Assembly: GCA_030549845.1 (NCBI GenBank)
Contig: JAUQQN010000001.1
Coordinates: 240,001 to 272,000, forward strand
DNA from: Patescibacteria group bacterium
Lineage (GTDB): Bacteria; Patescibacteriota; Minisyncoccia; UBA6257; HR35
Reading direction: 5' to 3'
Length of the DNA: 32,000 bases
Shown: in pieces, positions 1 to 32,000 of the stretch
How positions within the stretch are numbered: the first letter of the stretch is position 1
Layout: every line of letters starts with the position of its first letter
Program-made: the position numbers and the translations under genes
Notes under the pieces: generated by a model
What the model was told of the DNA's origin: nothing
What the model saw: only the letters and a program-made list of their open reading frames with translations
Databases searched by the model: none

Positions 1-793
1 CATGTAAAATTTTTAATTTTTTAGCAATTTTAATCATTAAATCTTTTAGCTCATTAATAGAATAGATTTCTTTGTCATTACCAATATTAAAAGTTTCTTT
101 GCATTTATTTTTTATTAAATACTTTACCCCTAAAATAAATCCTTTAACTGTATCATCAATATAACAAAAAGCTCGTTTTTGATTCCCGTGTCCAAAAATT
201 GTGATAGGTTTTTTAAAAATAATTGAATATAAAAAACTTGCAAAAACACGCGATGGTTTTTTTAAATCTACACCGAACCCATATGTATTAAATATTCTAA
301 AAATAATAAAGGGTAAATTTGAAAGTCGTATAACATTTTCTTCTAAACATTTAACATGGGCATAATTCCACCTATTAGAAAATTCAAATACAAAAAAATC
401 ATCTTCTTTAAAACTTTTCTTCTTAAATATCCCTAACAAACCGTAAACATCAGAGCTTGATGAAAAAATTATAGGTTTATTATATTTCTGAGCAATCTTG
501 GTTAAAATTAAGGTATTTTTCAAATTCTGAATAACTTTTTTAAAATTTTTTATTGTTATATCAACTCCAACTATGCTTGCAAGATGAATAATTAAATCTA
601 CATTTTTGACTATATTTTCTAAAATATCCTTATTTATTTCTGAACGATATATTTTAATATTTGAATTCTTTTCCAATAATAAACCAGTTCCAGAAGAAAA
701 ATCATCTAGAATAAAAACAAAATTATTTTGAGATAATGCATTTGATAGATAACTTCCTATAAATCCTGCCCCTCCGGTTATAAGAATTTTCAT
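1..793 (-). CDS. NAD-dependent epimerase/dehydratase (SDR family), 5' part; gene runs off the window start
   Basis: ATG at 793-791. My minus-strand translation begins MKILITGGAGFIGSYLSNAL (GxxGxxG Rossmann motif) and the frame stays open to base 1. It is absent from the ORF track because no stop lies inside the window. Confidence 0.75.
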   Translation of the reverse strand, partial: MKILITGGAGFIGSYLSNALSQNNFVFILDDFSSGTGLLLEKNSNIKIYRSEINKDILENIVKNVDLIIHLASIVGVDITIKNFKKVIQNLKNTLILTKIAQKYNKPIIFSSSSDVYGLLGIFKKKSFKEDDFFVFEFSNRWNYAHVKCLEENVIRLSNLPFIIFRIFNTYGFGVDLKKPSRVFASFLYSIIFKKPITIFGHGNQKRAFCYIDDTVKGFILGVKYLIKNKCKETFNIGNDKEIYSINELKDLMIKIAKKLKILH

Positions 794-823
794 ATTGATA
801 AATTTTAACTTAAAATTTTTAAA

Positions 824-961
824 ATGAGTTTGCAAAATAGAGATTATTATAAAGAAAAATTAAAAGATATAGAAAGAGAGGAATCAAAAAGGAGCATTTT
901 TGTTATTGGAGTAGTCCTTTTAATAATTTTAGCCTTACTTTTAAGTTTGATAATATTTTAG
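824..961 (+). CDS. hypothetical 45-aa peptide with a C-terminal hydrophobic helix
   Basis: ATG 824 to TAG 959-961. Translation is MSLQNRDYYKEKLKDIEREESKRSIFVIGVVLLIILALLLSLIIF. It is below the ORF-track size cutoff and I recognise no homology. Confidence 0.25.
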   Translation: MSLQNRDYYKEKLKDIEREESKRSIFVIGVVLLIILALLLSLIIF

Positions 962-968
962 ATAAAAA

Positions 969-1463
969 TCAAATATTTCTATTAATTTCTATTGAATGTT
1001 CATTTAGTAATTGAATAATTCGTTTTATTAAGGAATCTTCATTTGGGAAATCTAAGTATTGAATTTCATCTTTATAAAATGTGCTTAATGCTAATATATG
1101 GTAAACAAGACATTGAGAATAAATATTAGGGAATTTTTCCCTTAAGTTATTAAATTCTTTACTAAATTTCTCAGTTAATTCAGGGCTTTTTTCTAAAATT
1201 CCATAAATTTTTGTTTTAAAATTCATTAATTCTTCAACAAACCTTTCGTATAACTCATCTTCTTTAAGCTTTTGAATTTTCTTTTTTTCATTTCCTATTA
1301 TTTGTTCATTATCTTTTAAATTAAACTCTAAAATAACTAACAAAAGATTTCTTATATCTTCTTCGCTAATAAGGTTTTCCTTGATCAATCTCTTTACAAC
1401 ACTTTTTATTCCTTCCTTATTTGATGAGTTTATTAGTTTTTTGTTTTCTGGATGTTTTTTCAT
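969..1463 (-). CDS. hypothetical protein (K/E-rich, helical)
   Basis: ORF-track frame 969..1490 starts at TTG. I prefer the ATG at 1463 (MKKHPENKK...), which lies 7 nt downstream of a TGcTATAAT extended -10 (hexamer 1471-1476, minus strand). Confidence 0.5.
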   Translation of the reverse strand: MKKHPENKKLINSSNKEGIKSVVKRLIKENLISEEDIRNLLLVILEFNLKDNEQIIGNEKKKIQKLKEDELYERFVEELMNFKTKIYGILEKSPELTEKFSKEFNNLREKFPNIYSQCLVYHILALSTFYKDEIQYLDFPNEDSLIKRIIQLLNEHSIEINRNI

Positions 1464-1552
1464 TGCCTTAATTATAGCAAAATATAACAAAAATTACCAT
1501 AGTGTATTAATAAAATTTTGTTAAGTTTTAAAATTAACTCTTCTTTGTACTA

Positions 1553-1596
1553 TTTTATTTTCTAAATTTCTATAGAAAAATAGAAATTAAATTTTG
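1553..1596. promoter_or_regulatory. operator-like repeat copy A, centred on palindrome TTCTATAGAA (1568-1577)
   Basis: About 45 bp nearly identical to copy B. The 14-mer ATTTCTATAGAAAA is shared exactly (1566-1579 versus 1962-1975). It lies between the ArsR gene and the downstream hypothetical gene. Confidence 0.45.
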
Positions 1597-1623
1597 GACA
1601 GTAAATGTTTGACATTTTTTATT

Positions 1624-1911
1624 TTATTGGTTCTTAAAAAGTCCTTTATAAAATTCTTCAACTTGGGATAAAACTCTTAAACCTAGCTTTGTTATTTTAT
1701 AATTAACAATTAAGCCCTCTCTTTTTCTAGAGATCAATTGGGCCTTAACTAATCTTTCTAAATGAGGAATTACTGTTTTATAATTTTTCTCCAAAAAATC
1801 AGCTATACTTCCTGTATCTCTTTCACCTGAATTTTTAAGATAAATTAAAATTTTTAATCTAGTTTTATTCCCTAATGCTTTAAATAATGATTCCAATCTT
1901 TGCAAGTCCAT
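1624..1911 (-). CDS. ArsR/SmtB-family winged-helix transcriptional regulator
   Basis: 95 aa. LFKALGNKTRLKILIYL...SIADFLEKNYKTVIPHLERLVKAQLI matches the ArsR helix-turn-helix pattern. Confidence 0.75.
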   Translation of the reverse strand: MDLQRLESLFKALGNKTRLKILIYLKNSGERDTGSIADFLEKNYKTVIPHLERLVKAQLISRKREGLIVNYKITKLGLRVLSQVEEFYKGLFKNQ

Positions 1912-1944
1912 ATTGCATTAAAATTTTATTTTATTATAACAAAT

Positions 1945-1991
1945 CATTTTTATTTTTCTATATTTCTATAGAAAATTAGAAAATTAATTTT
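1945..1991. promoter_or_regulatory. operator-like repeat copy B, centred on palindrome TTCTATAGAA (1964-1973), upstream of the ArsR gene
   Basis: Same roughly 45-bp motif as copy A. It sits about 25 nt upstream of a TGtTATAAT extended -10 that precedes the ArsR start. Confidence 0.45.
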
Positions 1992-2025
1992 AAAAATAGT
2001 TTAGTAAATTAAATGTATTTAATGA

Positions 2026-3354
2026 TTAAATTGAGGAATAAATTTCTTTTAGGGCTTTGATTCCCTTAAAGAACATTTTTTCATCAAAGTTTTCATTAGG
2101 TGCATGGACATTGTCGTCAGGTAAAGTAAAACCAGTTAAAATTATTGGTTTTTTATATATTCTTTGTAAAACCTCAGCAGCTGGTATAGATCCACCAGCA
2201 CGATTAAAAACAACCTTATTTCTAAAAACTCTCTCTAGAGCATTTTTTGTTTTAACAATAAATTCATTATTCAATGGAGTATAAAATGGAGCTGCTGAAC
2301 CTAAAAGTTTTAATTCCCATTTTACTCCTTTTGGTATATTTTTTTTAATAAAATTCTTTACTAGTTTGATTATTTTCTCTGGTTTTTGATATTCAATTAA
2401 TCTAAAAGAAAATTTGACGGCTGCTTCTTTAGGAATAATTGTTTTTACTCCTTCCTGAGTGTAGCCAGATATTATTCCGTTTATATCCATTGAAGGATAA
2501 ATTTTTGGTGAAAGTGAAGGTTCTTTTTTATCCAATGGATGGATTAAGTAAAGCTTAGTTTCTTTTAAGATTTCTTTTTCTTTAATACTTGCCAATCTTA
2601 GTAGCTCTTTTTCTTTTTTATCAATTTTTCTAACATCTTCATAAAATCTAGGGATTAATATCTTTCCTGTTTTTAAATCTTTCATTTTTGAAAATAAATC
2701 TGCTAAAAATTGAACTGGATTTAAAGCTAAATTTCCATAGCTCCCTGAATGTAAATCATATTCTCCAACCTTTATTTTTAATTCAAAATAAACAATACCT
2801 CTTAAAGCATAATAAATTGTTGGTACATTCTTTTTAATCATCCCAACATCCGTTAAATAAAAAACATCAACCTTTGATAAAACATTTTTTGCTTTTTTAA
2901 CATATTCTTCAAAATGAGAACTTGCTGATTCTTCTTCACCTTCAACCAGAAAAACAATATTATTTTTTAATTTATTTTCTTTAATCAATTCTTCAATTGC
3001 AAAAATATTTTGAACAATATGTCCTTTATTATCAGCAATTCCTCGACCATAAATTTTTCCATCTTTCAAAGTTAATTTAAATGGTGGTGTTTTCCATTCA
3101 TTAATTGGTTCTTCTGGTTGAACATCATAATGGCCATATATCCCGATTGTTTTTTTACCACCAATAAATCTATGAGCTAAAACCAAGGGTGGAGAGCTTT
3201 TTTCTTGAATTAATTTAACTTTAAAACCAAGAGATGAAAATTTATTTTTCAAAAATTCTGCAGCTTTTAAAATATCATTAAACCTTTCTTTTTGTGTTGA
3301 AACAGAGGGGATTGAAATAAAATCAGTTAAAAAGTTTAAAATTTCATTTTTCAT
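2026..3354 (-). CDS. M20-family dipeptidase (CNDP/Dug1-like M20 subfamily pattern)
   Basis: 442 aa. GHYDVQPEEPINEWKTPPFKLTLKDGKIYGRGIADNKG matches the metal-binding/dimerisation signature of M20 dipeptidases. Confidence 0.8.
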   Translation of the reverse strand: MKNEILNFLTDFISIPSVSTQKERFNDILKAAEFLKNKFSSLGFKVKLIQEKSSPPLVLAHRFIGGKKTIGIYGHYDVQPEEPINEWKTPPFKLTLKDGKIYGRGIADNKGHIVQNIFAIEELIKENKLKNNIVFLVEGEEESASSHFEEYVKKAKNVLSKVDVFYLTDVGMIKKNVPTIYYALRGIVYFELKIKVGEYDLHSGSYGNLALNPVQFLADLFSKMKDLKTGKILIPRFYEDVRKIDKKEKELLRLASIKEKEILKETKLYLIHPLDKKEPSLSPKIYPSMDINGIISGYTQEGVKTIIPKEAAVKFSFRLIEYQKPEKIIKLVKNFIKKNIPKGVKWELKLLGSAAPFYTPLNNEFIVKTKNALERVFRNKVVFNRAGGSIPAAEVLQRIYKKPIILTGFTLPDDNVHAPNENFDEKMFFKGIKALKEIYSSI

Positions 3355-3372
3355 AGAAAAATTATACTATTT

Positions 3373-4458
3373 TTACTTAGCAATTTGTACAACAAATTCT
3401 TTTAAGACTAAATAAAACTTATTTAAATCTTCTTTATCTATCCATTCTTTATCTGAATGATGACCTCCACCTTTAGGTCTAATTAGAATAACAGGTATAT
3501 TTTTTTCTTTAAAAAATCTAGCATCACTTGAACCATGCGAAAAGGCATAGCCTGTTTCGATTTTGAATTTCTCTTTCGCTATTTTTGAAAATAATTTTAA
3601 ATAATAATTATTTCTTTCAACTTCATAAGGAGACCCTTCTACTAAATTTTCTATTTTTATTTTTCTAAATTTTTTTAACAAATTTTTAATTCTCTTAAGG
3701 ATTTTATTTCTCTGCTTAAGATCAATATACCTTATATCAATAAAAGCTTCTGCATAATTTGAAACTTGATTTGTTGCTTCTCCTCCTATAATTTTTCCTA
3801 TGTTTAATGTATTATGCCAATGGATTTTGTTTTTGCATGGTTCTTTAGGAAAAATTTTTGCAAGATTATTCAAAAATCTTAAAAGGTTTTCAATTGCTCC
3901 TTCTCCTTCCCAAGGTCTTGAACCATGTGCTGATTTGCCGTAGCTTTTAACTTTTAAATGCCAAACACCCTTGGCTTTGATTTCGAAATTCCAATTTTGA
4001 CCTCCATCTGGCAGAAAACAGATTTTACAAGAATAACCTTTATCTAAGATGGCTTTAGTTCCTTTAAACCCACCAATTTCTTCATCAGTTGTTATCATTA
4101 TTCCTAAATCATATTTTTTTAAATCTTGATTTAGTTCTTTTAGAAGCTGTAAATAACAAGCAATAGCAAATTTCATATCATATACTCCTCTCCCCAAAAT
4201 TTTCTTTTTTTCAATTTTTAATTTAAAAAGTTCTTCTGGTCCTGGTACTACATCAAGATGGGCAGATAATAATAATTTCGGCTTTTTTGTTTTGTGAGCA
4301 GTAATAAATAAAGATGGGTAATTATCAAAATTAAATTCTTTTATAAATACAGGTAATTTGTTAATTTCTTCTTTTATCCAATTAATTGCTTTCTTATTCT
4401 CTTCTTTGTTTTGGGGAATTGTTTTAAAAGAAATTAATTTTTGTAAAATTTCTAACAT
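3373..4458 (-). CDS. M20-family peptidase/deacylase (ArgE/DapE-like)
   Basis: Motifs SAHLDVVPG, GRGVYDMKFA and TTDEEIGG. I chose the ATG at 4458 (MLEILQKLISFKT) because the longer track ORF runs upstream through the neighbour's terminator hairpin. Confidence 0.75.
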   Translation of the reverse strand: MLEILQKLISFKTIPQNKEENKKAINWIKEEINKLPVFIKEFNFDNYPSLFITAHKTKKPKLLLSAHLDVVPGPEELFKLKIEKKKILGRGVYDMKFAIACYLQLLKELNQDLKKYDLGIMITTDEEIGGFKGTKAILDKGYSCKICFLPDGGQNWNFEIKAKGVWHLKVKSYGKSAHGSRPWEGEGAIENLLRFLNNLAKIFPKEPCKNKIHWHNTLNIGKIIGGEATNQVSNYAEAFIDIRYIDLKQRNKILKRIKNLLKKFRKIKIENLVEGSPYEVERNNYYLKLFSKIAKEKFKIETGYAFSHGSSDARFFKEKNIPVILIRPKGGGHHSDKEWIDKEDLNKFYLVLKEFVVQIAK

Positions 4459-4545
4459 GATTAAGTTATGTTTTTTCTCTATTATAGACCCTTCACGACA
4501 AAAGTTGGATTCTTTGTCTTTATAAAAAATTTTAACCAAAAATAA

Positions 4546-4572
4546 GGGGCGTGGAGTTCTTAACACGCCCCC
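4546..4572 (-). terminator. intrinsic terminator of the GC-rich ligase gene
   Basis: Stem GGGGCGTG (4546-4553) pairs with CACGCCCC (4565-4572). On the minus strand it is followed by TTATTTTTGG, 14 nt after the stop at 4586. Confidence 0.55.
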
Positions 4573-4585
4573 GACTTTCTTGGAT

Positions 4586-5434
4586 TTAGTGGGTCTTCCT
4601 CTTCTCTACAAAAACACGCATCACCTCCTTTATTATTTCTTGTATCCCGTATAGAGAGGTGGAGTCAAATACCCGAATTTCGATTGTTCCTAGACTCCAC
4701 CTCGGCCGGCACCACCACCATACACATCCTTCACTCACTAAATCACCAGGCTGGGAGGGACTCTTTAGATCCACCTCCCAGCCGTTTTCTTTTTTTCTGA
4801 TAAGGCGTGGGATAGAGCGGAAATGATTCACTACATCCTCCCATGTCTGAAACCGAGACCATTGTCCTGGCTGGGCTGGTGCCCTCCTAGGATCACACCA
4901 GCCCCACCAACATCTCGCTCTGTTCTTGCTGGCATACTCCGTAAAGTTAATGTTGAAATGATTTAACAACGTCAGCCCTTCCCACGACTGTAATAAACCG
5001 GGGAAAGAAATATGGACGTGAACAGAAGAAACTAGGGCCATCCGCAGAACTCCCCACCACCTCCTACCCACCTCTTTCTCAAGGGCCCTCCAAAGAATCC
5101 TATAGCGATCCTTTGGGGCCCAGAATTTCCGAATTTCATGCAGCTTCAAATTAATTAAGTTGGCATCAACTGGTACGAAGTGGATATCCACCTCGCCCAG
5201 CCTTTTTCTGGTCTCTTTTAAGACCAGAAAGTACTTCTCACTAAGTTCCTCCCAACTGGAGGAAGGATATATAGCCCACTCAATCTGGTGCCTGCCGGCA
5301 TCAGTTTTGATGATGCCGGCTCCAGCAACCTCTAGACCCTCGCCTACAGCTTCCCATACGTCCACGGGCTCGCCATTTTTATAGACGAACCCCTCCACTT
5401 CAATCCCTACAGTTAACTCTTTCGGCCACTTCAT
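4586..5434 (-). CDS. carboxylate-amine ligase, GCS2/YbdK (glutamate-cysteine ligase family 2)-like; short and Trp-rich
   Basis: 282 aa. The motif order GIEVEGF ... SVHVHISF ... RPRWSLGTIEIRVFDS parallels the E. coli YbdK motifs GIELEMQ / QHVHVG / RPSPHFGTVEVRVMDT (recalled from memory). A perfect SD GGAGGTGA (5441-5448) lies 6 nt before the ATG. There are 19 Trp in 282 residues. Confidence 0.6.
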   Translation of the reverse strand: MKWPKELTVGIEVEGFVYKNGEPVDVWEAVGEGLEVAGAGIIKTDAGRHQIEWAIYPSSSWEELSEKYFLVLKETRKRLGEVDIHFVPVDANLINLKLHEIRKFWAPKDRYRILWRALEKEVGRRWWGVLRMALVSSVHVHISFPGLLQSWEGLTLLNHFNINFTEYASKNRARCWWGWCDPRRAPAQPGQWSRFQTWEDVVNHFRSIPRLIRKKENGWEVDLKSPSQPGDLVSEGCVWWWCRPRWSLGTIEIRVFDSTSLYGIQEIIKEVMRVFVEKRKTH

Positions 5435-5460
5435 TTTAACTCACCTCCGTTTAGGGTTCT

Positions 5461-5602
5461 TTTTAAAATTAAAAGGGCCGGGTTGGCCCCGGCTGAAGTG
5501 ATATAAAATTTTTATTTTTAAACTAAATCACCTCAGCCGGAGCACCTCGGCCCAAAATAACAAACAAAACAACTGAATTTCTTTTTGTAAGCATTGTTTG
5601 TA
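5461..5602 (-). promoter_or_regulatory. structured GC-rich leader E1: mini-ORF, 14-bp hairpin and overlapping terminator-like hairpin with T-tract
   Basis: Long hairpin 5489-5502 / 5527-5540 with one G.U pair. GC hairpin within 5475-5493, followed on the minus strand by TTTTAATTTT. A 23-codon ORF spans 5594..5523. See findings. Confidence 0.4.
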
Positions 5603-5608
5603 AATAAT

Positions 5609-5637
5609 ACTATAATCAACAAATTTATTTTTGTCAA
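5609..5637 (-). promoter_or_regulatory. sigma70-type promoter for leader E1 and the ligase gene
   Basis: Minus strand reads TTGACA (5632-5637), a 17-nt spacer, then TATAGT (5609-5614). Confidence 0.45.
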
Positions 5638-5663
5638 GGGTTTATGAAATATTTTTAACAAAT

Positions 5664-6287
5664 TTAAATAAGTGTAAGTGATTTTAAATAATTTTCTTCT
5701 ATTTTATCCCAATTTACAACATTCCACCAAGCTTGAATATATTCATTTCTTCGATTTTGATATTTCAAATAATATGCATGTTCCCAGACATCTAAACCCA
5801 TAATCGGCAAATCTCCATTCATTAAAGGATTATCTTGATTTGAAAGTGAATAAACTTTTAATTTTTTATCTGGAGTTAAAACAAACCAGGCCCAACCTGA
5901 ACCAAAATGTTTTAAGGCTGTTTCGGAAAATAAATTTTTAAAATTTTCAAATGAACCAAATGCTTCATTAATTGCTTTCAAAATTTCTCCTTGTGGCTGA
6001 CTCCCTCCTGGTTTCATAATCTCCCAAAAAAGAGTGTGATTGGCGTGACCGCCGCCATTATTTCTTACGGTTGTTCTTATTTCTTCTGGCAACTGATTTA
6101 AATTCTTTAAAATTTCTTCTAATTCTAAATTATGAAATTCTGGGTATTTTTCTAAGGCTGAATTTAGATTATTAACATAACCTTGATGATGCTTAGTGTG
6201 ATGAATTTCCATTGTCATTTTATCAATATAAGGCTCCAAGGCATCATAGGGATATGTAAGTGGCGGTAACTCATACGGATATTTCAT
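5664..6287 (-). CDS. sod: Fe/Mn superoxide dismutase
   Basis: 207 aa. Contains [14 protein letters not shown] and [15 protein letters not shown], the metal-ligand motifs of the Fe/Mn SOD family. Confidence 0.9.
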
Positions 6288-6308
6288 TTTTAAAAAAATA
6301 AATTAATT

Positions 6309-6817
6309 TTAATCGAATTTTTCAGAGTAGTATTTTAACTCATCAAACATACTTAACAAAAATTCTCTATAAGTTTCCTTTTCTTTCTCAAAATTCTGAA
6401 CATTAGAAAAATAAACAGCATTTCTTAAGGGAATCATCGAAAGTTCAATACATACTAATCTTAATTGTTCAACCATTCTTGCGCCACCTAATTGACCAAT
6501 AGAAACTCCACAAATACCAACTGGTTTATGAGCATATTCTTCATAAAAATTATCAAGCAAAAGTTTTAATTCCCCTGGAAAAGAATGATTATATTCTGGA
6601 GAAACTATAATGAAACCATTTGCTCTTTTAAAAATATCTGAAAGTTTTTTTCTTTTTACTTCATCCATTTCACCAGTAAAAGGAGAATCTAACCAATCTC
6701 GGGGTTTAATTAACTCAACTTCAAAACCATAATTTTTGCTTCTTCAAAAACAAATTCAGCAATTTTTTCTGAATTAGCTCCTCTTCTTCCTGTGCCAAGT
6801 ATGATTGGAATGTACAT
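6309..6817 (-). pseudogene. NAD(P)H-dependent FMN reductase split by a 1-nt frameshift in an A5 run
   Basis: The N-terminal frame is ATG 6817 to TAA 6710-6712 (MYIPIILGTGRRGANSEKIAEFVFEEAK...). The C-terminal frame is open from 6743 and contains SPEYNHSFPG. Adding one A at 6733-6737 gives a continuous ...EEAKNYGFEVELIKPRDW... Confidence 0.7.
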
Positions 6818-7056
6818 AAAAATATTATAAATGAAATTTTTTTGAGTTGAGGAACTAAAAATTAATTCTTACCATAAAATTCTATTTCTAAAAATACATT
6901 CTAGATTCTAAGGTCAATGATTCCCAAGTAGAGGAAATTGTAAAAGTAAAATTTTAGACTTAAGTTTTATTTTTCTTGAATTCTTAAGAAAATAAGAAAA
7001 GTAAATAAGAATTAGGGATTTTATTTGTCTTTCAATTTTAGGCCTAGAATAAAAAT

Positions 7057-7142
7057 TGGCGGAGGGGGTGGGATTCGAACCCACACGGGCTTTAAACCCA
7101 ATGGCTTTCGAGGCCATCCCATTTCCATTCTGGCACCCCTCC
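7057..7142 (-). tRNA. tRNA-Ser (anticodon CGA), CCA encoded
   Basis: Reverse complement is GGAGGGG...ATGGC-CTCGAAA-GCCAT, then a long variable arm, GTGGGTTCGAATCCCAC, CCCCTCC, G and CCA. Confidence 0.9.
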
Positions 7143-7158
7143 TTATTTAATAATTTTA

Positions 7159-7464
7159 TCACTTAGAAAGGAATTTGTAAATCTCATAAAATAAACTAGC
7201 TAAAAAACTTTTTATTTTTATCCAAATTTCAATTATATTTATCCCAAAAATGTTTTCGATTGTTTGTGGTATTTGAGAAAGGTCTATACCTAACGTATCT
7301 TTTAAAAATAAATTAAATTTTATCCAACCAAGTTTTAATGTATTTAAAAAAATATCTATATTAAAGTAAGGTTTTAACCAATTCCAAAAATTTTGTGGTA
7401 GAGCTGCAAATATCAATAAAACTATGATGACTAAAGCAATTAATCTAACTAATCTGAATATCAT
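7159..7464 (-). CDS. hypothetical small membrane protein
   Basis: 101 aa with a hydrophobic N-terminal helix (LIALVIIVLLIFAAL). Its start overlaps the gltX 3' end by 20 nt. Confidence 0.45.
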   Translation of the reverse strand: MIFRLVRLIALVIIVLLIFAALPQNFWNWLKPYFNIDIFLNTLKLGWIKFNLFLKDTLGIDLSQIPQTIENIFGINIIEIWIKIKSFLASLFYEIYKFLSK

Positions 7465-8881
7465 TTAATTTATCTATTGCTTTATTTATTAATTCTAGGC
7501 TTTTTTCTTTCCCATAAATTAACATAATATCTATCGGAGGAGGAGATGCTTCTAAGCCTGTTAAGGCTACTCTTAATGGCCAATATGTTAAACCCTTGTC
7601 TTCGCTTAAGGTATCTAAAACCTGCTTGATAAATTCATAATTAAATTTATCCTCAGGAATATTCTTTATATTTTCTCTAACATTTATTAAAGAACTTTTT
7701 ATTTGATCAAAAGTATAATCTTTCCATATTAATAGCTCTTTTGGATAATCAAATTTTTCATATAAAAACTTCATGGTTTCGAAAATTTCTTTTATAGTAT
7801 TTGCTCTTTCTTTCCCAAGTTCTATTATTTTATAAGTAATTTCTTTTGGGTATTTATTTAAGTAATCTCTTAAATATTTTAGATACTCATCAGCTAAAAT
7901 GATTTTTTCAATTTCTTGTGAGGTTTTTTTCCTCAAATAAAATTTATTTAACCAAATTAATTTTTTTGAATTAAATACTGCCGATCTTTTTTCAACGTCT
8001 TCCAAGTTAAATTCTTTGATAACCTCTTCTATACTTATAATTTCTTTCTCTCTTTTAGGATGCCAACCTAATAATACCAAAAAATTTAAGATTGCTTCTG
8101 GTAAAAAACCTTCAGCTCTATATTCTTTTATACTCTTAGCCCCGTGTCTTTTCGAAAGCTTACCTCCTGCTTCACCTAAAATCAGTGGAATATGAGCATA
8201 AATAGGTGGTTTCCAATTCATGGCTTTATAAATTAATATTTGTTTAGGGGTATTTGGTATATGTTCAGCGCCTCTTATTACATGGGTGATTCCTTGATAA
8301 TAATCATCTACAGGGGTAGCTAAATGAAATAATGGTTCATTTTCTGATTTTGCAATTACAAAATCGCCTATTAATCTTAAATCATATTTAATTTCACCTC
8401 GCAATAAATCTTTAAATGTTAAAACTTGTTCTGGCACCTTTAGTCTTATTACATAAGGCACATTTCTTGAAAGTTTCTCATTTATTTCTTCTTTTGTTAG
8501 CTTGGAGCATGTTCCATCGTATCTTGGTGGTTCGCCTTTTGTGATTTGCTCAAGTCTTTTGTTCTCTAGTTCTTCTTTTGAACAAAAACACCTATACGCC
8601 TTTCCTTTATTTAATAATTCTTCAATAACTCTTTTATAAATTTCTATTCTCTCTGACTGAAATATAGGACCTTCGTCATAATTTATACCTAACCATTGTA
8701 GGCTTTCGATTATATCATCAACAAATTCTTTTTTTGACCTCTCTCTGTCTGTATCTTCTATTCTTAAAATGAAAACTCCTTTTTGGTTTTTAGCAAAAAG
8801 AAAATTAAACAGAGCAGTTCTTGCAGATCCCAAATGTAGATATCCTGTAGGAGAAGGAGCAAATCTTGTTCTTACAACCAT
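7445..8881 (-). CDS. gltX: glutamyl-tRNA synthetase
   Basis: 478 aa. RFAPSPTGYLHLGSARTALFN is the HIGH region and KLSKRHG is the KMSKS-type loop. Confidence 0.9.
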   Translation of the reverse strand: MVVRTRFAPSPTGYLHLGSARTALFNFLFAKNQKGVFILRIEDTDRERSKKEFVDDIIESLQWLGINYDEGPIFQSERIEIYKRVIEELLNKGKAYRCFCSKEELENKRLEQITKGEPPRYDGTCSKLTKEEINEKLSRNVPYVIRLKVPEQVLTFKDLLRGEIKYDLRLIGDFVIAKSENEPLFHLATPVDDYYQGITHVIRGAEHIPNTPKQILIYKAMNWKPPIYAHIPLILGEAGGKLSKRHGAKSIKEYRAEGFLPEAILNFLVLLGWHPKREKEIISIEEVIKEFNLEDVEKRSAVFNSKKLIWLNKFYLRKKTSQEIEKIILADEYLKYLRDYLNKYPKEITYKIIELGKERANTIKEIFETMKFLYEKFDYPKELLIWKDYTFDQIKSSLINVRENIKNIPEDKFNYEFIKQVLDTLSEDKGLTYWPLRVALTGLEASPPPIDIMLIYGKEKSLELINKAIDKLNDIQIS

Positions 8882-8889
8882 TAATTAAA

Positions 8890-10140
8890 TTATAAATAAA
8901 CTTCTTTATAACTTGGTAAGCTTATCAAAACTTTAGTTCCTTTGCCTTCTTCTGAAGTAATAGAAATTGTACCTTTATGGATATTTATTAGGTTTTTAGC
9001 TAAATATAAACCTATACCTGTACCAGTAGGTTTTATTTCTTTTGCAGACAAAGAGCGATAAAATTTTTCAAACATTTTAAGTAAATCTTTTTCTGAAATC
9101 CCAATTCCTGTATCCTCTATTGAAATTTTAACCTCGGATTTCTCTTTATCTTTTTCTACTTTTATGTTAATCTCCCCTCCGATTTTATTGTAATCAACTG
9201 CATTTTCTATTATAGGGTATAGAGCAAAGAATAAGATTTTTTTATCAAAGGGAAATCTTTTTACTTCTTCTTCTATCTCAATATTAACTTTTAATTTTTT
9301 TTCATTTATTTCAAAATTTAAAAGCGATAAACAGGAAAGTATTAATTCTTCAATATCATTTTCTTCTATTGATAATTCTATTTTCTTTTCTTCAACTCTA
9401 CTTGTTAGTAAAATAGATTCAACTAAAGCTATGGATTTTGAAATAAGATTTAAAAAATTCTTTATTGACTCTTTTTCTTCTTCTGGTATATTTTCAGACT
9501 TTGCTAATGACTCTAAAAACCACCTAATTTGATTCAATGGTGTTCTTAAATGATGGCTAATTAAACTAACAAATTCATTTTTATTTTTTATTTCTTTAAA
9601 TAAGATAGACTTATCGATAATTATTTTTGAATTATATTCTTCTTTATCAAAGCGCAATTTTGTTGTAATTAGGTCAAATACTATCTCATCTTTGTAATTT
9701 ACTTCTACAATGTCTTTATTGTCTTCCCTAGCTTGAATTTTAGTTGCGATTAATGATGGAAAAAATACCAAAGAAAGTTTGGTGTAAATAGGATTTTTGG
9801 TAACCCAGGTATCTAATTGAAGACTTAAAAGGGCGTCTTTTTTTAGTCCTGTAAATTCTTCAAAAGCTTTATTTACATAAATTATTTTCATCTCGTTATC
9901 ATATAAGCATATAGGGGTGTTTATAGCTTCGAGAATATTTACAAATTTTTCAAAAGACTTTTCTCTTTTTATAAATAGAAATCTAGAAAAATACAAAATA
10001 CCGATTATTCCCAAAAATATTAAAACAATATTAGCAAAAATAACTATTTTTACGTGATTAAACTCCTGCAAAAATAATCCTATTAAATTGAAAACAAGAT
10101 AAATACCAAAAATAGCAATTAAAAATTGTCTTAAACTCAT
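8890..10140 (-). CDS. membrane-bound sensor histidine kinase (PAS-like, HisKA and HATPase domains)
   Basis: H-box SHHLRTPLNQI and G-boxes DTGIGI / GTGIGLYL. Two N-terminal transmembrane helices. No response regulator is present in the window. Confidence 0.8.
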   Translation of the reverse strand: MSLRQFLIAIFGIYLVFNLIGLFLQEFNHVKIVIFANIVLIFLGIIGILYFSRFLFIKREKSFEKFVNILEAINTPICLYDNEMKIIYVNKAFEEFTGLKKDALLSLQLDTWVTKNPIYTKLSLVFFPSLIATKIQAREDNKDIVEVNYKDEIVFDLITTKLRFDKEEYNSKIIIDKSILFKEIKNKNEFVSLISHHLRTPLNQIRWFLESLAKSENIPEEEKESIKNFLNLISKSIALVESILLTSRVEEKKIELSIEENDIEELILSCLSLLNFEINEKKLKVNIEIEEEVKRFPFDKKILFFALYPIIENAVDYNKIGGEINIKVEKDKEKSEVKISIEDTGIGISEKDLLKMFEKFYRSLSAKEIKPTGTGIGLYLAKNLINIHKGTISITSEEGKGTKVLISLPSYKEVYL

Positions 10141-12647
10141 TGCTTTAAATCAGCTAAGTTTTTGCCTAATGAATACTTTACTTTTAAAGGTACAGCTAAT
10201 TGGACAGGTTTTTCCATTAATTCAATTAATTTATCTAACACTTTTTCAATTATATCATCTTTTATTTCAAAAATTATTTCATCATGAATTTGCAAAACCA
10301 TTTTTATTTCTTCTTTCAGATTATTTTTTTCAATATAATCAAAAATATTTGCCATTGCTAATTTTATAATCTCAGAAGCTGTACCTTGAATAGGAGTGTT
10401 TATTGCTATTCTAAATGCTTTGTTTTGTTCTGAGTAAGATCTTGAATATATCTCGGGAATAAATCTTTTTCTTCCTAAGATAGTTTCTGTATAACCATAT
10501 GCTTTTGCTTTTTCTATAAAATCGTCGACCATCTTTTTTACTCCTGGAAAATTTTTAAAATATTTTTCAATCAAATTCTTGCATTCACTTAGGGGTAATT
10601 GTATCCTTTCTTGAAGACCTTTTGGTGTAATGCCATATAATATTCCAAAATTTATGATTTTAGCTAACCTTCTAGTTTTTTCATTTTCTTCTTTAAAAAG
10701 AAGCTTAGCAGTAATGCTATGGACATCTAAATTTTGATTAAAAATAGCAACGAGATTTTCGTCATTAGAAAAATGCGCAGCTATTCTTAATTCTATTTGA
10801 GAGTAATCTAGGGCAAGAAATGAAAAACCAGGTGAGGATACAAAACAATATCTTAGTTTTTTAGCAAGCTCTCCTTCTATAGGTATGTTTTGCAAATTTG
10901 GCTCTTCAGAAGAAATTCTTCCTGTAGCAGATCCAGTTATTTCAAAATTTGTGTTTATTTTATTATTTTTATCTATGTATTTTTCTAGTCCAGAAATAAA
11001 TGTTGTCAAGATTTTGTTATATTCTCTATAAGTCAGAATTTTTTCAATAATAGGATGAGTTCCTATAAGTTTTAAAAGCTCGCTTTCTTGTGTAGATATT
11101 TCTCCTTTTGGTGTTTTCTTTAAACCCTTTGGACTTATTTTTAATTTATCAAAAAGAATATACCTTAATTCAATAGGTGAATTTATATTAAATGGAGTTT
11201 TTGCTAATTCAAAAATTTCTTTTTTTATTTTATCTAATTCATTTTTTAAATATAATTTAAACTCATTAAGTCTTGCTAGGTCTACTGAGATTCCATTTAG
11301 TTCCATAATAGCTAAAATTATGCTTATTTTTTGATCCAACAATAAAACTTTAATTAAATTTAATTCATCAATTTTTTTCAAAAGGTCTTCATAAATATTT
11401 TCATAATTTTCTAAAACAAAATTTTTTATATCTTTTTCATCAAAAAGAGTTTTAGGAGAATAAAAATTTGCTAGTTTTTCTAAGGTAATCTTATTCAAGT
11501 TTGAAGTTAACCATAGGGCTATTTTGATATCAAAAAATTTCTCATAAGGTAAAACTTCTTTCAAAATTAAATAGCTCTTTTTAAAAAATTGTTTCAAATC
11601 AAATATTACTAATTTTTCTGCTTCTAATATTTTTCTTAAGTTTTCTTCATTATAATCCAGTTCATAAAATTTATCGGAAATTTTAGTATAAAAATTTTTC
11701 TCAAAAGGAAGTAGAAATATAATGTTATTTATTTCAGAAATTTTTGTCTGGTAATTTATTGGTCTTTGGGGAAAAAGTGTTAGAGGAGGTTGTTTATTTG
11801 TTTTTTTAATTAACCTTTCAATTATTGATTTAAAACCGAGCTCTTGCAAAAAAGGTAGTAACTTTTCTATGTCAGGAAATCTGTACTCTTTTAAGTTTAC
11901 ATTTATGTCTAGATTTCTTATAATCTTTGCTAATTCTTTGTTGAGGAGTAATTTTTCTTTGTTCTCTAAAATTAGTTTTCTAAAAGCAGGATCTACAGCT
12001 CCTTTTTCAGCTTTTTCAATGATTTCTTCTATTGAACCATATTTTTGGATTAAATGTGCCGCTGTTTTTTCTCCTATTCCTTTTATACCGATTATATTGT
12101 CAGAAGGATCACCAACTAAAGCTTTAAGATCGGGTAAAAGTTCAGGTTTTATACCAAACCTTTCTATTACCTTTTTTTCATCATAAATATCAACTTCTCT
12201 AATTCCTTTTTTAAGGAAATAAATTATTGTATTTTTATCAACTAATTGAAGAGTGTCTAAATCTCCTGAAACAATTATGTTTTGGTTTTCATTATCAACT
12301 AAACTTCCTATAACATCATCTGCTTCATAGTTTGTTTTTTCAACAATAGGAATATCGAAGCAATTTAAAAGTTTTTTAATTAAGGGAATTTGTATTTTTA
12401 AATCATCTGGTGTTTTTGGTCTTGTAGCTTTATATTCTTTTGCTTTCAAATGCCTAAATGTAGGGACAGGGCTATCAAAGCAAGCTATTATATAATTAGG
12501 TTTTTCTTCATCAATAAGCCTTAAAATAATATTTGCCATACCATAAACTGCATTTACGGGAATATTTTTAGGAGATTTCAAATAAGGCAAAGCGTGGTAA
12601 ACTCTATGAATCAGAGAATTTGTATCTAAAAGAATTTTCTTTTTCAT
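10137..12647 (-). CDS. polA: DNA polymerase I
   Basis: 836 aa with an N-terminal 5' nuclease region. Family A motifs are DYSQIELR, RRLAKIINFGILYG and QIHDEIIFE. Confidence 0.9.
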   Translation of the reverse strand: MKKKILLDTNSLIHRVYHALPYLKSPKNIPVNAVYGMANIILRLIDEEKPNYIIACFDSPVPTFRHLKAKEYKATRPKTPDDLKIQIPLIKKLLNCFDIPIVEKTNYEADDVIGSLVDNENQNIIVSGDLDTLQLVDKNTIIYFLKKGIREVDIYDEKKVIERFGIKPELLPDLKALVGDPSDNIIGIKGIGEKTAAHLIQKYGSIEEIIEKAEKGAVDPAFRKLILENKEKLLLNKELAKIIRNLDINVNLKEYRFPDIEKLLPFLQELGFKSIIERLIKKTNKQPPLTLFPQRPINYQTKISEINNIIFLLPFEKNFYTKISDKFYELDYNEENLRKILEAEKLVIFDLKQFFKKSYLILKEVLPYEKFFDIKIALWLTSNLNKITLEKLANFYSPKTLFDEKDIKNFVLENYENIYEDLLKKIDELNLIKVLLLDQKISIILAIMELNGISVDLARLNEFKLYLKNELDKIKKEIFELAKTPFNINSPIELRYILFDKLKISPKGLKKTPKGEISTQESELLKLIGTHPIIEKILTYREYNKILTTFISGLEKYIDKNNKINTNFEITGSATGRISSEEPNLQNIPIEGELAKKLRYCFVSSPGFSFLALDYSQIELRIAAHFSNDENLVAIFNQNLDVHSITAKLLFKEENEKTRRLAKIINFGILYGITPKGLQERIQLPLSECKNLIEKYFKNFPGVKKMVDDFIEKAKAYGYTETILGRKRFIPEIYSRSYSEQNKAFRIAINTPIQGTASEIIKLAMANIFDYIEKNNLKEEIKMVLQIHDEIIFEIKDDIIEKVLDKLIELMEKPVQLAVPLKVKYSLGKNLADLKQ

Positions 12648-13093
12648 TTTTCTTCAATGTTTACTTCCCTAAATTTTCCTATCTTTTTGATTGAAATTTT
12701 TATGTATTTAATTTTGTTTTTTAAAAGATAGCTCTCTAATTTTTCTCCCCACTCTATTAAAAAAATATTAAATTTTCTTTTTAACTGTTTTTTTAAGTTT
12801 AACCTTAAAATATCTTTTGCTGAAATTCTGTAAAGATCAATATGGTTTAAAAAATAATTTGCTTTATTTAATTTAAGTGGATAAATTTGCCATAAAATGA
12901 ATGATGGGCTTTTTAGGCTTTCTTTTATTCCTAAATTTTTAGCAATTTCTTTTATAAAAGTAGTCTTACCAGCCCCTAAGTGTCCACAGAATATTACAAT
13001 TAATCTTTTTTTCTTTTTTAAGTCTTTTTTTATTTTATTTGCAAGAGTTTTTAAAAATTTTTTAGACTCCTTTAATGATTTAAAGATCATCAA
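12644..13093 (-). CDS. tsaE: tRNA t6A37 biosynthesis ATPase TsaE
   Basis: 149 aa. P-loop GHLGAGKTTF and the size are typical of the TsaE/YjeE family. Confidence 0.75.
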   Translation of the reverse strand: MMIFKSLKESKKFLKTLANKIKKDLKKKKRLIVIFCGHLGAGKTTFIKEIAKNLGIKESLKSPSFILWQIYPLKLNKANYFLNHIDLYRISAKDILRLNLKKQLKRKFNIFLIEWGEKLESYLLKNKIKYIKISIKKIGKFREVNIEEK

Positions 13094-13112
13094 AAAATTT
13101 TACCAAATTTAA

Positions 13113-13136
13113 GATGCCCTCCTTAAGGAGGGCATC
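13113..13136 (-). terminator. GC hairpin terminator after the acidic ORF
   Basis: GATGCCCTCC-TTAA-GGAGGGCATC, 4 nt past the stop. The T-run is stronger on the plus side (TTTTTATT) and the minus side reads TTAAATTT. Confidence 0.45.
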
Positions 13137-13139
13137 TTT

Positions 13140-13322
13140 TTATTCGACTTCTTCTCCTGCTTCTTCTAAATCTTCAAACTCTTCTTCGAACTCTTCTTCT
13201 TCTGGTTCTTCTTCAAACTCATATTCTTCTGTTTCAAATTCTTCTTCATCCCACTCTTCTTCATCCCATTCCTCTTCAGCACCTAATTCTTCCTCTTCTA
13301 ACTCTTCTTCATCCTGAAGCAT
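13140..13322 (-). CDS. hyper-acidic 60-aa protein (Glu/Asp-rich with spaced Trp/Phe/Tyr)
   Basis: AAGGA lies 8 nt upstream of the ATG at 13322. Translation is MLQDEEELEEEELGAEEEWDEEEWDEEEFETEEYEFEEEPEEEEFEEEFEDLEEAGEEVE. It is on the same strand as its neighbours and is followed by a hairpin. Confidence 0.5.
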   Translation of the reverse strand: MLQDEEELEEEELGAEEEWDEEEWDEEEFETEEYEFEEEPEEEEFEEEFEDLEEAGEEVE

Positions 13323-13364
13323 TACTAATTTCCTTATCATTAGATTCCAATTTTTAATGCGACC

Positions 13365-14078
13365 TCATTTGATATTACTGTAAACCTCATGAATATCTTG
13401 GTGCTCTAATAATTCTTCAATTAAATCATTAATTTTATTTAAAACTTCTTTGTTATTTTCAATATTAACATAAGTTTTAGGAATTAATTGAATTTCTGTG
13501 GATAAAACGTTAATATTTTTATTTTCCAAAATTTCCTTTAATTTATAAAGGTTATTAATAGATGTGTACAAAATTATTTTATCGTCTTTTTCGTCAAAAT
13601 CTTCTAAGTAATCTTGCAATTCGACTAAAATTTCATCTGACAACAAATTTTTATCTATTTCAATAACTCCCTTTTCTTCAAACATCCATAAAACCGAACC
13701 AGGTTCTGCTAACTTACTTTCGTATTTATTCAAAATATGTTTTATTTCGCTTATTGTCCGATTCTTATTATCGGTTAAACCTTTTGCAATTAGTCCAACT
13801 CCAAATGGCGTATAAATTTCTAGCAAAATTTCTTCTAATTTAACATCTTCTAATTGACCCTGAGCTTTTTTGATATTTCTTTCAATTGTTTCTTGGGACA
13901 CACCAAAGTCTTTAGCTCTTTCAATTGCATTTCTAAGTTTTGGATTATTTTGAGGATCAGGATTTTCCTTTGCAGCAATTAATATAGCATTAATCAATTT
14001 TGCAATTAACTGGCTTCTCTTTTTATCAACTATGGCTTTTTTATGTTTTACTTGAGCCCAATGAGAATGACCAGCCAT
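13365..14078 (-). CDS. yebC: YebC/PmpR (TACO1) family protein
   Basis: The canonical N-terminus MAGHSHWAQVKHKKA starts at ATG 14078. The track ORF's extra 18 codons run into the 23S processing stem. Confidence 0.85.
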   Translation of the reverse strand: MAGHSHWAQVKHKKAIVDKKRSQLIAKLINAILIAAKENPDPQNNPKLRNAIERAKDFGVSQETIERNIKKAQGQLEDVKLEEILLEIYTPFGVGLIAKGLTDNKNRTISEIKHILNKYESKLAEPGSVLWMFEEKGVIEIDKNLLSDEILVELQDYLEDFDEKDDKIILYTSINNLYKLKEILENKNINVLSTEIQLIPKTYVNIENNKEVLNKINDLIEELLEHQDIHEVYSNIK

Positions 14079-14107
14079 TTTACTAAAGTAGTTATGATAA
14101 TTAAAAA

Positions 14108-14126
14108 AGTACAGTTTTCTGCACCT

Positions 14127-14134
<8 letters not shown>
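14108..14134 (-). other. 3' strand of the 23S processing stem
   Basis: AGTACAGTTTTCTGCACCTCAGCAAGT is the reverse complement of 17057-17083 except for one position, which gives a G.U pair. Confidence 0.7.
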
Positions 14135-17056
<2,922 letters not shown>

Positions 17057-17064
<8 letters not shown>

Positions 17065-17083
17065 AGGTACAGAAAACTGTACT
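17057..17083 (-). other. 5' strand of the 23S processing stem
   Basis: ACTTGCTGAGGTACAGAAAACTGTACT pairs with 14108-14134 (27 bp). Confidence 0.7.
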
Positions 17084-17225
17084 TTTCATCAATTACTTTC
17101 TTTGTAAATTTAATATAAGGGTGCTATATCCACTTTTATTTCTCTAGCTTCTTTGGCTATATTTAGAATAAAAATAAAAGAAAAAATTCAATAACCCTCA
17201 AATCTTATCTTTCTTACTAAAATTA

Positions 17226-17254
17226 ATTATATATTAAATGTTGATAAATTTCAA
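17226..17254 (-). promoter_or_regulatory. candidate rRNA promoter
   Basis: Minus strand reads TTGAAA (17249-17254), a 17-nt spacer, then TATAAT (17226-17231). It lies about 140 nt upstream of the processing stem and immediately after the stop of the upstream gene. Confidence 0.45.
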
Positions 17255-17258
17255 GCAA

Positions 17259-17957
17259 TTATTCAAAAAATCTCTCTTTTATTTTATGTAAAGCTTCTTT
17301 AGCAAATTCCTGGCCACCTAATCCAAAAGCTAAACCAAAAGAAATTGCGAATGCCAAAACTACTCCAGCTATTATTAAGCCTATGATTTCCCTGGCTATG
17401 TTAAGTTGATACAATGCACTTGCTATACCAAAAATTAGAACCACATAGAAAATAAATTCAGAAGCTGTTTTAGCTCCCCTTAGCTCTAATCCTTTAAACC
17501 AAACATAAGAAACTTTTCTTAAAAAGTCACCTAAAAAGAATGCAATTATTACAATTACACCACTTACTATTGCATTTGGTAAATAGTTAACTATTTTCAC
17601 TAAAAAGTCACTTATTTGTCTCCAACCTAAAATGTCAAAAGCTGGCATCCAAAAAAGTGCCCAGACAACCCAAAATGTTAAAGTACCTAAAAATTCTTCA
17701 GTCTTCAATGCAACATTTGTTTTTTCTAACCACTTTTCAAACCCAATATTTCTTAAAAGATCATTGATTTTTAATCTCTCAACTAACCATCTTATAGCAA
17801 ACTCAAAGACCTTTGCAACTAAAAACCCTATTATTACTATTACTAAGGCTACAACAAATAAAGCTAGGAAATTAAAAATCTTTGCTACATAATTTGCGGT
17901 ATAAAAACCTAAGAGCTCTAATGGAGTTTGGAATGCATAAGGTCCACTTGATGGCAT
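17259..17957 (-). CDS. multi-pass membrane protein (resembles conserved-TM-helix / MscS-associated proteins)
   Basis: 232 aa with 5-6 hydrophobic segments. The family assignment comes from general resemblance only. Confidence 0.5.
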   Translation of the reverse strand: MPSSGPYAFQTPLELLGFYTANYVAKIFNFLALFVVALVIVIIGFLVAKVFEFAIRWLVERLKINDLLRNIGFEKWLEKTNVALKTEEFLGTLTFWVVWALFWMPAFDILGWRQISDFLVKIVNYLPNAIVSGVIVIIAFFLGDFLRKVSYVWFKGLELRGAKTASEFIFYVVLIFGIASALYQLNIAREIIGLIIAGVVLAFAISFGLAFGLGGQEFAKEALHKIKERFFE

Positions 17958-18079
17958 ATTTTATTTATTTAACTTTAATCCGATTAGCCATTTCGGCAAT
18001 CGGATTTTGATTTTTAAGGTTAATTGTTAATTATTAATTATTAAAAATTTTAACATACAACTTAAAAAATATTTTTGAT

Positions 18080-18091
18080 ATTGTGGATAAG
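18080..18091. promoter_or_regulatory. ATTGTGGATAAG 12-mer containing a perfect DnaA-box core TGTGGATAA
   Basis: Exact 12-mer match to the reverse complement of 27782-27793. It lies 13 nt upstream of the -35 element at 18105. Confidence 0.35.
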
Positions 18092-18104
18092 TTATATTTG
18101 CTAC

Positions 18105-18133
18105 TTGACTTTGAGGGTTAAAGGGATTATAAT
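18105..18133 (+). promoter_or_regulatory. sigma70-type promoter for leader E2
   Basis: TTGACT (18105-18110), a 17-nt spacer, then TATAAT (18128-18133). Confidence 0.5.
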
Positions 18134-18139
18134 TATAGA

Positions 18140-18291
18140 TTAAATGAGTAAAATTTGTTTGGGAAATAAAAATTATAAAAAATTGTTTATTACAGCAGCC
18201 CCGGTTAAGGCTAGAGGGGGCCTATTTGGGGTTTAGTTTAATTATCAAAAATCTAAAACTCCAAATAGGCCCCTAAATAAGGGGCCTTTTT
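18140..18291 (+). ncRNA. leader E2: candidate attenuator or ~150-nt small RNA (mini-ORF, 13-15 bp antiterminator hairpin, terminator)
   Basis: A 30-codon ORF spans 18144..18236. The long stem pairs 18217-18229 with 18261-18273. The terminator stem AGGCCCC (18267-18273) / GGGGCCT (18281-18287) plus TTTTT shares its 5' arm with the long stem. Confidence 0.4.
18267..18291 (+). terminator. intrinsic terminator inside leader E2
   Basis: AGGCCCC-TAAATAA-GGGGCCT followed by TTTTT. It ends 24 nt before the ATG at 18315. Confidence 0.5.
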
Positions 18292-18314
18292 AAATTAAGT
18301 TAAGCGAAATTAAA

Positions 18315-18878
18315 ATGCAAATTTTAGAAAGACTGGAAAAACTTAATATAGAGAAAATAGATCAAGAAAGGTTAAAAAATTTCTTTTCTAATTTAACCTC
18401 TGAAGAGATAGAGGTAATTTTAGATTTAGTTAAAAATTTAGATTTTTACAAAATACGAATAGAAAATTTAGATATAGATGATGAAGAATTAAAGAAAAAC
18501 CTGATTGTAAACTTGGCATTTAGAAATGAAGCAAAATCAATCTCAAAAGAATTAATCGAAGTTGAGAGAAATCTTTTAAAAACAATTAATACGTTGCCTT
18601 CGGAAATAAAAAGAAAAATTTCTATAGCTTATATTTTAAAAGGATTGCACATTTTGAATTTAAACAAAAATCAAGAAATATTCAAGTACAAAAAGATAAT
18701 TTTGAAGTATTTCCATGATCTTGGTGGATTTAAAACAGGACTTTGGGGAATAAAAATTGATTACGATTTATTTGAAAATATAATAGAAAATATCAATGAA
18801 GATCTGATCAGAAAATTAGAAGCAAAAAATAGGGTATTAAACAAAGAAGAATTTATAATGCTTAGAAATCTATTTTAA
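18315..18878 (+). CDS. hypothetical protein (187 aa, helical, K/E/N-rich)
   Basis: ORF-track frame. I recognise no motif. Confidence 0.5.
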   Translation: MQILERLEKLNIEKIDQERLKNFFSNLTSEEIEVILDLVKNLDFYKIRIENLDIDDEELKKNLIVNLAFRNEAKSISKELIEVERNLLKTINTLPSEIKRKISIAYILKGLHILNLNKNQEIFKYKKIILKYFHDLGGFKTGLWGIKIDYDLFENIIENINEDLIRKLEAKNRVLNKEEFIMLRNLF

Positions 18879-20114
18879 AAATAAAACCAAAACTCCTCCT
18901 AAAAGTAATGACAAAACTAACCCTATAAAAAGAATCTTAGCATTTATATTTATCAAGCTGCTTTTTAAAGAAGTCGTTGGGAAATTTATGACTTCTTCTT
19001 TGCTTTTGTTTGTATTTTGAAGGACTTGCCTATTATAAAATAAGAAATCTTCCTTTTCTTTATTATCTTCCAATAAGAAAATATTAGGCTTTCCTGGAGT
19101 AGGAATGGTCCAATCCCATCTACCATTTTCATCTCTTGCAAAACTGCGGTTTTCTTTTGCTTTTCCTTCATATTTTATATAAAAAATTTCTTTCCCATTT
19201 TCATCCAATAAAGAAATCTCTTCTCCTTTATTTCTTATGCTAAAATTAAATTCTTTTTTTGAAAGCACTTTGTATTCCTTAGGAGCTATTACTCCAGATA
19301 ATTTTATTTTTTTACTTCCAACTTTTAAAGTAACTTTTTCTAGATTAATAAAATCATCGCTTGGATTAAAAATTTCTATAAATTCTTCTTCGTCTTTTCC
19401 TTCGAGATCTGGTAAAAATTCATTTATTATTAAGTAAATTGGTTTTTCTTTTATTTCTTGATTTCCTTTATTTACATCTTCGTTTAAAACTTCTTTTTTA
19501 TTTAATTCAACTTCTTTTATTTCATTCTCTTTTAAGTATTGCGGGTTATTTTCAGTTTGTTTTTTATCTTCTTTGGTTCTCGACTCATTTAAATTAAGTC
19601 CTTGAACTTCAGGCTCTGGATAAATTCCAGGAGTTCCTTTTTCTATCCTCCCTTCTTTTATATTTCCATTTTCATTTATTAAAGAAAAACCATTACCATT
19701 TCCACCCATTGAAGAGTTATAGTAAAATTCTGCTAGTACATTTTTATTTTCATCCAAAATTTTTATTGTACCTTCTTTGTTATTTAAAGATATAGCTGTC
19801 TCAAATATTTTTATGCTTGGATCCAAATTGTATTCTGATTTAAAAATATTTTTGTCTTTAACAAATAAAAAAATTTCTCCTTTTCTTATAATGGTATTTT
19901 CTCCTTTTAAGATTCTGTAATTTTTACCATCAAATATTCTCCATCCTCTTTTCCCTGTTTTAATTTCTATATCTGAATCTAAGTTTATAACCTCTATCCA
20001 TTCTTTATTCTTATCACTTCCTTTTGGATTGTACATAACTTCTGTAATAGAGATTTTAGCTAAAGATACTAAGGGAAAAATAAAAACACAATAAATAATA
20101 AATAATCTCTTCAT
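18870..20114 (-). CDS. surface protein with two lamin-tail (LTD) domains, a signal peptide and a C-terminal membrane anchor
   Basis: ISITEVMYNPKGSDKNKEWIEVINL and LIINEFLPDLEGKDEEEFIEIFNP fit the LTD signature. The N-terminus is hydrophobic and the C-terminus is ILFIGLVLSLLLGGVLVLFL. Confidence 0.65.
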   Translation of the reverse strand: MKRLFIIYCVFIFPLVSLAKISITEVMYNPKGSDKNKEWIEVINLDSDIEIKTGKRGWRIFDGKNYRILKGENTIIRKGEIFLFVKDKNIFKSEYNLDPSIKIFETAISLNNKEGTIKILDENKNVLAEFYYNSSMGGNGNGFSLINENGNIKEGRIEKGTPGIYPEPEVQGLNLNESRTKEDKKQTENNPQYLKENEIKEVELNKKEVLNEDVNKGNQEIKEKPIYLIINEFLPDLEGKDEEEFIEIFNPSDDFINLEKVTLKVGSKKIKLSGVIAPKEYKVLSKKEFNFSIRNKGEEISLLDENGKEIFYIKYEGKAKENRSFARDENGRWDWTIPTPGKPNIFLLEDNKEKEDFLFYNRQVLQNTNKSKEEVINFPTTSLKSSLININAKILFIGLVLSLLLGGVLVLFLK

Positions 20115-20153
20115 TGTTTTTTAAATTATAAACAACTTTATTAAATAAATACC

Positions 20154-20510
20154 TTATTTGGAGTATATAGGTTTGAGTTTCTTTTTGATCTTTTTATCTG
20201 AAATCTCTCTAATAAAGTATAATTTTGCTCTTCTTGTTTTAGTTTTTCCTAATATTTCAATTTTTTTAATCACAGGAGAGTGGTACAGATAAGTCTTTTC
20301 CAAATATTGACCAGCTGCTTTACCTCTTACTGTAAAGGTTTTATTCAATCTATTTCTATTTTTAACAGAAATTATAATACCTTCAAATGGAGAAACTATT
20401 TCCTTATCTCCTTCTTTAAAAATTTGCCAAACTTTTACAATCATTCCTGGTTCAATTTCTGGTAAATCTTTTCTTTTGAATTTTTCTTCTATTTTTTTTA
20501 TAACATCCAT
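20154..20510 (-). CDS. rplS: 50S ribosomal protein L19
   Basis: Starting at MDVIKKIEEKF..., the protein aligns with L19 through PGMIVKVWQ..., FEGIIISVKNR..., FTVRG... and YHSPVIKKIEIL. The track ORF's first 45 codons are read-through of two tRNA genes. Confidence 0.9.
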   Translation of the reverse strand: MDVIKKIEEKFKRKDLPEIEPGMIVKVWQIFKEGDKEIVSPFEGIIISVKNRNRLNKTFTVRGKAAGQYLEKTYLYHSPVIKKIEILGKTKTRRAKLYFIREISDKKIKKKLKPIYSK

Positions 20511-20512
20511 TG

Positions 20513-20585
20513 TGCCCCGGGAGGGATTCGAACCCCCGACCTCCTGCTTAAAAGGCAGTTGCTCTACCAGCTGAGCTACCGGGGC
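20513..20585 (-). tRNA. tRNA-Lys (anticodon UUU), no encoded CCA
   Basis: Reverse complement is GCCCCGGTAGCTCAGCTGGTAGAGCAACTGCCTTTTAAGCAGGAGGTCGGGGGTTCGAATCCCTCCCGGGGCA. Confidence 0.9.
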
Positions 20586-20587
20586 GT

Positions 20588-20659
20588 TGGACCGGGTGGG
20601 AATCGAACCCACAACCTCCGGTGTGCAAAACCGGTGTTCTGCCATTGAACTACCGGCCC
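20588..20659 (-). tRNA. tRNA-Ala (anticodon UGC), G3:U70 present, no encoded CCA
   Basis: Reverse complement is GGGCCGGTAGTTCAATGGCAGAACACCGGTTTTGCACACCGGAGGTTGTGGGTTCGATTCCCACCCGGTCCA. Confidence 0.9.
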
Positions 20660-20683
20660 ATTTATTAATATTTCATTATCAAT

Positions 20684-21967
20684 TTAGATTATATCAAAAT
20701 TTACATACTTAGTTAAGACCTCAGGAATTTTTATATGGCCATCTTTTGTTTGAAAATTTTCCATGATTGCTATTAATGTTCTTCCTATGGCAAAAGCAGT
20801 GCCATTCAAAATATGCACGTATTCAATTTTATTTTTTCTTTTAACCCTAATATTTAATCTTCGTGCTTGAAAATCTGTAGTATTTGAACAAGAATGTGTT
20901 TCTCTGTATCTATTTTCACTTGGAATCCAAGCTTCAATATCAAACTTTTCTGCAGCAGGAGGGCCTAAGTCGCCTGTACAAATATGAATAACTCTATAAG
21001 GTATCTTAAGTTTTTTCATTAAATACTCTTCTACACTTAGTAAAAATTTATGTTCTTCTACTGATTTTTCAGGTAAAGTAAAGGATACCATCTCTAGTTT
21101 ATCAAACTGATGTACTCTTAAAATTCCTCTTACATCTTTTCCATAACTACCAGCTTCTCTTCTAAAACATGTAGAAAACCCTATAAATCTAATAGGCAGC
21201 TCTTTTTCTTCTAAAATTTCATCCTTAAAATATGGTACAATAGAATGCTCTGCTGTTCCTACTAAGACCAAATTGTCTTCTGGAATTTTAAAAACTTCAA
21301 TATCTCCATCATCTATATATCCTAAGCCCCACATTATTTCTGGTTTAATCATTACAGGAGGGACTATAGGAATAAATGTTTTTAGCTCTATATTTAACTT
21401 ATTTTCTTCTATTATGTTTTTAATGGTTTCCGGGTTTGTTAATTCATCAAAAACGAATTTTACAATAGCAAATTCCAAAATTGCTAGCTTATTTTTAAGA
21501 TAACCAAATCTTGACCCTGATATTTTACTAGCTCTTTTTACATCTATAAGATCTAACTCTTCAGCTAAAGTCAAATAATCTTTCAATGAAAAATCAAATT
21601 TTGGTTTTTCGCCCTCTTCTTTTATAACAACATTATCTTCTTCGCTTTCTCCTATTGGCACCCAATCAAAAGGAGGATTTGGTATTTTCCTAGAAATTTC
21701 AAAAATTTCTTTTTCTAATTTTTCTATCTCTTCATCTAAAAACTTAATTTCTTTTTTCAGCTCTCTTAATTTAATTTTTTCTTTATCAGTCAAATTTTTA
21801 GTTGATTTAATTTTTAATTGATGTTTTAAATCGTCTCTTTTTCTTATCAACTTATTTTGCTTTTTTTTCTTTTCTATCAACTCGTCAATATTAACTTCAA
21901 TATTTTTCTTTTTACAGGCTTCTTTAAAATATTTGGGGTTTTTTAAAAGCTCTTTTAAATCTATCAT
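20684..21967 (-). CDS. serS: seryl-tRNA synthetase
   Basis: N-terminal coiled-coil arm and class II motifs FRREAGSYGKDVRGILRVHQF and GTAFAIGRTLIAIMEN. The start was chosen at MIDLKELLKNPKYF (21967). Confidence 0.9.
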   Translation of the reverse strand: MIDLKELLKNPKYFKEACKKKNIEVNIDELIEKKKKQNKLIRKRDDLKHQLKIKSTKNLTDKEKIKLRELKKEIKFLDEEIEKLEKEIFEISRKIPNPPFDWVPIGESEEDNVVIKEEGEKPKFDFSLKDYLTLAEELDLIDVKRASKISGSRFGYLKNKLAILEFAIVKFVFDELTNPETIKNIIEENKLNIELKTFIPIVPPVMIKPEIMWGLGYIDDGDIEVFKIPEDNLVLVGTAEHSIVPYFKDEILEEKELPIRFIGFSTCFRREAGSYGKDVRGILRVHQFDKLEMVSFTLPEKSVEEHKFLLSVEEYLMKKLKIPYRVIHICTGDLGPPAAEKFDIEAWIPSENRYRETHSCSNTTDFQARRLNIRVKRKNKIEYVHILNGTAFAIGRTLIAIMENFQTKDGHIKIPEVLTKYVNFDII

Positions 21968-21982
21968 TTTTATAATTATAAG

Positions 21983-22651
21983 ATGCAAAAGACAAAACTT
22001 CAAAAATTTTCTTTTAAAAATATACTTCTTATAACATTCTTATTGATCTTAATTTCTTTCTTTACTTTCTTAATATTCAGTCTTGATTTTGAAATAATAG
22101 AAAATAGCAAAATAATTGCCAAAGAGAATTTAATTTTATTTCTTCTAACTAAAAATATAGTAGCCAAAAATTTATTTGAACAAGAAGCTGACTTAATTAA
22201 GATAAATTATAAATTTGATTTTAGAAATTTCAAAATCTATGTAGAAAAAATCAAAGAAGAGCCTGTTGCTTTAATATGTTATAAAGATGATTGTTATTTT
22301 TTAGGAAAGCATTCTTACATATATAAAAAAAGAAATAGTTCCTATAAAAATCTTCTTCCAATAAAAAGTTACTATCCTATATATGAAAACTCTTATTTAA
22401 AACCGGAGTTAACTAATGCTTTGGTTTTTTTATTTGAATATTCAAACTTAAAATTACTGATTTTAAAAGAAATTAAAATACTTTCAAATTTTGATTTACT
22501 TGTCAAAACTAAAGATTTTTCTTTCCTCTTAGATCCTCATAAAAATGTAAAAAATCAATTAAATAAACTTTCTTTCTTTATAGAAAACTACAAAGACACA
22601 AATTATTCCTTAATAGATTTAAGAATAAACCACAAAATTTTCTTTAAGTAA
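21983..22651 (+). CDS. hypothetical membrane-anchored protein
   Basis: 222 aa with one N-terminal transmembrane helix (ILLITFLLILISFFTFLIF). It diverges from serS with only 15 bp between the two start codons. Confidence 0.45.
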   Translation: MQKTKLQKFSFKNILLITFLLILISFFTFLIFSLDFEIIENSKIIAKENLILFLLTKNIVAKNLFEQEADLIKINYKFDFRNFKIYVEKIKEEPVALICYKDDCYFLGKHSYIYKKRNSSYKNLLPIKSYYPIYENSYLKPELTNALVFLFEYSNLKLLILKEIKILSNFDLLVKTKDFSFLLDPHKNVKNQLNKLSFFIENYKDTNYSLIDLRINHKIFFK

Positions 22652-22662
22652 TATACTTGTTT

Positions 22663-22830
22663 TTATTTAGGAAGGCAATTTTTGTGATATACAGGCCTTT
22701 TAAGATTTCCATTTTCATCTCTATATGGTTCAAAGGGTAATTCTTCTATTTCCCCTCCACATTTTGCACATAACCATTTTTCTCCGGATTTAGGCCTATA
22801 CATCCGCCGTCCTCCTTTTTTTGGCCTCAT
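22663..22830 (-). CDS. small basic CxxC...HxxC zinc-ribbon-like protein (55 aa)
   Basis: Not in the ORF track because it is under 60 aa. GGGAG lies 3 nt upstream of the ATG at 22830. Translation is MRPKKGGRRMYRPKSGEKWLCAKCGGEIEELPFEPYRDENGNLKRPVYHKNCLPK. Confidence 0.5.
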   Translation of the reverse strand: MRPKKGGRRMYRPKSGEKWLCAKCGGEIEELPFEPYRDENGNLKRPVYHKNCLPK

Positions 22831-22923
22831 AAACTCCCAAATTTTTTAATAACCGACGAAAACCAATTATACCACTAATTTTTAAAAATCCAAATCCTAA
22901 AATATGCAAAGGAGGGTTAGAAG

Positions 22924-23742
22924 TTAAATTAATTTTTCTCTTAAAAAAACTATAATTTTATCTACTAGATCAGGGAAGATCTCAAACAAATCTGTACCGT
23001 GCGCATCTGAATCTAAGGTTATCAAAGTAGAAGAGGGGGTTACATTTTTAAATAAATCTAAAGAGCTTGCGCTTTGGAGATCTTTAATACCAGTAATAAC
23101 CAAAATTTTGGAATCCATCTCTTTTTTTAAAAAATCTTCTATTTTAATACCTCTATAGTTCAGCCCAGGTGAAATTAAAACTACTGCTTTTATTTCTGAA
23201 TTTAAAGAAAGAAATTGAAGTGCTATATTAGCTCCTATGCTTGCTCCTATTAAAAATTGATTTTCGATGGGGAATCCTCTTTTTTTTAAATATTCACTAG
23301 CTGCTTTTACATCATAGATATATTCTTGGTGTTCTTTATCTGTAAAATTCTTATAATTTAAAACTCCCTTTACGGAATTTATACTTTCTCCATGGCCTCT
23401 GAAATCTATAGCTAAAACAGAGTAACCTGCATCCTGTAATCTTTTTGCCAATTCACTATAGCTTTCTTTTATTGCTGGCATCATATGAAGTAAAATTCCA
23501 GCATATTTACTTTCTTTTGCTTGATAAAAATGACCTATTATTTTTACTCCGTCTTCTGTTTGAAATTCTACTTTCTCGAAATTATTTACTTTTTTTAAAG
23601 CCTCCTCTTTAGTTGTTTTCTCTTCTTTAATTTTTGCTTCTTTTAGTGAGGTTGATAAATATTTATTAAAAAAAATCAATATCACACCTAAAATCACTAC
23701 TACAGAAATTATTAAAAGAACCAAAATATTTATTCTAACCAT
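22924..23742 (-). CDS. membrane-anchored alpha/beta hydrolase
   Basis: 272 aa with an N-terminal transmembrane helix, DFRGHGES, and the nucleophile elbow GASIGAN (GxSxG). Confidence 0.75.
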   Translation of the reverse strand: MVRINILVLLIISVVVILGVILIFFNKYLSTSLKEAKIKEEKTTKEEALKKVNNFEKVEFQTEDGVKIIGHFYQAKESKYAGILLHMMPAIKESYSELAKRLQDAGYSVLAIDFRGHGESINSVKGVLNYKNFTDKEHQEYIYDVKAASEYLKKRGFPIENQFLIGASIGANIALQFLSLNSEIKAVVLISPGLNYRGIKIEDFLKKEMDSKILVITGIKDLQSASSLDLFKNVTPSSTLITLDSDAHGTDLFEIFPDLVDKIIVFLREKLI

Positions 23743-23749
23743 AAATTTG

Positions 23750-23824
23750 CGGGGGCGACGGGATTTGAACCCGCGACCTCAGCCTTGACAGGGCTGCGCG
23801 CTAACCAGGCTGCGCCACGCCCCC
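23750..23824 (-). tRNA. tRNA-Asp (anticodon GUC), no encoded CCA
   Basis: Reverse complement is GGGGGCGTGGCGCAGCCTGGTTAGCGCGCAGCCCTGTCAAGGCTGAGGTCGCGGGTTCAAATCCCGTCGCCCCCG. Confidence 0.9.
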
Positions 23825-23980
23825 ATTTTGTTTTTCAAGTTTTTTGTATTACTTATTAATTATAAACGAAATTTCATTGTATCTTTTAATAACATCAAAT
23901 TTTGATATAATATTTATTAAGAAATAATTCAAACTAAATTAGCAATTTGATGAAGCTTAACAAAAATATAAACTACATAC

Positions 23981-24051
23981 CGCGGGGTGGTGGAGTAGTA
24001 CCACGCGGGTCTCATAAGCCCGAGGCGCCGGTGCAATTCCGGCCCCCGCAA
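23981..24051 (+). tRNA. initiator-type tRNA-Met (CAU) with non-canonical D- and T-loops; possibly a tRNA-like element
   Basis: Sequence is CGCGGGG-TG-GTGG-AGTAGTA-CCAC-G-CGGGT-CTCATAA-GCCCG-AGGC-GCCGG-TGCAATT-CCGGC-CCCCGCA-A. It has the C1xA72 mismatch and GGG/CCC in the anticodon stem. The T-loop reads TGC rather than TTC and the D-loop has no GG. Confidence 0.7.
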
Positions 24052-25743
24052 CACACAAAATCATTTACTTTTATAGAAGTTTTATCTTCAATTTTCATTT
24101 TAGGAATTTTAATTAGTGTTTTAATAATTGTTTTAAAGCCATCGACTATATTTGCTTATTTAAGAGATAAAAAAAGATTACATGATTTAAATTTGTTGGA
24201 ATTTTCCATTAAATCAGCTTATTTGGAAAACCCTGAATTATTTTTATCTCTTGCTACTAATACTATTTATATTTCCTTACCCGACGAATCACCATTCTGC
24301 AGTAAATGGCTATCTAAATTACCGCCTTTACCTTCTGGGTGGTATTATAAATGTTCAAATGATCCTACAAATATAACCTCTGGTTGGTTGCCTTTAAATT
24401 TGAGTAAAATAGGGCTTTTTAGCTTAAAAAAGCTACCGATAGACCCAATTAATAATGAAAATTTTTATTATAGTTTTGTAATTTCTAATAATGGCTTTGA
24501 GATTACATCGAGGCTTGAGAAGGAAATAGGATCGGATTCCATAGCTGGAAATGATGATGGAGATAATTTATATTTTTATGAAGTGGGGACAGACAAAAAA
24601 GCCATGCCCCAAATGGCCCAAAGGGATCCTTATTTAGTACTTTATTGGAGTTTTGATGAAGGTAGCGGTTTTTATGCATACGACTATTCAGGAAATCAAC
24701 AAACAGGGGTCCTTCGCAATTTTAGAGAAGTAATTTCTGATATGGAATCATTAAGTAATTGGTATGAACCAAATTATTATATTACTTTAGATTCTATAAA
24801 TAAAATAAGTGGAAATTTTTCATTAAAATTAGATTTAGAAAATAACCAACCCCTGCCAAATACTACTTATACAATTTCTTATATTCCGCCTTCTCCTATC
24901 GATTTTTCTAATGCATACGATGTAGCTTATTACCTAAATTACAACACTTCTACCAATTATATATCTTCTGCTCGGTTAATTATTTATGATCAAAACAATA
25001 ATTATAGATATTGGAATATAGGAGTTAATAGGTATTGGCGTTTGTACTCATATTCTTTGTCTTATTATTCAGGACAAACCCCAATTCCTCCAAATCTTTC
25101 TTCTATTGCAAAAATAGAATTTCAATTCAAAACAGGAAGTAGTGTTGGTCCTTTTTATATTAATTTAGATTTATTAGCTTTTACCAAAGATACAAGTCCT
25201 AGATGGGTTGATGGTCGCGTTGGAAAAGCTATTGAATTTGACGGGATTGATGACTACGTTTATTTTTACACAACTTCATCTATATTTATGCAATTCAACA
25301 ATTCTAACACATCAATGACTAGCTGTTTTTGGTTAAAAAGGTATAGAACATTAATATGGGAAATACCCCTAAGAAGAGACCCTAATGAATTTTGGTGGGT
25401 TTCTATTTCTAGTAGTAATAACTGGATATATTTTTATACGGCTGGTAGTACTGCAATTAGAACTGATCTTCCTAATGTATTAGATAGAATAAATATATGG
25501 TACCATTTATGTGTTGTTTATGATGTAAACCAATCTGATGGTTATAGATCTAAAATTTATTTAAATGGCCAATTAGTAGCAAGAGGTAATCCAGTACGTG
25601 CTTCTGGGGGTACTTATTCTAGTTTTTCTATAGGCGCAAGGACTGATGGAGCGCTTGCGTTTAAAGGAGTTATAGATGAAGTAAAAATTTACAATAAAGC
25701 GTTAACTTCCGATGAAATTTTGCACCTATATCAAAGTTATTAA
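24031..25743 (+). CDS. type IV pilin-like protein with C-terminal LamG/concanavalin-like domain; start codon uncertain
   Basis: Prepilin-type motif KS-FTFIEVLSSIFILGILISVLIIVL. The C-terminus reads GKAIEFDGIDDYVYF...IYLNGQLV...FKGVIDEVKIYNKALTSDEI (Laminin_G_3-like). The only in-frame canonical start close upstream of the motif is GTG 24031, which lies inside the tRNA gene. Confidence 0.6.
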   Translation: MQFRPPQHTKSFTFIEVLSSIFILGILISVLIIVLKPSTIFAYLRDKKRLHDLNLLEFSIKSAYLENPELFLSLATNTIYISLPDESPFCSKWLSKLPPLPSGWYYKCSNDPTNITSGWLPLNLSKIGLFSLKKLPIDPINNENFYYSFVISNNGFEITSRLEKEIGSDSIAGNDDGDNLYFYEVGTDKKAMPQMAQRDPYLVLYWSFDEGSGFYAYDYSGNQQTGVLRNFREVISDMESLSNWYEPNYYITLDSINKISGNFSLKLDLENNQPLPNTTYTISYIPPSPIDFSNAYDVAYYLNYNTSTNYISSARLIIYDQNNNYRYWNIGVNRYWRLYSYSLSYYSGQTPIPPNLSSIAKIEFQFKTGSSVGPFYINLDLLAFTKDTSPRWVDGRVGKAIEFDGIDDYVYFYTTSSIFMQFNNSNTSMTSCFWLKRYRTLIWEIPLRRDPNEFWWVSISSSNNWIYFYTAGSTAIRTDLPNVLDRINIWYHLCVVYDVNQSDGYRSKIYLNGQLVARGNPVRASGGTYSSFSIGARTDGALAFKGVIDEVKIYNKALTSDEILHLYQSY

Positions 25744-26564
25744 TCTTGAAACTTTGCTAATTTTAGGAAGTTTTTAAAAATCATAGCAGTTAAAATTGGG
25801 CCTGTTCCATTTGGAGTAGGTGTGATTAAGAAAGCTTTATTTTTGAGTTTATCAAAATCTATATCTCCATAAATTTTTCCACTTTCGATTTTATATCCAA
25901 AATCTATAAGAATAGCATTTTTTTTACATTCATTTACAAAATTAGGAATACCTTCCCCGCTTACAATAATGTCTGAGATTTTAAAAAACTTTTCCTTGTT
26001 TTTAGTGGTTTTTCTTACAATAATAACAGTCGATCCTTCTGTTGCAAAATAGTGAACTAAGGGCTTCCCGATTAGTTTAGAATATCCTACAACAGAAACA
26101 ATTTTGTTTTTAAAATCTAAAGAAAATTTTGCTTTTAAAAAATCAACGGTTTCTACAGCCGGTGGTCTTATGATGTATGAATCTGTAAAAAATTTACCTA
26201 AGTTTTTAGAAGATAGGCAGTCTACATCTTTTTCAGGTGGTATTGAATTTAAAAAATATTGGGTTTTAAATTTGCTTGGCAAAGGAAGTTGTACTATAGC
26301 TCCATGAACTAAATCTGATTTTACTATTTGATTGATATATTTTCTCAAATTTTTCCTACTTATACTTTCATCAACTTCGTAAATTCTAAAATCTATTTCT
26401 AGTTCTTTAGCAAATTTTTCTTTTATTTTTAAAAATTTAACTTTTTCTTCTGATTTACCGATTAAGAATCCTACCAATCTCAATTTTCCTAATTTATCTC
26501 TTTCTTTTCTTAAATCTTCTATGATTTCTTTTGCTAGTTCTTTTCCATTGATTATTATAGCCAT
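25740..26564 (-). CDS. folD: bifunctional methylenetetrahydrofolate dehydrogenase/cyclohydrolase
   Basis: 274 aa. The N-terminus MAIIINGKELAKEI, LPLP and GxSxxxGxP-like VVGYSKLIGKPL match the FolD family pattern. Confidence 0.8.
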   Translation of the reverse strand: MAIIINGKELAKEIIEDLRKERDKLGKLRLVGFLIGKSEEKVKFLKIKEKFAKELEIDFRIYEVDESISRKNLRKYINQIVKSDLVHGAIVQLPLPSKFKTQYFLNSIPPEKDVDCLSSKNLGKFFTDSYIIRPPAVETVDFLKAKFSLDFKNKIVSVVGYSKLIGKPLVHYFATEGSTVIIVRKTTKNKEKFFKISDIIVSGEGIPNFVNECKKNAILIDFGYKIESGKIYGDIDFDKLKNKAFLITPTPNGTGPILTAMIFKNFLKLAKFQD

Positions 26565-27781
26565 TTTTTATAGGGCAATGGAAACTTACATAAAAACCTA
26601 ATTACCTCTTCTTTAATCTTTTTTGGATCTTTTTGGTCGATTAATAATTCTTTTATAAACTTAGCTATTTTTAACATTTCTTTTTCTTTCATTCCTCTTG
26701 ATGTAACTGCAGGCGTACCTAATCTTAAACCAGTTGGGTTAAAGGGAGAAGTATCTCCTGGTAATGTGTTTCTATTAGCTAAAATATTTGCAGACTCTAA
26801 AATTTCTTCTGCTATTTTACCATTTAGCCCTAAAGGCTTAAGATCTATCACCATTAAATGATTGTCTGTTCCATTTGTCCATAAAGTAAATCCTAAATTC
26901 ATTAATTCTTTAGATAATACTTTAGCATTTTTTAAGATTTGTTGTTGATATTTTATAAACTTACTTGTCAATGCTTCTTCAAACATTACACCTATTCCAG
27001 CAATTATATTATTGTGTGGTCCTCCTTGTAATCCTGGAAATACTGATTTGTTTATCTTTTCTTCTAAATGTTTTCTCATAAAAATAAGCGCTCCCCTAGG
27101 ACCTCTTAATGTTTTATGAGTTGTAGTTGTGACTACATCTGAATAAGAAAATGGTGTTGGATGAAGGTTTGCTAAAATTAAACCAGCTATGTGAGAAATA
27201 TCTGCTAAATGATAAGCCCCTACTTTCTTTGCAATTTGACCAAATTTTTTAAAATCTATCTTTCTTGGATAAGATGTTAAGCCTGAAACAATCAATTTGG
27301 GTTTAAATTTTTTTGCCAATTTGTAAATTTCATCATAATCTAAAAGACCTGTCTTAGGATTAACAGAATATTGTCTAACTTTGAATAACTTTCCACTATA
27401 ATTAACAAAATGTCCATGAGTTAAGTGACCGCCACTTGTTAAACTAAATCCTAAAAGTTTATCACCAGGACTCATTAATGCTAAATAAACAGCTAGGTTT
27501 GCAGGTGAACCTGAATAAGGTTGAATATTCACAGACCAGTTTTTTTGATTTAACCTAAAGGCCTTTAATGCCAAATTTTGAACATACATTTCTATTTTGT
27601 CGTAGATCTCATTTCCAGGGTAATACCTTTTACCAGGATAACCTTCTGAGTACTTATTAGTTAAAGGGCTACCAATCGCATCTAGAACTTTTTGAGATAC
27701 ATAATTTTCAGAAGGAATGAGATTTATAGAATTTTGTTGCCTTACTACTTCTTTTTTTATTAATTTATCGATTTTTTTCAT
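26555..27781 (-). CDS. glyA: serine hydroxymethyltransferase
   Basis: 408 aa. Contains NKYSEGYPGKRYY and the PLP-lysine motif TTTTHKTLRGPRG. Confidence 0.9.
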   Translation of the reverse strand: MKKIDKLIKKEVVRQQNSINLIPSENYVSQKVLDAIGSPLTNKYSEGYPGKRYYPGNEIYDKIEMYVQNLALKAFRLNQKNWSVNIQPYSGSPANLAVYLALMSPGDKLLGFSLTSGGHLTHGHFVNYSGKLFKVRQYSVNPKTGLLDYDEIYKLAKKFKPKLIVSGLTSYPRKIDFKKFGQIAKKVGAYHLADISHIAGLILANLHPTPFSYSDVVTTTTHKTLRGPRGALIFMRKHLEEKINKSVFPGLQGGPHNNIIAGIGVMFEEALTSKFIKYQQQILKNAKVLSKELMNLGFTLWTNGTDNHLMVIDLKPLGLNGKIAEEILESANILANRNTLPGDTSPFNPTGLRLGTPAVTSRGMKEKEMLKIAKFIKELLIDQKDPKKIKEEVIRFLCKFPLPYKKWL

Positions 27782-27784
27782 ATC

Positions 27785-27804
27785 TTATCCACAATTTATC
27801 CACT
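27785..27804. promoter_or_regulatory. tandem DnaA-box-like sites TTATCCACA (27785-27793) and TTATCCACT (27796-27804)
   Basis: A perfect consensus 9-mer and a one-mismatch copy, 2 bp apart, lie in the 60-bp divergent glyA / 3D-protein intergenic region. Confidence 0.4.
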
Positions 27805-27841
27805 AAAACAGATAAAATAGGTTATAATTAATTATATCAAA

Positions 27842-28285
27842 ATGACGTCGAAAAAAGTTTTATTTGCTTGTTTTACAATATTTTTGATATTTACTAGTTT
27901 TGTCCTGTCACCAACTAAAGCAGACATTGAACCTTTGTATTTTGATGAAACTGTATTCGAAAATTTAAAATTTAAATTAAGCAATTCAACAAAGAAAATT
28001 TTTATTGTTACAGTTACAGGCTATTCTTCGAGTTATGACGAAACTGACGAAACGCCATATATAACTGCAAGCGGTGATTTTGTAAATGATGGGATAGCAG
28101 CATCTAATTTTTTGCCTTTTGGAACAAAAATTAAAATACCATCATTATTTGGAGATAAAGTTTTTATTGTAAAAGATAGGATGAATAAAAGATATTATTT
28201 TAGAATAGATATTTGGTTCCCAACAAAAGAAGAGGCTTTGAATTTTGGTATTCATTATAACGTACCTATAGAAATAGTTGATTAA
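27842..28285 (+). CDS. secreted 3D-domain (RlpA/MltA-like double-psi beta-barrel) protein
   Basis: Signal-like N-terminus. VTVTGYSSSYDETDETPYITASGDFVNDGIAASNFLPFGTKIKIP...VKDRMNKRY fits the 3D domain. Confidence 0.7.
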   Translation: MTSKKVLFACFTIFLIFTSFVLSPTKADIEPLYFDETVFENLKFKLSNSTKKIFIVTVTGYSSSYDETDETPYITASGDFVNDGIAASNFLPFGTKIKIPSLFGDKVFIVKDRMNKRYYFRIDIWFPTKEEALNFGIHYNVPIEIVD

Positions 28286-29937
28286 GTTAAAGTACCTGCA
28301 ACTCTTTCTACTTCTTCTATTGTTGTTATTTGTTTTAATGCTTTTATAAGTCCTGCTTGTTTTAGGTTTATAAACCCATCTTTAATAGCTTGTTCTAGAA
28401 TTGCGAATTCAGATGGTTTTTCATATATAATTTTTGCCATATTTTCTGTAATCTTCAAAAGCTCAAATATAGCAACCCTTCCTTTGTAACCTAAATAAAG
28501 ACATTTTTCACAACCTTTAGCTTTAACTAATTTTATATTCTCTAAATCTAGATTTTCTAAAACCTCTTTAGGGACAGTTTTTATAGTGTTTACTATAATA
28601 TCTTTTAATTTATCATCTGGTTCAAATTCCTCCTTACAATAATTACATGCCCTTCTTAATAATCTTTGAGCTATTACTAACCTTAACGCAGGTGGTATTA
28701 AGGTTTTTTCCACCCCTAAATCGATAAGTCTTGGAATTGCTCCTAATGAATCATTTGTATGTAAAGTTGATAAAACTAAATGACCTGTTAACGAAGCATG
28801 AATTGCGATTTCTGCTGTTTCTTTATCCCTTATTTCTCCTACGAGAATTACGTCTGGGTCTTGCCTTAAAATTGATCTTAACCCATTTGCAAATGTATAA
28901 TTTTCAGCTTCATTAACTTGGGTTTGCGTAATTCCTTCTAATTTATATTCTATTGGATCTTCTATTGTGATGATCTTTATTTCTGGTCTTTTAATTTTAT
29001 TTAATATTGCATATAAAGTAGTGGTTTTTCCTGACCCAGTTGGCCCGGTATTTAAAATTAAACCATTTGGTTGCCTTATATAATATTCAATTATTTTTTT
29101 ATCATAATCTTCCAAACCCAAGCTTTCCAAGGGCAACATTATTTTTTCTATATCTAAAATTCTCATAACAATGGTTTCATCATAACTACTTGGAATAGTG
29201 CTTACTCTGATTTCTATGTTTTTTTTACCTAAATAAATGGAGAATCTTCCATCTTGTGGTTTTTCTGTAATATTTAAATAAAGCCCAGCAAATAATTTGA
29301 TTCTATTTTTTAAGAGGCCATATATTGATTTATTAAAATTTGCAATTTCATACAAAATTCCGTCAATTCTTAATTTAACAACTATATTTTTCTCTGTTGG
29401 TTCTAAATGAATATCAGAAGCATCAAATTTAATAGCTCCACCAACTAAATAATCTAAAATATCAAGTGGGTTTTCTTTTTCGAGTTCTCTTAAAATTTTC
29501 TTTAAATCTTCTTTAACCTGAAGAGAATTTAAAATATTATTTAATTTTTCTTGATCAATTTCTAGAATTTCTGTATATTTAACTTTTTTGGTTTTAATAT
29601 ACTTATACTCTTGCCAGGCTTTTTCTAGGCTTCTTTTAGAAACCACTCCTATTTCAACTATAAAATCTTGTTTCTTAAGTTCGTCTAAGAATTTTTTCAG
29701 CTCTTTATCTAATGGATTGAGCGCTCCGATTATTAATTTTTTCCCATATTTTTCAATGCCTACTATATTTAACTTTTTTGCTATATCTTCTGGAATTATT
29801 TTTAATGCATCTGGATCAACTGGATGAAATTTTAGGTTAAAATATTTTAATTGAAGCATGGAAGCTAATCTTTGTGCTAAGCTTTCTTCTTCCTCTTCTT
29901 GTAATTTATTTAAAAATTCTTGTAATTCATCACTCAT
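28282..29937 (-). CDS. pilB: type II/IV secretion ATPase (PilB/GspE family)
   Basis: Walker A GPTGSGKTTT, Walker B ILVGEIRD, His box LVLSTLHTN and the Cys cluster CNYC...CEKC. The start was chosen at MSDELQEF (29937). Confidence 0.85.
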   Translation of the reverse strand: MSDELQEFLNKLQEEEEESLAQRLASMLQLKYFNLKFHPVDPDALKIIPEDIAKKLNIVGIEKYGKKLIIGALNPLDKELKKFLDELKKQDFIVEIGVVSKRSLEKAWQEYKYIKTKKVKYTEILEIDQEKLNNILNSLQVKEDLKKILRELEKENPLDILDYLVGGAIKFDASDIHLEPTEKNIVVKLRIDGILYEIANFNKSIYGLLKNRIKLFAGLYLNITEKPQDGRFSIYLGKKNIEIRVSTIPSSYDETIVMRILDIEKIMLPLESLGLEDYDKKIIEYYIRQPNGLILNTGPTGSGKTTTLYAILNKIKRPEIKIITIEDPIEYKLEGITQTQVNEAENYTFANGLRSILRQDPDVILVGEIRDKETAEIAIHASLTGHLVLSTLHTNDSLGAIPRLIDLGVEKTLIPPALRLVIAQRLLRRACNYCKEEFEPDDKLKDIIVNTIKTVPKEVLENLDLENIKLVKAKGCEKCLYLGYKGRVAIFELLKITENMAKIIYEKPSEFAILEQAIKDGFINLKQAGLIKALKQITTIEEVERVAGTLT

Positions 29938-29963
29938 TTCAAAAATAATTATAATTCTTAACA

Positions 29964-32000
29964 ATGAAAATAGGCAAATATAAGTTTATAATCTTAATTG
30001 AGCTTTTTTTGTGGTTTCTTTTTATAATTCTCTTACTCTCTTTAAGTGCTTTTTTACTTTTTGCTGCTTTTACAATCAAAAATTTACCCAATCCTGAGAT
30101 ATTAGCAAAAACCACAACAAGTGGTAGCCTTCAAATATACGATAGAACAGGTACTATATTACTTTATGAAGTAGGTTTAAGAAAATATTGGGCAAATTAT
30201 GAAGACTTTGGAAAAAATATAATTTATGCAACATTGGCCGCTGAAGATGATTCTTTTTTTGAACATAAAGGAATAAGTATAAAAGGAATTTTGAGATCAA
30301 TTTGGCTTAATTTAAAGACGAGAAGTTTAACTTATGGTGGATCAACTATTACTCAACAACTTGCTAGAAATTTATTTTTGACTCAAGAAAAAACTTTATT
30401 AAGAAAAATTCAAGAGATTGTTTTAGCAATAGAATTAGAAAGAAGGTTTTCTAAAGAAGATATTTTGACATATTATTTAAATTCAATATATTATGGAGCA
30501 GGGAATATAGGCATAAAAGCTGCTGCTGATTTTTATTTTAATAAAAATATAAAAGACTTAACATTAGCAGAAGCAGCTACCTTAGCAGCAATTCCAAAGT
30601 CACCAAAATATTATGAACCAACAAATGAAAATAATCTAAAAAGATTAAAAGAAAGAAGGGATTTAATTTTAAAAAGATTATTAGATTTGAAATGGATAAG
30701 CGATGATGAGTATACTCAAGCTGTAAACAGTGAATTAAAAATCACCAAAAAGAAATATACAAAAATTGCTGCCCCTCATTTTGTTATTGAAGTTAAAAAA
30801 ATATTAGAAAATATGTTTCCTAATAAAAATCTAGAAAATTCTGGTTTTAAGGTAATTACAACTTTGAATTATAACTATCAAAAAATTGCTGAAGAAGTTG
30901 TTAAAGAAGGAGCATTAAAAAATGAGGAAAAAAGTGGTGCTAGAAATGCTGCTCTTTTAATGATGGACACAAAAACTGGGGAAATATTAGCTATGGTAGG
31001 ATCTAGAGATTTTTTTGATGAGTCTATTCAAGGACAAGTTAATATGACTACTGCACCTCGGCAACCTGGATCTGCATTCAAGCCAATATCATATGTTACA
31101 TTATTTCAGTTAGGTTATCCGATAGAGACAATAGTTTTTGATGTGCCTACAAATTTTGGTACTCCAGAAAATCCTTATTTCCCTAAAAATTTTGATGAAA
31201 GATTTAGGGGACCTGTAGATTTAAAAACAGCATTAGCACAATCTATTAATGTACCTGCTGTTAAAGTATTTTACTTAGCTGGGCCAGAAAGAGTAATAGA
31301 AAATGCAAAAAAGTTTGGGATTACAACCTTAAAAGACCCTCAGTATTATGGGCTTTCTTTAGCTTTAGGTAGCGCTGAAGTAAAAATGATAGATTTAGTA
31401 AAAGCTTATAGTGTATTTGCAAATGATGGAGAACTTGTAAGTCAAAGTTTAATTTTGAAAATTTATGACCATAACAATAATTTAATTTATGAATATAAAC
31501 CTGAAAGAAAAAGAGTAATAGATAGTCAGCCAGTTAGAATGTTAAATTTTATATTAAAAGATTACGAAGCTAGGAGAGGTTTACTTGTTGCTTCTTTACC
31601 ATTGACCAAAATCGATGATTATGAAATTGCTATAAAAACAGGAACTAGTGAATATTATAGAGATGCTTGGACAATTGGCTATACTCCTAATTTTGTTGTA
31701 GCAGTGTGGGCAGGGAACACTGATGGAAAACCTACAAAAAAAGGAGCAAGTATTGTGGCTACCCTTCCTATATGGCATAATTTTGTAAAACAAATTATCA
31801 AAGATTATCCAAAAACAAAATTTTTAGAACCATTACCAGTAAGAGTAAATAAACCTATGTTAAATGGTAAGTGGTATGATGAAATTTACGGGGTTCATGA
31901 AATTTTACATTATGTGGATAGAAACAATCCTTTAGGTCCTATTCCTTCTAACCCCTATAAAGATCCTCAATATATAAAGTGGGAATCTGCTCTCCAAATT
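29964..32000 (+). CDS. class A penicillin-binding protein (glycosyltransferase plus transpeptidase), 3' end beyond the window
   Basis: ATG at 29964 and the frame is open to base 32000 (679 codons). GT51 motifs are EDDSFFEHKG, GGSTITQQLARN and RKIQE. Transpeptidase motifs are SAFKP, SIN and KTGTS. It is absent from the ORF track because no stop lies inside the window. Confidence 0.85.
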   Translation, partial: MKIGKYKFIILIELFLWFLFIILLLSLSAFLLFAAFTIKNLPNPEILAKTTTSGSLQIYDRTGTILLYEVGLRKYWANYEDFGKNIIYATLAAEDDSFFEHKGISIKGILRSIWLNLKTRSLTYGGSTITQQLARNLFLTQEKTLLRKIQEIVLAIELERRFSKEDILTYYLNSIYYGAGNIGIKAAADFYFNKNIKDLTLAEAATLAAIPKSPKYYEPTNENNLKRLKERRDLILKRLLDLKWISDDEYTQAVNSELKITKKKYTKIAAPHFVIEVKKILENMFPNKNLENSGFKVITTLNYNYQKIAEEVVKEGALKNEEKSGARNAALLMMDTKTGEILAMVGSRDFFDESIQGQVNMTTAPRQPGSAFKPISYVTLFQLGYPIETIVFDVPTNFGTPENPYFPKNFDERFRGPVDLKTALAQSINVPAVKVFYLAGPERVIENAKKFGITTLKDPQYYGLSLALGSAEVKMIDLVKAYSVFANDGELVSQSLILKIYDHNNNLIYEYKPERKRVIDSQPVRMLNFILKDYEARRGLLVASLPLTKIDDYEIAIKTGTSEYYRDAWTIGYTPNFVVAVWAGNTDGKPTKKGASIVATLPIWHNFVKQIIKDYPKTKFLEPLPVRVNKPMLNGKWYDEIYGVHEILHYVDRNNPLGPIPSNPYKDPQYIKWESALQI

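Follow-up and report, generated by a model that had tools for sequence, protein, structure and literature searches.

The window analyzed here, a stretch of 32,000 nucleotides from a Patescibacteria group bacterium of 27% G+C, contains an island of about 49% G+C that encodes a shortened carboxylate-amine ligase. The G+C content of this island does not point to recent transfer, being kept in the orthologs of several A+T-rich lineages. We propose that the ligase gene has held its G+C content over the long term together with a heavily base-paired coding sequence, and that its transcript has been selected to stay folded; taken as a whole, we give this explanation roughly even chances of being correct.

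A G+C-rich gene in an A+T-rich window

The initial annotation of this DNA drew attention to an abrupt rise from about one quarter to about one half G+C, and this is borne out by G+C contents of 0.48–0.50 in 400-nt windows over 4601–5400 and of 0.22–0.31 in windows wholly outside the island. As had also been stated, every other G+C-rich patch in the window is a structural RNA, namely the 23S rRNA (14123–17066; 56% G+C) and the tRNAs. The ligase coding sequence, which makes up the hairpin-dense, G+C-rich part of the transcript, occupies positions 4586..5434 on the minus strand, and the protein family, fold, composition, and excess folding described below all belong to this feature of 282 codons. 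Its G+C content at the first, second, and third codon positions is 0.51, 0.42, and 0.53, and the GC3 of 12 other genes in the window is 0.13–0.22. Codon usage is the inverse of that of the genome, with 17 GAG codons to 9 GAA and with AGG, CGG, and GCC all common; the amino acid composition is shifted as well, with Arg at 8.1% as against 2–5% and Lys at 6.4% as against 11–15%. The 19 Trp residues (6.7%) and the clusters RRWWG, CWWGWC, and CVWWWC that were singled out as extreme are all present, and Trp-richness is a trait of the family, at 3.0–6.7% in all homologs whose DNA was compared.

The concern that the island could be an assembly chimera is excluded by an independent Logan assembly (L001, from SRR21619497), which is 100% identical to positions 2381–5838 of the window and spans both junctions; in addition, the contig of a second strain carries an 86%-identical copy beside the same two genes, PolA and GltX. 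Among named organisms, those with the GltX closest to that of the window are Patescibacteria/Parcubacteria, in keeping with a bacterium of the candidate phyla radiation (CPR) of Parcubacteria/Paceibacteria type.

The island encodes a minimal member of the glutamate-cysteine ligase superfamily

The open reading frame encodes a minimal, shortened, and distant member of the glutamate-cysteine ligase/YbdK carboxylate-amine ligase superfamily. The three motifs on which the annotation as a GCS2/YbdK-like ligase was founded (GIEVEGF, HVHISF, and GTIEIRVFD) are in place, and the protein is as short at its C-terminus as had been noted, ending 26 residues past GTIEIRVFD, whereas in YbdK the corresponding motif is followed by more than 100 residues. 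The assignment holds at the level of the family profile and the fold, but the single sequence reaches no Pfam model. The suggested HMM searches with PF04107 and PF12224 gave no match to the single sequence at E ≤ 10, the precomputed match to PF04107 is only 'faint', and the score against TIGR02050 is 25.7 bits, far below the cut-off of 176.4. With the ligase protein alone, Pfam, a sequence search of the PDB, and PADLOC likewise returned no match.

An exhaustive search of 1.8 billion representatives yielded 72 cluster representatives of the ligase family, whose members are 256–369 residues long; outside the species, no sequence comes closer than 44% identity. Ten of 30 family members match PF04107, with a best E of 9e-12, and none of the 30 matches PF12224 (Amidoligase_2). 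A profile built from 30 homologs matches the YbdK structures 1r8g (E 2e-12) and 1tt4 (E 6e-11), and its alignment with YbdK stops near residue 267 of 372. The AlphaFold model predicted from the family alignment has a pLDDT of 96.5 and a pTM of 0.92 (pLDDT 36.6 from the single sequence), and a fold search with it gave as its best matches plant glutamate-cysteine ligase 2gwc at a query-normalized TM of 0.66 (E 7e-8), YbdK (1r8g) at a TM of 0.58, and E. coli GshA. The top 25 PDB fold matches at E ≤ 0.001 are all glutamate-cysteine ligases, YbdK, or glutamine synthetases. With its 282 residues, the ligase lacks the full-length architecture of YbdK, which comprises about 370 residues and includes a helical region at the C-terminus.

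In 30 sequences of the family, residues G9, E11, E13, E51, R242, E251, and R253 do not vary, nor do H138 and H140 in the eight closest. The E-x-E, E, H-x-H, and E-x-R positions would be the residues that bind metal and ATP; from the aligned motifs, we take the E-x-E, E, H, and E-x-R positions to be equivalent to the catalytic residues of GshA and YbdK. A literature search found no earlier description of this ligase gene.

An amidohydrolase adjoins the ligase

An M20 metallohydrolase of the ArgE/DapE deacylase family (3373..4458, minus strand; TIGR01910, E 9e-54), with a host-like GC3 of 0.16, lies directly downstream of the ligase in the window. The same arrangement is seen in the related loci L003 and L012, where the M20 proteins are 57% and 51–52% identical to that of the window, and in L003 the ligase and the M20 peptidase are followed by an FMN reductase and a superoxide dismutase (SOD). 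A hydrolase of the GATase/peptidase-C26 type adjoins the ligase in L002, L005, and L009. In every locus with readable flanks, then, an amidohydrolase of host-like composition is found beside the ligase. The ligase and M20 genes are neighbors separated by a terminator, and their membership of one operon is putative. M20 identities of 57, 52, and 49% go with ligase identities of 39, 30, and 33%, and GATase identities of 35, 33, and 29% with ligase identities of 41, 27, and 24%; as judged from these values, ligase and partner hydrolase appear to diverge in roughly the same rank order. A homolog of branched-polyamine synthase is also found near the ligase in L003 and L009.

These neighborhoods suggest that the ligase uses ATP to form an amide bond to an amine or amino acid, and that this bond is most likely of the gamma-glutamyl type. 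The neighboring amidohydrolase would later cleave such a bond, the M20 deacylase in some lineages and the class-I GATase/peptidase-C26-type enzyme in others.

The ligase gene appears to lie in a self-contained transcription unit

The island appears to be one self-contained unit that comprises a promoter, a leader open reading frame, an attenuator-like hairpin, a Shine-Dalgarno (SD) sequence, the 282-codon open reading frame, and a terminator. A promoter-like site, TTGACA-17-TATAGT, agrees with the consensus at 11 of 12 positions and lies directly after the SOD stop codon (5609..5637, minus strand); TTGACA-N17-TATAAT-like sites are found at the equivalent place in L003, L005, L006, and L002. 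L006, a locus labelled Aenigmatarchaeota, has a promoter of bacterial type and an intrinsic terminator.

The promoter is followed by a small open reading frame of 23 codons and a stop (MLTKRNSVVLFVILGRGAPAEVI; 5523..5594, minus strand), the 3' half of which forms the 5' arm of a nested leader hairpin (5475..5553, minus strand). The hairpin has an outer stem GGGCCG/CGGCCC and an inner stem CCGGCUGAGGUGAU/AUCACUUCAGCCGG, and is followed by a U run at 5465–5474. It is predicted to fold at −50.5 kcal/mol (z −8.4), while its 3' half alone gives a short terminator hairpin at 5477–5493 (−13.5 kcal/mol); a terminator scan also calls a terminator-like site here. Small open reading frames of 20–31 codons with an L-F-I-L-type core precede the ligase in L003, L005, L008–10, L006, and L002. 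Relative to the window, the leader open reading frame of the related strain L021 has Ile in place of Val at two positions, an extra ATT inserted in frame, and TAA instead of TAG as its stop codon. The four-segment layout of the leader recurs in L003, L005, L008–10, and L006, and the anatomy of an attenuator, in which a small open reading frame overlaps mutually exclusive hairpins that end in a terminator and a U run, is found in the window, L021, L003, L005, L008–10, and L006. Rfam 15 gave no match within 4400–5700 at the gathering score, and a known structured RNA was rejected, as at E ≤ 10 the leader gives only chance matches to microRNA-type hairpins.

On this anatomy, we regard the leader as a candidate leader-peptide attenuator that would gate transcription into the ligase. 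Stalling of the ribosome at Leu, Phe, Ile, or Val codons before the first hairpin segment would free segment 2 to pair with segment 3, and this pairing would prevent the terminator from forming. Our literature search found no description of a leader-peptide attenuator in CPR bacteria.

The ligase is preceded by the SD sequence GGAGGTGA (5441..5448, minus strand), six bases before the ATG. The annotation had contrasted this perfect SD with the neighboring genes, and it proves to be the sole SD among the 23 open reading frames of the window, the 22 others being without even a four-base SD core; strong SDs before the ligase are kept in all loci compared. GAGGTG occurs six times in the window copy of the ligase, where 1.7 are expected. 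Internal SD-like motifs were rejected as a trait of the family, since they are clearly enriched only in this copy. The gene also has the G+C-stem terminator attributed to it, a hairpin GGGGCGTG-N10-CACGCCCC with a U run (4571–4536; −21.8 kcal/mol, z −4.0). This intrinsic terminator, which can be written as GGGGCGUG-N10-CACGCCCC and then UUAUUUUU, spans 4536..4571 on the minus strand, so that the ligase gene is monocistronic; an equivalent terminator follows the gene in L003.

Distant orthologs keep the same composition

The initial annotation interpreted the island as a recent horizontal acquisition. This interpretation fails, because equally G+C-rich orthologs stand beside the same partner gene in A+T-rich relatives. 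Orthologs of the ligase in at least four other A+T-rich CPR lineages have a GC3 of 0.45–0.49, against 0.13–0.25 in their neighbors. In L003 the ligase has a G+C content of 0.49 against 0.26 in the flank, and a GC3 of 0.48 against 0.14–0.20 in neighboring genes; the corresponding GC3 values are 0.45 against 0.15–0.20 in L005 and 0.49 against 0.24–0.25 in L009, and L008 and L010 show the same anomaly. These G+C-rich orthologs are only 35–40% identical in protein. L012 carries the ligase-M20 pair in a host of 44% G+C. When synonymous changes were polarized in L008 and L010, 15 ran from G/C to A/T and 11 from A/T to G/C, so that there is no strong decay toward A+T.

The surroundings of the gene were also inspected for signs of mobility. 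No integrase or transposase open reading frames were found near the island, nor any terminal or flanking repeats around it, and the closest tRNA gene lies at a distance of 1.5 kb, beyond the FMN reductase and SOD genes. Among the features of genomic islands, atypical composition was found; an empty site or host-like copy and signs of mobility were not. The proposed search for a donor lineage found no donor-like close relative among the 1.8 billion representatives. An archaeal donor was considered and rejected: the 'Aenigmatarchaeota' protein P0001 (86% identical) comes from a mis-binned close relative, and its contig has bacterial PolA and GltX that cluster at 90% identity with the copies in the window. 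No ligase was found near GltX or SOD in L022 and L023.

The related strain L021 lacks a segment of 1644 nt that corresponds to 3806..5449 on the minus strand, with TAAAC microhomology at its bounds, and that takes in the SD and the ligase together with the 5' two thirds of M20. The absence of the ligase from L021 is a deletion that also truncates M20, not an empty insertion site. L021 is 96.7% identical to the window over 6848–5450 and 89.4% identical over 3805–1976. The last ~100 nt of L014 and L015 are the same as the start of L021, which is consistent with one strain, and L014 and L015 are 99.3% identical to the window across PolA–GltX. An apparent strain breakpoint near 6812 turned out to be just a 34-nt tandem duplication.

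The ligase coding sequence is predicted to fold in excess of its composition

Compared with shuffles of synonymous codons, the ligase coding sequence shows an excess of predicted pairing, with z-scores from −3.3 to −9.6 across the orthologs (window −4.5, L003 −9.6, L005 −7.5, L008 −6.0, L009 −5.8, L010 −3.9, and L012 −3.3). The shuffled sequences fold 32–58 kcal/mol less well for the six G+C-anomalous orthologs, and 23 kcal/mol less well for L012. Twenty other open reading frames of the window have a mean z of −0.40 (sd 0.89), where the window ligase scores −4.7 in the same comparison, and eight neighboring genes lie between −0.9 and +1.35, with the neighbors in L012, whose host has 44% G+C, at −0.4 and −0.75. 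With dinucleotide shuffles the ligase scores −5.1 (window) and −6.0, SOD scores +1.2, and a piece of the 23S rRNA scores −7.9. A count that uses no folding energies finds 48 stems of at least nine Watson-Crick pairs against 16.4 expected. The A+T-rich homologs L011 and L006 show no pairing excess (z +1.1 and −0.25).

Local hairpins of 8–13 bp are dense throughout the coding sequence, and about 60–70% of the RNA of about 1 kb is predicted to be base-paired; in simulations at 65–75 °C the ligase mRNAs and the 23S piece are the only RNAs to keep their structure. In the trio L008, L009, and L010, paired sites change less (0.073–0.162) than unpaired sites (0.127–0.214). Predicted pairs are nevertheless disrupted by many of the substitutions that separate close relatives. 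A single conserved RNA fold was rejected, with a structure conservation index of 0–0.18 and only two hairpins at the same alignment columns; as the hairpins differ in register from one lineage to another, it is not meaningful to test covariation column by column. Confinement of the G+C to stems was likewise rejected, because unpaired positions are also enriched (0.36–0.43) and the partition between paired and unpaired positions matches that of shuffled sequences. Pairing alone, therefore, does not explain the whole shift in composition.

A folded transcript and its alternatives

In the explanation that we favor, the composition of the ligase gene would be maintained by selection for a transcript that keeps its fold, as the structural RNAs of the organism do; this is the weakest step of the proposal. 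A folded mRNA body could make a rarely produced message long-lived and restrict the entry of ribosomes to the SD site. The organism is probably thermophilic, judging from the G+C content of its 23S rRNA and the branched-polyamine-synthase homologs in related loci. We put forward a more specific version tentatively: the ligase mRNA may have been selected into an rRNA-like, heat-stable fold and have kept it for so long that the orthologs are now down to 35–40% identity, serving either as a superfolder message or in a second, non-coding role. A superfolder message might persist, or might be translated only via its SD in a host where initiation elsewhere takes place on A+U-rich leaders free of structure. 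The need for pairing could then have steered the composition of the protein, through Trp, Pro, Gly, Ala, and Arg codons that form stems, as well as the rapid turnover of its sequence.

Alternatively, the G+C content could be re-imported again and again in place of being maintained, through an older or recurrent transfer in which a cassette of leader and ligase, possibly together with the hydrolase, travels between CPR bacteria or is replaced from a pool of moderate G+C. We consider this unlikely, although several observations fit it. The distribution of the ligase is patchy, the gene being absent beside SOD in L022 and varying in presence within the population; relative to the FMN reductase-SOD genes, the ligase-M20 pair is on one side in the window and on the other in L003, and between these two loci the ligase is far more diverged, at about 38% identity, than SOD (84%) or FMN reductase (82%); the differences from P0001 form a mosaic of two clusters; and L012 offers the pair in a host of moderate G+C. 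However, the partner hydrolases are host-like and diverge in roughly the same rank order as the ligase, the hairpin excess beyond composition would need a separate explanation, and the search that found nothing donor-like has its nearest sequence outside the species at 44% identity.

The inverted repeats might instead act in DNA, as single-stranded hairpins or cruciforms or as a hotspot for recombination or template switching, or in an antisense RNA, with the mRNA merely the strand that was read. In keeping with this, the antisense strand of the coding sequence gives z-scores similar to those of the sense strand, the stems are mostly perfect Watson-Crick, with G.T (16) and A.C (13) mismatches about equally common within them, and identity to the sister strain drops along the locus, from 99.3% through 96.7% to 89.4%. 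Against it, the G+C- and hairpin-rich stretch runs from the ATG to the stop codon in the window and L003, bracketed by a sense promoter, SD, and terminator; no convincing antisense promoter was found; neighboring genes in the divergent 89% segment are still A+T-rich; and single substitutions among L008, L009, and L010 give 73 G.U pairs in the sense and 48 in the antisense direction, counts that are not independent. We judge an action in DNA or antisense RNA to be quite unlikely.

We strongly doubt that expression is throttled by slowly decoded, rare G/C-ending codons, with structure an incidental by-product. The inverse codon usage and the tight control suggested by the attenuator would suit such throttling, but shuffles with identical codon usage lose the folding energies given above in all seven genes, and the amino acid composition is shifted too, in Arg and Lys.

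Recent acquisition of the gene alone from a foreign donor with a G+C content near 50%, with composition, codons, and SD as undecayed donor traits, is highly improbable: the G+C content at the three codon positions does resemble that of an ordinary gene of such a genome, the SD is the only one in the window, and the ligase is absent from the near-identical strain L021 and the SOD neighborhood of L022, but distant orthologs keep the anomaly in A+T-rich hosts beside the same partners, the leader and promoter resemble those of the host and have been conserved together with the ligase, mobility genes and flanking repeats were not found and the L021 absence is a deletion, synonymous changes do not run strongly toward A+T, and the excess folding is not seen in ordinary genes of 44–50% G+C such as the L012 neighbors, a point on which recent transfer also fails because the shuffles keep composition and codon usage.

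Comparison with known systems

The locus is a counter-example to calls of transfer that are based on composition, in that a foreign-looking G+C content, codon usage, and ribosome-binding site are maintained in place across lineages. Screens for structured RNA usually drop G+C-rich patches that hold open reading frames, and here an open reading frame is predicted to fold about as strongly as rRNA. If folding is selected at the RNA level, the ligase would be a natural precedent for structure-stabilized mRNAs and a case in which selection on RNA shapes the composition of a protein. For the physiology of CPR bacteria, it adds a minimal glutamate-cysteine-ligase-like family with an amidohydrolase neighbor, a candidate attenuator, and one gene with an SD among 23 open reading frames.

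The enzyme shares its fold and the order of its E-x-E, E, H, and E-x-R residues with YbdK/GCS2 (PF04107, TIGR02050; 1r8g, 1tt4), but it has 282 residues to about 370, is missing the C-terminal ~100, is Trp-rich, and is paired with an amidohydrolase. Its best structural match is 2gwc; identity to this enzyme and to E. coli GshA (1v4g, 2d32) is 11–19%, and the ligase covers only the catalytic core of these targets of 438–510 residues. Gamma-glutamylation pathways such as PuuA/PuuD of E. coli combine a ligase of the glutamine-synthetase type with a class-I amidotransferase-like hydrolase. The carboxylate-amine ligase beside a GATase/C26-type hydrolase in L002, L005, and L009 is reminiscent of this pairing; however, the ligase here is of the glutamate-cysteine-ligase type, its partner in the window, L003, and L012 is an M20 enzyme, no oxidase or dehydrogenase steps were seen, and a link through substrates would be by analogy.

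The leaders of amino acid operons (leu, ilv, phe, thr) act by leader-peptide attenuation. The ligase leader resembles them in its promoter and in a short open reading frame rich in Leu, Ile, Val, and Phe that runs into mutually exclusive hairpins, with a terminator and U run upstream of the gene. It differs from them in that its untranslated state is predicted to be a nested 1:4 and 2:3 hairpin, not 1:2 and 3:4, in that it matches no Rfam leader, and in that no biosynthetic operon lies under its putative control. RNA-phage genomes and engineered 'superfolder' mRNAs are coding RNAs that are structured throughout. The ligase message would be comparable to these as a translated RNA of about 1 kb with a predicted excess of folding energy like that of rRNA, but it is transcribed from a chromosomal gene of a cellular organism, and its structure turns over between lineages.

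The ligase gene and its product

The ligase gene is a minus-strand ORF (4586-5434) of 282 codons, 19 of them for Trp, and encodes every motif quoted in the initial annotation. The G+C fraction is 0.48-0.50 in windows spanning 4601-5400, while the mean of the window is 31% and most protein-coding stretches lie at 22-31%. The composition scan and the ORF together confirm the proposed G+C-rich single-gene island; as had been stated, the remaining G+C-rich patches, those that exceed the mean by more than 12 points, are structural RNAs (the 23S rRNA gene, 14123-17066, and a tRNA pair). The ligase has GC1/2/3 values of 0.51/0.42/0.53, and GC3 in twelve other genes of the window is 0.13-0.22. A Logan assembly made independently agrees with the window at 100% identity over 2381-5838; the island junctions are therefore not an assembly artefact, and a chimera is excluded.

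The signals around the ORF also proved to be as described. The Shine-Dalgarno sequence GGAGGTGA is followed six bases further on by the ATG, whereas not even a 4-base core was found in any of the 22 other ORFs examined in the window, and a terminator with a G+C stem and a U run lies downstream of the stop codon. Of the 23 ORFs, 22 show no Shine-Dalgarno-like sequence within 25 bases upstream of the start, and their upstream regions are A+T-rich; judged from these regions, translation initiation in the host seems to proceed almost entirely without such pairing. The motif GAGGTG occurs six times inside the ligase ORF (minus-strand motif positions 4622, 4698, 4772, 5058, 5069 and 5189) against 1.7 expected from synonymous shuffles; this enrichment is weak or absent in the orthologues. 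Two further copies lie in the 5' arm of the leader hairpin.

On its own, the ligase sequence matches no Pfam family and no PDB sequence, and matches TIGR02050 (YbdK) only weakly, below threshold. The exhaustive homology search, over 1.84 billion representatives, gave 72 homologues of 256-369 residues, 30 of which were used for a family alignment and profile. Residues G9, E11, E13, E51, R242, E251 and R253 are invariant in these 30, ten of which match PF04107. The profile matches YbdK (E 2e-12), and an AlphaFold model with the family alignment as input (pLDDT 96.5) has plant glutamate-cysteine ligase (TM 0.66), YbdK, E. coli GshA and then glutamine synthetases as its closest PDB folds. The motif-based assignment to GCS2/YbdK-like ligases is thus right at the superfamily level, through profile and fold. 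Compared with YbdK the protein is a minimal version, about 100 C-terminal residues shorter, as the annotation had implied. Trp makes up 3.0-6.7% of the residues in every homologue with DNA available, A+T-rich ones included, so the Trp-richness is largely a family trait.

Origin of the gene

The initial annotation had explained the island by recent horizontal acquisition, and had itself named an equally G+C-rich orthologue in relatives as evidence against this. Such orthologues were found: ligase and flank G+C are 0.49 and 0.26 in contig L003, 0.46 and 0.29 in L005, 0.49 and 0.31 in L008, 0.50 and 0.29 in L009, and 0.46 and 0.25 in L010, with GC3 of 0.45-0.49 and 35-40% protein identity to the window copy. 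Downstream of the L003 ligase lie an M20 hydrolase (57% identity to window 3373-4458), an FMN reductase (82%) and an SOD (84%); the ligase-M20 pair is also present in L012. A class-I amidotransferase/peptidase-C26-type hydrolase directly follows the ligase in L002 and L005 and directly precedes it in L009. These partner genes have host-like composition throughout, and their pairwise identities rank the lineages as the ligase identities do. Polarised synonymous changes in the L008 and L010 ligases, a small sample, number 15 towards A/T and 11 towards G/C; our estimate for a 50% G+C gene decaying in a GC3 0.16 genome is roughly 5:1 towards A/T. In the window a second, dipeptidase-like M20 gene (2026-3354, minus; NF006053, E 5e-110) directly follows the ArgE/DapE-type M20 partner, so that the ligase is followed by two different M20 hydrolases.

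A closely related strain (L014, L015 and L021) lacks the ligase. It is 99.3% identical to the window across PolA-GltX (L014, L015), and the ends of these two contigs are identical to the start of L021; identity drops along the locus from 99.3% to 96.7% and 89.4%. The segment absent from this strain is window 3806-5449 (1644 nt; junction L021 1429-1430), comprising the Shine-Dalgarno sequence, the ligase and, counted from its 5' end, two thirds of the M20 gene. This is not an empty insertion site: the cut into the M20 gene, the flanking TAAAC microhomologies and the retained promoter, leader ORF and attenuator-like hairpin indicate a deletion. The ligase gene is therefore dispensable in nature. 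The FMN-reductase gene of the window (6302-6817, minus), of which L021 has an intact 171-residue copy, is broken by a frameshift within a stretch of A after EEAK; this is a true pseudogene or else an error in a homopolymer. The sister-strain assemblies carry a 34-nt tandem duplication immediately before the start of this gene (L014 7412-7478, L015 7286-7352; window about 6815-6848), and several Logan contigs stop near this duplication or near tRNA-Ser (7057-7142).

An 86%-identical protein labelled Candidatus Aenigmatarchaeota (P0001) does not point to an archaeal donor, as its contig (NCBI MEM5815515 and neighbours) holds a DNA polymerase I (PolA) and a GltX that cluster with the window copies at 90% identity. 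By this gene content P0001 is probably from a mis-binned close bacterial relative. Bacterial-looking signals, a promoter of the form TTGACA-17-TATAAT and an intrinsic terminator, occur in L006 (JAGDWU010000034.1), which bears the same label; both MAG contigs are probably mis-binned and of CPR origin. The window 23S rRNA is bacterial, the closest named GltX relatives are from Patescibacteria/Parcubacteria, and two ligase loci belong to 'Candidatus Paceibacterota' genomes. Divergence of the window ligase from P0001 is a mosaic, with residues of about 40-132 and 176-203 identical and nearly all differences in 1-35 and 133-175, a pattern suggestive of recombination or of rapid local change.

In the 32-kb window the 23S rRNA gene is isolated, with no 16S or 5S gene. 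Its G+C is 56% against about 27% for coding DNA; this value and the polyamine-synthase homologues described below suggest that the host is probably thermophilic. Unconnected with the ligase, the related CPR contig L023 (7572-8129 and 17585-17983) has an ORF for a LAGLIDADG endonuclease, a 23S-rRNA-intervening-sequence protein and a DNA polymerase III alpha gene in fragments.

Excess base pairing of the coding sequence

Folding energies were compared with those of shuffles in which synonymous codons were exchanged among positions, keeping protein, codon usage and composition exactly. The ligase coding sequences are more strongly paired than these shuffles, with z of -4.5 in the window, -9.6 in L003, -7.5 in L005, -6.0 in L008, -5.8 in L009, -3.9 in L010 and -3.3 in L012; eight neighbouring control genes, two of them from a 44% G+C host, gave -0.9 to +1.35. 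Across 21 ORFs of the window the ligase scored -4.7 and the other 20 averaged -0.40 (sd 0.89), the lowest (-2.6) being an ORF that overlaps a tRNA. Dinucleotide shuffles gave -5.1 (window) and -6.0 (L003) for the ligase, +1.2 for SOD and -7.9 for a 23S piece of equal length. An energy-free count of hairpin stems with 9 or more Watson-Crick pairs gave 48 in seven orthologues (16.4 expected). In simulations at 65-75 C, ligase mRNAs are 45-60% paired, like the 23S piece, and neighbouring mRNAs fall to 15-41%. The excess is absent from the A+T-rich homologues L011 (+1.1) and L006 (-0.25) and small in L002 and L007 (-1.9 each); composition anomaly and excess pairing thus go together.

The coding sequence folds into consecutive local hairpins, which are replaced from lineage to lineage. 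The index of structure conservation lies at 0-0.18, and only two hairpins, at the motifs WAPK...RAL and WGW...DPRR...P, share alignment columns, with differing sequences and shifted registers. Within L008, L009 and L010, paired sites have fewer changes than unpaired ones, although many changes still break pairs, and single changes tend towards sense-strand G.U. Antisense z-scores resemble the sense values and G.T and A.C stem mismatches are equally frequent, so selection could act on either strand, as RNA or DNA. We favour the mRNA as its object, since in both the window and L003 the stretch rich in G+C and hairpins coincides with the ORF, from ATG to stop codon, and has sense-strand signals on either side. 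Unpaired positions are G+C-enriched too (0.36-0.43), and pairing therefore explains only part of the composition shift.

The leader

The leaders of the window, L021, L003, L005, L008-10 and L006 share one order: a promoter resembling TTGACA-N17-TATAAT comes first, then a small ORF (20-31 codons, L-F-I-L-type core), and then a nested hairpin, with the end of the small ORF as its 5' half. The 3' half can form a short terminator alone, and is followed by a U run and the Shine-Dalgarno sequence. In the window the full hairpin has -50.5 kcal/mol (z -8.4). When the L009 leader is folded without its first segment, mimicking ribosome cover, a segment 2:3 helix forms and the 3' arm of the terminator is unpaired. 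The small ORF of L021 departs from that of the window in two Val-to-Ile changes, one codon inserted in frame and an exchange of one stop codon for another, with identical stems. The leader matches no Rfam family; its anatomy is that of a putative leader-peptide attenuator, which would respond to the supply of Leu, Ile, Val and Phe.

Discussion

The object noticed in the initial annotation is real and unusual and its enzyme family was named correctly; the transfer explanation fails, given the G+C-rich orthologues beside host-like partner genes and the deletion in the gene-less strain. The account with the best support is that of a gene maintained vertically, gated by the putative attenuator and dependent on its Shine-Dalgarno sequence, with a coding sequence kept rich in G+C and dense in hairpins. 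The most likely reason would be that the transcript has to remain folded in its host, an A+T-rich CPR bacterium that is probably thermophilic. The literature searched holds no prior description of such a gene.

Branched-polyamine-synthase homologues lie near the ligase in L003 and L009, and SOD and FMN reductase in the window and L003; judged from these neighbours, the acceptor may be a polyamine or a thiol, with neither preferred by the evidence. In all loci with readable flanks the ligase stands beside an amide hydrolase, of one of two unrelated folds according to lineage, which suggests that the pair makes and breaks one amide bond. Certain gamma-glutamylation pathways pair a ligase with a C26-type hydrolase, and the pairing of ligase and hydrolase around an amide bond seen here would be the point of likeness to them.

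Follow-up and report, generated by a model that had tools for sequence, protein, structure and literature searches.

A nested leader-peptide attenuator probably heads a ligase–peptidase operon behind sod in an AT-rich Patescibacteria genome

The short interval between a sod gene and a GC-rich ligase-like gene in the genome of a Patescibacteria group bacterium holds a promoter, a very short reading frame and a stable hairpin ending in a U tract, and raises the question of what such an arrangement does ahead of the genes that follow it. The genome (G000; 641 kb, 28% GC, completeness estimated at 99.2%) encodes DNA polymerase I, TsaE, a class A PBP and PilB, which mark it as bacterial, and its host is a member of a group noted for a very restricted biosynthetic capacity. 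The GC content of its 23S rRNA is 55%, against 28% genome-wide, a composition that suggests a heat-adapted organism growing at high temperature. The module, termed E1, lies on the minus strand of the window, that is, of the whole stretch of 32,000 nucleotides analysed here (G000:C2:240001-272000), between sod (5664-6287) and a 282-aa ORF (4586-5434). A preliminary description of this DNA had read it as a translation-coupled or ligand-controlled attenuator that might also serve as the sod terminator. Its parts, and the genes that it precedes, are the following (window coordinates).

5609-5637, minus strand: sigma-70-type promoter, TTGACA (5637-5632), 17 nt, TATAGT (5614-5609)
5523-5594, minus strand: leader mini-ORF of 23 codons plus TAG, MLTKRNSVVLFVILGRGAPAEVI; ATG at 5594, TAG at 5525-5523
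5556-5564, minus strand: predicted sensor codons 11-13, Phe-Val-Ile; probability of the terminator stem 0.4, 0.0 and 0.4 in the mask scan described below, and at least 0.9 before them
5548-5553, minus strand: A0, basal 5' strand GGGCCG, pairing with 5480-5475
5527-5546, minus strand: A1, upper 5' arm and antiterminator strand, inside the mini-ORF (codons 17-23)
5503-5526, minus strand: AT-rich loop of 24 nt, opening with the leader stop codon, its sequence not conserved
5486-5502, minus strand: B, upper 3' arm, pairing with A1, or with C through GCCGGG (5493-5488)
5475-5483, minus strand: C, final strand ahead of the U tract, pairing with A0 (untranslated state) or with B
5465-5474, minus strand: U tract TTTTAATTTT, from the terminator scan
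4586-5448, minus strand: first gene downstream, a YbdK/GCS2-like ligase of 49% GC, including its SD GGAGGTGA (5448-5441); ATG at 5434
3373-4566 and 2026-3354: two M20 peptidase genes behind the ligase, with gaps of 18-19 nt

The promoter and the mini-ORF, including its start, its length of 23 codons and its stop, were found precisely as previously described. The promoter, with 11 of 12 positions matched, is the top promoter-like site in 4000-7500, and the corresponding promoter of a metagenome contig that is 94.5% identical (L055), in which the ORF and the hairpin are likewise intact, is a perfect 12 of 12 with TATAAT as its -10 box. Sites scoring at least 11 of 12 accompany 16 of the 27 units of the family introduced below, as compared with 13 of 385 ordinary genes (within 120 nt). 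The -10 box is followed by the ATG after 7-14 nt across the units and after 14 nt in E1, whose mini-ORF has no SD. Because SD-like motifs are depleted upstream of long ORFs in this genome (4.9%, versus 9.2% at random positions), an SD-less mini-ORF is normal for it, and near-leaderless initiation is plausible. The anti-SD end of the 16S rRNA (CACCTCC and variants) was not found around C9:48950-50720.

Folding of the segment 5610-5440 gave a free energy of -60 kcal/mol, versus -35.4 ± 4.1 kcal/mol for 200 dinucleotide shuffles (z = -5.95), none of which was as stable. Both hairpins noticed earlier were recovered, namely the 14-bp helix formed by 5540-5527 with 5502-5489 and the short GC hairpin formed by 5493-5488 with 5482-5477, followed by TTTTAATTTT at 5474-5465. 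The complementarity of GGGCCG (5553-5548) to CGGCCC (5480-5475) is also real, but this pairing is a basal extension of the long hairpin rather than an alternative to it: at minimum energy, the untranslated RNA folds into a single interrupted hairpin of 26 bp (5553-5475), the base of which adjoins the U tract. Among the hairpins of the 641-kb genome screened by a GC-seeded inverted-repeat census (compact hairpins of up to 135 nt, rRNA genes left out), that of E1 is the most stable per nucleotide. The energies are -49.3 kcal/mol for the long hairpin, -31.9 kcal/mol for A1:B and -13.5 kcal/mol for B:C, and the last value, which is that of the 3' arm by itself, compares with -5.2 ± 2.2 kcal/mol in pair-shuffled controls. 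The alternative pairings are energetically competitive, and they are conserved in the family as well.

Other copies of the unit do exist. A covariance model built from E1 (R1) detects it in 18 of the 24 genomes examined within the family, at one to four copies each; 36 genomes drawn from the order's other families yielded no match, and a second model (R2) gives a picture that agrees. G000 holds four by R1, comprising E1, a second leader of the window designated E2, C9:75381-75489 and C2:174478-174571, the latter two of which first surfaced as look-alike hairpins in the inverted-repeat census. E2 is encoded on the opposite (plus) strand; it does have the same layout as E1, as had been proposed, while its match to R1 is weak (18199-18300, 31 bits, E = 1e-4). 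A 180-nt BLAST query of E1 matches itself alone in G000, and a grammar search for antiterminator/terminator units in this genome, which proved too strict, recovered E2 and the C9 unit only. An exact-pattern scan with the two arm cores through genome and metagenome collections yielded 48 loci, 46 of them chance palindromes in GC-rich genomes and the two real ones being L055 and L029, a Ca. Pacebacteria MAG with the same sequence as the same-genus genome G001. The long hairpin covaries in the family, with 19 of 26 pairs changed on both sides, 90% of the cells paired as compared with 30-50% in slid controls, and 0 of 500 shuffles matching, in an alignment whose fitting to the model somewhat favours the structure. 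The helix formed by A0 is 83% paired, with four of its six pairs double-changed, and that formed by A1 is 92.5% paired, with 15 of 20. These counts cover the pairs of the long hairpin, to which the alignment (A2) was fitted, and leave aside those of B:C, the register of which shifts by one column between members.

The reading frame is as regular a part of the unit as the hairpin. A mini-ORF of 17-37 codons is found in all 27 units, its ATG 22-48 nt ahead of the model core and its stop where the 5' arm ends or the loop begins. Since the region upstream of the core lay outside the covariance model, the 23 units that did not contribute to training can be compared with expectation: all 23 have the mini-ORF, versus 6.5 expected upon shuffling of this region, and the joint probability of about 5e-15 is overstated, the units being related and not fully independent. 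The encoded peptides have a pattern in common, without conservation of sequence, consisting of Met, a Lys/Asn-rich start, a run of 5-11 hydrophobic residues and a tail of Gly, Arg, Pro and Ala. This tail is encoded by the GC arm in reading frames that differ among the copies (PA.., AG*, RP*). In the last eight codons ahead of the arm, T occupies 73% of second codon positions, against 41% of first and 54% of third positions, a bias better explained by selection on the encoded residues than by U-richness alone. Among the orthologs of E1, the frame is retained through 3-nt in-frame indels and conservative changes of the Val/Ile type, and the position of the stop is fixed, whereas the stop codon itself varies (TAG in G000, TAA in L055 and G001, TGA in G022 and G011). 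The preliminary description had also noted that the loops of E1 and E2 both begin with TTTAGTTTAA; this sequence is not kept in the orthologs of E1, and it is the in-frame stop that is kept instead. Within the 5' arm, changes of C to U opposite G preserve pairing as the residue passes from Ala to Val to Phe.

An intrinsic terminator, composed of a GC hairpin and a U tract, stands between the leader frame and the first gene in all 27 units. The 3' arm alone folds in each of them into a 5-9-bp GC hairpin that adjoins the U tract (-7 to -17 kcal/mol), and in 25 this isolated hairpin is significantly more stable than pair-shuffled controls. The putative antiterminator A1:B and terminator B:C (also A0:C) share a strand and are mutually exclusive, an arrangement that is conserved in the family. 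As modelled, two of the folds act as terminators (the long hairpin and B:C), and one, A1:B alone, leaves the last strand free. The behaviour of these folds under a moving ribosome was computed by masking, at each codon, a footprint of 28 nt (assumed to span -15 to +12 about the A site) in an equilibrium partition function; the readout was the probability of the four bases just ahead of the U tract being paired, and 0.35 was the cut-off for loss of the terminator. In 25 of the 27 units, this probability is high at first, falls to near zero over one to four codons just before the arm, and is high again up to the stop; the exceptions are G013, which has no window below 0.35, and G021, in which the stem is weak even without a ribosome (P = 0.25). 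The codons of these windows are 70% Ile, Leu, Val, Phe or Met, and the candidate sensor codons are of mixed hydrophobic kinds with no run of a single amino acid. The window of E1 is narrow in this model, full loss of the terminator being confined to one codon. The return of the terminator with a ribosome at the stop is also common in pair-shuffled hairpins, with a mean of 0.61 as compared with 0.93 in the real ones and, for E1, 0.90 as compared with 0.96. Part of this return is due to A0 re-pairing with C, so that the measure is not specific to B:C, and B:C was therefore tested directly on the isolated 3' arm, as given above.

From the parts thus observed, their conservation, covariation and placement, and the three-state thermodynamic behaviour of the fold, we consider it probable that E1 is a nested, trp/ilv-like, ribosome-mediated transcription attenuator, placed at the head of the ligase-M20-M20 operon and terminating sod transcripts as well; of the mechanisms that draw on every conserved part, it is the simplest. 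Transcription would start about 7 nt past the -10 box (near 5602), and the nearly leaderless 23-codon frame would be translated while RNA polymerase is still moving. With no ribosome, or with a ribosome in the first 10 codons, A0 and A1 would pair with C and B, and the long hairpin at the U tract would bring about termination. A ribosome with its A site on codons 11-13 would cover A0, leaving A1:B to form alone with C free, and transcription would read through into the operon. A ribosome that has reached the stop atop the 5' arm would cover A1, whereupon B:C (or A0:C) may form and terminate transcription. The default would accordingly be termination, with read-through limited to the case of a ribosome delayed at the hydrophobic codons, as is expected when decoding of Ile, Leu, Val or Phe is slow, for example when charged tRNAs are scarce. 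From the arrangement of the parts we infer translation of the frame, stalling within it, the nature of the signal and the sign of the response. Peptidase operons would be sensible targets of such a switch in a scavenger that frees amino acids from peptides. The reading of E1 as a translation-coupled attenuator has thus withstood the examination of copies, covariation and alternative pairings, and the orthologous placement of the units agrees with it.

This placement points to the genes behind the units. In 25 of 26 units, the feature that comes next has the same orientation and lies 0-100 nt away, and the best promoter score between unit and gene averages 8.0 of 12, as compared with 10.4 upstream of the unit. 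In E1, no promoter-like site above 8 of 12 occurs from the hairpin loop to 35 nt past the end of the module, a stretch that reaches the start of the ligase. A promoter for the downstream gene hidden in the hairpin loop was considered separately and rejected, as the best sites score no better than background (7-9 of 12). At least four units have a divergent upstream gene, which indicates that the hairpin is more than the terminator of an upstream gene. The genes found behind the units are the following.

MptA/FolE2-like GTP cyclohydrolase and M19 dipeptidase, in five genomes
RibA-like GTP cyclohydrolase II and M19 dipeptidase, in five genomes
an unusual tRNA, tRNA-Ala, tRNA-Pro and infA, in two genomes
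a PfkB kinase
an MscS-like channel
GC-richer, SD-bearing orphan genes, including the ligase of E1, behind 6-7 of 26 units

The unit is kept across genera ahead of the orthologous operons that consist of a GTP cyclohydrolase gene (MptA/FolE2-like or RibA-like) and the M19 gene, the proteins of which are only 42-66% identical, and this conservation argues for a cis-regulatory role. The M20 and M19 (di)peptidases behind many units fit amino-acid scavenging, and the GTP cyclohydrolases, the tRNAs with infA and the PfkB kinase have no obvious fit to amino-acid supply.

At the E1 locus itself, the gene behind the unit varies, being the ligase in G000 and folE2-like in G001, and being affected by a deletion in L055. 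In G001, of the same genus, an orthologous mini-ORF and hairpin stand behind sod and are followed by an MptA/FolE2-like gene, with no ligase. The deletion in L055 (300-640) is a single one of 1644 bp, corresponding to window 3806-5449; it starts within the 5' UTR of the ligase and removes this gene together with two-thirds of the first M20 gene, counted from its 5' end, so that 86 codons of the latter are left as a remnant. The ligase ORF matches YbdK/GCS2 weakly and in its C-terminal part only, has a single homolog (P0002) among 5.8 billion proteins, for which a look-up by identity located no contig, and was not found in any of 60 relatives. By contrast, sod immediately precedes an E1-type unit in G000, G001 and G018, and in G022 the two are separated by about 360 nt, so that, as judged from the compared loci, sod rather than the ligase appears to be the travelling partner of E1. 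A role of E1 as the terminator of sod transcripts is plausible, because the -35 box of E1 lies only 27 nt past the sod stop and the interval holds no other terminator. The possibility that the mini-ORF is a remnant of a gene for a membrane-anchored protein, which lies behind sod in other genera, was considered and dropped, for unrelated loci carry the ORF-hairpin unit too. G022 (C3, L004) has, about 150-260 nt past sod and ahead of the E1-like unit, a further hydrophobic ORF of 21 codons, equipped with an AGGAGG SD and with a small terminator of its own.

Other explanations of the module have to be weighed against these data. Its hairpin and U tract have the textbook shape of a terminator, and E1 might merely be a constitutive, heat-adapted terminator or insulator of sod, its counterparts elsewhere serving tRNA or other upstream genes, with a promoter that belongs to the next gene and a mini-ORF that is not involved. 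The high temperature suggested by the GC content of the rRNA would call for long stems, and E1 retains -28 kcal/mol at 65 °C; moreover, no Rho RNA-binding domain was found in G000, so that intrinsic terminators must serve, and in three genomes sod is the gene directly upstream. We nevertheless regard this explanation as unlikely, as it accounts neither for a promoter that fires into a strong terminator 100 nt before its gene, nor for the ATG frame ending at the arm and the self-complementarity of the 3' arm, both of which are present in 27 of 27 units, nor for the units with a divergent upstream gene. The self-contained make-up of promoter, ORF and terminator would equally suit a stand-alone small gene encoding a short hydrophobic peptide, either a membrane peptide or one resembling a type I toxin, with incidental read-through accounting for downstream expression. 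A basic N-terminus followed by a hydrophobic run is a feature of small membrane peptides, and the frame shows signs of selection. However, the hydrophobic runs, mostly of 5-11 residues in peptides of 17-30 aa, are too short for a membrane, the C-terminal residues are set by the hairpin and read in different frames among the copies, and the changes in the arms of orthologs spare the pairing and alter the residue. A small gene would also leave aside that the genes 0-100 nt downstream are promoterless and that the linkage to orthologous genes is conserved; in addition, the promoter scan detected no promoter-like site for a type I toxin antisense RNA on the opposite strand inside E1. On balance, there is little likelihood that E1 is such a gene.

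Two further explanations appear highly improbable. The related copies at several loci, which share a conserved 5' flank and a palindromic core rich in CCGG, recall a mobile or repeat element of the REPIN/MITE type with an outward promoter, and the GC-richer, SD-bearing orphan genes behind 6-7 of the 26 units look like insertion points. Such an element would hardly be limited to one to four diverged copies per genome, each kept before orthologous genes across genera, with E1 matching itself alone in its own genome; no flanking direct or terminal repeats beyond the hairpin were noticed in an unsystematic look, and G-U pairs occur on the transcribed strand only. The persistence of a large loop (14-30 nt) in all copies, despite its destabilising the hairpin, could instead be taken to mean that the loop is the sensor of a riboswitch-like leader controlled by a ligand or a protein, which was one of the options of the preliminary description. 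This loop is the sole large unpaired region, is AT-rich and differs even between orthologs, and the comparison with Rfam gave no leader family at gathering score in the window and, in 4400-5800, no family with E up to 10 save meaningless hits to miRNA hairpins. A ligand-controlled switch thus has very little to recommend it.

The nested attenuator proposed for E1 is worth comparing with those of enteric bacteria, among which ilvGMEDA (with ilvL, multivalent for Leu, Ile and Val) and trpL are the classical leader-peptide systems. These have in common with E1 a promoter-proximal short frame and a terminator with a U tract before the first gene. The common features extend, in E1 as modelled, to an antiterminator that uses the 5' strand of the terminator and is selected by a stall at the sensor codons, and to termination when the ribosome is at the leader stop or is absent. 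In both ilvL and E1, a hydrophobic run is followed by Gly, Arg, Ala and Pro codons that form GC stems. The strands of E1 are, however, nested, forming one long hairpin (A0:C plus A1:B) when untranslated, whereas those of trpL and ilvL are in tandem with separate 1:2 and 3:4 hairpins; E1 further differs in having no SD, almost no 5' UTR and mixed sensor codons. The genes controlled also differ, those putatively governed by the E1 family being peptidases, GTP cyclohydrolases, the tRNA/infA cluster and the ligase, and not genes of amino-acid biosynthesis. In the pyrBI attenuator of Escherichia coli, transcription-translation coupling is sensitive to UTP. Like E1, it has a leader frame that enters the terminator hairpin and a U-rich stretch ahead of it, and the distance between ribosome and polymerase decides the outcome, in E1 according to the model. 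The frame of pyrBI, however, spans the whole terminator, so that a close ribosome blocks the hairpin, whereas that of E1 stops atop the 5' arm (5525-5523), short of both the loop and the 3' arm, the latter of which can fold as a terminator by itself.

Gene regulation in the CPR is almost uncharted, and the organisms have so far been beyond manipulation; a full-text literature search returned no paper on attenuators in Paceibacteria, which is weak evidence of novelty. An element of the E1 type would provide, for the Paceibacteria, a regulatory mechanism that can be recognised from sequence and tested, and the unit enables prediction of genes that may be co-regulated, such as the peptidases, the GTP cyclohydrolases and the tRNA/infA cluster. 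Its nested design is compact, with about 130 nt from the start to the U tract and no SD, and is apparently built for high temperature. Gaps annotated as terminators in small AT-rich genomes can conceal translated leaders, translation being predicted in the present case. No RelA/SpoT synthetase domain was found in G000, and we speculate that, given this and the lack of a Rho domain, the leaders may carry much of its starvation signalling. It is conceivable, although doubtful, that the nested attenuators constitute a small regulon standing in for the stringent response, in which a slowdown at hydrophobic codons would switch on the dipeptidases, the MptA/FolE2-like and RibA-like GTP cyclohydrolases, the cluster of tRNAs, infA and ribosomal proteins, and, in G000, the captured GC-rich ligase operon. 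If so, insertion behind one of the leaders would be a means by which foreign GC-rich genes become expressed.

Several minor observations were made in the same genome and in its relatives. A TTGAAA-17-TATAAT promoter is present about 150 nt upstream of the 23S rRNA gene (window 17087-17258, minus strand), where the leader ORF/hairpin unit is absent. A 460-bp island at G000:C2:154349-154810 (L070) has 49% GC and several very stable hairpins, with no tRNA, tmRNA or Rfam match. The orphan genes behind leaders (window 4586-5460 on the minus strand, L081, L086, L095, L096 and L105) have 40-50% GC and a strong SD and are not homologous to each other by BLAST; many such genes have a 5'-UTR motif composed of ACACT or ACCCT, an A-rich stretch and GGAGG, which also occurs at G000 C8:15237, 15585 and 23308. 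Finally, the first gene of the C9 unit is an odd tRNA-like sequence (G000:C9:75305-75379; L068:406-480, minus strand), starting about 15 nt past the terminator hairpin, which is called by ARAGORN as tRNA-Phe with anticodon AAA (a four-base anticodon in G001) and scored by the Rfam tRNA model at only 43.9 bits, and which is conserved in three genomes (also G001:C33 and G020:C38).

Follow-up and report, generated by a model that had tools for sequence, protein, structure and literature searches.

The locus

The window analyzed here is a stretch of 32,000 nt from the genome of a Patescibacteria group bacterium. It contains, on the plus strand, an initiator-type tRNA gene (tRNA-fMet) closely followed by a gene for a pilin-like protein with a LamG domain (Table 1). 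The stop codon of the pilin-LamG gene overlaps that of folD; in relatives, a tRNA-Ala(CGC) gene, which the window lacks, is located between the pilin stop codon and folD. A gene for an ATPase of the T2SSE family provides a pilus-machinery context, and the window ORFs covered by the scan yielded no prepilin peptidase.

Table 1. Features in and around the tRNA-fMet/pilin-LamG locus (coordinates within the window).
Feature	Coordinates	Strand	Evidence
tRNA-Asp(GTC), divergent neighbor	23750..23824	-	ARAGORN, Rfam
TTGATATAAT, resembling an extended -10 box (TGnTATAAT); candidate promoter for tRNA-fMet and pilin	23902..23911	+	Direct reading
ATG 23950, the 9 codons after it (MKLNKNINYI in total), and base 1 of a CCG codon straddling the tRNA 5' end; proposed start	23950..23980	+	Open ORF, gene callers, opening energy
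Initiator-type tRNA, anticodon CAT, C1xA72, A18-G19/U54-G55-C56 elbow variant	23981..24051	+	ARAGORN, RF00005, covariation
GAGG 24022-24025 and GTG 24031-24033 (tRNA positions 43-46 and 53-55)	24022..24033	+	Direct reading; 5-nt spacing, in frame
Junction CAC ACA AAA TCA (H T K S)	24052..24063	+	Alignment, junction census; identical in six assemblies
Mature pilin-LamG protein: FTFIEVL and hydrophobic helix (~24064-24135), conserved middle, Laminin_G_3 (~25249-25719)	24064..25743	+	Pfam, homologues, SNP census
folD, convergent with the pilin gene	25740..26564	-	ORF list, comparison with relatives
T2SSE-family (PilB/GspE-like) ATPase, pilus-machinery context	28282..29937	-	Pfam PF00437 in L007 and L093, where the gene is identical

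The putative promoter of the locus would place the transcription start near 23918. An identical 10-mer precedes the tRNA-Ala/tRNA-Lys/rplS unit (20688-20697, minus strand) as well as the SHMT gene, and TTTTGATATAAT is also found upstream of the tRNA-fMet gene of L002. A generic scan of 23700-24300 for sigma-70 promoters and terminators yielded nothing useful on the plus strand; the -10-like box was not called because it lacks a -35 match.

Close succession of a tRNA gene and a protein-coding gene is not restricted to tRNA-fMet. The ATG of an α/β-hydrolase gene (23742) lies 7 nt after tRNA-Asp (1-7 nt when relatives are included), and rplS starts 2 nt after tRNA-Lys (0-2 nt including relatives). 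These abutments are conserved in relatives, and the pilin ATG follows at 7-11 nt in four lineages. Thus, same-strand protein genes are found too near to the tRNA for any promoter to fit between them. Independent of where the pilin starts, such tRNA genes abutting start codons suggest that in this group of Patescibacteria leaderless mRNAs arise by tRNA excision. A literature search on leaderless translation in Patescibacteria returned nothing directly relevant.

A variant initiator tRNA

The tRNA gene in front of the pilin is a real initiator-type tRNA gene. ARAGORN called tRNA-Met(CAT) at 23981-24052, and RF00005 scored 23981-24051 at 58.3 bits (threshold 29); the four other tRNAs in the window scored 59-74. 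Both programs thereby confirm the initiator-type tRNA that a first-pass annotation had proposed from the sequence. Direct reading and the Rfam alignment show the acceptor stem CGCGGGG/CCCCGCA with the C1xA72 mismatch, and C1 and A72 are marked as non-canonical in the alignment, i.e., positions 1 and 72 are unpaired. Position 1 in relatives can be C, A, G, or U, opposite A72. The anticodon loop is CTCATAA, and CCA is not encoded. The GGG/CCC run reported earlier for the anticodon stem is present at pairs 28-30:40-42 (28:42, G29:C41, and G30:C40, all G:C). Because U and G face each other at 31:39, however, this run is displaced by one pair from the canonical 29-31:39-41. Among related G55 initiators, pair 31:39 is GC in 15, UG in seven, and GU in five. 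In the D stem, the window tRNA has U11:A24 rather than A11:U24, the pair found in 22 of 27 related G55 initiators.

The elbow deviates as well. Direct reading bore out that the D-loop (AGTAGTA) lacks GG and that the T-loop (TGCAATT) has G55, whereas the other four tRNAs of the window have D-loops with GG and T-loops reading TTCGAAT, TTCAAAT, or TTCGATT. Instead of the canonical G18 G19/T54 Psi55 C56, the elbow is thus A18 G19/U54 G55 C56. Compared with the tRNA-fMet of Escherichia coli, the window tRNA has an identical acceptor stem, the CAU anticodon, a G:C-rich anticodon stem, A73, and A58 in the T-loop. It differs in having A18/G55 for G18/U55, U11:A24 for A11:U24, U-G at 31:39, a variable loop of 4 nt, and no CCA.

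These deviations do not signify decay. Across 27 distinct initiators with G55, pairing is kept in 99.6% of the cells where the cloverleaf calls for it, and compensatory changes were found at 10 pairs; one at pair 51:63 distinguishes the window tRNA from that of L002. This covariation, together with the conservation of the variant class, rules out a decaying tRNA or pseudo-tRNA. The predicted minimum-energy fold is a rod (-39.2 vs. -32.9 kcal/mol for the cloverleaf); it was rejected as the real structure because its pairings between the D and T regions are not kept across relatives.

G55 is coupled to an AG D-loop in 46 of 63 G55 tRNAs, whilst 130 of 132 U55 tRNAs have GG. A pattern scan of genome contigs, in which the pattern needed a variable loop of 5-6 nt and hence left out the window type (4 nt) as well as the window's own genome, found G55 initiators in at least 34 GTDB species, about half of them Patescibacteria. 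G55 with A18 is, therefore, a recurrent and covarying general elbow variant, in which the nearly universal contact G18-U55 is replaced by A18-G55 and G19-C56 is kept, mostly in initiator tRNAs, and this holds irrespective of the pilin start. A literature search for G55/A18 tRNAs and for initiator tRNAs of the Candidate Phyla Radiation returned nothing directly relevant. The same G55 tRNA with a GG-less D-loop occurs in L002, L004, L083, and L053, whose pilin genes carry an ATG of their own, and, without any pilin gene behind it, in L096, L097, L061, and others. The variant elbow is thus unlinked to the pilin start, contrary to what the first-pass annotation had supposed.

The pilin-LamG gene and its lost start codon

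The encoded protein carries a prepilin motif, with the leader ending in KS before FTFIEVLSSIFILGILISVLIIVL and F-x-x-x-E followed by a hydrophobic helix. The match to PF07963 (E = 0.0026, 17.7 bits) is below the cutoff of 21.2, which homologues pass. The C-terminal match to PF13385 at residues 434-590 is strong (E = 1e-19, 71.6 bits vs. a cutoff of 27.6). Homologues are annotated as prepilin-type or ComGC/PulG-like proteins, and their leaders, 5-23 residues long, end in S before FT[LF][IV]E. Like the precursors of type IV pilins and pseudopilins, the protein combines a basic leader, F-T-F-I-E with Glu5, and a hydrophobic helix of ~20 residues, and a T2SSE ATPase is encoded nearby. Unlike in type IV pilins with their class III signal peptides, position -1 is Ser rather than Gly throughout the family, and there is a C-terminal LamG domain.

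In four related lineages (L002/L004-type, L083, and L053/L068), tRNA-fMet is followed after 7-11 nt by the ATG of the pilin gene, with leaders such as MKNKS and MKNVS. This is the very arrangement that the first-pass annotation had considered incompatible with its proposal of a pilin start built into the tRNA. As compared with these other lineages, 15 nt (AATTTTTATTTATGA, spacer and ATG) are missing directly after the window tRNA in the alignment. None of the in-frame codons left between the tRNA and TTT 24064 is a start codon in table 11. Thus, the window pilin has no start of its own with a short basic leader directly before the cleavage site; the next canonical in-frame start after the tRNA is TTG 24193, as had been noticed earlier. 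The same junction is present in five further assemblies (L006, L007, L093, L094, and L095), which excludes an assembly artifact. The six assemblies of this population are 99.1-99.9% identical and differ by 0.06-0.9%. Integration of a mobile element at the tRNA 3' end was ruled out, since the gene order matches that of relatives. The alignment indicates that the ancestral state was tRNA, spacer, ATG, and pilin, and that the window lineage lost the ATG by a 15-nt deletion. A T24065G substitution in L006 was considered as a source of a usable ATG and discarded, because that ATG is out of frame.

Candidate translation starts

Traced upstream, the pilin frame stays open across the entire tRNA as far as ATG 23950 and TTG 23947, and it is the only frame open through the tRNA. 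GTG 24031, which had been regarded as the only plausible start, is thus not the sole candidate. ATG 23950 precedes the tRNA by 31 nt, within the 5' leader of the tRNA and in frame with the pilin. Gene callers choose it for P0001, P0036, P0037, and P0038, and the product would begin with MKLNKNINYIPR. As the only open frame through the tRNA is preceded by an ATG in AU-rich, unstructured RNA, ATG 23950 appears to be the most likely start. In its favor, an in-frame upstream ATG combined with an open tRNA frame was found in only three of 60 other upstream contexts, and in L096, the closest relative, which lacks the pilin, this frame contains two TAA stop codons. Several observations call for caution. 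The proposed leader of 38 residues exceeds the family maximum of 23, and the tRNA segment is rich in the codons CGG, CCG, GCG, and CCC, which are rare in the genome (1-4 per thousand). Furthermore, chance ORFs do cross GC-rich tRNA genes, e.g., the ORF of rplS continues across tRNA-Lys and reaches into tRNA-Ala. SNPs are absent from 23877-24064, so the upstream codons give no selection signal either way.

A start at GTG 24031 inside the T-arm, with GAGG as Shine-Dalgarno sequence and MQFRPPQHTKS as leader, is unlikely but the strongest of the alternatives. Direct reading confirmed that this GTG is in frame and that GAGG precedes it at a spacing of 5 nt. Its basic leader of 11 residues would be within the family range, fewer rare codons would be required, and the NCBI pipeline selected this start in L006 (P0002). 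However, GAGG and GTG are constant parts of the tRNA in all relatives, even in those with a separate pilin ATG, which means that neither evolved for the pilin start. Moreover, among 20 large ORFs, all start with ATG and none with GTG, and a Shine-Dalgarno site is present in only about one. The site is buried in the T-stem and variable region, and opening it would cost 21.0 kcal/mol, or 21.5 in RNA cut by RNase P, six standard deviations above the genome mean (7.6 ± 2.2, maximum 13.5), as compared with 7.3 kcal/mol at ATG 23950. The predicted energies make GTG 24031 a less likely start than ATG 23950. Of the earlier view that the start is embedded in the tRNA, the absence of a start after the tRNA stands, but the ATG in front of the tRNA is the more likely candidate.

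A slightly weaker alternative, doubtful in view of the SNP data, is that the pilin gene is a fresh pseudogene, untranslated ever since the deletion took its start codon and still an intact ORF only because little time has passed. The ATG-less junction is indeed limited to one 99%-identical population, and sister lineages can do without the gene: L096 and L097 lack it, L049 retains just a remnant, and in L004 and L090 it is frameshifted. One strain also carries an F(+1)C variant of the pilin. Against this, the 32 SNPs that arose after the deletion are strongly biased toward synonymous changes (20 synonymous, 12 non-synonymous; pN/pS 0.16, p = 3.7e-7 vs. neutrality), with a pN/pS similar to that of the housekeeping neighbors SHMT (0.15) and FolD (0.23). 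In addition, all 598 codons are free of stops and frameshifts in six of six strains, in a genome of 27-31% GC. The pattern of SNPs indicates that the gene has been kept under purifying selection after the loss of its ATG and, therefore, is very probably translated, although recombination with unsampled strains that retain the ATG could partly account for the synonymous bias.

Least probable is a non-canonical or internal start downstream of the tRNA, at ATA 24073 inside FTFIE or at TTG 24193; with either, the protein would have no prepilin leader to be cleaved. Table 11 admits ATA as a rare start codon, its region opens at 4.4 kcal/mol, and a cut at the tRNA 3' end would give a short 5' end like that at the family's other tRNA-to-mRNA junctions. 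However, ATA is a very weak start codon, and a protein begun there would lack F1-T-F, residues that every homologue conserves. A start at TTG 24193 would cost the protein its entire hydrophobic helix and, with it, the signal for export, and 20 of 20 large ORFs begin with ATG.

A model for expression of the pilin

The reading that best fits these data, though held tentatively, is that translation starts at ATG 23950, reads through the tRNA, and yields a prepilin whose 38-residue leader is removed by prepilin peptidase. The starting point would have been a putative working initiator tRNA of the A18-G55 class in a Parcubacteria-like member of the Patescibacteria, in a family layout where the ATG of a same-strand protein gene follows a tRNA gene within 0-11 nt. 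The 5' end of the mRNA would then probably result from processing of the tRNA 3' end, giving a nearly leaderless mRNA. This ancestral state agrees with the earlier idea that the tRNA serves as a 5' module for processing: in relatives, 7-11 nt separate the tRNA from the ATG of the pilin, and two other tRNAs in the window have an ATG 2 and 7 nt behind them. The pilin-LamG gene was presumably once such a tRNA-abutting gene, from which the 15-nt deletion took the spacer and the ATG. A ribosome starting at ATG 23950 would now read unprocessed tRNA sequence and produce a prepilin with the basic leader MKLNKNINYIPRGGGVVPRGSHKPEAPVQFRPPQHTKS, which prepilin peptidase would cut off before FTFIE.

If, as the SNPs suggest, the pilin is still expressed, then, with no start codon left behind the tRNA, translation has to begin within or ahead of it, and processing and translation would compete for the same RNA. 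The mutually exclusive fates proposed in the first-pass annotation follow from this. Each transcript would be either translated, probably by ribosomes trailing the polymerase, or folded and cut into tRNA, in which case the cuts by RNase P and a 3' nuclease would sever the ORF. Since this cleavage destroys the message, the yield of pilin may be low. Taken as a whole, it is conceivable, and put forward with still somewhat more reserve than the start codon, that a complete and essential initiator tRNA gene is also translated, with its 71 nt giving 24 leader residues that are later clipped. The RNA would be alternately tRNA precursor and coding sequence, pilin output would be set by a race between ribosome and nuclease, and the arrangement would have originated by deletional streamlining in a lineage already using tRNA excision to make leaderless mRNAs.

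Relation to known systems

In the metY-rimP-nusA-infB operon of E. coli, an initiator tRNA gene heads a transcript with protein-coding genes, from which the tRNA is excised by RNases (PMC6511841). The locus in the window resembles the metY operon in that an initiator tRNA gene heads a unit with a protein gene, with which it is presumably co-transcribed. The tufB operon is another example of a tRNA-mRNA co-transcript. In both operons, each protein gene is equipped with a ribosome-binding site and a start codon of its own, well away from the tRNA, whereas the ancestral spacing to the pilin is 7-11 nt and the coding sequence in the window, having no start after the tRNA, must include tRNA sequence.

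In mitochondria, tRNA punctuation is the principle by which tRNA excision yields leaderless mRNAs. Here, too, protein genes directly adjoin tRNA genes, and the ends of the mRNAs would be set by tRNA processing, with virtually no 5' untranslated region left. Unlike in mitochondria, however, this occurs on a bacterial chromosome of the free-living type with its own promoters, and the putative processing would remove the pilin start rather than create one. The proposed 38-residue leader, largely encoded by a tRNA gene, would also set the protein apart from type IV pilins.

To our knowledge, no bacterial protein frame running through an entire functional same-strand tRNA gene has been described, and a literature search for ORFs overlapping tRNAs found no bacterial example and nothing directly relevant. 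Should translation of the pilin begin at ATG 23950, it would be such a case. It would then illustrate the degree of overlap that streamlined genomes can reach and offer a natural system for the competition between translation and tRNA processing. The near absence of Shine-Dalgarno sites in this group of Patescibacteria is of relevance independent of the pilin start. For annotation, it is relevant that pipelines disagree on the start of this gene, placing it at ATG 23950 or GTG 24031. The NCBI copy of the locus belongs to a bin that carries an archaeal label.

Loss of the Pilin Start Codon

Four related lineages carry, behind tRNA-fMet, a spacer of 7-11 nt, an ATG and a pilin of the same family as the pilin-LamG gene of the window (L numbers denote fetched related or comparison loci). 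The spacer is AATTTTTATTT and the pilin begins with MKNKS-F(A/T)FVE in L002, L004, L042, L060, L069, L080, and L090 (FTFVK in L090); L083 has AATTTCT and MKNVS-FTFVE, and L053 and L068 have AAGCCATT and a leader of 23 residues followed by FTLIE. In the window, as the first-pass annotation reported, no start codon lies between the tRNA and TTT 24064, the in-frame codons being CAC, ACA, AAA, and TCA, and the next canonical in-frame start downstream is a TTG. Alignment of the junction with the related lineages revealed that exactly 15 nt (AATTTTTATTTATGA) are missing right behind the tRNA. The same ATG-less junction is present in five further assemblies (NCBI JAVZIH010000057; Logan SRR21619494, SRR21619495, SRR27730019, and SRR27730044) that are 99.1-99.9% identical to the window, and none was found outside this population among the metagenome hits. 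As judged from these alignments, the window lineage lost the pilin ATG through deletion. Spacers shrink readily in this lineage: in L001, L002, L004, and L005, tRNA-Ala(CGC) lies right behind the pilin stop codon in a tRNA-pilin-tRNA unit, but this tRNA gene is also deleted in the window, where the stop codons of pilin and folD overlap. The loss of the 15 nt resembles streamlining carried too far.

Other relatives have tRNA-Ala(CGC) directly behind tRNA-fMet (L061, L064, L077, L078, L079, and L091), or folD in that position (L096 and L097, which SerRS places nearest to the window, at 85 and 81%), whilst L049 has tRNA-fMet, a C-terminal pilin remnant (..LTAEEIQALY only) and then tRNA-Ala. Loss or decay of the pilin-LamG gene recurs among sister lineages: the gene is absent from L096 and L097, frameshifted at an A-run in L004 and L005, and affected by several frameshifts and an E5K substitution in L090. 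From its distribution, the gene is clearly dispensable there.

Coordinates of features in the window and in comparison loci
Feature	Locus	Position	Strand
tRNA-fMet, Rfam tRNA model	window	23981-24051	
tRNA-Met(CAT), ARAGORN call	window	23981-24052	
Candidate starts TTG, ATG	window	23947, 23950	
GAGG; candidate start GTG	window	24022-24025; 24031-24033	
Next canonical start, TTG	window	24193	
Overlapping pilin and folD stop codons	window	25740-25743	
TTGATATAAT ahead of tRNA-fMet	window	23902-23911	
tRNA-Lys/rplS junction (A73; ATG)	window	20508-20699 (20513; 20510)	minus
tRNA-Asp/hydrolase junction (ATG)	window	23742-23824 (23742)	minus
Large ORFs with upstream regions inspected (examples)	window	21983, 21967, 8881, 29937, 3354, 1463	
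ORF preceded by GGAGG	window	5434	minus
Higher-GC stretch	window	4001-6000	
23S rRNA gene	window	14123-17066	minus
yebC ATG	window	14078	
Pilin remnant	L049	~310-420	
Pilin-LamG absent	L096	2650-2715	
Pilin-LamG absent	L097	7037-7041	
Pilin frameshift	L004	~5770	
Tandem tRNA 3' half	L016	~7637-7720	

Selection on the Pilin After the Deletion

The deletion is common to all six strains of the window population, so their differences arose afterwards. A SNP census of these strains counted 20 synonymous and 12 non-synonymous changes in the mature part of the pilin (1,680 nt), i.e., a pN/pS of 0.16, to which recombination with unsampled ATG-bearing strains could have contributed selected variation. 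The corresponding counts were 16 and 9 for SHMT (0.15), 9 and 8 for FolD (0.23), 17 and 5 for the partial PBP gene (0.08), and 16 and 1 for T2SSE (0.02). Under neutrality, ~21% of the changes in the pilin would be synonymous, and the departure is significant (binomial p = 3.7e-7), although transition bias would lift this expectation somewhat. No stop or frameshift was found in the 598 pilin codons in any of the six strains. These substitution patterns argue that the pilin is still under purifying selection despite the loss of its ATG. In L006, T24065G changes Phe(+1) of the pilin into Cys, the only such case among the six strains, which, like the dispensability of the gene in sister lineages, is a caveat to this reading.

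Where the Pilin Starts

The GAGG and GTG within the T-arm, which had been proposed as the only plausible start, are indeed present and in frame with the pilin. However, going upstream, this frame meets no stop across the whole tRNA and reaches ATG 23950 and TTG 23947, so GTG 24031 is not the only candidate. Moreover, every relative compared has GAGG and GTG at fixed positions of its tRNA, whether or not a pilin ATG is present. The suggested tie between G55 of the T-loop and the pilin start did not hold either: the same tRNA occurs in lineages with their own pilin ATG and in lineages without a pilin, and G55 did not evolve for supplying this start.

Of the in-frame candidates we prefer ATG 23950, with GTG 24031 in second place, a provisional order based on start-codon usage, the scarcity of Shine-Dalgarno sites, modeled opening energies, the rarity of the upstream context and stop codons in L096. 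ATG is the start codon of all 20 large ORFs in the window, only one of which has a clear Shine-Dalgarno site, and TATAAT is found 6-10 nt ahead of the ATG in ~8 of the 20, a position that is a signature of leaderless mRNAs and suggests widespread leaderless translation in this genome. The cost of unfolding positions -18 to +12 around the start is 7.3 kcal/mol for ATG 23950 and 21.0 kcal/mol for GTG 24031, as compared with 7.6 +/- 2.2 kcal/mol (maximum 13.5) for 20 window genes. An upstream in-frame ATG, followed by no stop and an open tRNA frame, was found in only 3 of 60 other upstream contexts. In L096, which lacks the pilin, two TAA codons within the block ACAAAAATATAAACT are in the frame that corresponds to that of ATG 23950; through small indels, the window reads this block in another phase. 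On the other side, the leader predicted from ATG 23950 is basic, contains rare codons and, at 38 residues, is unusually long, as leaders in this pilin family, which all end in S before the F, have up to 23 residues. Also, the rplS ORF extends by chance back through tRNA-Lys into tRNA-Ala, and in that case a proper ATG lies behind the tRNA; this control warns against over-reading open tRNA frames.

The only strong GGAGG precedes an ORF without Pfam match inside the higher-GC stretch.

A Possible Mechanism and Its Parallels

From the anatomy, deletion, selection signal and accessibility contrast observed at the pilin locus, we infer every RNA and protein step of the following mechanism. A single transcript from ~23918 would span tRNA and pilin. 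Ribosomes would load at AUG 23950 while the polymerase is only a short way ahead, hold the tRNA unfolded and read it as 24 codons, after which the prepilin would enter the membrane and its leader would be clipped before Phe1. Untranslated copies would fold and be cut into tRNA, thereby severing the ORF from its start. An identical 10-mer, TTGATATAAT, ahead of the tRNA-Ala/Lys/rplS unit, tRNA-fMet and SHMT is a plausible putative promoter, which would place ATG 23950 ~31 nt into the transcript.

The closest operon parallel is metY-rimP-nusA-infB, where an initiator tRNA is co-transcribed with protein genes (PMC6511841), as would be the case here. The product resembles a type IV pilin precursor and carries a LamG domain. 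However, a coding frame obliged to include tRNA sequence is unmatched by the metY operon, mitochondrial tRNA punctuation or type IV pilins.

Mitochondrial punctuation offers the closest logic, of which the tRNA-to-ATG junctions in the window would be the bacterial analog. The rplS ATG follows tRNA-Lys after 2 nt and a hydrolase ATG follows tRNA-Asp after 7 nt, and both junctions are kept in relatives at 0-8 nt (L077, L053, L002, and L004). Since CCA is not encoded in the tRNA-Lys, tRNA-Asp or tRNA-fMet genes, cleavage 3' of the discriminator base would leave nearly leaderless mRNAs, and we infer that tRNA 3' processing yields such mRNAs in this genome. These abutting start codons form a lead separate from the question of the pilin start.

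The Initiator tRNA and Its Elbow

The initiator-type tRNA was confirmed by ARAGORN and by the Rfam tRNA model (58.3 bits; the other four tRNAs in the window score slightly higher, 59-74 bits). The C1xA72 mismatch in the E. coli-like acceptor stem CGCGGGG/CCCCGCA, the anticodon loop CTCATAA, the GG-less D-loop AGTAGTA and the T-loop TGCAATT (G55) all read as annotated; the G:C run in the anticodon stem is present but shifted by one pair, 31:39 being U-G. Among 27 distinct G55 initiators, cloverleaf pairing is found in 99.6% of the cells, and 10 pairs show compensatory changes across the D, anticodon and T stems. Syntenic relatives, with proteins only 60-80% identical, carry the same tRNA except for a compensatory T-stem change, C51:G63 to A51:U63. 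On this comparative evidence, the tRNA appears to be a functional variant and not a degenerate gene. Nearest-neighbor energies favor a rod formed by pairing between D-arm and T-arm (-39.2 vs. -32.9 kcal/mol for the cloverleaf), and the same model gives a cloverleaf for E. coli tRNA-fMet; the rod was rejected, as its pairing is not maintained across relatives and covariation does not support it.

A search that represented each GTDB species by a single genome detected initiators with G55 in 34 species, about half of them Patescibacteria, and a metagenome scan added 51 further loci. Across the full set of distinct tRNAs from the fetched loci, 46 of 63 with G55 have a D-loop ending in AG-N-A (AGYAGNA), whereas 130 of 132 with U55 have one containing GG. 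Given this association, the two elbow elements thought to be missing represent one coupled change, G18/U55 to A18/G55, with G19:C56 retained. Elongator tRNAs adjoining G55 initiators in the same genomes are canonical. No publication on this coupling was found in literature of limited coverage, which is weak evidence of novelty. The elbow, too, is a lead separate from the pilin start.

G55 with A18-G19 instead of G18-G19 occurs in many Patescibacteria initiators (e.g., L010, L018, L022, L033, and L035; range L008-L092), in the Bacteroidota isolate Telluribacter humicola and in Dormibacterota and Chloroflexi MAGs. A few loci (L017, L027, and L034) have elongator-type tRNAs of this kind (Pro, Val, Ile, Leu, Tyr, His, and Cys), the Leu type with a short variable arm, and L008 and L026 show G55 alongside an ordinary GG. 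A Y20-G55 pair could form (U-G in 21/27 and C-G in 4/27 sequences). Many metagenomic initiators of the G55/A18 class (L044-L051, L055, L059, L062, L065, L067, and others) have the anticodon loop CCCATAA, with C33 replacing the near-universal U33, and stand ahead of a canonical CAT tRNA. In L016, a tandem copy of the initiator tRNA 3' half (..CCCCGCAACCCGAAGGTCGCGGGTGCAAATCCCGCCCCCGCAACCA) directly behind the gene resembles the trace left by an element that integrated at this tRNA.

Genomic Surroundings

The window contains ordinary bacterial housekeeping genes, and the nearest named relatives of its SerRS come from Minisyncoccia, Parcubacteria and Patescibacteria MAGs. Its GC content is 22-32%, except for the rRNA and one higher-GC stretch, which may be foreign DNA. 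The L006 contig (GCA_038998185.1, JAVZIH010000057.1) is 99.94% identical to the window and is part of a MAG labeled Candidatus Aenigmatarchaeota archaeon, probably a binning error. The 23S rRNA gene is solitary, with no adjacent 16S, 5S or tRNA gene in the window, and the yebC ATG lies 44 nt past its 3' end.
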